The notes beneath the pieces were generated by a model that was given only the letters and a program-made list of their open reading frames with translations, made no database searches and was not told the origin of the DNA. A stretch of DNA of 64,000 nt from Somniosus microcephalus (taxonomy: Eukaryota): assembly GCA_052327205.1 (NCBI GenBank), contig CM126207.1, positions 62,868,001-62,932,000 on the forward strand, written 5' to 3'. Numbering within the stretch: the first letter of the stretch is position 1; every line of letters begins with the position of its first letter. Below are positions 1 through 64,000 of the stretch, piece by piece. The translations under genes were made by a program, and so were the position numbers.

Positions 1-319
1 TCCTTTCCATTGAACCTGTGAATGCTCAGTATCCAAGTGCCAAGTGCAAAGGACAGGAAAATGGGACAGAGACCCATAATACCCCCATAATGTCACCCTG
101 GGATTTCCAGGGCATCCCCTCGCGGGTTGGGGGTAGGGAGTGGTGGAGTGTCTGCACCTAGAACAGGCACAGGCAAAAGCAATAATGGAAACGAGGTGGC
201 TTGGAGCATTTCTGCTCTCCTGCTTCAGTCCTCCAGGCTCACCTAAAAGGTATCCATTTTGAGGTTGTCAGAAGAAGTTGGTGATAGACCTTGCACCTCA
301 GATTCGAAGCAGCAAGGCA

Positions 320-1195
320 AGTGAAAAAGCTCTTCCTGATTTCACTCCTAAATGTCTACCTCTAAATTTAAAATTACGCCCCCTTGTTCTGGATTCCCCC
401 AACATGAGGAAATAGTTTCTTTGTATCTACTTGCTTAAAACCTGTTACATCTCTAACTCTTGCCAGTTCTGAAGAAAGGTCATCGACCTGAAACATTATC
501 TCTGTTTCTTTCTCCACAGATGCTGCCTGGCCTAAAAACAGAAAATGCTGTAAATACTCAGCAGGTCAGACCTGCTGAGTATTTCCAGCATTTTCCCTTT
601 TTATATCTTTCCTGATGTTCTGTGCCAAAAACTGAACACAGATCTCCAGATGGGGCTGACCAAGGCTCTGTACAACTGAAGCATCAATTCCTCACTTTTG
701 TACTCCAACCCCCCTTGAGATAAAGGCTAACATTCCTTTAGCCTGTTTGATTACTTTTTGTACCTATGCACTAGCTTTTAGTGATGTGTGTGCATGGACA
801 ACTAAATCTCTTTGCTCTTCCAGAGCTCCTAGCCTCTCACCATTAAAAAAATATTCTGATTTGTCTTTCGCGGATTCAAAGTGGATCACCTCACACTTCC
901 CCATATTTAACTCCATCTGCCAGAGTTTTGCTCACTCATTCAGTCTATCTATGTCCCTTTGTAACTTCCTGCTCCCATATACCCAACTTACTGTGCCTCC
1001 TAACTTAATGTCATCTGCAAACTTGGATATTCAACTTTCTTTTCCTTCATCCAAGTCATTAATATGTGAAAAACTGAGGCCCCCGTATAGATCTCTGGCG
1101 AATGCCACTTGTTACAGCCCGACAATCAGAAAATGTTCCCTTTATCCCTACACTCTGTCTCCTACCTCCCAACCAATTACCAATCCATGTCAGAG
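320..1195 (-). mobile_element. Degenerate CR1 LINE fragments (RT C-terminal part and 3' region)
   Basis: Minus frames resemble CR1 ORF2 (WIGNWLGGRRQSVGIKGTFS, KFADD-like). Interrupted at about 440-605. Confidence 0.8.
442..605 (+). mobile_element. Penelope-type terminal fragment with hammerhead-like core and fold-back
   Basis: CTGAAGA-a-AGGTC-atc-GACCT-GAAAC at 469-494; imperfect inverted repeat at 534-604. Confidence 0.6.
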
Positions 1196-2345
1196 GTGCA
1201 GTGGAATTGTTCCATTGGCTCAGACTTTCAGTGGGGAAAGGATATGCTGATGCCTTGCTTGCAATTGGAGTTTTCTTGCAGGGATGGAGCAGAGAAATTA
1301 AAACCACCCCAATAAGTTTTAGTCAGGAATCAATTGGTCATACATGCAATAATATGTCTGTGAGACAGCCTGTTAAATTATTCCTGCTGAAAAAGAAGTA
1401 TTTTCTTCCTTCCACAAGTGTGCTGTTGAATCTGTGCAATTCTTATCTGTACCTGGACTGAAGTATGTTAGGGAAGACCAATGTGTTAGTAGCAAATAAA
1501 CTTTATTCAGTTGTTTAAGAAAATCCACTTCTAACTAGTGCTAATTGCTTTGTATCATTCATAAGTCAGAACCTTAGGTGAAAAGGGTCTTAAGTATATC
1601 CCTAATAAATAGACCTACTCCCCTTACACCGAGACACAAAAGTCCTGCAACAGATGTTGGCCCGAATTGGACCCATTTTGGGGTCTATTTGAGGCAGATT
1701 TGATTTTAATGGGATGGAAATAGGGTGGGTTCTACAAAGAGCAGAGGATCTGCTCTGCCAGGTGGCTAATTTGAAAATGGCCCCCAGTGACATCTGCACC
1801 AACTCCTTGCAGGCACAGGCTCAAAGGAGCTACTGCTGGAGTGCACAGTGGCATTCCCTTTGAAGAAACAGTTGCTAAATGCAAGGGCATTGCAATAAAT
1901 TGAGAACGCACATAAAACTGAGATACTTCTTACAGAACCATTACAATTTTATGACATCTGCCAACTGAAGGTTTTCAACAGATGTATTCTTTTGTTGCAT
2001 ATTTCTGAAAAGATTCCATTAGGAAAATATTTCTTTAGGGAAAGAATGAGTTTCATGACATGTATCTATTGAATTTTTTAGCAACTGTTTATCCATGTAC
2101 TTAACAAGGCAGACAGCTAAATGTAATTGAATTGCTTTCCAATTTCTTTTGGAAAAGTTACTTTTTTCATTTTTCTATTGGACGCTTTCAACTAATGTGC
2201 TTTCTTCGTGCTTTTAAGAAGGCAACGAAATGGAACAAAATTGCTTCACTACGTTTCTTTTGTGATGGACTAGATTTTTTATGATTTATCTACTGAAGAT
2301 TTTGAAATAATGTCTCAAATATGCAAACAAGAGCTAGATGAAATG

Positions 2346-5203
2346 TAAGAAGCAGAAGAAATAGGAGCAGGAGTAGGCCATACGACCCCTTGAGCCTGCT
2401 CCGGTATTCAATAAGATCATGGCTGATTGTAGATCTCAACTTCGATTTCCCGCCCGATCTCCATATCCCTTGATTCCCCTAGAGTCCAAAAATCCATCTA
2501 TCTGAGCCTTAAATATACTCAAAGACTCAGCAGCCACATCCCTCTGGGGCAGAGATTTCCAAAGATTCACAACCCTCTGAGTGAAGAAATTCCTCCTCAT
2601 CTCAGTCTAAAATGGCCTACCCCTTATCCTGAGACTATGCCCCCTCGTTCTAGACACTCCAGCCAGGGGAAACAACCTCTCAGCGTCTACCCTGTCAATC
2701 CCCTTCAGAATCTTGTATGTTTCAATTAGACCACCTCTCATTCTTCTAAACTCCAGAGAGTATAGGCAGGCCCATCCTACACAGTCTCTCATCATAGGAC
2801 AGCCCTCTCATCCCAGGAATCAATCTAGTGAACCTTTGTTGCACTGCCTCCAAGGCAAGTATATCCACATTTCAGCGCCCACGCGTTTCAGCACCCCTCC
2901 CCTTCCGTTAAAGGGGAGGGATGCTACGAGCTCTGCAGGGCCTCTGATGGCCCACACTATCCCACCAGGGTGGTGTAGTGTCTTGGCTGCAGCCCGGCAC
3001 AAAGACGCAGTGCTGGGCTGTGCGATGACAGCCATGGACCACACCAAGGGCTGCCACGGAGGGCCGACCTGGAGGTTGGCCAAAAAAAATTAAATGGCTG
3101 CGCGGGTCGCGGCCACACCTCCCTTTAATTAGCGGAGGTTGGCCTGGCTCGCGACCCGCGAAGCTGCCGCTGACACTGCCCGTGGCAGCCTCGCGGGGCG
3201 CAGCTGAATTTCTGCCGCCGCTGCACAGCAGCTCGGGGCACAACGCTATTGGGTAGCGCCTCAGTAGCGCCCTGCCTAATTTTTGAGTGCGCTCGCCCCC
3301 GTCCAGGCGATAAGCCCTTTGCACCCCGTTAACACCTGCCGGAAGCGCTAACGGCAGGCGCAAAGGAGCCGAATTTCACAGCCGTTGTGTTCTCCTCACA
3401 GCTTACTGTCCCACCTAGCTTTGTATTGTCAGCAAACTTGGATACATTGCACTCGGTCCCTTCATCTAGGTCATTAATATAGATTGTAAATAGCTGAGGC
3501 CCTAGCACTGATCCTTGCGACACCCCTAGTTACAGCCTGCCAACCTGAAAAAGACCCATTTATCCCTACTCTCTGTTTTCTGTCCATTAACCAATCCTCT
3601 ATCCATGCTACTCTATTACCCCCAAACCCATGAGCCCTTTTCTTGTGTAATAACCTTTTAGGTGGAACCTTATCGAATGCCTTTTGGAAATCCAAATATG
3701 CTACATCCACTGGTAGTTACATCCTCAAAAAACCTTAATAAATTTGTCAAATACGATTTCCCTTTCATAAAACCATGTTGACTCTGCCTAATCATGTTAT
3801 GATTTTCTAAGTGCCCTGATACCACTTCCTTAACAATGGATTCCAGCATTTTCCCGATGACTAATGTCAGGCTCACTGGCCTGTAGTTCCCTGTTTTCAC
3901 TCTCCCTCCTTTCTTGAATAGCGGTGTTACATTTGCTACCTTCCAATCTGCTGGGACCGTTCTAACATCTAGGGAATTTTAGAAGATCAAAACCAATGCA
4001 TCCACTTATCTCTGCAGCCACCTCTTTTAGAACCCTAGGATGTAGGCCATCAGGTCCGGAGGATTTGTCAGCTTTTAGTCCCATTAGTTTCTCTAGTACT
4101 TTTTCTCTACTTATATTAATTACGTTAAGTTCTTCACCCTCATTAGACCCTTGGTTCCCCACCATTTTTGTGTCTTCTACTGTGAAGACAGATACAAAAT
4201 ATTTGTTTAACGTTTCTGCCATTTCCTTATTCCCCATAATAATTTCTCCCGTCTCAGACTCTAAGGGACCAACGTTTACTTTTGCTACTCTCTTCCTTTT
4301 TACATACTGTAGAAGCTCTTACAATCTGCTTTTATATTGCTTGCTAGTTTTCTCTCATTCTATTTTTTTCCCTTTTTATCAATTTTATGGTCATCCTTTG
4401 CTGGTTTATGAAACTCTCCCAATCCTCAAGCTTACTGCTATTCTTCGCAACATTATAAGCTTCTTCTTTCAATCTAATGCTATCCTTAACTTTTTTAGTT
4501 AGCCACGGATGGATCACTTTTCCTGTGGAGTTTTTGTTTCTCAATGGAATGTATTTTTGTTGATAATTATGAAATATTTCTTTAAATGCTAGTCACTGCT
4601 TATCGACCACCATACCTTTTAATCTATTTTTCCAATCTACCTTAGCCAGCTCGCCTCTCATACCTATGTAATTGGCTTTATTTAAGTCAAGTCACTCTCA
4701 AACCTAATGTGAAATTCTATCATATTATGATTAGTCTGCCCCAGAGGATCCTTTACTATGAAATTGCTAATTAACCCTGTCTCATTACACAATACAAGAT
4801 ATAAAATAGCCTGTTCCCTGGTTGGTTCCATGATCTATTGTTCCAGGAAACTGTCCCGAATGCATTCCATGAACTCGTCCTCCAGACTACCTTTGCCAAT
4901 TTGATTTGTCCAGTCTATATGAAGATTAAAGTACCCCAATTTTACCATTTGTTACAAGCTCTTACTATTTATTGATTAATATTCTGTCCAACGGTATAGC
5001 TACTGTTAGGGGGCCTATATACTGCTCCACCAGTGTTTTCTGCCCCTTGTTATTCCTTATCTCCACCCATACTGATTCTACTTCCTGATCTTCAGAGCCG
5101 AGGTCCTTTCTCTCTACTGTCATTATGTCATCCTTTATTATCAGGGCTACTCCCCCTCCTTTCCCATTCTTCCTGTCTTTTTGAAACATCACGTACCCTG
5201 GAA
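2346..5203 (-). mobile_element. CR1 LINE A, 3' part (3'UTR, RT, distal endonuclease), pseudogenised
   Basis: ORF fragments [32 protein letters not shown] and a CR1 3'UTR. Breaks at IPGY in the endonuclease; the remainder is at 16284-16860. Confidence 0.92.
2867..3383. mobile_element. One-ended Harbinger-derived insertion in CR1 A with adjacent deletion
   Basis: Ends GAATTTCACAGCC (Harbinger-like TIR) at the CR1 EE(D/N)T site. CR1 sequence between that site and the RKDI region is missing. Confidence 0.65.
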
Positions 5204-5770
5204 CCACAGCAGCAGCAGCAGTGCGGACCTGGGAGGAGCAGCGAGGCGGCAGCAGTGGTATAAAGTGAGCCCGAGGCGCAGGTAGGCCCCACAGCAGCAG
5301 CAGCAGCGCCGACCTGGGAGGAATGGCGAGGCAGCAGCGGTGGTATAAAGTGAGCCCGAGGCACAGGTAGGCCCCACAGCAGCAGCAGCAGCGCCGACCT
5401 GGGAGGAATGGCGAGGTAGCAGCGGTGGTATAAAGTGAGCCCGAGGCGCAGGTAGGCCCCACAGCAGCAGCAGCAGTGGCAGCAGTGCCGACCTGGGAGG
5501 AATGGCGAGGCAGCAGCGGTGGTATAAAGTGAGCCCGAGGTGCAGGTAGGCCCCACAGCAGCAGCAGCGGCAGTGCGGACCTGGGAGGAGCGGCAGTGGT
5601 GGTATAAAGTGAGCCCGAGGCGCAGGTGGGCCCCACAGCAGCAGCAGTGCGGACCTGGGAGGAGTGGCGAGGTGGCAGCGGCGGTATAAAGTGAGCCTGA
5701 GGCGCAGGTGGGCCCCACAGCAGCAGCAACGGCGGCAGTGCGGACCTGGGAGGAGCGGCGAGGGAACAGC
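5204..5770 (+). repeat. About 85-bp tandem monomers (6 full + 1 partial) forming the CR1 B 5'UTR
   Basis: Units start near 5204, 5289, 5374, 5459, 5553, 5633 and 5715. Each full unit has (CAG)n, GGTATAAAG and CAGGTRGG. Confidence 0.93.
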
Positions 5771-5953
5771 GGTACCAACTCGGCACCGGCAGAATTTTCA
5801 AAGAATGACATCAGAAGTCAAAAGTGACGTCGACACAAGGGGGGGGGGGGTGGAGGGAGGATTGGTGAGTATCTGGTAAGTGTTTAAACTTGGTTTTCTC
5901 AGAGTTTTAAGTTTATTCCAGGTAGGTTAGTAAATAGTCTGTTAATTAGAGGT

Positions 5954-6874
5954 ATGGCAGGGGAGCTCACACCCGTGGAATGCACATCCTGTGCCATGTG
6001 GGAAGTCCTGGACACCTCCCATTGTCTGGCCGACCACATGTGTGGGAAGTGTCGTCAGCTACAGCAGCTCAAGCAGAGGTTACGGAGCTTGAGCGGCGGC
6101 TGCAGTCACTGCTGTGCATCCGCGAGGCTGAGAGCTACGTGGATAGCACGTTTCGGGAGGTGGTCACCCCGCAGCTTAAGAGCGTGCGGGCAGAGAGGGA
6201 ATGGGTGACCGCCAGACAGGTAGCGCAAGAGTCACCTGAGCCCATCTTGCTCAACAACCAGTATTCGGTGCTGAATACTGGTGAGGGCGATGGTTCCTCT
6301 GGGGAGTGCAGCCAGAGCACCATGGAAGGATCAGCTGCACGGGGGGTGGGGAGGAGGAGAGGGAGAGCAATAGTGATAGGGGATTCAATAGTTAGGGGAG
6401 CAGACAGGCATTTCTGCAGTCGCAGACGTGACTCCAGGATGGTATGTTGCCTCCCTGGTTCCGGGGTCAAGGATGTCACTGAACGGCTGCAGGGCATTCT
6501 GAGGGGGGAGGGTGAACAGCCAGAGGTCGTGGTCCATATCGGTACCAGCGACATAGGTAGAAAGAGACATGAGTTCCTGCAGGCAGAGTTTAGGAAGCTA
6601 GGAAAAAGGTTAAAAAGCAGGACCTCAAAAGTTAGTAATCTTTGGATTACTACCAGTGCCACGTGCTAGTGAGTACAGAAATAGGAAGAGAGAGAAGATG
6701 AATGTGTGGCTGGAGAGATGGTGTTGGAGGAAGGGCTTTAGATTCCTGAGGAATTGGAACCATTTCTGGGGGAGGTGGGACCTCTACAAGCCAGGCGGGT
6801 TGCACCTCAACAGGAACGGGACTAATATCCTCACAGGAGGATTTGCTAGTGCTGTTGGGGAGGGTTTAAACGAG
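5954..6874 (+). pseudogene. CR1 B ORF1 (Zn finger, coiled coil, SGNH esterase), frameshifted
   Basis: CTSC...CGKC, IGDSIVRG, HIGTSD, GLHL. Frameshifts near 6078 and 6642. Confidence 0.88.
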
Positions 6875-7977
6875 CTTGGCAGGGGGATGGGAACCCGAGG
6901 GTAGGAGCTGAAGGGAGAAAAGCTAAGCTGGAAATAGATGATAGGGGTTCAGGTAATGGGGTATTTAGGAAGGCAAAGAGAAAAGAAAAGGCAATAGAGC
7001 AGGACAACGACAGGGGTAACGATAGCCAGAAAGTATCAGGAAGGGGCAGAGCGTACAAGCATAAGAGTGCACCAGAAAATTAAAGGCTCTTTATCTGAAT
7101 GCACACAGCATTCATAACAAGATAGATGAGTTGATGGCACAAATAGAAATAAATGGGTATGATCTGATAGCCATTACAGAGAGGTGGTTGCAAGGTGACC
7201 AAGGCTGGGAACTGAATATTCAGGGGTATTTGACATTTCGGAAGGATAGGCAGAAAGGAAAAGGAGGTGGGGTAGCTCTGTTAATAAAGGATGAGATCAC
7301 TGCAGTGGTGAGGAATGATATTGGCTCAGAAGCTCAAGATGTTGAATCAGTTTGGATAGAGATAAGAAATAGTAAAGGTAAGAAGTCACTGGTGGGAGTA
7401 GTCTATAGGCCCCCTAATAGTAGCTGCACTGTAGGACAGAGTATAAATCAAGAAATAATGGGGGCTTGTAAGAAAGGTACTGCAATAATCATGGGCAATT
7501 TTAATCATCATATAGATTGGACAAATCAAATTGGTAAGGGTAGCCTTGAGGATGAGTTCATAGAGTGTATTCAGGGTGGTTTCTTAGAGCAATACATTGA
7601 GGAACCAACCAGGGAACAGGCTATTTTAGATCTGGTAATGTGTAATAAGACAGGATTAATGAATGATCTCATAGTAAAGGATCCCCTAGGAAAGAGTGAT
7701 CATAGCATGTTAGAATTTCAAATTCAGTTTGAGGGTGAGAAACTTAGGTCTGAAACTTGTGTCCTAAACTTAAATAAAGGCAATTACAAGGGTATGAGGA
7801 CAGAGTTGGCTAAAGTGGACTGGGAAAATAGATTAAAGGGTAAGACGGTAGATCAGCAGTGGCAGACATTTAAGGAGATATTTCATAAATCTCAGCAAAG
7901 GTGTAGTCCAGTTAGAAAGAAAGGCTCAACGAGAAGGATGCACCATCCATGGCTAACTAAGGAAGTTAAGGATGGTA

Positions 7978-8231
7978 CAGGTTGAACCCCAGTAATCCGG
8001 CAACCGATGGTCCGGCACCTTCAGTGGTCCGGCACGAATTGAAACCGGCGGTCTTTAGTTTGCGGAGCAGCCGCTCAGTGGCGCCACTGTTTCCCGCGAT
8101 ATAAACAAACATAATATTGTACCTAATATTGTTATTTAGGTGTTATTTACCAAACCTTGAGTGGTTCGGAATTTTCAATGGTCCGGCACCGGCCTTGTCC
8201 CGAGGGTGCCGGATTACCGGGGTCCAACCTG
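7978..8231. mobile_element. Tc1/mariner (Tigger/pogo-like) MITE
   Basis: TA TSD; termini CAGGTTGAACCCC / GGGGTCCAACCTG. Removing it restores CR1 gatggTAtcaaa. Confidence 0.88.
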
Positions 8232-9487
8232 TATCAAACTGAAAGAAAAGGCATACAATGTTGCGAAGATTAGTGGTAGGCCAGAGGATTGGGAAATTTT
8301 TTGAAACCAGCAAAGGATGACTAAAAAAATTATAAAGAGGGCGAAGATAGAGTATGAGAGTAAACTAGCAAATAATATAAAAACTGACAGTAAGAGCTTC
8401 TTCAGGTATATAAAAAGGAAGAGAGTAGCTATAGTAAACACTGGTCCCTTAGAGGATGAGACTGGGGAATTAATAATTGGAAATAGAGAAATGGCAGAGA
8501 CTCTAAACAATTATTTTGGATCGGTCTTCACGGTAGAAGATACTAAATAATCCCAATAATAATAGATAATCAAGGGGCTATAGGGAGGGAGGAACTTAAA
8601 ACAATCTCTATCACTAGAGAAAAAGTACTGGCAAACGAATGGGGCTAAAGGCCGACAAGTCCCCTGGACCTGATGGCCTGCATCCTAGAGTCTTAAAAGA
8701 AGTGGCTGCAGAGATAGTGGATGCGTTGGTTGTAATCTACCAAAATTCCCTGGATTCTGGAGAGGTCCCAGCGGATTGGAAAACCGCAAATGTAACGCCA
8801 CTATTCAAGAAAGGGTGGAGACAGAAAGCAGGAAACTATAGGCCAGTTAGCCTAACATCTGTCATTGGGAAAATGTTGGAATCCATTATTAAGGAGGTAA
8901 TAGCAGGATATTTAGAAAATCATAAGACAATCAAGCATGGTTGTATGAAAGGGAAATCATGTTTGACAAATTTGCTAGAGTTCTTTGAGGATGTAACAAA
9001 CAGGGTGGATAAAGGGGAACCAGTGGATGTGGTGTATTTGGATTTCCAGAAGGCATTTGATAAGGTGCCACATAAAAGGTTACTGCACAAGATAAGAGTG
9101 CACGGTGTTGGGGGTAATATTTTGGCATGGATAGGGGATTGGCTAACTAACAGAAAACAGAGAGTCGGGATAAATGGGTCATTTTCCAGTTGGCAACCAG
9201 TAACTAGTGGGGTGTCACAGGGATCGGTGCTGGGGCCTCAACTATTTACAATCTATATTAATGACTTGGATGAAGAGACCGAGTGAAGATACAAAGATAG
9301 GTGGGTTAGCAAGTTGTGAGGAGGCCACAAAGGGCTCGATTTGGTCAATGGGGAGCTTTTGGAGGCATAGAAATATAGAAGATAGGAGCAGGAGTAGGCC
9401 ATTTGGCCCTTCGAGCCTGCTCCGCCATTCAATGAGATCATGGCTGATCATCCAAATTCAGTACCCTGTCCCTGCCTTCTCCCCATA

Positions 9488-12451
9488 TCACTTGATCCCT
9501 TTTGCCTTAAGAAATATATCCAACTCTTTCTTGAATATATTTAATGAACTGGCCTCCACCGCCCTCTGTGGCAGAGAATTCCACAGGTTCACCACTCTCT
9601 GGGTGAAGAAATTCCTCCTCATTTCAGTCCTAAATGGCTTACCCCTTATCCTTAAACTATGACCCCTGGTTATTGACTCCCCGGCCATCAGAAACATCCT
9701 TCCTGCATCTAGTCTGTCCAGGCCTGACAGAATTTTATAGGTTTCGATGAGATCCCTTCTCAATCTTCTAAACTCCAGTGAGTATAAGCCCAATCGACAC
9801 AATCTCTCCTCATACGTCATTCCTGCCATCCCAGGTATCAACCTGGTGAATCTTCGCTGCACTCCTTCCATGGCAAGAACGTCCTTCCTCAGGTAAGGCG
9901 ACCAAAACTGCACACAATACTCAAGGTGCGGTCTCACCAAGGCCCTGTACAACTGTAGCAAGACATTCTTGTTCCTGGGCTCGAACCCTCTTGCTACGAA
10001 GGCCAACATACCATTTGCCTTCTTAACCGCCTGCTGCACCTGCATGCTTACCTTCAGTGACTGGTGCACAAGAACACCCAAGTCTCTTTGCACTTCCCCT
10101 TCTCCCAATCTATTGCCATTCAAATAATAATCTGCCTTCCTGTTTTTGCCACCAAAGTGGATAACCTCACATTTATCCACATTATAGTGCATTTGCCATG
10201 TTTCTGCCCAATCACCCAACCTATCCAAATCGTACTGGAGTTTCACAACATCCTCCTCGCAGCATACCCTCCCACCCAGCTTTGTGTCGTCTGCAAATTT
10301 GGAGATATTACATCCAATTCCCTCGTCCAGATCATTAATATATATTGTGAACAGCTGGGGTCCTAGGACCGATCCTTGCGGTACCCCACTAGTCACTGCC
10401 TGCCACTCGGAAAACGACCCGTTTATTCCAACTCTTTGCTTTCTGTCCGCCAACCAGTTCTCTATCCAAGTCAATACCTTGCCCCCAATCCCATGTGCCT
10501 TAATTTTGCACGCTAATCTCTTATGTGGGACCTTATCGAAAGCCTTCTGAAAGTCCAAATACACCACATCCACTGGTTCTCCCTTATCTATTTTACCAGT
10601 TACATCCTCAAAAAATTCCAGTAGATTAGTCAAGCATGATTTACCTTTTGTAAATCCATGTTGACTTTGTCCGATCCTGTCACTGTTTTCCAAATGCTCT
10701 GCTATTACATCTTTTATAATGGACTCTAGCATTTTCCCTACTACCGATGTCAGGCTTACCAGTCTATAATTCCCCGCTTTTTCTCTACCACCTTTTCTGA
10801 ATAGTGGGGTAACATTAGCTACCCTCCAATCCATGGGTACTGTTCCAGAGTCTATCGAGTTCTGGAAGATGACCAGCAATGCATCTACTATTTCTAGGGC
10901 CACTTCCTTAAGTACCCTGGGATGTAGATTATCAGGCCTTGGGGATTTATCGGCCTTCAGTCCCATCAATTTTCCTAACACCATTTCCCTACAAATACTG
11001 ATTTCTTTCAGTTCCACCCTTTCATCAGACCCTATGTTCCCCGGCATCTCTGGGAGGTTATTTGTGTCTTCCTTTGTGAAGACAGAACCAAAATATGTAT
11101 TTAGTTGGTCTGCCATTTCTTTGTTCCCCATTATAAATTCCCCCGATTCTGACTGCAAGGGACCTACGCTTGACTTCACCAATCTTTTTCTCTTCACATA
11201 TCTATAAAAGCTTTTACAGTCAGTTTTTATGTTCCCTGCAAGCTTACTCTCATATTCTATTTTCCCTTTCTTAATTAATCCCTTTGTCCTCCTTTGTTGA
11301 ATCCTAAACTGCTCCCAATCCTCAGGATTATTGCTTTTTCTGGCCAATTTATATGTCCTCTCCTTGGATCTTATGCTATGTCTAATTTCCCTTGTTAGCC
11401 ACAGTTGAGTCACCTTTTGGTTTAATTTTTATGCCAAACTGGGATGAACAAATTCTGTAGCTCATCCATTCGGTCTTTGAATGTTTGCCATTGCCTATCC
11501 ACCGTCAACCCTTTGAGTGCCATTCCCCAATCAATCCTACCCAACTCGCTCCTCAGACCATCGTAGTTTCCTTTATTTAAATTGAGGACCCTTGTCTCTG
11601 AGTCAACTACTTCATTCTCCATCTTAATGAAGAATTCGATCACATTATGATCGCTCCGACCCAAGGGGCCTCGTACAAGGTACAAGATTGCTAATTAAAC
11701 CTTTCTCGTTACATAATACCCAGTCTAAGATGGCCTGATCTCTGGTTGGTTCCTCGACATATTGGTCCAGGAAACCATCCCGTAAACACTCCAGGAATTC
11801 CTCCTCCACAGTATTGTTACTAATTTGGTTGGCCCAATCTATATGTAGATTAAAGTCACCCATGATGACTGCTGTGCCCTTATTGCACGCTTCTAATTTC
11901 CCATTTAATGCCATCCCCAACCTCCGCCTTACTGTTTGGAGGTCTATATACCACTCCCACTAACGTTTTTTCCCCTTGGTATTCCTCAATTCTACCCATA
12001 CAGATTCCACCTCATCAGAGCTAATATCCTTCATTACAATTGTGTTAATCCCTTCTTTAACCAGTAATGCTACCCCACCTCCCTTTCCTTTTTGCCTATC
12101 TTTCCTGAATATCGAATACCTCTGAATGTTGAGTTCCCAGTTTTGGCCATCCTTGAGCCACGTTTCCGTAATCCCAACCAAATCATATTCGTTTACCTCT
12201 ATTTGCGCAGCCAATTCATCCACCTTATTACAAATGCTCCTCGCATTAAGACACAAAGCCTTCAAGCTTGTTTTTTTAACGCTCTTAGACCTATTAGAAT
12301 TATTATTTACTGTGGCCACGTTTGATTTAAACCGTTGATTTCTCTGACTGCCACTTCTGTTTTTCTCCTTCCTATCTTTTGCTTTTATCCTTGTTTCCCT
12401 TTCCTCTGTCTCCCTGCTCAGGTTCCCAACCCCCTGCCATTTTAGTTTAAA
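9488..12451 (-). pseudogene. CR1 C ORF2 (APE endonuclease + reverse transcriptase); 641-codon RT part uninterrupted, endonuclease frameshifted
   Basis: [40 protein letters not shown]. Confidence 0.93.
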
Positions 12452-13391
12452 CCCTCCCCCACAGCACTAGCAAACACTCCCCCTAGGATATCGGTTCCAG
12501 CCCTGCCCAGGTGCAAACCGTCCGGTTTGAACTGGTCCCACCTCCCCCAGAACCGGTTCCAATGTCCCAGGAACTTGAATCCCTCCTCCTGGCACCATTC
12601 CTCTAGCCACGTATTCATCTGAAATATCCTTCTATTTCTACTCTGACTAGCACGTGGCACTGGTAGCGATCCTGAGATTACTACCTTTGAGGTCCTTTTT
12701 TAAAATTTATCTCCTAACTCCCTATATTCCGCTTTTAGGACCTCATCCCACTTTTTACCTATATCGTTGGTGCCTATATGCACCATGACAACTGGCTGTT
12801 CACCCTCCCCTTCCAAGATGTTCTGCAGCCGCTCGGAGACATCCTTGACCCTTGCACCAGGGAGGCAACATACCACCCTGGAGTCATGTTTGCCGCCGCA
12901 GAAACGCCTATCTATTCCCCAAAAAATGAATCCCCTATTACTATAGCTCTACCCCTCTTTTTCCTCCCATTCTGTGCAGCAGAGTCACCCCTGGTGCCAG
13001 GAAGTTGGCTGCTGCTGCCTTCCTCTGATAAGCTATCCCCCCCAACAGTACTCAAAGTGGTGTATCTGTTGGAGAGGGGGATGGCCACAGGGGACCCCTG
13101 CACTACCTGCCTGCGCCTAGTACTCTGCCTGTTGGTCACCCGTTCCCTTTCTTCCTGTCCAACCTCTACCTGCGGTGTGTCCAACTCCGTAAATGTGCTA
13201 TTCACGATGTTCTAAGCATCGTGAACGCTCCAGTATGCATCCAATCGCAGCTCCAGCGCCGCAATGCGGTCTGTCAGTAGCTGCAGCTGGATGCACTTCC
13301 TGCACATGTAGTTGTCAGGGACACAGTAAGTGTCCCTGAGTTCCCACATATCGCAGGAGGAGCATATCACGTGGCCGGGCTGTCCTGCCAT
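12442..13391 (-). pseudogene. CR1 C ORF1 (Zn finger + SGNH esterase), disrupted
   Basis: ATG at 13391 (MAGQPGHVICSSC); IGDS and DGLHL motifs; ends GLN*. Confidence 0.88.
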
Positions 13392-13628
13392 GACTTACCC
13401 TTTAATTAATTGAATTTAAATTAAATCAATCAATCCCACTAATTACACTACAGTTAACTGGTTTACCAACAGTCCCCGCTACACCAGAGAGACCTTAGAA
13501 ACTACAAACCACAGAGTTAAAGTTTAAAAAAAGAGAGAAATACTCACCAACCAATCACTTACCTGCTTCCTGGTGACGTCACACTTTGATTACTTTTTAC
13601 CTCTCTCCCCTGCTGTTGAATTGGTAAG

Positions 13629-13791
13629 CCTCGCCTCGCTGCTCACCCACAGGTCCGATGCTCTGGTCGGGCCTCGCTGCTCCTTTTATCCTCCGCCTCG
13701 CCTCGCCGCTCACACACAGGTCCGATGCTCTGGTCAGGCCTCGCTGCTCCTTTTATCCTCCGCCTCGCCTCACCGCTCACACACAGGTCCA
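13629..13791 (-). repeat. 67-bp tandem monomers (about 2.4 copies) at the CR1 C 5' end
   Basis: AGGTCC at 13651, 13718 and 13785; minus strand carries GGATAAAAGG. Confidence 0.9.
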
Positions 13792-14775
13792 CTTGTTGGG
13801 TTTTAGTCCCGCCTCCATCGACTTGTGGCCAACCCACACTATATTCCCTTGATTGACCTTGTTAAGCCCGCCCAGCAGGCTTAGCAGGCCAATTAAGGGA
13901 AAGCCAGTTACAGGTGACGTCAGCGAGTGCCGTTTCATCTGTCAAGAGCTTTTGACAGATGAAATGTCATCATTTGACAGCTCCGAGAAGCTGTCAAACA
14001 CTGACAATCTGTCTTCTAAGTTGTGTCTTTACTCAGGACTCAATTAGAAAGCCTTCTTGACCAGAAAGCAGAAGGCTGTAGCTTTTGACAGTTCAGCGGC
14101 CATTCTGCTTTCTGTGCCAGTGAGCTGAGGGACTCCCGAGACCTGAAGGGAGGAAGCCTGCAGGAAGAAGTAAAGGTAAGTAAAACTTATTAAAACACTT
14201 TACACACACCTCACACACTTACCTCTGCACACATGCACCCATCACTCACCTGCACACCGGACATCTCGGCCCCGCAGACCAACGGCCCGCCTCGCTGACC
14301 CTGGCGAGGTTCGGAGCTGTCAGGAAGCCCACACTTCAGGGCTCAAAATAGGGATTAGCCAAAAAACTGCCTGTTAACTACCTGTTAACAGGCAGTTAAT
14401 TGGCATTAATCCCCTTCCCGCTTCGAGGAGGCGGGACCCGGCACAGGTCGGCTACCCACCTCCTGGCAAGATGGCATGGAGGCAGGTTGGGATTGGGTTG
14501 GGCACCCACCCCCAAATTCTGCCATTTTCCCGGCAGTACCGCCTCCAAACCCGCCTCCCCAGGGCTGGCAAAATCCAGCCCAAAGAGTCTGCAAAGAGAC
14601 ATAGATAAGTTAAGTGAGTGGGTAAAAATTTGGCAGATGGAGTACAATGTGGGAAAATGTGAGGTTATCCACTTTGGAAGGAAAAATTAAAAAGCAAATT
14701 ATTATTTAAATAGAGTGAAACTACAAAATGCTGCAGTACAAAGGGATCGGGGGGTCCTAGTACATGAAACACAAA

Positions 14776-15594
14776 AGGGGTGATTTTCATTCAGAAGTCG
14801 GGAAGGAGGCGGGACTACAACTTTCGGGGTTGTAGTTCCGCCTCCATCGAGATGCAGCCAATCCACACGATTTTAACTTGATTGACCTTGTTGAGCCCAC
14901 CCAGCGGGCTCAGCAGGCCAATTAAGGGCCACCCGGCAACAGGTGATTCACAGACTGAAATTTCATCTGTCAAGACGTTTTGACAGATGCAATATCAGTG
15001 TTTCACAGTTGTTTGAAGCTGTCAAACACTGACAGTCTTATTCTAACCCGCGTTCTTCTACACAGACTCAGTTAGAAATCTCACCGGCACAGAAAGCTGC
15101 AGGCTGTCACTTTTGACAGATTGCAGCCAATCTGCTTTCTGTGCCGGTTAGATGATGGACTCCCGAAACCTAGAGGAAGGAAGGCTTAAAAGGTAAGTAC
15201 AGGTAATTTAAAATTCTTTACACACTTTAGACACACCAAACACACTTACCTTTGCACTCATGCATCCATCACTCACCTGAACACCGACATCTCGACCCCT
15301 CCAAGTCCTTCAACCCAACGGCCTGACTCCTCTAACTTGGCGTGGTTTGGAGCCGTCGGGAATCCCACACTTCAAGCTTTAAAATAGGGATTAGGCTAAA
15401 AACTGCCTGTTAACAGGCAGTTAATTGGCACGAATCCCTTCCCGCCTCGGGTAGGCGGGTTCCAGTGCGGGGCGGGTACCCACCTCCTTTGAAACTTACA
15501 TGGAGGCGGGTTGGGGGCGGGACCCCCGAATTCGGGACTTTAACCCCCCGCACGCCTCCAAACCGGACTCCACGGGTCAATGAAAATCGACCCC
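14776..15594. mobile_element. Non-autonomous Harbinger element (about 820 bp)
   Basis: AAA TSD; ends GGGGTGATTTTCA / TGAAAATCGACCCC; internal palindrome AACTGCCTGTTAACAGGCAGTT. Confidence 0.87.
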
Positions 15595-16283
15595 AAAAAC
15601 TTAGCATGCAGGTACACAAGTAATTAGGAAGGCTAATGGAATGTTGGCCTTTATTGCAAGGGGTATGGAGTATAAAAGTAGGGAAATTTTGATGCAACTT
15701 TACAGGGCGCTGGTGAGACCGCACCTGGAGTACTGCGCACAGTTGTGGTCTCCATATTTAAGGAAGGATATGCTTGCATTGGAGGCAGTACAGAGAAGGT
15801 TCACTGGGTTGATTACTGGGATGAAGGGGTTGACGTATGATGAAAGGTTGAGCAGGTTGTGCCTATACTCATTGGAGTTTAGAAGAATGAGAGGTGATCT
15901 TATTGAAACATATAAGATTCTGAGGGGGATTGACAGGGTGGATGCTGAGAGGATGTTTCCCCTAGTGGGGGTATCTAGAACTAGGGGGCATAGTTTCAGA
16001 ATAAAGGGTCAGCCATTTAAGACAGAGATGAGAAGGAATTTCTTCTCTCAGAGGGTCGTGAATCTTTGGAATTCTCTACCCCAGAGAGCTGTGGAGGCGG
16101 AGTTACTGAATATATTCAAGGCAGAGATTGACAGACATTTGAACTACAAGGGAGTCAAGGGGTATGGGGCTAGAGTGGGAAAGTGGTGTTGAGGATAAGG
16201 TTGGATCAGCCAAGGTCTTATTGAATGGCGGAGCAGGCTCGAGGGGCCGATTGGCCTACTCCTGCTCCTGTTTCTTATGTTCT

Positions 16284-16860
16284 TATTTACTTCCCAACCT
16301 TGGTCACCTTGCAACCACGTCTCTGTAATGGCTATTAGATCAAACCCATTTATCTCTATTTGTGCCACTAGTTTGTCTATCATGTTATGAATGCTTTGTG
16401 CATTCAGATAAAGAGGCAGTAATTTAAATTTTTTACCATTATTCCCTGCTTTGACCTTATTCTCTGCTGCACTCTTACCATTAAACTCTCTGTCAGCTTT
16501 CTGTCACACTCTGCTTATTTTTACCCAAATCGCTACATTGCTCTATTGCCTTGACCTTTCTCTTTAGATTTCTAAATTTCCCCTCATCTGACCTCTCCCC
16601 CACCCCCCTTTTTTAGTTTGAAACCCTATCTACAACCCAAGTTATTTGATTTGCCAAGACGCTGGTCCCAGCCCGGTTTAAGTGGAGCCCATCCCGACGG
16701 GACCGCTCCCTCTTTCCTCAGTACTGGTGCCAGTGCCACATGAATCGAAACCCCTTCTTCCCACACCACTCTTTGAGCCACATATTTAACTCTCTGATCT
16801 GCTTGACCCTATGCCAATTTGCACGTGGCTCAGGTAGTAATCCAGAGATTATTACCCTGT
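16284..16860 (-). mobile_element. CR1 LINE A, 5' part (ORF1 end and endonuclease start)
   Basis: ITETWLQGDQGWEVN joins exactly to IPGYVMF at 5203. Confidence 0.88.
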
Positions 16861-18029
16861 TTAGAAAGTGCTGGAGTTAAGAGAAGAAAAATATTTTGTG
16901 GCCATAAAATGTACATATTGCTTATATAACTTAATTATATTGATTTCTCTACTGAATCTGGCATTGTATCAGCAACTCAGTCTGCAAATACATTTATATT
17001 GTATGTCTTCTTTTGCAACTCCTTCTGAAGACAATGTAGCATTGCAAATTGTACTGTTGCATTGAAGAGATACTGTGGCTCTTGAAAAATGATTAAGCAA
17101 GCATTTTCTGTCTTATGAAATAAACAGACAATCTAATTACATAACTTATGCTATTATATATCAGTTGCAATGTGTTCCTTCTTATAGCAGCAAATATTCT
17201 CTTTGTTATGGCATAGAATACAGCCTACATGATCAGGAAGTGTTGGGGTGGAAGTGTAGGATTGTCTACCTCCCCATTTAAAAAAATATAACTGATAACT
17301 GACATGGAAAGATGAGGGGTGAGGGAGAGGAGGCATACCAGGGGTTGGGCTGCTATGTGTGCTGATAGTGTTGGAAAGGTAGTTCAGTTTTGTGGGAGCA
17401 GGATTCATGGGGTTTTGGAATATCAAAGGGGTGCAAAAGCCTAAAAGAATTTGAAGGGGATGTGCAGGATGTGAGAGCATCAAGAGTGTTGTTTGCGAGC
17501 ACCGGAAAGCAATACCATGGTCTGGGCGAGTATTGGCAGCACCACAGGAAGTCCTGTGATGTGGGAAAAGGTTCCTGATGTATGTGAGCACTGGGAGAAG
17601 GTTGCGGCTGTGGCAATGGCGCACGGGTGGATTGCTAGGTGTGGGAGTACTGGGAAGGGGTTGCGGAGTGTCACTGATGAAAGCACAGTGATTCACAGAT
17701 TTTCTCCTGTCAGGGGGAAAAAATAGGTGCTCGTCATGTGAGAGTGGGAGCAGTGAGAGGTGGTGGGTTGGAAGGTACCGGGTGCTCCGGAGAGGAGTGG
17801 AGAGTTGGCTGCCATGGGAGGCTGCAGCAGAGAGCGGGGGAAGCCGTATTGGAAGCCTACTTTTTGGTATCTCCAAGCTGACTGGCAGTGGACAACAGTG
17901 CTGCCTATCTTGGAGAAACAGTTAGGAGGTCTCAAAGGTAAGTAAGCAACACCTACCTATGCTTAATCACCGATTCTGTGCCTTCTGTTGTGAGGCTGTG
18001 ATTTTGCCCACCCTTCCAGTTCTAAAGAG

Positions 18030-18852
18030 GACATGCTAGATTCCCTTTCCTTCAACCTTTATTTTTGGAGGAAAAAGGGTAGCAACAGAGAGAGACCAAG
18101 GTGGAGATTCGACATCAGAGAAGAAACAGTACCCACTCTGTCCCAAATACCTCCACACTGGACTATAAAGAACAAAGCTCCCTTACCTACACTTGTCCCA
18201 GGAGTACAAAGGAAGCCATGAATGAGTTATACCACAGACTGCAAATCAAATTATAGCTCACCTCCATCATAGGCATCATAGTGCCAGTAAAGGTCACAAC
18301 CACCCTGAACTTTTATGCTCAAGCATCATTCCAAGCAGCGACTGGGAACATTAGTAACAATAATCAGCTGTACTCAGATGTATTAAACAAGTCACAGATT
18401 CCATTTTTGCTACAGCAAAATTTGATATACTTTCTCTTAGACAATTAACAGCAGCAAGTCAGGGAACCGAAGTTTTGCAGAGTAGCAGAATTTTGCATAG
18501 TCCATAGATTAGGAGTCATAGATTACACCACTTAATTATGCATGCTCCTTTGACAATTGCCACCCCCACATCAACAATAAAGGATTCCACTGGCTGAATG
18601 TCCAGCTCATTTCTGACCAGAAGCACCTCATCATGCAGTGAATGCTTGCTTTCCTGGGAGATGCTACAATGTATTCATTTTAAGACAGTCCCCCATGCTA
18701 AACTCTTTAAGCCTGAAAGGCAACTCTTTCAGTGGTTTGCAGAGATCGACTATTCCCTACAGCTACTAATCTAGCTAGAGTCTCCACGTACTACCCACTG
18801 CACAACTCTGCCCTAAAAAAGATCTCAACATGGAGGCCCCGGAGGAGGAAAG
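18030..18852 (+). pseudogene. Decayed Harbinger (HARBI1-type) transposase, continuing at about 23506-23600
   Basis: VKVTTTLNFYAQASFQAATGNI and KGFHWLNVQL remnants; acidic tail split by Gypsy 1. Confidence 0.7.
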
Positions 18853-19057
18853 TGTAGTAACCTGGGAGGTTATGAGTAACCTGATCCACCAGGTGGTGCT
18901 GTGGCAATTGCTCTCCTGAGTTAAGTCTGATCTGTACTGGTTGTACTCTTTGTTATGCTGCCTCATGGCAGAAGCTTTTATGTGCAAGGGTTGATTAAAC
19001 CATGTTACGGAGTTAACCTGTGTCTGTCTCCATCTATGGCCAGCTCAAGATACCACA
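18853..19057 (+). repeat. Gypsy 1 5' LTR
   Basis: No differences seen versus 23301-23505. Confidence 0.96.
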
Positions 19058-19207
19058 TATGGCGACGAGAATAAAGTACGGAAGAGTTTTGGAGTATTCG
19101 GAAGAGGTGCTCGGGTTGGTTAGCAAACTAGTCGGAAAAGCATGAGGCTAGGCCGCGGGAGTCGAAACGGAGTTTGATTTTTTGGCTGAAGTGACCGGAC
19201 TCCAAGG

Positions 19208-22200
19208 ATGGCAGGAACGGTAGGCTCCATGGTACCTTTTGACAGCAAGTCGCAGTCTTGGGAGGAGTATTGTGAAATACTGGGCCATTTCTTTATGGCA
19301 AACGAGGTGGACAGTGCTGAAAAGAAAAGGGCCATTTTACTGAGTTGTGTGGGAGCGCAAACCTATACACGGATGAGGAATCTGCTGAGCCCGGAGCGGC
19401 CAGGAGAAAAATCTTTTGACGAGTTGGTGAGTCTACTAAAGAATCATTTCAATCCGAAATCTAGTGAAATAGTACAGAGATGGAAATTCAATTCGAGGAT
19501 TAGGAGGCCGGAAGAAAGCGTTACTGAGTATGTGGAGGAGCTTCGGAAGCTCGCACAGGACTGCAATTTTGGAAATGCGCTCACAGTCATGTTAAGGGAC
19601 AGACTAGTATGCGGAGTTAACGACGACAGTATACAGCAAAGGTTGCTGTCAGAAGATGGATTAACGTTTGAGACAGCACTTAAAAAAGCACAAGCCATGG
19701 AGATGGCTAACAAGGACATTAAGGACTTAAACAGTATGAGCAAGGAGAAATGGAGTAAACCAGTGGGAGGAGCTGTTTTCAAGATGGAAGCTGGCGTGAA
19801 AAGTCCACCAGTCGGGGTTGGGGATTGCTACCGATGTGGCGGGACGAGCCATTATGCAAAGGACTGCAGGTTTGCAAAGACAAAGTGCCACAATTGTGGA
19901 AAAATAGGGCACTTAAAGAAAGTCTGTAAAAGGGCAGTGAGTGAGAGAAGCAGTGCTAAAGGGGCAAAGCATGCTAAAGGGGGGAGGGAGAAGTACACAA
20001 AGCGGGCAAATTACATACAAGAGGAAGAGTCTAGTGAGGATGTTTTCACTATATACAGTATAGACACTTCAAGGCCCAACGTACCCCCTCTCACTCAGTA
20101 TTTGATAGTGAACAGAGGTCAAGTAAAGTTTGAGATTGACACCGGATGTAGTGTAACCATAATGTCGCAGACTGAGTACGCCAAGCTATGGGGGAAGCAA
20201 AAGTACCAGAGCTAGGTACATGCCCCATTAGTCTCAAAACCTACACAGGACAGAAGGTGGACATTTTGGGGGCGGCCGAAGTACAAGTGGAACACAAAGG
20301 AGTCACCAAAGAGCTTACGGTGGTAGTGGTAGCAGGGTCAGGGCCAAACCTGTTAGGGCGAGGGTGGATCAGTGAGTTGAGTGTGGACTGGCAGGCAATG
20401 AATAAAATGGTGGACAGTACAGAGGCACTGCAAGAAGTGCTGATGAAGCATGAGTTAGGACGAACTGGGCACCTTAAGGGGAGCCACAGCCAAGATTCAT
20501 GTAGCCAGTGATGCCACGCCTCATTTCTTTAAACCAAGGTCGGTACCTTTTGCAATGAAAACCAAGGTTGAGGCGGAACTAGATCGCCTGCTAAAGGACA
20601 AAGTAATAGAACCAGTGAAATTTTCAGACTGGGCGGCACCAATAGTCCCGGTATTGAAGCCCGATGGTAACGTAAGGGTGTGTGGTGACTATAAGTTAAC
20701 AGTGAACAGAGTATCATCACTGGAACAGTAACCCATTCCGAGAATGGAGGACATGTTAACATCGCTCGCTGGGGGAGAAAGATTCAGCAAACTGGACATG
20801 AGTCATGCGTATCAGCAGATATTGCTAGATGAAGAATCAAAAAAGTTTGTCACGGTGAACACGCACAAGGGGCTGTTCACGTATGCCAGGTTACCATTTG
20901 GTGTCAGTTCTAGCCCAGCAATATTCCAACGGACTATGGAGGGCATTCTGCAGGGCATTCCAAAGGTGGCCGTGTACTTAGATGATATTCTGCTAACAGG
21001 AAGTGACGATCAGGATCACTTAAAAACACTGGACAAAGTGCTACAGCGGCTGGAAGAGGCGGGGCTACGCCTGAAACGGAGTAAGTGTAGTTTCATGGAG
21101 AAGGAAGTTACATTCCTGGGACATCGGGTGGATGCCACAGGCCTCCATCCATTACCAGGGAAAGTGCGGGCAGTGCAGGATGCACCGGCACCCACCTCAG
21201 TGACTGAACTGAAAGCCTATCTAGGGCTCCTGAATTATTATAACCGGTTTCTTCCAAACTTATCGATGCTGCTGGCACCCCTGCACAAACTGCTGAGAAA
21301 GGAGGAGCCATGGCGTTGGGGGCCAGAGCAAGCGAAAGCGTTTCAGCAGTCAAAGGAGCTACTTCAGTCCAGCAGGGTGTTAGTACATTACGACGAGAAG
21401 AAGGAGCTGATAATGTCCTGCGATGCATCACCCTATGGAGTGGGGGCAGTGTTGGCCCACCGCATGCCAGATGGAGCAGAAAGGCCCATCGGGTTTGTTT
21501 CACACACGCTCACAGCTGCGGAAAAGAACTATTCACAGCTTGATAAAGAGGGGTTGGCCATTATATTTGGAGTAAAGAAATTCCATAAGTACATATATGG
21601 GAGGAAGTTTGTAATCAGTACTGACCACAAGCCTCTTATTAGCTTACTGAATGAGATGAAAGCGGTGCCTCAAATGGCATCACAGAGAATAATGAGATGG
21701 GCAGTAATACTAAGAGCCTATGAATATGTGATCACGTACAGAGCCGGCAAGGAAAACGGGAACGCGGATGCTCTCAGCCGCCTGCCCCTCTCAAAATCTC
21801 CTCGCAGTACTTCCCCTGAGGAGCACGTCCTGATGCTGGATCAGGAGATCAGTCCCCTGATGACTTCAGTGCAAATCCAGGGCTGGACAGCCAAGGACCC
21901 CGTTCTGTCAAGGGTCCGTGAGTATGTGTTGAAAGGCTGGCCAGATCACTGTGAGGGACCGGAGTTCGCGCCGTACAGACAGAGACAACACGAGCTCAGT
22001 GTCCAAGATGGATGTGTGCTATGGGGAGCACGCATCATAGTCCCAGAGCGGGGACGCTCTACTTTGATGGAACAGTTGCATCAATCGCACCCAGGAATGA
22101 CTAGAATGAAAGGACTGGCTAGGAGCTGCCTGTGGTGGCCTAACTTGGATGCTGAAATTGAGTCAAAGGTAAAGTCATGCACTATATGTCAGGAACAGAG

Positions 22201-23192
22201 GAAAGCACCTGCCGGGGCACCACTCCATCCCTGGGAGTGGCCCAGCAAACCCTGGAGGAGAATTCACATAGACTATGCGGGACCTTTTATGGGCAAAATG
22301 TTTTTGGTGCTGGTTGACGCTCACTCAAAGTGGATCGACGTTTATCCAGTGAGCTCTGCAATGACTGATGCCACACTGATTTGTCTCAGGAACAGCTTCA
22401 GCACGCATGGTATTCCAGAAATGATTGTATCCGACAATGCACAGTGTTTTGTTAGTGAAGGGAGCAAAGAATTCATGGTAAGGAATGGAATCACACGTCA
22501 CCTCGGCTCCATATCACCCAGCCTCAAATGGGTTAGCCGAGCGAGCCCTGCAGACTTTTAAGGAGTTCATGAGGAAGAGCTCAGGTGACACCCTGGAGAC
22601 CAAGCTCAATAGAGCCTTGTTTAGTTATCGTATAACACCCCAAGCTACCATGGGGCTTTCTCCGGCTGAGTTGATGATGGGGAGAAAGTTGCGGTGCATG
22701 TTAGACCTGATACACCCAGATCTCAAAAGCAAGGTTGAGACAAAACAAACAAACCAAAAAGCGTACCATGACAAACATACTAAAGCTCGCCATTTCGCCA
22801 TAGGGGACTCTGTGTACACCCGGAACTTCGGTTATGGACCTAAATGGATACCAGGACTAATCCAGGACATTACAGGACCTGTGTCATACTCCGTGTTACT
22901 AGGGGATGGTCGAGGGGTTTGTCGGCATGTGGATCAGCTTTTCAGCCGGCAGCAGGGGGAACTGCCTCAGATGGAACAAAGGGCAGTAGAGGAGGCTGTT
23001 CCAGGACCCAGCACGGCTTATAAGGTGCCAGTGGACACTGGTACTGCCAGGCCACAGCGGGACAGAGTAAAACCAACATCAGAGACTACTCCAATCTCAA
23101 GTGCGAATGAATCTGAGAATCCACCACAAGTGGAATTAAGACGTTCACAAAGGATTCGCAAGCAACCAGAAAGACTTATACAAACCTGTTAA
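19208..23192 (+). pseudogene. Gypsy 1 gag-pol (2 CCHC knuckles, protease DTG, RT YLDD, RNase H, integrase), disrupted
   Basis: Pieces 19208-20215, 20188-20511, 20744-22561 and 22485-23192. Frameshifts near 20195, 20455 and 22490; stop near 20730. Confidence 0.93.
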
Positions 23193-23300
23193 ATTAGTCA
23201 GGGGTTAACCATGGTTAGAGCATACTGGTTAATTAAAACATAGTACCTAGTAAGGGTTATTGTTTAAGAATTGCATACGGCAATCTTAAGGGGGGAGGAG

Positions 23301-23505
23301 TGTAGTAACCTGGGAGGTTATGAGTAACCTGATCCACCAGGTGGTGCTGTGGCAATTGCTCTCCTGAGTTAAGTCTGATCTGTACTGGTTGTACTCTTTG
23401 TTATGCTGCCTCATGGCAGAAGCTTTTATGTGCAAGGGTTGATTAAACCATGTTACGGAGTTAACCTGTGTCTGTCTCCATCTATGGCCAGCTCAAGATA
23501 CCACA
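23301..23505 (+). repeat. Gypsy 1 3' LTR
   Basis: Direct repeat of 18853-19057, following the PPT. Confidence 0.96.
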
Positions 23506-23859
23506 GAAAGTATCCACAAGCAGCAGAGGAGCAGGAGCAGCTTGAAGAGGACATGGAGGAAAGACCATTGCCAGCTGCAGGAGATATTTATTCAATTCTC
23601 AGAGGAAGTCTTCTCTTGACTGGCACATCTGGGCTGTGCCTTAACAGTCCTGTTTACATCTTTCCTCTTCCTTCCACAAATAGGTCATCAATTACAGATC
23701 CTTTCCTGTGAGTAAGTCTCTGGTTAGTCGTTTTAGGCTGCTAGTGAGCTTAAAGGCCTAAGTTTTAGCTGAGATAGCTGTTTGAAAAACTTGTGGAAAG
23801 TGAATCTTAGGAACTTCAGCACTTTTGTCTATGCAGGAGCTTTAGCTCTTCATTCTTAA

Positions 23860-24900
23860 AAAATGGGCGTGTCGCTGGGTCTGCCATTATGACTGGAGGA
23901 GGAGGAACCTGCAACTGCTGGCACAAGAAAGCGAAGGAGGGCAGGACAAAGAATGCCTTATACCACATGGGTCTTCCACAACAGAATGCCCTACCTCAAC
24001 TTCAGTGAGGAGCAGTGCATCCGATGGCTCCACTTCACCAGGGAGGCTGTGACTGAACCACGTCCCCTGTTGCAGCAGGGCATTCACAGTATTGCCTGAG
24101 ACTGTAAAGGTCACTGTGACGCTCAATTTCTATGCCTCAGGATCATTCCAGGCTGCAACAGGTGACATCAACAACATACATCACTTTGAAGTGCACAGAT
24201 GCCCTCTTTGACAAGCGAAACCATTTCATCACCTTTCCTATGGAGGCTTCCAAACAAGAGGAGTGAGCTCTAGGCTTCGCCCGAATTGCTGGCTTCCCAC
24301 AGGCCTAGTGAATCATCGATTGCATATGTATTGTCTTATGTGCTCCGTATGAAGACCCTGGAGTATTTGTCAGTAGCAAAGGCTTTCACTGTCTGAATGA
24401 GCAGCAGGTGTGTAACTACAGGTGGTGGATTATACAGGTCTATGCCCACAGTTTCCTGGCAGTAGCTATGATGACTTTGTCCTGCGCCAGTCCTCAATCG
24501 CCCCTCTTTTCCAACCTGACCAATGGGTGTCAGGCTGGCAACTTGTGGACAAGGATTATACCCTGACCACCTGGCTCATGACTCCTGTCAGGAACCCAAG
24601 CACAGATGTTGAGGAGCGCTACAATCAAAGCCTCGCCGCAACCAAAGGTCTCATTGAGAAAACCACTGGCATTCTAAAACAGGTTGCACTGCCTGGACAG
24701 GTCTGGAAGGGTCCTTCAGAACAGCCCTCAGAGACTGCCTGAGCTGTGCATCAGCAAATCATAAATGAATGGTCCAGCTGAATTAACCTTCCCCTCCAAC
24801 GCACCAACATCCCTCCTACCATCACATCCACTCCTTATACCCAGCTGATAAATGCTCTCATCCTGAACACGAACACCAATGCAAAGAAACTGCTGTGCAA
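23860..24900 (+). pseudogene. Second decayed Harbinger transposase
   Basis: YLNFSEEQC, VKVTVTLNFYASGSFQAATGDI, FPGSSYDDFVLRQS and DKDYTLTTWLMTP remnants. Confidence 0.82.
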
Positions 24901-25451
24901 CAGCAAACATTTCACCATCCTAATTGTAGTGTATGTAACCTGTACTACCTTAAGAGGATACCTTAAAGTGATGGACTACTTTTTAATGGCTCCTGTACAT
25001 TGTAGTACCGGTGGTGACCACACCGGTATATAAACCCTGCGGAGCAAGTGTACCTCAGTTCCCGCCTTGACCCTCAATCACTAAAGACCTGTTTACTTAC
25101 TTCTGTTGTCTGTGTCCTGTTATTCATCGTAACTGCACTTGTAAACACAGACTCAACAGTGGCGACGAGTCTGATCGTACCTAGCGGCAGTTTTGCATCA
25201 CCTCTCCCAGTACTGATTCTGGGGTCCATTCCAAGGAGGATCGCACGGGAGGCCATCGAGAACCCGGTTTGGTCTTCTGGCCACTAAGTCCAACATCAGC
25301 AACAGGCAGTGATCATCCCTTCTTCGACAGCGGCGGGTAAGCCCGATCGAGCGGCACGGGGGGGAAGTCGGCCGAGTTGTCAGAGGGAGAAGGGGAGGAA
25401 AAACAAAGAGAAAGGGCGGAGGACACGACCGCAGCCGGTGTCAGGGGCCGG

Positions 25452-25670
25452 ACTGCAATCGGGGCAGAGACGCGCAGCAGCCAGAAAGGCGCTTTATTGC
25501 CACAAGGACCGCGGGAGCGGCGGGGCAACAGCGCAACAGCGCAGAAGAAGCACTGAAAAGCAGTTTTAAAATAAACTGCAATCGGGGCAGAGACGCGCAG
25601 CAGCCAGGAAGGCGCTTTATTGCCTCAAGGACCGCGGGAGCGGCGGGGCAACAAGAGCAGCAGCGCAAGG
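25452..25670 (+). repeat. Direct duplication (about 123-bp period) in the Gypsy 2 leader
   Basis: ACTGCAATCGGGGCAGAGACGCGCAGCAGCCAG... at about 25452 and 25575. Confidence 0.85.
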
Positions 25671-25874
25671 AAGCGTATACACGGGAAAAGAAAGGCAGGA
25701 AGGACAGCTGGGAGGCGTGGACAGCAACAGCGCGGAAATCGCCATCTTGAGTCGGCGGGGCAAGAAGACAAGCGCGGGAAAAGCCGCCAAGCGCGGGAAA
25801 AGCCGCCATCTTTAATTTTTAAAAAAGTCATCATATTAAATAATATCCGAAGGGAAAGAAGAAACTCAGCAAGG

Positions 25875-28800
25875 ATGCCGAAAACAGGTAACATCACTGC
25901 CTTCGACAATGATGTGGAAGATTGGGCCACTTATGTGGAACGCATCGAAGTTTACTGTAGTACGAATGATGTACCGGATGATAAGAAAGCACTAACCCTA
26001 TTAAACTCGATGGGTGCGAAGACGTACGGGTTATTAAGGAACCTGGTAACCCCAGACAAACCGGTAGAAAAGAGTTTCGCGGATATTGTTACTATCCTGC
26101 AAGAGCATTTAAACCCGACACCGCTGTTGGTAGCGGAACGGTTTAAATTCTACAGAAGAATTCAACATAAAGAAGAAAGCAACGCTGAATTCCTAACAGA
26201 ACTGTGCAAGTTAGCAAAGTACTGCCAGTTCGGAACAGGACTAGCAGACGCACTGAGAGATAAGTTTGTGTGTGGGATCCTAAGGGAAGGAACCCAGAAG
26301 CGACTGCTAGAGGAAAAGGATCTTACGCTGGACAAAGCTTTCAGCATTGCAGCATCCCACAAGGCAGCAGCACGGGGCGCTGCAGAGATACAGCAAAGGC
26401 CACTGGAATTCAGCACCAATGAAATGGCATTGGGCGCAGTAAAGTGCTATCGTTGCGGAAGGACAACGCATGACCAGAACCAGTGCTGGTTCAAAGGTAA
26501 AGAATGCAGGCAATGTGGCAAACTTGGTCACATAGCGAGAGTATGCCGGTCAGGAAAGAAGACCAGCAGCAAAAAGTCACCACAGGAGAAGTACAAAAAA
26601 GTACACAAGGTGACAGAGAACAGTTCGGATGAACAGAAGACGGATTCAGACTCCAGCAGCAAGGAACTGGGTTGTCTGAAAATACATAATGTGGGTAACA
26701 CAGCAGACCACCAAACTATCTGGGTCATGCTCCAGATAGCAGGAGTCCAAGTGAAGATGGAGCTGGACACAGGGTCGGCATTAACGGTCATAAATAAGCA
26801 AGACTACAAAAGGTTATTCTCGCATTTTCCCCTGAGGGATATGAAGATTGTATTGAAAACATACACAGGGCAAAAAGTATACCCCAAAGGAAAAATAAAA
26901 GTAAATGTGGTCTACAATGGTAAAGAAAGTCAGGAAATGGACTTGTACGTGTTACCTGATGGAGGTCCGCCACTACTAGGACGGGAATGGATCAGGCGAA
27001 TAAAATTGGACTGGCATTCCATAAAAGCACTGACTGTGGATGCCTGTAAGGAGGACGACGTCAAACCTAAACGACTGTCCAAAATCTTAGACGATGCTAG
27101 GGAGGTGTTCCAACAGGGACTGGGAACACTGAAAGGAATGACTGCAACCATCAAGGTTGAAGAACAAGCAAACCCAAAATTTTTCAAAGCCAGACCGGTG
27201 CCCTATGCGATACGACCTGCTGTGGAAGCAGAGCCGGAAGGGCTAGAATGTTCAGGGGTACTGTCGAAGGTGGACTGGAGCAAATGGGCTATACCCATTG
27301 TTCCTGTCATGAAGCGTTCGTTGAGCAACAAGCCTGGGGAACCTGGGAAGGTTCGCATCTGTGGCGATTTCAAGATCACTGTTAATCCAGTTCTTCACAC
27401 GGTGCAATATCCGCTTCCGCGGATCGAAGATATCTTCGCTTCGCTGTCTGGCGGAAAGCACTTCACCAAGATAGACCTGGCACAGGCGTACCTACAGATG
27501 GAAGTTGATGAAGCGTCACGACAGTATCTCACGATCAACACACATAAGGGCTTATATCAGTATAATAGGCTGGTTTTTGGAGTGGCATCAGCTCCAGCGA
27601 TTTGGCAAAGGGCCATGGAGCAGGTATTGCAGGGAATCCCAGGCACACAATGCTACCTGGATGACATCCTGATTACAGGAGATAACGATAATGATCACCT
27701 CGCGAATTTGGAGCAGGTGCTCATCAGATTGAAAGAATATGGGCTAAGAGCTAATCGCCAGAAATGCGAGTTCTTTCAAAAGCGAATCTCGTACTGCGGC
27801 CACGTCATTGACCAGGAGGGGCTCCATAAGTCCCCTGACAAGATCGAAGCTGTAGTCAAGGCTCCAGCACCGAAAAATGTATCCCAGTTGAGGTCGTTCC
27901 TCGGGTTGGTTAACTATTACCACAAGTTTCTTCCAAATTTATCCACGGTGTTACACCCACTAAACACTCTTTTGCAAACGGGAATACCATGGAAGTGGAG
28001 CGATGATTGTAAGCGGGCTTTTCAAAAGAGCAAGGCATTGATCACCTCTAAGGAAGTGTTGGCTCACTTTAACCCAACGCTACCTATTCGCTTAGCTTGT
28101 GATGCATCTCCATATGGTATCGGGGCAGTGCTCTCACATAAGTTTCCAGATGGCTTGGAAAGGCCAGTCGCTTTTGCATCCAGATCATTGACCTCCGCTG
28201 AGCGCAATTATGCTCAGATAGATAGGGAGGCTCTCAGCCTCGTGTGGGGAGTTAAGAAATTTAACCATTACCTGCACGGCCAAAAGTTTACGCTGCTGAC
28301 AGATCACCAGCCGTTGGTTTCCATTTTTAACCCTAAGAAGGGTGTTCCGGTAATGACGGCGCAGAGGCTTCAGAGATGGTCCCTTTTCCTAGGGGCACAT
28401 CAGTATGATATTGAGTTCAAAGGTACAAAGCAGCATGGTAATGCTGATGGGCTGTCGCGCCTGCCACTACCTACAGCGGAAGAGGCACCGGCAGTTGACC
28501 CTGTCGAGATATTTCACTCGACCATCATCGAATGCTTACCAGTCACCAATGCGGGTATTGAGAGAGAGAGACCCGAAATGACCCGACACTGTCTCGGGTC
28601 TACGATTTGACAGTGAAGGGATGGCCAGCACATGGCGAATCACCGTTATCAGCATTCTCAGCCAGACGAGAACAGCTGTCCGTATGTCAAGGAACATTGA
28701 TGTATGGAACAAGGGTGATTATTCCTCCTAAATTAAGGGAGAGAGTTCTAAAAGAATTGCACAAAGGTCATCTGGGGGGAGTCAAGATGAAAAGCCTTGC

Positions 28801-29830
28801 TAGGGCTTATGTGTGGTGGCCAGGTATAGACAAACAAATAGAGGATCTGACTAAAAGCTGCTCAGGGTGCCAAAAAGTTCAGAACGCACCTCCAATTGCA
28901 CCGCTGCATCCGTGGGAATGGCCTTCAGCCCCATGGCAACGTGTGCATATCGACTTTGCAGGTCCATTCATGGATTCCATGTTTTTGATAGCAGTAGACG
29001 CACATTCTAAATGGCCAGAAGTGATTAAGATGTCGACCACTACCTCTGAGAAGACGATCGCAGTTCTAAGAACCATATTTGCAAGGAATGGATTGCCGGA
29101 GCAAATATGTTCAGACAACGGACCACAGTTCGTGTCAGAAGAATTCCAGAAATTCATGAAAAAGAATGGGGTGAAACACTATACATCTGCCCCATATCAT
29201 CCAGCTACAAATGGGTTGGCCGAGAGATTTGTACAAACGTTCAAAAAGGCAATAAAGGCCATGAGTGAAGATCATATTCCACTACAACACAAGGTGGACA
29301 ATTTCCTAATGGCGTATCGAAACGCCACGCATGCAGTGACAAATCAAAGCCCTGCCATAATGTTCTATAACAGAAGGTTGCGGTCCCGGTTGGATTTGTT
29401 AAAACCCAATGTGCGACGGGAAGTCGAAAACAAGCAATTCCAGCATGTAAATAAAAAGGCCACTCGTAGTTTTGAAATAGGACAACCAGTGATGGCCAGG
29501 GACTATAGGGATGATAAATGGCAACCTGGAACAATCTGTGCATGACAGGGACCTTTGATGTACACGGTAGACGTTGGAGAGAACATAATACGACGTCATG
29601 CTGACCAACTTGTGGAATCGAGAACAAGGGTCGACCCCATGTCTACGGCAGAGACACCAGTTGAAGAACCTATTGAGCCTGTAGCATCTACCTCAGACTC
29701 GAACGTATTGGATGATGTTGAATCCATAGGAGATCAATTGGATGAGTCACCCCAGCAACGGGAACCAGAGATCCCTGAAAAGCGTTATCCGGGCCGGATC
29801 AGGAGGCCTCCTCAGAGACTGAATCTTTGA
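25875..29830 (+). pseudogene. Gypsy 2 single-ORF gag-pol, near intact
   Basis: ATG 25875 (MPKTG); CCHC x2, LDTGS, YLDD, CDAS and integrase motifs. One frameshift in a (GA)n run at about 28560-28571 and one TGA at 29543. Confidence 0.93.
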
Positions 29831-30153
29831 ACAGTTCTTGTGTGTAAATTGTATATATGTATATTATTCATGTAGTGTATTAATTGGGGTGTCCACTGTT
29901 AAACTAAAAGGGGAGGAATTGTAGTGTATGTAACCTGTACTACCTTAAGAGGATACCTTAAAGTGATGGACTACTTTTTAATGGCTCCTGTACATTGTAG
30001 TACCGGTGGTGACCACACCAGTATATAAACCCTGCGGAGCAAGTGTACCTCAGTTCCCACCTTGACCCTCAATCACTAAAGACCTGTTTACTTACTTCTG
30101 TTGTCTGTGTCCTGTTATTCATCATAACTGCACTTGTAAACACAGACTCAACA

Positions 30154-32193
30154 CTTACCATGCAGTTTGAAACTAAAATCATCGCTGTGCAAATCCCTAG
30201 TGCCTGTCTTCTGTGCTTATTTGACTATTCTGGTGCTCCAATGAGGTGCTTCCTCAGCGGCAACAAGATGGGAGATGGATGGCTGCAGAACCGCCACTGA
30301 GGGCACTTGAATGACCGTATTGGGTGACCTCTCGCTGGCTGACTGGCACTGGTTTAGAGGCTGATGTGGGAGCAGGCATGCTGTCATCCTAAGAGAGTAC
30401 AGCATCTGCCTCTTCCTTAGTGCCATGGGGCTGCACTTCAGCACTCTCACTGCTCTGCGCACAAACAGACTCCAGGAGTGAGTTAATGTTTTGGAAGCCC
30501 CGTTTCTGCTTTAAAAGCCAGAGAAGTTGCTGGATCTAAGAGCCAAGATAGCAACAGTCGGAGCTTCCATCAAAGCTGTCAGAGCTGTCACCAGAGGCTC
30601 TGAAACTGTGGATCCTGCTGCAGTGTTCATAGAGCTGAGCAAATGCCCCATGGTTGACTGCATTATCTCTATGCCCCTCGGGAACACCCCACATAAGTTG
30701 GAGTTGGACTCAGGCCTTGCTGTCCAACATTCTGCACAAGCTCGCTGTCAGGCAGTCCAGCGCACTTATTATGCATAGCCATCACTCTTCTTCTATATGC
30801 TGGTGCCTTGAAGTCAGCATCTGTGCCTTCTGCGGAAGGACAGGATGCGGGCTCGTCCTCCAGCGAGTTGGTTCCTGGGCCATCCTATCACCCTGCGTTT
30901 GCTACTGCACACCTGTGCTCGGTGAATCTCCCACTGCAGACTGCTGTATCTGGCCCTCTACACTATGTGGGATGCCAGTTTCTGAGCTGTTGCCTGAAAG
31001 AGTAAGGCTGAATGATGGTGTGTTCGGGAAGGCTCTCTTCCTCTTCCGCTGCTCCAACAGGTCCCTCTATCTCTGCTGGAACCGAAAAGAGAAGCGAGGA
31101 ACAAGGGTTAGCAGTTAGTGCCAATGGTAAGCAGAGATAGATGAGTGTCAGCAGCACCACTTTGATATTCAGAGTCTTTATAGGGAGAGATTTCAGTGAG
31201 AAGAGAAAAGGGGTGAGATGACTATACACCCTGCGGAGCAGATCCTCCAGCCTCACCAATCGCAATGCTCCTGACGTGTTCTCTGCCCACACTATCCATG
31301 GTGGCCTATTCTAATGGGGAGATGATGTGGATAAATGGTCTTCCTCTCCTGTCCATGCCTGCTTCCAGCTGTTGTGTGCCAACTTCTGCTGCAAGAGCAC
31401 ATGTTAGTATATGGGCTGATGAAAGTTGTGACGATCTGCCATTCAAGGTAGAATAACGTTGCTGATGTATGAAAGATGGCACAGGTGTGAGAGGAAGCAA
31501 GGGGCCAGGGGAATAATTGTGAGAACAATAGCAGGTGCAGATTGTGTCAGCAGCAGCAGAAGGAAGTTATGAAGTGTGCTGCTGTAATTGGGGAGAGTGA
31601 TGGGAGGTGGGGAAGGGAAGGCTTATGAGTGCTGGGGCTACAGGTGGCACAGGACGAAGTAAAAATAAGAGAGATTGGAGTAGCAGTCTTATTTTAGCAG
31701 CTCTGGTGAGAGCATTGATTTTTTTTCCTGGCATTACTGCTAGATCCAGGGCACATTGCTCATTGCATTGACCTGCTCCACCACCTCTGCCCACTCGTGT
31801 CTCGCAACTTGTCTGGAGAAGCTTCTGCCATTAGGAGGAAATAGCAGATCCCTCCTCCTGTTAACCTCCTTCACGACGACCTCCAACACAATGTCGGAAA
31901 ATTGGGAGCCCTTGCCTCAGCACCTCTGCCTGCTATTTCCAATGTTCAATTGAAATCGGTTGATAGCATCTACAGTGCACCTCCCTGTTATGAGGTGCAT
32001 ACTGCCATTTAAATTATGTCACTGATGTACAATTTCTCGCCCATCCAATCTGTGAGTAACGCTAGCTGCTTGCTAATCATATTTAAATGAAGGACATAGT
32101 CCAATTTTGCACTGGCCTCTCACGTCATCGGGTGGTGTTCTAAATGAGACGCTATTTCCTATCAGTTTTCGGCGCTACTCGAATTTCTTGGCT
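30154..32193 (-). mobile_element. Right arm of a decayed Harbinger: Myb/SANT-like gene remnants and TIR-like end
   Basis: Minus-strand remnants resembling 35672-37566; end GAATTTCTTGGC at about 32181-32192. Confidence 0.6.
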
Positions 32194-32846
32194 ATAATAT
32201 TCTACTTCTTCCTAAGATCTTCAAACAACAACATCTATTCAAACAATCAGTCAAGAAAAGCTATTTCTGAACAAACCATCTGTAGAATGTACAATTTTGA
32301 CTGGCCATCTGTTTGACTTCAGTCATTTCACTGGATTGAATTCAACACAATTTGTTTTTTGGATACACTTTGCTGGATTTTGAAACTGCTCACTGACTTC
32401 CCTCTTTTTTTTTTTTTAAACAGCAACTTACCAATATTTTGGTAAATCACCAGTCTGATAAAATCTGACAAAATTCTGTTGCTGTACTAGAAGAACTGCC
32501 TGCAGCAGTAATAAAGTCTTCCAGAAAGAAAAGGTTCTTAAGCGATTTGAGACACTGAAATGTGCCTCCAAAGATTTGCCCTTTTAACTTTTATTTAATG
32601 GTCATCTGTCTATGAAGGAAATAGGGTGAAGAGAAAATACTACACAAGAATGGAACTTACACTATTTTGGAATTCAATATTGTTACTTATGAATTCTAAA
32701 GGGGATTTCTAATGATAATATACACCTGAACTTTCCATGAATATGATACTTAAAATACTGCTGATAAAATCACCATGTCATCAATGCTGATTCTCAGAGA
32801 TTCTGCACCAAAGGCAGCATTGTGAATTTTACAATAAAGACTTCAC

Positions 32847-32914
32847 CTTTTTGCTGTGTATAATGGCTCAGCTACTGTTGCCATGGCAACAGTCTGGTTC
32901 TCTCCTACATCTGT
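32847..32914 (-). CDS. Possible next host exon (68 nt): TDVGENQTVAMATVAEPLYTAK
   Basis: Open in phase 0 between ctag| and AG|gtgaag, but the polypyrimidine tract is poor. Overlaps an X-box palindrome. Confidence 0.2.
32874..32893. promoter_or_regulatory. Perfect RFX X-box within a 20-bp palindrome
   Basis: ACT-GTTGCCATGGCAAC-AGT; the core matches the canonical RFX consensus. Confidence 0.5.
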
Positions 32915-33518
32915 CTAGTTCAGTCAACCATGTACATTAGCTTGCAATCAAATGCTATTCTCCAAGAATCCTGCAGTCAGTATCCAATTATATTTGCATA
33001 TTCATTTCCTTAAGGCACCAATAAGTTACAAAAATTGGTTCACATCAACTTAGTAGATGCAAAGTTGGTCCGAATTGTTAGTAACAAATGTACAAAGAAA
33101 CTAATGCTTGCTGAAGGCAATATAAGTAAAACTATGCCCTGACAGTAGATACACAAGCACACTGCTAACTTGGCACACTCAGGAAATTAAAGGGTCCCAC
33201 ACTGAAGCTAAATAAAAATCTAAATCTTAACTGAACAAAATTTGATTAAAAACATATTAAGTTGAATCTGAACAGTAATAGCCAAAGTTGATATTTAATC
33301 TATAAATATGCTTTCAGAAAATAATGCAAATAAAATAAAAAGGGTAACCTAATCAAAATAGAAAATATGCAAACTTCTCTTATTTGACAATTTCTAGCAG
33401 CAATTTAGTTTGCTACAAATACAAACAGTAGTGGGACTGCATTATACTTGTATGTATTTTATTACCCGTGTTCTTTCTAGTACTATGCATCGAATTGAGT
33501 CCGAGTATACTGGCTTAC

Positions 33519-33587
33519 CTTCACAGCTTCAACCTGAGCCAAACGACATCGTTGCAGCAAATCAACAAAAAGATAAATCAGCAGCAC
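33519..33587 (-). CDS. Host gene internal exon C (69 nt, phase 0-0): VLLIYLFVDLLQRCRLAQVEAVK
   Basis: Acceptor cttgttttttttccatttcaag and donor AAG|gtaagc. Only frame 0 is open, and it continues the TM helix from exon B. Confidence 0.88.
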
Positions 33588-34318
33588 CTTGAAATGGAAA
33601 AAAAACAAGACTAAGGTCAAGCCAGTGTGATTTGGTCACTCAAATATTTTCTGCCAGGATTCAGCTAGGAAAGAATCCATAATATTAAAGCTCCTACTCA
33701 ATTGAATTTTTCACCCTTACAATCAAAACATTAGAATTATGGGTATATCAAAGAAACACTAAAATGCATTATACTTGACCTACATAAGCGGTCTAACCCA
33801 CCTAATTCCAAAAATAAAGAGTCATGGGGGAGAAATTCAGTTGGTTAAGAGGACGATAAGTGGGGCACAAGGTGGCTAGCGCCCGGGCGCGGCGATACCT
33901 GCACCTCTCGTGAAATTGAGCGGACATTTAGCGGCGGCGCTAAACCGCAACGCCCGCTCAGCTGCGCGCGCAGATCCTGACGTCATTTCATGGTGCAACG
34001 CCCTTGGGGCGCCCCGAACCGGAAATTCAGTGGCACCCTCCTCCTTTCCGCCTGTCGCTCCCAGCGACTGGTTGACTGGAACGGTTCCCAGTTGCTGTGG
34101 GGCTGGGGGGGCGCTACTTAAAGGGGGCTCTTCCTGGCTTCTTTGTGGTAGCCATTTCTGGACCACTCCTCCTGTGAGAGAGAGAGAGATTTGCAGAGAG
34201 ACAAAGGGAGAGAGCTTTCTGCATTGAGTCAGCGCTCGCAGAGGTACTTTTGGCTTCTGACCAGAACTATGTAGTTGGTTTGCTTTTTCACTGGCATAAC
34301 CTTGAGTGGCCACATACA

Positions 34319-35458
34319 ATGGGGGCTGCAATGGATGGGAACGTTGGGCTTCTCCATTACATTGGGAGGGCACAGAGACGCCGAGAGAGAGTGCCAATCA
34401 TGGCCAGACGGCGGAGGGCCAACAGGCGTCGGCACACAAGACCTTACCGTCCCAGGGTTTTCCGCCAACAGTTCTCATACCTCAACATGTCTGAGGAGCA
34501 GTGTTTTCGGAGGCTGCGATTCAGCAGGGAGGTGGTCACTGAGCTCTGCCACCTGCTTCAGCCAGATCTTCAGCCTCAACTGAGGAGGAGGACGTCTTTG
34601 TCGGTGGCAGTGAAGGTGACAGTGGCACTCAACTTCTATGCCACCGGCTCCTTTCAATCCACTACTGGGGACATTGCCAATATCTCCCAGTTCGCGGTGC
34701 ATTGCTGCATCTGTCAAGTCACGAATGCCCTCTTTAAAAGGAGACGTCAGTACATTTCCTTCCCCATGACCCCGGACAAGCAGCAAGAGCACACAGTGGG
34801 ATTTGCAAGAATAGCGGGCTTCCCCATGGTCCAGGGCGCCATTGACTGCACGCATGTGGCTTTGTGGGCGCCGCAAGAGAACGTCGAGGATTACTGCAAC
34901 CGGAAGGGGTTCCATTCGTTGAATGTCCAGTTGGTCTGTGACCACATACAGCTGATACTCGCTGTCAATGCCCGCTTTCCAGGCAGCAGCCACGATGCCT
35001 TCATCCTGCGCCAGACTTCTGTGGCAGACCTTTTCGAGGCCCCGGCTCACCCAGGAGGCTGGCTTCTCGGAGACAAGGGCTATCCTCTGTGTACCTGGCT
35101 GATGACCCCGCTCCGTTCGCCCAGCACCCCTGCTGAAGAACGATACAATGAGAGCCATCAAGCGACCAGGATCATCATTGAGCACACAATCAGCGTGCTC
35201 AAGCAACGGTTCCGCTGTCTGAACCATTCCGGATGAGCCCTTCAGTACTCACCTGAGCGAGTCTCCCATTTCGTTGTTGTGTGCTGCATGCTGCATAACC
35301 TGGCAATCCTCAGGACTCAGCCACTGCCACCAGACATTGGAGCACCAGCAGAGGAGGAGGAGGAGGAAGAGGAGGAGGAGGAGCAGCAGCACCAAGATGG
35401 GAGGGAGGCACAAAGTGCAAGGGCCGTCCATCAGCGGCTTATAGCAAGTCGGTTCTAG
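34319..35458 (+). pseudogene. Harbinger DDE transposase (HARBI1-like), one in-frame TGA at 35234
   Basis: GAIDCTH, LGDKGYP, IIEHTI. The frame continues past the stop as ALQYSPERVSHFVVVCCMLHN...ASRF*. Confidence 0.92.
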
Positions 35459-35671
35459 GCCCCCTCTGAGGGAATGGCTTCTGCCATTCAAAGAACATGA
35501 ATGGAACCGTGCCGCAACCCCTAAGCCGGTCAAGGCAACAAATACTTCAAAGAGCAAACAAGCACATTCTGAATAAAGACACTACTTTATTTAACAAACT
35601 GTGTGCCCTTCCCGCATGACAAAGTAATAGAGAGAAACCCCAAAAAAAGCAGTCAGTCACATAACTGGCTC

Positions 35672-37566
35672 TCACAACCTGGAGACAATGAACAAAACAG
35701 TAACCAAAAAATGACCACGATCCTCAGCCTTCAATAAAACATTTAACAGCATTTTGCCACACCTCCTACTTTTTGCCCTTCGAGGGTGATCTGCTTCGCT
35801 TGCGAGATTCGCCCCTTCCCACCCTGCAGTTCCTCCGCAATGGGACCTCAGTGGCTGCAGCAAGGCTGGGGGAAGGCTGCTGAGTGTCAGAAACTGCGAC
35901 TGCAGATGCCCTTGAGGGACGGCCTGGACCAGCTCTGGGCCTGGAGGGCCTGGCTGCTCCAACTCTGCATGGGCGGCACCAGTCTGTCCTACAGGTGGTG
36001 GTAGCTGCAGTAGAGAAGTGACAGTGTTGGCAGCAGGAATGCTGTCATCCTGACAGAGGACAGCAACTCCCTGGTCGGACGACACACTGACACTCCCACG
36101 GGGCAGCACTGCAGCATGTGGAGCAATCTGCTGAAGCACAGACTGCTGGCCTGCTGCGGCGCGGCGAGGGCCCCAGCGATTTGTGCCCGATCCAGCGAGG
36201 GTGGCAGCAGTCAGTGCTCGTGTGGCCTCAATCTGCGTCTGCATGAGACCAGCCACTGACTGCATTGTAGCACTAAGCACTTGCGTGGCAGCCGCCTGTG
36301 CTGCGCCGAAGTCCTGGAGACTCGCCTGTGCTGCGCGGACGTCCTGGACACTCCCTGCCTGTGCTGCGCTGAAGTGCTGGACACTCCTTGCCAGTGACTC
36401 AATGGATTCGGGCATCCTTGCCACTGCAGCCATGAGCTCAGTGTGCCTGTGCTCCGCCTGGGCGCTCATTTCAGCGAGGGGCCGCACCTGTTCTGCGCTC
36501 ATGGTAGCAGGACTTGAGGCCAGACTCTCCCTCCGGGGAGAAGGCCGCCGAGCTTCCCTACGCCCACCGCGTTGCTGCAGCCTGCTGGGCCTCGGAGCTT
36601 CACCCTCCTCAGACCATTCTCCCCTGCTCCCCTCCAGGGAAGGTGTGTCCCCATTATGGCCATGGGCTGCCTCGGCTGAGGGTGGCACTGATGGTCCGGC
36701 TTCCTCCTCCTCGTCGCCTTCAGAGTCACTCACAGTGGCAGCTTCAGTACCCGCCTCCTCACCTGGCGAATCAGCATCTGAAAGCAGGGAGGTACAAGAG
36801 TGGCTTTAGCGTGAGGACAGGGTGGCAGCGAGGGAGGCATGAGTGCTGCAATGTACTGTATTGGTTCAATAGTGGCAAAGGATGCTGGTGTGAGGCACAA
36901 GTGGAAGGAGAGAGATCATAAAGGTGATGACCTTACCATTGCTGTCCAGAACGGGGTCGGCATCTCCAGTGGTGACGGGCCAATCATTCGACATACCATA
37001 ATCCGCTGGACTCGCTGCTCCAGATCGGTGAGGGCTTGAAGGTGAGGCCGGCCTCCCCCGGTCCGTTGCTGCTGCCTCCTGTTATGGGCCAGCTTGCCCT
37101 GCAAGAGAAAGGACCGGCTCTGAGTACAGTGTGAAGCCCTGATCTTGGCTGCACTGCCTCCCATGGTCAATTAGTCCTTACAGTGTGTAAAGTGCTGAAT
37201 GTGCGTGTGAGTTTCATGAAAGGCCCATAGGTGTTGGATGAGGGCTGGGCATTGGGGTTTTCAGGACCCTTTGGCCATAAAGTGAGGTCGAGATGCAGGG
37301 ATGAAGAGGATTCTGAAAAGGGTACTCACCCTGACGACCCGAGTGAGGTCGTTGAACTTCTTCCTGCATTGCACAGGGGTCCTAGGCACCATGCTGCTGG
37401 AGGTCACTCGGTGAGCCACCTCTCTCCAAACTTTGCGATAGTCGTTGGGCAGCGGCCTCCTGCCACTGTCCGGGTACGGGAGAGATTGCCTGCACTCCAC
37501 CGCGCCAACTGGAACCTCCAAGGCCCCCTCGCTGAACCGCGGCGCTCGCTCCCTGGCCCTCTCCAT
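35672..37566 (-). pseudogene. Harbinger Myb/SANT-like DNA-binding gene, 3 exons (37566-37330, 37098-36937, 36777 to about 35672)
   Basis: RAPRFS...VWREVA...QCRKKFNDL and RTGGG motifs; GT-AG sites. Phase mismatch implies a 1-nt loss in exon 2. Confidence 0.85.
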
Positions 37567-38427
37567 GGTCCTAGGCGTAAGAATGTGGCAGCAGGTCTGT
37601 CCAGGCCGAGAATCAGGGCTCTGATGCGCAGGGTGTGGCTGCAATCCAAGATCAAACCTCCCCTTTAAGAGCTGACCAGCGCCAGCGTGTCTGCGTTCAA
37701 TCGCTAACTGGCCGCACCTGCGCTGCACCCGCCCTCGGTGGTAGCGCCTCGCTTCTCAGGCTTAGCGCCTTAAGACAGTCGTGCAGCGCCTGTTTTAGCG
37801 CTCCAAGCACCTCCTGGGGCGAAGCAGGTCAATTTACCAGTAGGTGGCAATAATTTGCACCGGGCGCAAAATTTAGCGCCCGGTCGATACTTACGCCCCA
37901 AACGGGGCGATACTGAATTTCTCCCCCCATGTATAGTACTGCTTTAAAAAAAAAAGCCTTACAAGAAAAGCAACAAATTACTTGTAAAGAATTGTCCATT
38001 ATTTGAATTTTGAGCTCTTAGAACTGTTGCAATGAACTGAAGTCACAAGTAATTTTGATTGGTAAACATTTTTGTTGCATAGATACTTTCAGTTTTGTTT
38101 AATTAATTACAATTCATTCCACTGGAATAGTTATAGACAAGAAATTAACAAAAATAATTTTTCGCACCATACCTACAACTCTAAACAAAGCAAACTACGT
38201 AGGTATAAGGGGCGAGTTGGCTAAGGTAGATTGGGAAACTACATTAAAATGTATGACAGCAATGGCTAGCATTTAAAGAATTGATACATAATTTACAACA
38301 AATATACATTCCTTTAAGGCACAAAAACCCCACAGGAAAAGTGGTCCCACTGTGGCTAATAAGAGACGTTAAAGATAGTATTAGATCAAAGGAAGAGGCT
38401 TATAATGTTGCCAAAAAGAGTAGTAAC

Positions 38428-39537
38428 ATAGAAACATAGAAGATAGGAGCAGTAGGCCATTCGGCCCCTCGAGCCTGCTCCGCCATTCAATGAGATCATG
38501 GCTGATCATCCAAATTCAGTACCCTGTCCCTGCCTTCTCCCCATATCCCTTGATCCCTTTAGCCTCAAGAAATATATCCCTCTTTCTTGAATATATTTAA
38601 TGAACTGGCCTCCACCGCCCTCTGTGGTAGAGAATTCCACAGGTTCACCACTCTCTGGGTGAAGAAATTCCTCCTCATCTCAGTCCTAAATGGCTTACCC
38701 CTTATCCTTAGACTATGACCCCTGGTTCTGGACTCCCCAGCCATCGGAAACATCCTTCCTGCATCTAGTCTGTCCAGGCCTGACAGAATTTTATAGGTTT
38801 CGATGAGATCCCCTCTCAATCTTCTAAACTCCAGTGAGTATAAGCCCAATCGACACAATCTCTCATACATCATTCCTGCCATCCCAGGTCCAGCCTGGTG
38901 AATCTTCGCTGCACTCCTTCCATGGCAAGAACATCCTTCCTCAGATAAGGCGACCAAAACTGCACACAATACTCAAGGTGCGGTCTCACCAAGGCCCTGT
39001 ACAACTGCAGCAAGACATCCTTGTTCCTGTACTCGAACCCTCTTGCTACGAAGGCCAACATACCATTTGCCTTCTTAACCGCCTGCTGCGCCTGCATGCT
39101 TACCTTCAGCGACTGGTGCACAAGAACACACAAGTCTCTTTGCACTTCCCCTTCTCCCAATCTATTGCCATTCAAATAATAATCTGCCTTCCTGTTTTTG
39201 CCACCAAAGTGGATAACCTCACATTTATCCACATTATAGTGCATTTGCCATGTTTCTGCCCAATCGCCCAACCTGTCCAAATTGTACTGGAGTTTCACGA
39301 CATCCTTCTCACAGTATACCCTCCCACCCAGCTTTGTGTCATCTGCAAATTTGGAGATATTACATCCAATTCCCTTGTCCAGATCATTAATATATATTGT
39401 GAACAGCTGGGGTCCTAGGACCGATCCTTGAGGTACCCCACTAGTCACTGCCTGCCACTCGGAAAACGACCCATTTATTCCAACTCTTTGCTTTCTATCT
39501 GCCAACCAGTTCTCTATCCAAGTCAATACCTTGCCCC
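38428..39537 (-). mobile_element. 5'-truncated CR1, same subfamily as CR1 C
   Basis: Nearly identical to 9367-10485. Confidence 0.93.
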
Positions 39538-39771
39538 TAAGTAAGGCTGAGGATTTTAGAATTCAGCAAAGGAGGACCAAGAAATTGATAAAGAAAGGGA
39601 AAATAGAATGAGAGTAAACTAGCAAGAGACATAAAAACAGACTGTAAAAGCTTCTATAGATATGTAAAAAGGAAAAGATTAGCAAAAGTAAATGTAGGTC
39701 CCTTACAGACTGAGACAGGAGAAATTATAATGGGGAATAAGGAAATGGCTGAGAAATTAAACAAATACTTT

Positions 39772-40605
39772 GAGCTGGATTTTACCAGCCTTGAGGAGGT
39801 GAATTTGGAGGCGGGGCCGCTGGGAAAATAAAAAAAAATGGGAGCGGGTCCCAAACCCGCTCCCAACCCGCCTCCAACCAATCTTCCCGGGAGTCGGGTC
39901 CCTGATTTGCACAGGGACCCAACTCCTAGTGGTGGGAAGAGGATTATAGCCACTTAACTGCCTGTTAACAGGTAGTTAACAGGCAGTTACGAGGCTTTTT
40001 CCAATTTTTAGACTTCTGCTGCGGGCTTCCCGACGTCAGGGAACTGTGCCAGGGTAAGTGAGGTGTGTTGTGGGTCTGTTGTACTGTTGGTGTACAGATG
40101 ACAGCTGCAGAAGTAGTGTGAAGGATGCAATGGGACACTGGTGAGTATCAGAGGTAATGAAATGTTGGGAAAGTCACTTTTAATGTGTTTAGATTTTTCT
40201 GTAGGTGACAAGCTTTGAAGTGTTTGTGTGGCCTCACCTCAATGGGAGAAGTGACAGAACGCTTCTGTACCCTCACCTGCAGCTGCCATCTGTTTCATCC
40301 TAAGGAAAGAGTCACTGTAGAGCCTGGGTGCAAGGGCTCACCTTTGTGCAGTGATTGTCAGTGTTTGATAGCACCTCAATGCTGTCAAACACTGTCAAAT
40401 CATGTCAAAAATTTATGGTTCATGTGCCTTTAAGAAAATCGGCAGATGAAGCGTCATCAACTGACGTCATCTGACACCGGCTTTCCCTTAATTGGCCAAT
40501 CAGGGGAAAATAGCGTCTGTGCGTCGGACGTCGCTGGGGGCGGGACTAGAACCCGGAAGGCAGCAGTTCCGCCCCCAACACGTCTCAGTGAGTAAAATCC
40601 AGCCC
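39772..40605. mobile_element. Non-autonomous Harbinger element (834 bp)
   Basis: TTT TSD; ends GAGCTGGATTTTAC / GTAAAATCCAGCCC. Confidence 0.9.
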
Positions 40606-41776
40606 TTTGTGTCTGTCTTCACAGAAGAAGACGCAAAAAACTTCCCAGAAATAGAGGACAACCAAAGGTCTAGTGAGAAGGAGGAACTGAAAGAAATTAG
40701 TATTAGTAAAAAAGTAGTACTGGAGAAATTAATGGGACTAAAAGCCGATAAATCCCCTGGACCTGATAGCCTACATCCTAGGGTTTTGAAAGAGTTGGCT
40801 ATAGAGATAGTGGATGCATTGGTTGTCATTTTCCAAAATTCCATAGATTCTAGAAATGGTTCCCGCAAATTGGAAGGTAGCAAATGTAATCCCACTATTT
40901 AAGAAAGGAGGGAGAGAAAAAACAGGGAACTACAGATCAGTAGTAGGGAAAATGCTAGAATCTATTATTAAGGACGTGGTAACAGGGCACTTAGAAAATA
41001 ATAATAGTCAACACAGATTTATGAAAGGGAAATCGTGTTTGACAAAGCGAGTTTTTTGAGGTTGTAACTAACAGAATAGATAAAGGGGAACCAGTGGATG
41101 TGGTGTATTTGGATTTTCAGAAGATATTCGATAAGGTGCCACACAAGAGGTTATTAAACAAAATTAGGGCTCATGCAATTGGGGGTAATATACTAACAAG
41201 GATTGAGGATTGGTTAACGGATAGAAAACAGAGAGTAGGAATAAACGGGTCATTTTCGGGTTGACAGGCTGTAACTAGTGGGATCAGTGCTTGGGCCTCA
41301 GCTATTCACAATCTACATCAATGGTTTGGATGAGGGAACCAAATGTAATATATCCAAGTTTGCTGATGATACAAAGCTGGGTGGGAATGTAAGTTGTGAG
41401 GAGGATGCAAGGAGACTTCAAGGGGATATAGACAGGCTAAGTGAGTGGGCAAGAACATGGCAAATGGAATATAATGTGGAGAAATGGGAAATTATCCACT
41501 TTGGTAGGAAAAATAGAAAAGCAGAATATTTTCTAAATGGTGAGAGATTGGGATATGTTGGTGTTCAAAGGGACCTGGGTGTCCTCGTATACAAATCACT
41601 GAAAGTTAACATGCAGGTACAGCAAGCAATTAGGAAAGCAAATGGTATGATGGCCTTTATTACAAGAGGATTTGAGTGTAAGAGTTAAGACGTCTTACAG
41701 CATATATAGGGCCCTGGTGAGACCACACCTGGAATATTGTGTACAGTTTTGGTCTCCTTACCTAAGGAAGGACATA

Positions 41777-42125
41777 CAGGAAACTTTGGTTTATCCGGAG
41801 GTTGTATGTCCGGAAACCTCGATCTAACGGCAGAAATCAGCAGCCGTTTTGGTTAGGTTTTTTTTTCTTCTCCTAGCATTTTTTTTTTTTTTTTTTAAAA
41901 ACAGTCAGGCTCTGGAAAGCGTCTCTGTAGCTTCGCAACAGCTTCAGAGATGCTTCCAAGGTATGGGCCGAGTGTTTACAAGCTGTTGCTAAGCAACAGT
42001 GTTTGTTGTCAGATACGGAGATGAAAACCTCCGTATCCTTCAACATTAGCGCTGGTCTATCCGGAAGTTTTGATAGATCGGCAGCAGCTCGGTCCCGTCG
42101 GTGCCGGATATCGCGAAGTTTCCTG
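41777..42125. mobile_element. Tigger/pogo-like MITE
   Basis: TA TSD; ends CAGGAAACTT / AAGTTTCCTG. Confidence 0.88.
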
Positions 42126-43021
42126 TACTTGCCATAGAGGGAGTGCAACAAAGGTTCACCAGACTGGTTCCTGGGATGGGTGGATTGTCCTATGAGGAGA
42201 GATTGAGTAGACTAGGCCTTTTTTCTTTAGAGTTTAGAAGAATGAGGTAATCTCATTGAAACATACAAAATTCTTACAGGGCTTGTCAGGGTAGCTGCAG
42301 GGAGGATGTTTCACCTGGCTGGGGAGTCTAGAACCAGGGATCACAGTGTCAGAATAAGGGGTCGGCCATTTAGGACTGAGATGAGAAGAAATTTCTTCAC
42401 TCAGAGGGTGGTGAATCTTTGGAATTCTCTACCCCAGAGGGCTGTGGAGGCTCAGTCATTGAGCATATTCAAGATAAAGATCGATAGATTTTTGAATATT
42501 AAGGGAATCAAGGGATATGGGGATAGTGCAGGAATGTGGAGATGAGGTAGATGATCGGCCTTGATTTTATTGAATGGCGGAGCAGGCTCGAAGGGTCCTG
42601 CTCCTATTTCTTATGTTCTTATCCAAAAAACTGTGTGAATTAGACAAGATTGAAAGTAAATTAACAGTGAAAAGAACACCTAACCAAGATAAGTAAACAA
42701 ACAAATAAAATGGTACCTGACTTCATTAACAAATTCTGAAAATAATTTCTTAGTGATAAGCATGTATTAAGTCAATGCCAGGTCAGGAATTTTAATAATG
42801 GATGGTCATCCATTAATGGAATTTGGATGTGATATAATTAAGAACCAGGTAGTCACTGAAATTCCAATAAAGTTGGAACCAAAACCTGATGACAATCAAG
42901 CCACTATATTTAAGTGTTTTGAAAGACAAATCTAAATGAGTCAAGAAACTAGCATTCCAAATTTGATTGATAGTCAAGCTACTTGACAGGAAAAAAGATC
43001 TCAGTTTCTGATTATGATATA

Positions 43022-43356
43022 CAGGAAACTCTCGATTTACCGGCACCTAAATAACCGGAAATCTCTGTTAACCGGCAAAATTCAGGAGTAGGTTCAGGTA
43101 AGTTTTACTTCATTTTAGTGGCCGTTCCTGGATTTGTGGCTGTGTAATCGGGGTTCCTGCACTTGTTGCTAAGCAACAGGGACGCCTGGTCTGTGGCCGG
43201 GCTTCTTGCACCTGTTGCTAAGCAACAGGGAAGCCTGGATTTGTTGCTGTGTACGGAGCTCTCGTACCTTTTAATTATGCCGCTCTGTAATCCGGACTTT
43301 TTGATAAACCGGCACCACGCCGGTCCCGTCGGTGCCGGATAAAAAAGAGTTTCCTG
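43022..43356. mobile_element. Tigger/pogo-like MITE related to 41777-42125
   Basis: TA TSD; ends CAGGAAACTC / GAGTTTCCTG; shared CGGTCCCGTCGGTGCCGGATA. Confidence 0.88.
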
Positions 43357-43464
43357 TATGAGGAAGTGATTCTACTTTAGCTGAGGCAGTTGTTAGTTTG
43401 TTTAGCAATTGGGTTTTTGTTTTATAAGATTATGTGGCTCGGTGTCAAATTTTGTTCGATAATT

Positions 43465-43530
43465 AATTGCTCCTGTGAAGCGCCTTGGGATGTTTTACTA
43501 GGTTAAATATAAGTGCAAGTTGTTGCTGAA
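43465..43530 (+). mobile_element. SINE/L2-type 3' tail fragment
   Basis: TGTGAAGCGCCTTGGGATGTTTTAC...GCAAGTTGTTG resembles L2/DeuSINE tails. Confidence 0.55.
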
Positions 43531-44260
43531 CTCTTAATTGAATAGTGGAATTAGAGAGGTCACCTGGAGAGAATAAGAGTGAAAGAGAATGCAAGAATAT
43601 GAATACGCTGGTGGTAATAAAACCTCCAACCCACTGTGAGCAGCACCATGGGAGAACTGTGTGTGTTTGTGTAATCACACAATGAATTCATCAACACTAA
43701 TATCAGTCATTCTTCAGACTACTCTAGTCAGTGAAATAAAATATAGTGACACAACCAGTATTTATCAATTTTCTCTACTCTCCTTGGCAACAAATTAACT
43801 CCAAAAATCAATCCATTGCAGTTGTCAGAATTAATGGAAAAATTAATACCCAGCATCTTGCAATGATTGCTATACTTGGACAGTTACTTTAAATTCTGCT
43901 TTTTGTTTGATTAGACTTTTATGTTCAATTCCTGTAAACATTTTTCAAATAAACTCAAAATCAAACCAGCTTTATCAGTATGGTTTTAGTTGTAAGATGC
44001 ATGTGTCACATTGCTTTCTACAGTTCTAAAAGAGTAAAAAATTCAAGTTTTATAATTCTTGACCTTCAAAGCAAAAATGGAAAATAAAAATTGTTCACAG
44101 CAGCATTTTCAGATACCATTTGACATAGGAACATTTTAACCCAACAGAACTCTACAGTATTTCCTTATGTAATGAATAATATTTCGGTTAGGATACATCT
44201 CCCTCCAAATTTTCAACGTCAGATCGGTTATTTATGGCAGTCACTTCCTGAATTACCTAC

Positions 44261-44334
44261 CTGCATAAAGAATCCAGTTATGAATGAAACCAAAAATGGC
44301 TGTAGTCCAGCATGTGCAACGGCACCGGGCAACC
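44261..44334 (-). CDS. Host gene internal exon B (74 nt, phase 1-0): (G)LPGAVAHAGLQPFLVSFITGFFMQ
   Basis: Acceptor poly-T...tattattgcag and donor CAG|gtaggt. Phase-compatible with both neighbouring exons; hydrophobic TM2. Confidence 0.9.
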
Positions 44335-44382
44335 CTGCAATAATAAAAAAAAAAATGCTGTTCACAACTTTTCAGACATAAT

Positions 44383-45018
44383 GGGCCCGATATTTACGGA
44401 GAACCGGGGAGGGTGCGGAGATCACAGTAGCGCGAGGATAACCCGGCAAGGCCGGGACACAGAGGTCCTGCCGAATGTAGCTGGACCTCACTATAATTTT
44501 TCTCTTCTGTTTCCTGCCTGGCAGCTGGCCAATTTGACAGACTGGCTGGCTGCCGGGCGGGAAAATCAGTGTCAGGAGGCTGCAGCCTTGAGGACCGTCC
44601 CCGGGAAGCGGGAGGGGGAGGGAGCGAGAGATCGGGGCTTGGGGAGGGCTAGATATGGAAGATGGCATTTGGCAGAAAGATACATTGGAAATAATTGACC
44701 ACTGTAATCTTTTTAAAACCAATGAATTTTTCCAAAGCATTACTCATGGTAAGTCAGTTTGTGCTCTCTGCCACCAATTTTTGTTGGCTACGTTGGTGGT
44801 TTTATCTATCACTGTGGTTTTTTGTTTCATTAGAGACTGATCTGCATATTTAAATACCCCGTTGGTGTCTGGTGGGTGTCCTTCCCACTTACTCAGAAGA
44901 GCAGGTTAAAATTGGAACCTGCGGGGAGTCAGTGGGACCGAGGTGGGTAAGTCCCATGGGCAATTTTAACTGCCCGCCCACCCAGTTACCACCAAGTGAG
45001 CAAAGTTAAAATCATCCT
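44383..45018. mobile_element. Old Harbinger-type MITE, 48 bp from host exon B
   Basis: Starts GGGCCCGATATTTA; decayed right end AAAATCATCC; GC-rich interior. Confidence 0.55.
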
Positions 45019-45269
45019 TCTCTGTCTGATTTCTCTGAGCAAAGCTTTAAGTAATTTCATTCATTAGTAATAGTTAAATTGTAAAATGAACCTTAAAAAA
45101 ATGAACATTTGTCCTCCAGCGTGTTTTGCAATCAAAAGAGAAAAAAAAGAAAATGCACTGAGAAAATCCTGCTGATTCATGTTGGAAAATTGCACATATT
45201 GGGGTAAATTTTCATCTTCACTGCCTGGGTGGTAATTTGGCTGCCCATTGTAGAACCCACCTGATTTTC

Positions 45270-45712
45270 TTTTATTCATTGAATATGGGCATCGCTGGCA
45301 TTTAGTGCCCATCCCTAATTGCCCTTGAGAAGGTGATGGTAAGCCTTCTTGAACCATGGTGTGGTGAAGGTACTCCCACAGTGACTTTGTCGTAGCAGTT
45401 TGATACAACTGAGTGGCTTGCTAAGCCATTTCAGAGGGCAGTTAAGAGTCAACTACATTGCTGTGGCTCTGGAGTCACATAAGGCCAGACCAAGTAAGGA
45501 CAGCAGATTTCCTTCCCTTAAGGCCATTTTACAACAATCCAGTAGTTTCATGGCGATTACTGAACATTACCAATATGAGCTTCTATATTCCATTTTTATT
45601 CAATTAACTGAATTAAAATTCTTTAGCTGCCATGGTGGGATTTGAACTCACAACTCAAGTCCAGGCTCTGGATTACTAGTCCCAAAACATAAGCACTATG
45701 CTGCCGTTCCCC
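45270..45712 (-). mobile_element. tRNA-derived SINE
   Basis: Minus head GGCAGCATAGTG...GAGTTCAAATCCCACC (box-B-like); A-rich end near 45270. Confidence 0.65.
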
Positions 45713-45988
45713 ATTGATGAAGATGAACATTTATCCCACTCAGGCTGCAGCATTTCCCTAAAGCTGACAGAGAGATTGCTCTAATTTTTCAAGGCAAGCG
45801 CTTCCACTTTATTTCAACATGACAAAACCACATTGGAAAGCAGACCTTTATTTTTGTTGGCTAGTAGTTGCAAAATTTGAAGAATCAGCAGCCTTTAAAG
45901 GAAGCTGCTCATGACGAAAGGGAAGCTCACTATTTTCTCAGCCCAATACTGAAGGGAGGTATAAAAGTAAATATGTGCAATGAAACCT

Positions 45989-46060
45989 GCACCTAAGATT
46001 CCTATAACTTAGCACCTAAGATTCCTATAATTTAGCACCTAAGATTCCTATAATTTAGCA
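45989..46060 (+). repeat. 23-bp tandem repeat x3
   Basis: GCACCTAAGATTCCTATAAYTTA at 45989, 46012 and 46035. Confidence 0.92.
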
Positions 46061-46849
46061 ATCACTCCTTCAAGGTTTTGCCACAGGAGATACAGTAAAG
46101 GAGGTATTAAAGTTTTTGACCTTTACCTCTTGGCTTCAGGGTCCCAAGACCACGCCTGCAGGTGAGCCACTGCTCCATATAAACCAGAATAATACATTAC
46201 CTGCCCAATATCTAGGTAATTTGTAGAAAACCCATGAATTGAACAGAAAACCCTCATCACTGCCTTTCAGCTTACTAGTTATATCACATGCTCGCACATG
46301 ATGTACTTTGATCTTGGAAGGCAGTAGAATAAACAATTCACTAGACTGAAACTTAAGGTAAAGGATTTACTTGACAGTAAATTGATATGTGAACAGTAGC
46401 AATGATGCACTATAGATTTACAGTAGTAACAGGCTTAACTATCCCTCCTCAGAAGATAGAAAATAGCAAACAGTTGCATCTGCTGCACTTAAGTGGACCA
46501 GATACAAGGTCCCTGAATAGTAACCATTATGAGAGAGTTTGGTGCTGACTGTTCGCAGAGTCTTTTTTTAGCCTATCTCTCTCTCTAAATGCTTCAGATA
46601 ACTCAGTTTGAACAAGAAAAAAATGAGAAATACTTTTCAAAATTTTATTGAGACAAAGGAAATTTAAATTATATCTCTGAAACTCAAAAGGAGCAGCCAA
46701 TGCAACATGTACACAAATAAAAGCCACAAGATCATGTATTTGAACTGCATAGCTTGAAGGCTCTCTCAGATACAACATCTGTATTCTGGGGCTATTGAGT
46801 ATCAACACAGACTGGGTCACTGTCTGTAATTACTACTAATACTAAATTC

Positions 46850-49050
46850 CCATCCGTTAGCGGAGCAGCAACGCTGGGACCTATTGAATTCACTATCATT
46901 GTTATCGGTTCTGAACTAACCTGGCCGCTTCAGTCATCTGTATCCCTTTCTGTGACAAGTCACTCTTGACATTGTTCATCCACTGCTTCCTTGGTCTTCT
47001 TGCTCCATGTATCTCTGTATGCAGAGCCATGAAGAGCATTCCAGCTGTTTCCATTCTTGAAACGTGCCCAAGCCATCAAAGTCGCCTTTCTTGGAACTCG
47101 TGTATAAGCATTGTTTCTTATCCAAGCCATGTTCTTATTATATCATTTTTGATTCTTTATATCCTGGATACTCCCGGTATTCCTCTCAACCAACTCATCT
47201 CTGCTGTTATGTTCCAATATCCTTCAAGTCCAATATCATCGTTTAGTGCAAGATTCATTGGCCCGGGATTTGCAGCTCACTGTTATTGCCCCTTTGAAAG
47301 TGACCGCAACTTCAGATGTAGCGCACGCGCATCCTAAAACAGAAATCCTGAAGTTGCAGTCAGTCATTCACTGCTCCGACACTGGCAGCACTGTGGTCCC
47401 TGCACCCCTGCACCCCCCCATAACCAGCAATCAGTAATGAGGGAAATCAGTGAAACTGATGAAAACTTCGGCTTTTCTGCGGTAATATCGCTGTTAAAGA
47501 CCCCATTAAAAGTTAGACCTTGTTCGATTAGGTGTAACTGGGGTTTTAACAGCATATTGACTTTTTAATTTTGTGGAGTGTCAGATTTCTCCATTTTAAT
47601 AAAAATTACAATTTTTAAGAAACTTAAAAAAAAAATGTTTTTAAAAGTTTGTTCATATTTATTTCAGGTTTACCTTTTCCCCATGTGAAAGCCCCAATCT
47701 TTGTTTTGCTCTCTATAACATTTTTAAAAGTTAGAATAAAAGTAGCTTCTTCACTTCCTGGTCTGTGAAAATTCTGCATAGTGATTGGCTACTAAGACAG
47801 CTTGTTGACATCATAGCAGCTTGCGCTATGGAATTCCCACTACACTACACTGATCTCAATTGAACGCCGAAAAAGCCAAACTTCTCATCACAGAGATCGT
47901 GAGATCTTTGTGGGAAACTTTCTTCGCTACTGACTGTAAATTATGAGCCATTACTGCTTCCAGTACTAGATTAAATAAATCAAGTGATTGTGTAATCCTT
48001 GTCTCACTCTAACTGTTGATATAAACCATTCTGTTCGTTTCCTATCCAATCTAAAAGTGTTCAGGGACTTGTTATAGATGTTTTTTATCAGTCTGATAGG
48101 TTTCTCAGGAATACTATAGATCCTCAAGACATGCCATATCCCTTCTCACCATGCACTGTAAAAGGTATGCTTAAAATCTACAAAGTTGTAACAATGGATG
48201 TTGTGTTCGATAAATTTCTCCAAAATCTATCTTATCACAACCAGTTGATCTATTATACTTCATCCTGGCCTAAAACCAGCTTGTTCTTCAATAAGTATCA
48301 CCTCTACTATCTTTTCATTCTTCTCTGCAGTGTCTTAGGAAATACTTTTCCAGGTATGCTCAGTAAGCTGATTCTTCTGTAATTGCTGCATTCACTCTTG
48401 TCTCCTTTTTTGAAGATTGTTATTATTGTCGCCTTTCCCCAGTCTTCAGGTACTTGTTCTTCTTCGCGAATTTTGTTAAACAACTTTCGCATCACTATCC
48501 CATCCTTCACCCAGCTGCAACAGCTCTGCAGTTATATTATCAATACCAGGAGCCTGGCTCTTTTTCAAACTTACCAATACAAATCTTTACTTTGTCTTCC
48601 AAGAAATCCAGCATAAACACCCCTCCATTTGTACAGGGCAGTTTCTCCAGAACTGATTCATCCACCATGCTCTGTACATTGTATAGATTTTCAAAATATT
48701 CTTTCCACCGCTTGCTCCTCATCTGTTCGTCCTCAATTATATGACCATTTTGGTCTTTCACTGTAGCCATTTTAAGTTTGTAAGATTCACTTAGTTATCT
48801 TATCTTCCAGTACAGCCTGTCTTTTGGCATAATCTTCTGCTTCTTTTCACTGGCCGTTTATCCAATTGTTCTTGTCTCTCTTGGCTTTAAGCTTTATTTT
48901 TCTGGTTAAACTGTTGTATCTGGTCCTCATATTGGGATCTGCTTTACGCTCACTTTAAGTATTCTTTGATTTCACTGAGCCAATACTTGTTCTGCAGTTC
49001 TTAATATTCCATTTTTGATGATATTCCATATCTCTTCTACATCCATTTAT
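46850..49050 (-). mobile_element. Ancient RTE-like LINE remnant
   Basis: VPEDWGKATIITIFKKGDKSECSNYRRISLLSIPGKVF and RWKEYFENLYN fragments. Confidence 0.75.
47260..47949. mobile_element. Harbinger-type MITE in the RTE-like LINE
   Basis: ATT TSD; ends GGCCCGGGATTTGC / GTAAATTATGAGCC. Confidence 0.7.
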
Positions 49051-49746
49051 TCAGTTATTGCAGTTACAGTATTTCTCATGCAAGTCAAAAAGTTGTGGGT
49101 TCAAACAAAATCCTGAAAAGAGTCGGCAGACCCGGAGAAGGCAGAGGATAAAGAGCATGGGAGGCAGAGGACAGCGGACCTGAAAGGAGTCAGCAGCTCC
49201 GGAGAAGACAGAGGATAAAGAGCGCGGGAGGCCGAGGACAGAGGACCTGAAAGGAGTCGGCAGCCCCGGAGAAGGCAGAGGATAATTCAGAGCAGCTGAA
49301 GGCAGTTAAGTAGGGAAACTAGGCCTATAAAAACTGGCTTCGCAGTGCGATCTGCACTGAGTGCAGTTTGCACAGAGTGCTGAGAGTTGAGTGGGTGAGG
49401 GAGTTAGGTGGGAGAGAAGTGGAAGGAGGAGCTCGCTTGCTTCGCCTTTGCTTTCCCTAACTTTTTACTCTGTAGGATTTGGTTCTTACTTTACACCCAG
49501 GAAAGAGTCCGAGAGCAGGAGCAGTCAATCAACAACAACAACTGCAAAACCGCTAAAGTGACATCACAACCTAGGAAGGAGCTGATTGGTAAGTAGGACC
49601 TGGTGAGTATTTCTACAGTCCAGTCGTTAAAGTAAAAGTAAGGTCTCTAGTTTAGAGTGAGTAATGTTTAAAGCAAAGAAAGATCCCTAGTGTATTTAAT
49701 ATTCTTTAATTTAGAGGAAGTAAAGGGAGTAAATTAAGGGTAGGAC

Positions 49747-50697
49747 ATGGCAGGGCAGCTCGGCAGTGTGGAGTGCTCCTCCTGTGCTATGTGGGAAGTC
49801 AGGGACACATTCGGTGTCCAGGGCGAACACATGTGCAGGAAGTGTCTCCGGCTGCAGCTACTCGAAATCCGCATTTTGGAGCTGGAGCTGCGGCTGGAGT
49901 CACTGTGGAGCATCCGCGTGGTTGAGATCTTCGTGGATAGCACGTTTAACGAGGTGGTCATACCGCAGGTAAAGAGTGCACAGGCAGAAAGGGAATGGGT
50001 GACCACCAGACAGAGTAAAAGAACTAGGAAGGTAGTGCAAGTGTCCCCGGGGTCCATCTCCCTCTTCAACAGATTTTCCATTTTGGATATTGCTGGGGGA
50101 GATGGTTTCTCAGGGGAATGCAGCAAGAGCCAAGTCCGTGGCACTACGAGTGACTCAGCTGCACAGGAGGGGAGGAAAAAGAGTGGGAGAGCAATAGTGA
50201 TAGGGGATTCTATCCTAAGGGGAACAGATAGATGTTTCTGTGGCCGCAGACATGACTCCAGTATGGTATGTTGCCTCCCTAGTGCCAGGGTCAAGGATGT
50301 CACTGAGTGGCAGCAGGACATTCTGAAGGGGGATGGTGAACAGCCAGAGGTCGTGGTCCATATCGGTACCAACAACATAGGTAGAAAGAGGGACGAGGTC
50401 CTGCAAGCAGAATATAGGGAGCCAGAAGATAAATTAAAAAGCTGGACCTCAAAGGTAGTAATCTCAGGATTACTCCCAGTGCCACGTGCTAGCGCGAGCA
50501 GAAATAGGAGAATAGACCAGATGAATGCGTGGCTGGAGAGATGGTGTAGGAGGGAGGGATTTAAGTTCCTGAGGCATTGGGACCGATTCTGGGGAAGGTG
50601 GGACCTGTACAAGCTGGACGGGTTACACCTCGGCAGAATCGGGACCAATATCCTCAAAGGGGGGTTTTCTAGTGCTGTTGGGAATGATTTAAACTAG
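49747..50697 (+). CDS. CR1 E ORF1p, 316 aa, uninterrupted (Zn finger, coiled coil, SGNH esterase)
   Basis: CSSC...HMCRKC, IGDSILRG, HIGTNN, DGLHL. Confidence 0.88.
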   Translation: MAGQLGSVECSSCAMWEVRDTFGVQGEHMCRKCLRLQLLEIRILELELRLESLWSIRVVEIFVDSTFNEVVIPQVKSAQAEREWVTTRQSKRTRKVVQVSPGSISLFNRFSILDIAGGDGFSGECSKSQVRGTTSDSAAQEGRKKSGRAIVIGDSILRGTDRCFCGRRHDSSMVCCLPSARVKDVTEWQQDILKGDGEQPEVVVHIGTNNIGRKRDEVLQAEYREPEDKLKSWTSKVVISGLLPVPRASASRNRRIDQMNAWLERWCRREGFKFLRHWDRFWGRWDLYKLDGLHLGRIGTNILKGGFSSAVGNDLN

Positions 50698-51380
50698 TTT
50701 GTCAGGGGGCTGGGAACCTAAGTGTGGGCCCAGAACAGAGAGAAACAACAAAGCTGGAAGTGCAAGTTAGAAAAGTAGTCAGCAAAACTAGTAGGGAGCA
50801 GAAACAAAGGCCAACAGTAAAGAAGGTCAAAGTGCAGAAAAATATTAAACAGGCAAAGTTGAAGGCACTTTATTTAAATGCACGTAGCATTCGCAACAAG
50901 GTGGATGAATTAATGGCACTAATAGAAGTAAATGGGTATGATGTAATTGCCATTACAGAGACATGGTTGCAGGGTAACCAAAGCTGGGAACTGAATGTTC
51001 CAGGGTACTCAACATTTAGGAAGGACAGACAAAAAGGAAAAGGAGGTGGCGTAGCGCTGTTAATAAGGGATGAGATCGGTACGGTAGAGATAAAAGATCT
51101 TGGCTTGGCAGATCGTGATGTAGAACTGGAATCAGTTTGGGTGGAGCTAAGAAACAGCAAAGGGCGGAAAACATTGGTGGGAGTTGTGTATAGGCCACCA
51201 AACAGCAGTGGTAATGTAGGGCACAGTATCAATCAAGAGATTAGAAGTGTATGTAACAAGGGCAATACGGTAATCATGAGGGACTTTAATCTACATATTG
51301 ACTGGGCAAATCAAATTACCACCAATGATGTGGATGACGAATTCTTGGAATGCATGCAAGATGGTTTCTTGGATCAGTAT

Positions 51381-52058
51381 CAACAGGTGGCAACAGGTGA
51401 CATCACAGAATGAAATTTCATCTGCCAAGAGGTCTTGACAGATGAAATATCAGTGTTTCACAGCTGTTTGAAGCTGTCAAACACTGAGTCTGACTTCTAA
51501 CCTGAGTCCTTCTACACAGACTCAGTTAGAACTCTCACCGGCAATGAAAGCTGAATGCTGTCACTTTTGACAGCTCGCAGCCATTTTGCTTTCAGTGCCG
51601 GCTGAGTGATGGACTCCCGAAACCTAGAGGAAGAAAGGCTGTTTAGGTAAGTACAGGTAATTTAAACTTCTTTACACACTTTAGACACACCAAACACACT
51701 TACCTTTGCACTCATGCACCCATCACTCACCTGAACACCGACATCTCGACCCCTCCAAGTCCTTCAACCCGACGGCCCGCCTGCTCTACCCTGGCGTGGT
51801 TTGGAGCCGTCGGGAATCCCACACGACACCCTTCAAAATAGGGATTAGGCTAAAAACTGCCTGTTAACAGGCAGTTAATTGGCACTAATCCCTTCCCGCC
51901 TCGGGTCGGCGGGTCCCAGTGCGGGGTGGGTACCCGCCTCCTTTGAAACTTACATGGAGGCGGGTTTTGGGCGGGATGGTGTTGGGACCCCCGAATTCAG
52001 GATTTTAGCCCCCTGCACGCCTAAAAGCCCGCCTCACAGCACACTGAAAATCGACCCC
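51381..52058. mobile_element. Left-truncated Harbinger MITE (family of 14776-15594) with adjacent CR1 deletion
   Basis: High similarity to 14935-15594; ends TGAAAATCGACCCC|TTT. Confidence 0.88.
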
Positions 52059-52787
52059 TTTGTTTCTGTCTTCACGGAGGAAAACACAAAAAACCTCCCA
52101 GAAATACGAGAAAACCAAGGGTGTGGCGAGAATGAGGAACTTAAAGAAAGTATTAGTAAAAAAACAGTACTAGCAAAATTAATGGGACTAAAAGTCGATA
52201 AATCCCAAGGACCAGATGACCTACATCCTAGGGTTTTGAAAGAGGTGATCTTTGGGATAGTGGACGCATTGGTTGTCATCTTCCAAAATTCTATAGATTC
52301 TGGAACGGTTCCTGAAGATTGGAGGATAGCAAAATGTAACCCCGCTATTTAAGAAAGGAGGGAGAGAGAAAACGGGGAACTACAGACCTGTTAGCCTCAC
52401 ATCAATAATTGGGAAAATGCTGGAATCTATTATAAAGGATGCAATAACTGGGCACTTAGAAACTAATAGTTAGATTGGGCAGAGTCAACATGGATTTACG
52501 AAAGGGAAGTCCTGTTGACAAATCTATTGGAGTTCTTTGAGGATGTAGCTAATGGAGTAGACAAAGAGGAACCGGTAGATGTGGTGTATTTGGATTTTCA
52601 GAAGGCCTTCGATAAGGTCCCACACAAGAAGTTGGTGAACAAAATTAGGGCACATGGAATTGGTAGTAATATACTAGCATGGATTGAGAATTGGTTAACA
52701 GACAGAAAACAAAGAGTAGGGATAAACGGGTCTTTTTCAGGATGGCAGGCTATGACTAATGGGGTACTGCAAGGATCGGTGCTTGGG

Positions 52788-52873
52788 CCCCAGCTATTCA
52801 CAATCTATATCAAAGCACCCCAGCTATTCACAATCTATATCAAAGCACCCCAGCTATTCACAATCTACATCAA
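52788..52873 (+). repeat. 30-bp tandem triplication inside the CR1 RT
   Basis: Encodes [29 protein letters not shown]. Confidence 0.92.
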
Positions 52874-53849
52874 TGATTTAGATGAGGGGACTAAATGTAA
52901 CATTTCCAAATTTGCTGATGACACAAAGCTAGGTGGCAGTGTCAGTTGCGAAGAGGATGTGAAGAGGCTTCAAGGGGATCTCGACAGGCTCAATGAGTGG
53001 GCGAGAACATGGCAGATGGATTATAATGTGGATAAATGTGAAGTTATCCACTTTGGTAGAAAAAACAGAAAGGCAGAGTATTTCCTAAATGGTGAAAGAT
53101 TGGGGAATGCGGATGCTCAAAGGAACCTGGGTGTCCTTGTACATGAGTCACTGAAAGTGAATGTGCAGGTGCAGGTGCAGCAAGCCATTAGGAAGGCAAA
53201 TGGTATGCTGGCCTTCATTACAAGAGGATTTGAGGACAGGAGTAAAGAAGTCTTACTCCAATTATATAGGGCCTTGGTGAGACCACACCTGGAGTACTGT
53301 GTACAATTTTGGTCTCCTTACCTAAGGAAGGATATACTTGCCATAGAGGGAGTGTAACAAAGGTTCACAAGATTAATTCCTGGGATGGCGGGACTGTCGT
53401 ATGAGAAGAGATTGAGTAAACTAGGCCTGTATTCTCTTGAATTCAGAAGAATGAGAGGGGATCTCATTGAAGCATACAAAATTATTACAGGGCTTGATAG
53501 GGTGGGTGCTGGGAGAATGTTTCCCTTGGCTGGGGAGTCGAGAACCAGGGGCCACAGCCTCAGGGTAAAGGGTTGGCCATTCAGGACTGAGATGAGAAGA
53601 AATTTCTTCACACAGAGGGTGGTGAATCTTTGGAATTCTCTACCCCAAAGGGCTGTGGAGGCTCAGTTATTGGGTATATTCCAAACAGAAGTAGATAGAT
53701 TTCTGACTAGTAAGGGCATCAAGGGATATGGCGATAAGGCCGGTGAATGGAATTGAGGCAGATCAGCCATGATCTCATTGAATGGCGGAGCAGGCTCGAA
53801 GGGCCAAATGGCCTACTCCTGCTCCTATTTCTTACGTTCTTATGTTAAT

Positions 53850-54172
53850 ACATGACTTGAACGTGTAATCTCCAGTGAGTGCATTTTGAAAGTGTCTTCC
53901 TTTGGAAGAGGTCCCATATGCCTGATCCAGTATTTGAGGTGGTCATTAGAGATCCCATGGCATTACTCAAAGAAAAGCAAGGAGCTCTCCTAGCCCACTT
54001 TCCTCCCTCAACTAACAAGGTATTAGATTAAATGGTCATTCACTTCATTGCTGTTTGTGAAATCCTGCTGTGCACAAAATGGCTGCTGTGTTTGCTTAAG
54101 TAGTTGATTGTAGGCAAGGTGCTTTGGGTTATTTTTGAGAGATGTTAGAAACTACTGTACAAATGTTTGTCT
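53850..54172 (+). mobile_element. Deu-domain SINE (SacSINE1/AmnSINE1-like) body; head at about 49075-49105 displaced by CR1 E
   Basis: GATCCCATGGCA...CATTGCTGTTTGTG...TGCTGTGCACAAAATGGCTGC core; head remnant GTTGTGGGTTCAA. Confidence 0.7.
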
Positions 54173-54756
54173 TTATTTTTTTCACAAAACTAGAATATTA
54201 AACACTTTTCCTTTATTTGCCTAATAAAGAAAACAATAATGCTTTGGGGTATTGGCTAGCAACTTGGTAGACTAAGATGTTTGCACTGAAAATAACAGAC
54301 AGGTTTATGAACAATTAAAGCTCAGCATATAAATTCCAGGAATTTTCCTTTTATAAAGACGAGATTATGTGCCACCATAAACATCTCGAGTTATTTAAAA
54401 CCAACAGTCTTCTCATTTTCCATTCATCAGCACCTGATGGTTTAACCCCAACCTTCTGCCTGTAGCTCTCTATGTTCGTTTGCCATAAAGGCGGATAGAT
54501 CGGTTCTTCTGTTGAGTTCTCCAGCCCTCAGGGACCCAGCATAGAATAATGGTGCAGCTGTGGGCATGCTTCTACACCTTATCATAAGATTTATTAAGTG
54601 GATGTACTTAAACTCTACTCAGTGGATGCACTTAACTGTTACCTCAGGACTACAGGCCCTACCATTGTTTAGCTTAATACCGTCAGCACCTTTGTTATCT
54701 TGACTTTAATTAAGACTGCAGGCCTCATTTAATTAATGCCTGGATTCTGACACTTC

Positions 54757-55594
54757 GGCCGGAATTTTGCCGGTGCTCAGGGGGCGGGTTTGGAGGCGGG
54801 ACATCCGGCAAAATCGCAAAGATTGACAGCGGGTCGGAAACACGCCGTCAAGCCACCTCCAAACAATCTTCCCAGGTGTCGGGTCCCTGATTTGCGCATG
54901 GACCCAACACCTAGCGGCGGGAAGAGGATTATAGGCACTTAACTGCTTGTTAACAGGTTGTTAACAGGCAGTTAAGAGGCTTTTTGCAATTTTGACAGGT
55001 CTACTGTGGGTTTCCAGACGTCCGGACACCACGCCAGGTAAGTGTGGTGTGCTGCGGGTCTACTGTAATGTTTGTGCATTGATGACAGCTGCAGAAGTGG
55101 TGTGAAGGATCCAATGGTACACTGGTGAGTTTCAGAGGTAAGAAAATGTTGGGAAAATCATTTTTAATACATTTATACTTTTCTGTAGGTGACAAGTTTT
55201 AGATTGCCTGTGTAGTCCCACCTCATTGGGAGAATCTGTCTCACCAGTGACAGATCGCTTCTGTAACCTCACCGGCAGCTGCCATCTGTTCCAGCCTATG
55301 GAGGGAGTCACTGGAGAGCCTGGGTGCAAGGGCTCACCTTTGTACACTGAAAAATCAGCGGTCAAAAAAAAATTGTGCGTGGCCCCTTTAAGAAAACAGA
55401 CAGATGACACATCATCAACTGACATCATCTGACACTTGCTTCCTCTTAATTGGCCGGCAAGCCTGCAGGGCAGGCTTAACAAGGCCAATTGACGCAAAAT
55501 CGCAGCTGTGTGTCCGATGTCATTGGGGGCGGGACTGGAACCCGGAAGACAGCTGTCCCGCTCCCAAGCCGCATCGATAGGAAAAATCGTGGCC
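54757..55594. mobile_element. Non-autonomous Harbinger element (838 bp), related to 39772-40605
   Basis: TTC TSD; ends GGCCGGAATTTT / AAAATCGTGGCC. Confidence 0.87.
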
Positions 55595-56814
55595 TTCACC
55601 CCAGAACCTTAGCCCCAACTTGTTAGTGATAAAGCCTCTCTGAATTTGGCTTCACTAAATAAATTGTTGCCCTCACAGGGAATTAGCTCCCCGAACTAAC
55701 CTCGTTAAATTATTTTTTTAAGCAACTACTGTAAATAAATTCTGACAGGATTCAAATAAATAGCTAGTCTATGACAGTTATTAAATAATTTATTGCATTG
55801 AATCATTAAGTAAATAAATCAACTCCCTTTTGTTTTTGATAAAATAATTAAATCAGTGATTGAATGAAATAAATTCTGAATTGGCTTGAATAAATAAATA
55901 ACTTCCTGGATGAGGACAAGGTGGAAATATATAATCAAATAAACACTCACATGCGTTGAATAAATTTAGTGACTAGATATTATGCACAAACGAAAACACT
56001 ATGCAGTGCATCAAATAAATGTATCTAATTAACTTGGTCATTTGATTAAGCTACAACCTTTGATCACACAGCTCCATTTATGTTGAAAACACTATTCACA
56101 GTAGCTTATTGCTTCCTTTACCAAAGGCCATTGTCCTCTATTCCTGTACGTTATTTGATGTTCAGCACTGCTCTCGACATTCCTCTCATTTATTCTGTTG
56201 CTGCTTCACCTGTAAGGCAGGGTTTCCTTCTGTTGCACTCTGCATAGACTGTTTCCTTTCCTGATCCCCCCAGGATCTACCACTGAAAATGTTGTAGTGC
56301 TGTAATAGCGCTCCAGAAACGCCAATAAAACAAGGATTTGGGGAATTTGTATTTTAACAGTGAGCTCTGATGATTTCATAGAATTTCACAGAATGACAGA
56401 TTTTACAACACAAAGGGATGCTATTCAACTACAGCTAAAACCACGCCCTTGACCTATCTCCATATCTTTTGTATTCTTCCTTTTCAAATAATTATCCAAT
56501 TCCCACTGGGTGCAGGGGAAGTTGTATTTCAAATAACGGAAATGGAGAAAGATATAAACGCTGGAATTATTCAGTATCAACTCAGTTGTTTTATGAGCCC
56601 AGTGGTGTTAGCAGCATTCGTAAAAAAATTATACATATTTTTGACACAAAAACACTGCGACCTTAAAATGGACAGAGCAAAACAAAAGGAGGGTAATACT
56701 AATCTGAAGCACCATCTTTAAGTTTTGTTCGAAATGTAAAACAAACATGGAAATCAATACTGGATACAGGGTAACAAGATTAATACATTGTAGGTTAAGA
56801 TGAAATAGACTTAC

Positions 56815-56856
56815 CTAATATTCCTGTTCCTAAGATACAGGCAATTGAAATGAAAT
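56815..56856 (-). CDS. Host gene internal exon A (42 nt, phase 1-1): (Y)FISIACILGTGIL(G), TM1 of an amino-acid transporter-like protein (Aa_trans/APC fold)
   Basis: Minus strand: poly-T...tcag acceptor and G|gtaagt donor. Splices in frame to 44334 to give GTGILGLP, the broken-helix TM1 motif typical of AAAP/HAAAP transporters. Confidence 0.88.
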
Positions 56857-56984
56857 CTGAAAAAAAATGAAATTTAATAAAATATTCATTCACTATTATA
56901 TGTTTAAACACTGAAGCTTACCTTTTAAACAGCGTAACATAATTATCTCACATAAGATGATAGATTTTCTGATCCCAGTGAAAA

Positions 56985-59373
56985 TCAGTCCAGAATTGCC
57001 AGAACAAAGTGCAAAGTTGGCCGGAAGTGCAGACCTGAGCGGGTGCGGCGGCAGCGGCTTAAAGGGAACTGAGCGGCGACTTAAAAAAAGTGACGTCACA
57101 GGACAGCAGGCAGGCGATTGGTTGGCGAGTATTACAGCTCTTTTGCTCTCTAGGTTAGGTAAGTGAATTAAATTCAGAACTGGGAGAGTATTAACTACTG
57201 TAACTTTATTGAATTAATAACTAAATTAACTAATTAAAACTAAAAATTTAAAGTAAAAATAATCGTTTGAATGAATACTGCAACTAATTATATAAATAAT
57301 ATAAGGTTAGATAGGGATGGCAGGGCAGGTGGTGTGTCATAACTGCAGCATGTGGGAGTTGGTGGAGACCAATGAGATCCTGAGCAACTACATCTATGGT
57401 AAGTGCCTGCAGCTCGAGGACTTCGGCTCAGAGTTGTTGAGCTGGAATCCGAGCTACAGATATGCGAAGCATCAGGGGAGGGGCAGTCACACCCCTTAGG
57501 TTAAGCAGTACTTTAGAGTTAGTCAATGGTCAGGAGGATGTGACTGTGAGTCAGGGAGCTATGGAGACCCAGGGTATGGTGATGGAGGAGCCTCAGCCCT
57601 TGACCTTGTCCAACAGGTATGAGGTACTTGCTGCCTGTATGGATGAGAACAAGGACTGCAGGCAGGATGGGCAAACTGACCACTCGAGGGGGGGGGGGCG
57701 AAGGAATGTGGTAGTGGTAGGTGACAGTTTAGTCAGGGGGATAGATACTGTTCTCTGCAGCCACGACAGGGAGTACCAAAGGCTGTGTTGCCTGCCCAGT
57801 GCCAGGGTTAAGGATATCTCCTCGCGGCTGGAGAAAACTTGGAGTGGGAGGGGGAGGATCCAGTTGTCGTGGTCCACGTAGGAACCAACAACATAGACAG
57901 AACTAGGAATGAGGTTCTGCTGAGGGAGTTTGAGGAGCTAGGATCCAAATTAAAAAGCAAAACCTCAAAGGTAATAATCTCTGGATTGTCACCTGAGCCA
58001 TGCGCAAATTGGCATAGGGACAAACAGATTAGAGGTATAAATGCGTGGCTCAGAGTGGTGTGGGAGGAAGGGGTTTCAGTTCATGGGGCACTGGCACCAG
58101 TACTGGAGAAAGAGGGATCTGTTCCAATGGGATGGGCTCCACTTAAACCAAGCTGGGACTAGTGTCCTGGTGAATCAAATAACTAGGGCAGTAGAAAGGG
58201 CTTTAAACTAATGAAGGAGGGTGGGAACATTCAGGAAAGAGTACATTTAAAAGCAGCAAGAGAAATGTCATGGCTCTAGAGCAGAGTAGAGTTTTGGGTA
58301 AAAATAAGCAGAGGGTCAGGAAAGGACAGAGAGAGTAACAAAGGTAATAGGGCAGCAGTGACTAAGGTGACATCAGCAAAAAATAGAAAAAAGTCAAAGC
58401 TAAAGGCACTATATCTGAATGCGCGAAGCATTCACAACAAAATAGATGAATTAATAGCGCAGATAGAAATTAATAGGTTTGATCTAATAGCCATTACCAA
58501 GACGTGGTAGCAAAGCGGCCAAGGTTGGGAACTAAATATTCCAGGATACTTAACTTTTAGAAGAGATAGGTAAAATGGAAAAGGAAGAGGGGTAGCCCTG
58601 ATAATAAAGGATGGGATAAAGACAGTAGAGAGATGGGATGGAGAGTGATAGAAGATTTGAGGTTAGGATCAGATCAGCCATGATCTTATTGAATGGTGGA
58701 GCAGGCTCGAGGGGCCGATTGGCCTACTCCTACTCCTATTTCTTATGTTCTTATGTTTAAAGGATCTTAGCTCTGAAAATCAAGAAGTAGAATCAGTTTT
58801 GTTGGAGCTAAGAAACAGCAAGAGGCAGAAATCATTGGTGGAAGTTGTTTATAGACCCCCAAACAGTAGTTGTAATGTAGGGCAGAGTATAAATCAGAAA
58901 ATTAGAGGCGCATGTAACAAGGGTAATACAATAATCATGAGGGACTTTAATCTACATATAGACTGGTCAAACTAAATTTGCAGTAATAGTGTGGAGGACA
59001 AATTCATGGAATGTATACAAGATAGTTTTCTAGATCAGTATGTTCAGGAACCAACAAGGGAACAGGCTATTTTAGATCTAGTATTGTGCAATGAGAAAGG
59101 GTTAATTAATAACCTTGTAGTAAAGGGGCCTTTAGGGAAGAGTGACTATAATATGATAGAATTTTATTTAAAGGAGGACCAAGAAATTGATAAAGAAATG
59201 GAAAATTGAATGAGACTAAACTAGTAAAAGACATAAAAACAGACTGTAAAAGCTTCTATAGGTATGTAAAAAGGAAAAGATTAGTGAAAGTAAATGTGGG
59301 TCCCTTACAGGCTGAGACAGGAGAAATTATAACGGGGAATAAGGAAATGGCAGAGAAATAAAACAAATACTTT
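56985..59373 (+). mobile_element. CR1 LINE F 5' half (ORF1 57317-58211 decayed, endonuclease), with a short CR1 3'-end insert at about 58634-58757
   Basis: CHNC, VGDSLVRG, HVGTNN, LNARSI; ends at NKYF. Confidence 0.88.
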
Positions 59374-59680
59374 GGCCGCAAATTTAATTCAGGAGGCAGG
59401 ATGTGGCGGGTCAGCTGGTTTCCGGGTTCCGGTCCTGCCCCCAGCTGCCTCCGCTCTACAAACATGATTTCCCCTTGATTGGCCTTGTTACCGGCCAATT
59501 AACAGGAAGCAGGTCTGATGACGTCATTTGATGACACGTCATCTGCCGGTTTCCTTAAAGGGACCATGCACAATTTTATTTTGACAGTTGATCTGTCAGT
59601 GTTTGATAGCATTGAGGTGCTGCAAACACTGACAATCACTGCACAAAGGTGCAAATGGGGCGATACCGAATTTCTCCCCC
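59374..59680. mobile_element. Chimeric junction: MITE end plus TIR of the 33826-type Harbinger
   Basis: Starts GGCCGCAAATTTAA; ends GGGGCGATACCGAATTTCTCCCCC (compare 37904-37927). Confidence 0.78.
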
Positions 59681-61492
59681 TTTTACTCTTATACTCAAAT
59701 CCACTTGCTTTCCTAATTGCTTGCTGTACCTGCATGTTAACTTTCAGTGATTTGTGTACAAGGACACCCAGGTCCCTCTGAACACCAATATTTCCCAATC
59801 TACCACCATTTAAAAAATACTCTGCTTTTCTATTTTTCCTACCAAAATGGATAGCTTCACATTTCTCCACATTATATTCCATTTGCCATGTTCTTGCCCA
59901 CTCACTTAGCCTGTCCATATCCCCTTGAAGCCTCTTTGCATCCTCCTCACAACTTACATTCCCACCCAGCTTTGTATCATCAGCAAACTTGGATATATTG
60001 GGCTGGATATTCCAATCCCTATGGGTGGGTACATGCTGGTTTCAGGCATTCACTGCGCATGCGCTGGAAACCAGCATTTCCAATCTGTCAAGAAAGCTCT
60101 TGACAGATCGTCCAGCTGCCTGGGAGAAGGGCCTCTGCGGGCGGAGAGTTCCGCTTTTTGGAGATCCTCCGCATGCAGAAAACCCTTACAATTCTTACGC
60201 CTGGTAAAGTAAGGCCGCTTTTACCAGGATAAGAGTTGAAAAAAAGTTTAAAAATTTTTTTTCCACTGATTTATAAAAATACTTTAAAAAAGGTAAGTTT
60301 ATTTTTAGCCCCGTAAAAAACTTTAATTATTTTTTTCAAAAATTTAAAGTTTTGTTTAAAATAGTTAGTTTATTTGTACTTTCAAGTCATTTTAAAAATG
60401 TGATTTAAAAAAAAAATTATTTAAAGTTTTACTATGTTTTGGGGGTGATCTCCATTCGTATATTTGACAGGTCTTCCTGTCAAATGTATGAAGGGAGACT
60501 CCCTTCTTTGATTGGCTTCCCAAGGCCCACATGATCCCAGGGATGCTGCGAATTACATGCACCTCTGGGATACGTGGGCCCTGCGTACCGGCAGTTTGGA
60601 GAGGCCCAGCATCAGAACTGTGCGCCTCCCGGGAGCCCTCCGGTAAGTGCGCAGATTTTTCCAGATCACAGTCCTCTGCCCGCGGGAGGCCTGCGATCGG
60701 AATATCTGGGTAATTACATTTGGTGCCCTCATCCAAATCATTGATGTAGATTGTGAATACCTGAGACCCAAGCACTGATCCTTGCGGTAACTCACTAGTT
60801 ACAGCCTGTCAACCTGAAAATGACCCGTTTATTCCTACTCTCTGTTTTCCGTCCATTAACCAATTCTCAAGCCATGCGAGCATATTACCCCCAATCCCAT
60901 GAGCCCTAAATTTGTTTAATAACCTCTTGTGTGGCACTTGTCGAATGCCTTCTGAAAATCCAAATACACCACATCCACTGGTTCCCCTTTATCTATTCTG
61001 CTAGTTACAACCTCAAAAAACTCGCTTTGTCAAACACGATTTCCCTTTCATAAATCCACGTTGACTCTGCCCAATCCTATTACTATTTTCCAAGTGCCCT
61101 GTTACCACGTTCTTAATAATAGATTCCAGCATTTTCCCCACAACTGATGTCAGGCTAACTGGTCTGTAGTTCCCTGTTTTTTCTCTCCCTCCTTTCTTAA
61201 ATAGCAGGATAACATTTGCTACCTTCCAATCTGCGGGAACCGTTCAAGAATCTATGGAATTTTGGAAGATGGCAACCAATGCATCCACTATCTCTATAGC
61301 CACCTCTTTTAAAATCCTAGGATGTAGGCCATCAGGTCCAAGGGATTTATCGGCTTTCAGTCCCATTAATTTCTCCAGTACTATTTTTTTACCAATACTA
61401 ATTTCTTTCAGTTCCTCGTTCTCGCTAGACCCTTGGTTCTCCACTATTTCAGGGAAGTTTATTGTGCCTTCTTTCGTGAAGACAGACACAAA
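59681..61492 (-). mobile_element. Inverted continuation of CR1 F (FVSVF to GFEYKSK)
   Basis: Starts at the exact codon where the plus-strand part stops. Confidence 0.85.
60000..60712. mobile_element. Harbinger-type MITE
   Basis: ATT TSD; ends GGGCTGGATATTCC / GGAATATCTGGG. Confidence 0.72.
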
Positions 61493-61665
61493 GGCCGCGA
61501 ATGTAACCACACCGAGGGCGTGGGTTTGGAGGCGGGACTGCTGTCAAAATCGCAAAGATCGACAGCGGGTAGGAAACCCACTGACAACCCGCCTCCATGC
61601 GAGTCTCCCAGGTGTCGGGTCTGTCAGCACAGAACTGACCCGATACCAAGTGGGGGTGGGTGGAA
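61493..61665. mobile_element. Other end of the MITE begun at 59374
   Basis: GGCCGCGAATGTAA after AAA (TTT TSD on the minus strand). Confidence 0.75.
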
Positions 61666-61993
61666 TTATGACTGAAGAGTCACTGGAACTCAGTAAGACA
61701 CTTCTCAATGTCCATTCAGATCTGTCCAATAAGGGGCACTTTTGGAAAAAGATATTATACTGAATGACAACACATTACCAGAAACTTCACATGGACATTG
61801 GCTAAACCTCTCAAGTGGCTACCCATGTGTCTTGTTAGTTGCTATGCTTGCAGTAGGATGAGGGTGAGTATGAGGAGTGGCTGGTGAGATGGGGAAGTGA
61901 TAAAATAGATAGGGTTGGTTGGAGGTGTCCTGGGGAGGTCTCTTCCGCCCTTGGAAAGGAATAGAACCTCCCTGCATGCTGTGACTCCCTCCA

Positions 61994-62498
61994 TATCTGC
62001 CACAGAAGTCTGGTGCAGGATGAAGGCATCGTGGCTGCTGCCTGGAAAGTGGGCATTGACAGCGAGTATCACAGGAATGGAAGCCCTTTCGGTTGCGGAA
62101 ATCCTCGGCATTCTCTTGCGGTGCCCGCAAAGCCACATGCGTGCAGTCAATGGCACCCTGCACCATGGGGAAGCCCGCTATCCTAGCAAAGCCCTTTGCG
62201 CGTTCTTGCTGCTTGTCCGGGGTCATGGGGAAAGAGATGTACTCTCGTCTCCTTGTAAAGAGGGCATTTGTTACCTGACGGATGCAGCAATGCACCGTAA
62301 ACTGGGAGATATTGGCGATGGTCCCAGTAGCTGATTGAAATGAGCCGGTGGCATAAAAGTTGAGAGCCACTGTTAAATTCACTGCCACTGACAGAGACGT
62401 CCTGCTCCTCAGTTGAGGCTGCAGATCTGGCTGAAGCAGGTGGCAGAGCTCAGTGACCACCTCCTTGCTGAATCGCAGCCTTCAGAAACAGTGCTTCT
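61994..62498 (-). pseudogene. Harbinger transposase fragment, same family as 34319-35458
   Basis: VTELCHLLQPDLQPQLR...GAIDCTHVALRAP...RKGFHS. Confidence 0.9.
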
Positions 62499-62532
62499 AA
62501 GAACTGACCCGATACCAAGTGGGGGTGGGTGA

Positions 62533-63095
62533 AAATCATTCTTGATAAGATTACTTAAGCAGTTTAAGGAAAGGGGAAAAGTTAAATATTTGGGATTCTG
62601 TTGGTTTAAGAAGAGTAAAACAAGGTTACACTGCAGTAGGAGTAAATTGGCACAGCAGGCAGTGGAAGCCAGTTTTCTAACCAATCAGCAGGGTGACTCA
62701 TTTGGCTGTAAACAAACAAACAGTATAAAAAAAAACAGTGCTAGTGCGAGCAAGCACTGAATGCGAGTCAGCAGAGAGTGCTGTGAGTTTGGGTAAGTGT
62801 GAGAGTTCTTGAATTGTTATTTCTCTTTAAATCATTCTTGATAAGATTACTTAAGCAGTTTAAGTAAAGGGGAAAAGTTAAATATTTGGGATTCTGTTGG
62901 TTTAAGAGTAAAACAAGGTTACACTGCAGTAGGAGTAAATTGGCACAGCAGGCAGTGGAAGCCAGTTTTCTAACCAATCAGCAGGGGTGACTCATTTGGC
63001 TGTAAACAAACAAACAGTATAAAAAGACCAGTGCTAGTGCGAGCAAGCACTGAGTGCGAGTCAGCAGAGAGTGCTGTGAATTTGGGTAAGTGTGA
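62533..63095 (+). repeat. About 296-bp tandem duplication (CCAAT, TATA, splice-donor-like) at the 5' end of CR1 G
   Basis: AAATCATTCTTGATAAG at about 62533 and 62829; each copy has CCAATCA, GTATAAAAA and GGGTAAGT. Confidence 0.9.
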
Positions 63096-63319
63096 GTTAG
63101 GGTAAGTGGGGTGTTAGGTGCTCTTTTCAAACTTTAACTCTGTGGGTTGCAGTTAATAAGGCCTTTCTGGTGCAGAGTGACTGTTGGTAAACCATTTAAC
63201 TGGTGTAATTAGAGGGATTGGTTTAATTTTAATCCAATTAATTAAAGGGGATACTACCATCTAAAATCGGGCAGAGGGTGTCCATAACTAACAATAAAAA
63301 ATTTAATTAATGACATAGA

Positions 63320-64000
63320 ATGGAGCAGGTGATGTGTTACTGTTGCGAGATGTGGGAGCCGGTGGACCCTATTGAGGCTCACGGTGATTACGTCTGTGAC
63401 AAGTGTCTGCTGCTACAGGAACTCCAGCTCCATGTTGATGAGCTGGAGTCTGAGCTTCAGACGCTGCGACACATCAGGGAGGGGGAGAAGTACCTGGATT
63501 CTGTGTATCAGGAGGTGGTCACACCTATGAAGTTAATTAATTCAGATGTAGCCCATGGTCAGGGACAGGATGATGTGACTACGAGTGAGGCAGGTATGGG
63601 GATCCAGGAGGTAGAGCTGGAGGAGCCGCAGTCCTTGCTCTTGTCCAACAGGTTCGAGGTTCTTACTCCCTGTGGGGACAGGAGCAGGGACTGCAGGGAG
63701 GATGAGCAACCTGGCCACAGCACCGTGGAACGAGGGGCCATTCAAGAGGGGGGAGTAAATAGAAATGTTGTAGTGGTAGGGGATAGTATTATTAGGGGAA
63801 TAGATAGAGTTCTCTGCAGCCGAGAGCGAGAGTCCCGGAGGCTGTGTTGCCTATCCGGTGCCAGGGTTAAGGACATCTCCTCTGGGCTGGAAAGAAACTT
63901 GCAGTGGGAGGGGGTGGATCCAGTTGTCGTGGTCCATGTTGGTACAAACAACGTAGATAGGACTAGGAAGCCGGTTCTGTTAAAGGAGTATGAGCAGCTA
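63320..64000 (+). CDS. CR1 G ORF1p, open to the window edge (227 codons)
   Basis: MEQVMCYCCEMW...CDKC, LSNRFEVL, VGDSIIRG, HVGTNN; no stop codon before 64000. Confidence 0.87.
   Translation, partial: MEQVMCYCCEMWEPVDPIEAHGDYVCDKCLLLQELQLHVDELESELQTLRHIREGEKYLDSVYQEVVTPMKLINSDVAHGQGQDDVTTSEAGMGIQEVELEEPQSLLLSNRFEVLTPCGDRSRDCREDEQPGHSTVERGAIQEGGVNRNVVVVGDSIIRGIDRVLCSRERESRRLCCLSGARVKDISSGLERNLQWEGVDPVVVVHVGTNNVDRTRKPVLLKEYEQL

Follow-up and report, generated by a model that had tools for sequence, protein, structure and literature searches.

The heptamer G_GGA_AAC is the slippery site of PEG10 and SRV-1, and in the arterivirus nsp2TF system a C-rich box lies about 10 nt downstream of the frameshift site. 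The nsp2TF frameshift is stimulated by nsp1beta together with a poly(C)-binding protein (PMC5009743, in part; 'in part' marks sources available as a portion of their text or supplement). UUUAAAC is an efficient -1 frameshift site, and quadruplexes placed behind it can yield as much as about 7% shifting when tested in reporters (PMC3919603, in part); no natural quadruplex-stimulated frameshift was known to the available portion of a 2016 review (PMC5009743). Among LINEs, ORF2 of the Dictyostelium elements TRE5-A and TRE3-A is said to require a -1 frameshift, which the available part of PMC5911963 states without a signal or a test. Because of this statement, CR1 would not be the first LINE for which frameshifting is claimed.

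In most vertebrates, the dominant retrotransposons are CR1-group elements (PMC13343379, in part), which make up 11.8% of the chicken model chromosomes (PMC11835228, in part). The translation of their often AUG-less ORF2 is left unaddressed in the literature examined. No claim of frameshifting in CR1 was found in full-text literature; older CR1 papers or Repbase notes might hold a remark. The terms 'frameshift', 'overlap' and 'translat' are absent from the main text of the 2026 CR1-group paper (PMC13343379), 'frameshift' is absent from the main texts of PMC4120745, PMC3905857, PMC2881922 and PMC4245944, and where the word appears in PMC1925062, PMC4700185 and PMC11835228 it concerns indels or LTR elements. 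The available portion of the 2016 review makes no mention of CR1 and favours unusual initiation for L1 (PMC5009743). From the comparisons described below, we consider it likely that esterase-type CR1 elements produce their reverse transcriptase (RT) by programmed -1 ribosomal frameshifting, as an ORF1-ORF2 fusion.

CR1 junctions in the window and across the genome

The window, that is, the whole stretch of 64,000 nucleotides of Somniosus microcephalus DNA that was analysed, contains five CR1 ORF1/ORF2 junctions. A sequence-only reading had described a heptamer and an ORF1 end at each of them, and all five were recovered at the same positions and letter for letter. The features are as follows.

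49747..50697, plus strand: ORF1 of CR1 copy E, with N-terminal Cys pairs, a C-terminal SGNH/GDSL esterase and the ending L-N-stop
50670..50672, plus strand: family-wide -1-frame stop (TAG), 5 codons 5' of the heptamer; 5' bound of ORF2
50685..50687, plus strand: -1-frame TGA, private to copy E (1/30 family-E loci)
50688..50694, plus strand: candidate slippery heptamer U_UUA_AAC of copy E, in the ORF1 frame; intact in 28/29 family-E copies
50688..51410, plus strand: -1 frame of copy E, 241 codons and then broken; a basic linker of ~60 codons, then APE endonuclease
50695..50697, plus strand: ORF1 stop TAG, immediately 3' of the copy E heptamer
50705..50714, plus strand: G-rich box G5-NN-G3, candidate stimulator, starting 11 nt after the copy E heptamer
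50913..50915, plus strand: first in-frame ATG of copy E ORF2, 3' of LYLNARS (50868-50888)
6865..6871, plus strand: U_UUA_AAC heptamer of copy D; stop lost in this copy
12445..12451, minus strand: U_UUA_AAC heptamer of copy C; -1 frame unbroken into the endonuclease
16616..16622, minus strand: TTCAAAC, decayed heptamer of an old copy
58202..58213, plus strand: U_UUA_AAC heptamer of copy F, then TAATG; this ATG lies in frame with ORF2
19190-23189 and 25575-29542, plus strand: gypsy-like LTR retrotransposon gag-pol regions, open frames of up to 1011 codons; translations judged by eye
34178-35233, plus strand, and 61822-62481, minus strand: Harbinger-type transposase-derived nuclease-like open frames, judged by eye

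The ORF1 frame of copy E comprises 317 codons (49744-50694, Met being codon 2), matches the GDSL/SGNH esterase family PF13472 (E 1.7e-9) and ends in GAT TTA AAC TAG. Its -1 frame carries the endonuclease (Pfam PF03372, PF14529) and, as had been noticed, is unbroken from the heptamer into the endonuclease in both copies E and C. Across families, TA occupies positions +1/+2 after the heptamer in 13/14 representatives. Other details of the earlier description belong to single copies: the TGA beside the copy E heptamer is a private mutation, found in 1 of 30 family-E loci. Among the four residues listed before Leu-Asn, D, G and A are real, and V drops out, its codon occurring in 2/100 listed copies of the subfamily. 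The TCA mismatch of the copy at 16622 is present and represents decay, being found in 1 of 100 listed subfamily copies, of which 94 keep TTT (counts for this subfamily refer to the first 100 of 460 matches). In the window, TTTAAAC is found 22 times, compared with an expectation of 11.6 +/- 3.4 (1/100 shuffles reached 22); the meaningful point is less this excess than the placement of the heptamer at the end of ORF1.

The nearest named homologues of ORF1 are from sharks and rays, and the elements bear the hallmarks of CR1: an SGNH esterase in ORF1 (PF13472, in the window copy and in metagenome loci L121 and L127), APE endonuclease and RT in ORF2 (PF03372, PF14529, PF00078), and a short tandem-repeat 3' tail with no poly(A) (3' ends of L201-L203 and L214). 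In the 6.4-Gb genome of S. microcephalus, 160 loci were gathered by five protein searches (the best 20-30 of lists with 20-150 matches); 158 carry the anchor motif and 146 are distinct. Two of the query sets omitted the last ten codons, and the others lean to L-N protein ends, not to particular codons. The U_UUA_AAC-stop end of ORF1 is intact in 137/146 distinct copies from five families, TTTAAAC being kept in 53/53, 29/32, 28/29, 24/29 and 3/3 copies by family. The phase of the endonuclease could be read in 115 copies and is -1 in 96, 0 in 8 and +1 in 11; 82 in-phase copies have an open linker between heptamer and endonuclease. In the youngest family the endonuclease is in the -1 frame in 49/49 copies, whereas in family F, the oldest, this holds for only 7/17. 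Family F was likened by eye to published SquAca_CR1 rows (PMC13343379 supplement, in part).

Several further observations concern individual loci and the 5' UTR. Loci L091-L120 and L201-L203 form a very young CR1 family of near-identical copies with intact 322-codon ORF1s and tandem repeats in the 5' UTR, suggesting recent activity. A 783-codon fused ORF1-ORF2 frame at L255 was rejected as a single-copy indel in a G-run upstream of the heptamer. In several CR1 families the 5' UTR contains two or three near-perfect splice-donor motifs, GTAAGT or GTGAGT, one of them just 5' of the ORF1 ATG (window ~49603 (+), ~5870 (+) and ~13560 (-); loci L094, L239 and L008), adjoined by a TGACGTCA box that we take to be CRE-like. 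The donor motifs may act as U1-binding sites protecting the RNA, and no spliced product matching them was found. TTTAAAC in the 5' UTR of two families was also considered and set aside, as it is not conserved in the others. At six near-identical loci (L259, L260, L273, L280, L281 and L283) the CR1 5' UTR is followed by unrelated sequence, and these loci probably constitute a non-autonomous or chimeric family. L317, a family-C copy truncated at its 5' end, lies within a gypsy-like integrase fragment; over 13 letters, the flank of this copy resembles a splice joint between donor and acceptor.

The heptamer and the phase of ORF2 in distant relatives

According to the sequence-only reading, it is the nucleotide heptamer, and not just the peptide, that is constrained. 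Within the genome this claim is weak when taken alone, since silent sites are unsaturated: identity at four-fold sites among shark families is 0.47-0.76, and 19/65 invariant-residue columns also keep an invariant codon. A comparison confined to sharks cannot settle whether DNA or peptide is constrained. The claim gains its support from distant relatives, in which the class of the heptamer switches. Identity at four-fold sites between sharks and metagenome elements is only 0-0.41; TTA AAC is invariant in 8/8 lineages from the two sources together, a constancy that none of the other five invariant Leu columns shares.

The metagenome set comprised 80 loci, 22 of which were inspected, with about 11 proving to be LINE junctions; the weaker matches among the 22 were unrelated or lacked the motif. 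Scans of viral contigs and of bacterial-genome contigs for related loci found no relatives. In metagenome DNA, L127 and L132/L128 carry U_UUA_AAC, L121/L131 and L125 read CAG GGA AAC, and L130 reads CCG GGA AAC, so that G_GGA_AAC is seen after two different preceding amino acids. L129 has G_UUA_AAC, one base off the rule, despite an intact 973-codon ORF2, and the junctions of L198 and L124 are broken or non-canonical. From the heptamer, L127, L129 and L131 have unbroken endonuclease-RT frames of 947-996 codons in -1. This switch of heptamer class in step with the codon boundary, together with a preceding residue that fits the codon ending required by each class, is the strongest evidence for the proposed slippage.

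Protein homologues point in the same direction. The motif DGLHL is present in 127/185 ORF1 homologues; 72 of the 127 end in L-N, among them named sharks, rays, a frog, turtles, lizards and a teleost, and 55 do not. The residue before L-N has 12 identities, and its codon is unable to end in T in 1/56 distinct tails, compared with 27/56 one position earlier. Residues with pyrimidine-only codons are found before G-N or K-N in 0/19 tails versus 17/56 before L-N. Because the tails are related by descent, the Fisher P values of these comparisons are too small. The K-N class, with a predicted A_AAA_AAC, is known as protein alone. In a quick esterase tree, L-N, G-N and K-N ends are mixed within one branch (SH-aLRT 97), and a seven-member branch is entirely without any of these endings. 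Four proteins (P0112, P0164, P0178 and P0184) end in G-F-x or F-F-x, endings that would be compatible with heptamers of the form G_GGU_UUU or U_UUU_UUx; the only DNA for ends of this type (L198) is degenerate. L121, L125, L127 and L129, elements with an esterase ORF1 and an endonuclease-RT ORF2, branch apart from all named vertebrate proteins, in contrast to the finding of the esterase ORF1 type only in vertebrate groups (PMC4120745, in part). P0007, a shark-type CR1 ORF1 that is listed as an SGNH hydrolase of Pseudomonas aeruginosa and comes from a contig of 4 kb, is probably host contamination.

The phase of ORF2 is kept across linkers that have little else in common. The heptamer-to-endonuclease linkers are 23-73 codons long, share little sequence and are open in -1 in 12/12 representatives, of which eight shark ones were chosen as open and four metagenome ones were unselected. 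Ten of the 12 are closed in both other frames, and in the two shortest frame 0 is open as well. The first Met of the unselected L121 comes after 63 open -1 codons (shuffle P about 0.001). It had been stated that the first Met follows the catalytic LNARS motif; this applies to family E, where 10/11 open copies have no AUG before it, and does not hold in general. An in-frame AUG precedes the endonuclease in 45/48 open copies of the youngest family (mostly at codon 43, in strong context), in 11/19 of family C, in family H (codon 16), in most of family F (TAATG) and in 4/4 intact metagenome elements. Overall, it is located at codon 3, 16, 21, 28, 38, 43 or 63, or is lacking. Since the -1 frame is open 5' of usable AUGs, this arrangement suggests that ribosomes enter at the heptamer.

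Published CR1 consensus rows, the only tetrapod DNA in the comparison, extend the pattern to other vertebrates. A motif search of the PMC13343379 supplement (in part), which shows presence with no denominator, gave 23 matches to TTTAAACTA; by eye, and not from verified frames, 17 were called as ORF1/ORF2 junctions and six as lying elsewhere. The 17 junction rows are from alligator (2), crocodile (3), bullfrog, coelacanth, bowfin, teleost Crack, chimaera, rays (2) and sharks (5). The alligator, crocodile, bullfrog, coelacanth, chimaera, ray and shark rows have the heptamer and stop, mostly with the G-run. The ScyCan row has TAATG with the ATG, judged by eye, in the ORF2 frame, as in family F. 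In the portion of the PMC4316615 supplement that was available, matches were internal to ORF2 only.

The downstream G-rich box and alternative explanations

A run of at least four G begins 8-13 nt past the heptamer in 9/9 representatives (background 2-11%) and is present in 124/133 copies of this genome. It starts at +11 in 3/5 published crocodilian rows, as in sharks, whereas the bowfin and teleost rows show it weakly or not at all (PMC13343379 supplement, in part). The conservation of a G-run at this distance from the CR1 heptamer is new here. Hundreds of RNA reads from related subfamilies match as far as ~21 nt beyond the heptamer and diverge from there on, a limit that would mark the edge of a conserved cassette. 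Neither minimum-energy folding nor duplex scans, which left pseudoknots unmodelled, found a conserved hairpin or pseudoknot after the heptamer; folding z-scores were between -1.8 and +2.1 in 27/28 windows and -4.0 in one. Long-range duplex scans and lists of C-runs found no shared long-range partner for the G-box. A quadruplex was predicted in 6/14 representatives, mostly two-tier and of marginal energy, and in 0/5 of the metagenome ones. We tentatively propose that, in jawed vertebrates and in more distant relatives alike, the esterase-type CR1 frameshift might be driven by this G-rich box ~10 nt downstream and not by a pseudoknot, the box being either read by a protein or folded as a quadruplex; we hold this proposal with clearly less confidence than the frameshift itself. 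If a protein reads the box, it may be a host G-run binder or ORF1p. The G-box could instead reflect Gly codons of the -1 frame.

The conserved letters and the G-box might also be a reinitiation signal, by which ribosomes terminate at the ORF1 stop and start again close by, at an AUG or at a non-AUG codon. Reinitiation is the accepted route for bicistronic LINEs, for example SART1 (UAAUG) and mammalian L1 (PMC2881922, PMC5009743, both in part), and the TAATG of family F and of the ScyCan row (in part), with its ATG in the ORF2 frame, together with in-frame AUGs in other families, some of them in strong context, would suit it. The position of the AUG is not conserved, however, and an in-frame AUG at or near the stop is a feature of family F only; in family E, 10/11 open copies lack one ahead of the catalytic motif, and the frame stays open 5' of the AUG where there is one. 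Reinitiation also leaves unexplained why UUUAAAC is exchanged for GGGAAAC and why the run straddles a codon boundary, and we regard it as unlikely. A constraint on the peptide, by which the esterase requires a C-terminal Leu-Asn, TTA AAC follows from codon bias and common descent, and the phase of ORF2 is inherited with no meaning of its own, would agree with the invariance of L316 and N317 of ORF1 in 25/25 aligned proteins and with the unsaturated silent sites of shark families. Yet TTA accounts for only 2-4 of the 10-19 Leu codons in ORF1 stretches, relatives replace Leu with Gly or Lys, and some esterases lack the ending altogether. The preceding residue follows the third base required by each heptamer class, and the phase is kept over many linker lengths. 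The class switch largely contradicts the peptide explanation, which we consider highly improbable.

Much the same low probability is assigned to a spliced ORF2-only mRNA, in which donors of the 5' UTR would be joined to a CAG just past the ORF1 stop. Several families do have GTAAGT/GTGAGT motifs in the 5' UTR, families C, D, E and G have CAG|G after the stop, and the genome contains one match to the pattern of a joined donor and acceptor. That single match has no 5' UTR upstream and stands against 4,251 unspliced copies; the joined form of the second donor has 0 genomic matches, and 0/60 examined non-GT loci (30 of 60 and 30 of 552 matches) are joined to the junction. Families F and H and the metagenome elements lack the CAG. 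No donor-to-junction joint was present in 16,800 + 26,511 (43,311) RNA reads of a related organism, which are mostly 90-95% alike, so that short splice anchors may be missed. Almost no support for splicing was thus found in the sequences compared.

Proposed mechanism and comparison with known systems

The frameshift-fusion reading, put forward from the window alone, is supported by the class switch, by the -1 phase held over many linker lengths and by linkers that are open 5' of the AUG. The junctions combine X_XXY_YYZ in the 0 frame with a downstream ORF that is in -1 and open from the heptamer; a stimulatory hairpin or pseudoknot 5-9 nt downstream was not found. According to the proposed mechanism, most ribosomes would halt at UAA or UAG and release ORF1p, whereas a minority would slip by -1 with the last two ORF1 codons in the P and A sites and would translate the basic linker of 23-73 codons into the endonuclease and RT. 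The outcome would be a Gag-Pol-like ratio of ORF1p to fusion protein. The pause would probably come from the adjacent stop and the G-rich box 8-13 nt downstream, which may bind a protein or form a G-quadruplex, and not from a classical pseudoknot. No protease domain was found in the scanned ORFs, and the fusion would therefore probably stay whole. A protein search found no naturally fused esterase-RT proteins, which is weak evidence.

If the frameshift reading is true, the CR1 enzyme unites esterase, endonuclease and RT in one fusion protein, in which the esterase is covalently attached to the RT, the ratio of ORF1 to ORF2 products is fixed by the frameshift, and both the annotation of intact CR1 and the design of assays change. 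The general view that bicistronic LINEs reinitiate would be broken, and CR1 would provide a naturally occurring frameshift site that lacks an obvious RNA structure. Should the G-box also act as proposed, the dominant repeat of most vertebrate groups would contain a regulated, Gag-Pol-like switch. The junction cassette of ~80 nt makes the question directly testable.

The host family is canonical CR1, with a type IV esterase ORF1, an APE-RT ORF2 and a short tandem-repeat 3' tail (PMC4120745, PMC13343379, both in part). Like SART1 and mammalian L1, CR1 has a bicistronic LINE RNA in which ORF2 would depend on the translation of ORF1 (PMC2881922, in part), and family F shares UAAUG with SART1; in contrast to these elements, which make a separate ORF2p, the AUG of CR1 is optional and a slippery heptamer is kept. 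TRE5-A and TRE3-A are also APE-RT LINEs, but they belong to the L1 clade and have a different ORF1. With arterivirus nsp2TF, CR1 shares a slippery site accompanied by a short low-complexity box instead of a structure, although the CR1 box is G-rich and no binding protein is known for it. Compared with retroviral gag-pol and coronavirus 1a/1b, CR1 is a non-LTR element in which no conserved hairpin or pseudoknot and no protease domain were found, and its stop lies immediately after the heptamer; as in those systems, the heptamer pattern and phase are found at the end of a structural ORF with the enzyme ORF in -1, and CR1 switches between known heptamer classes.
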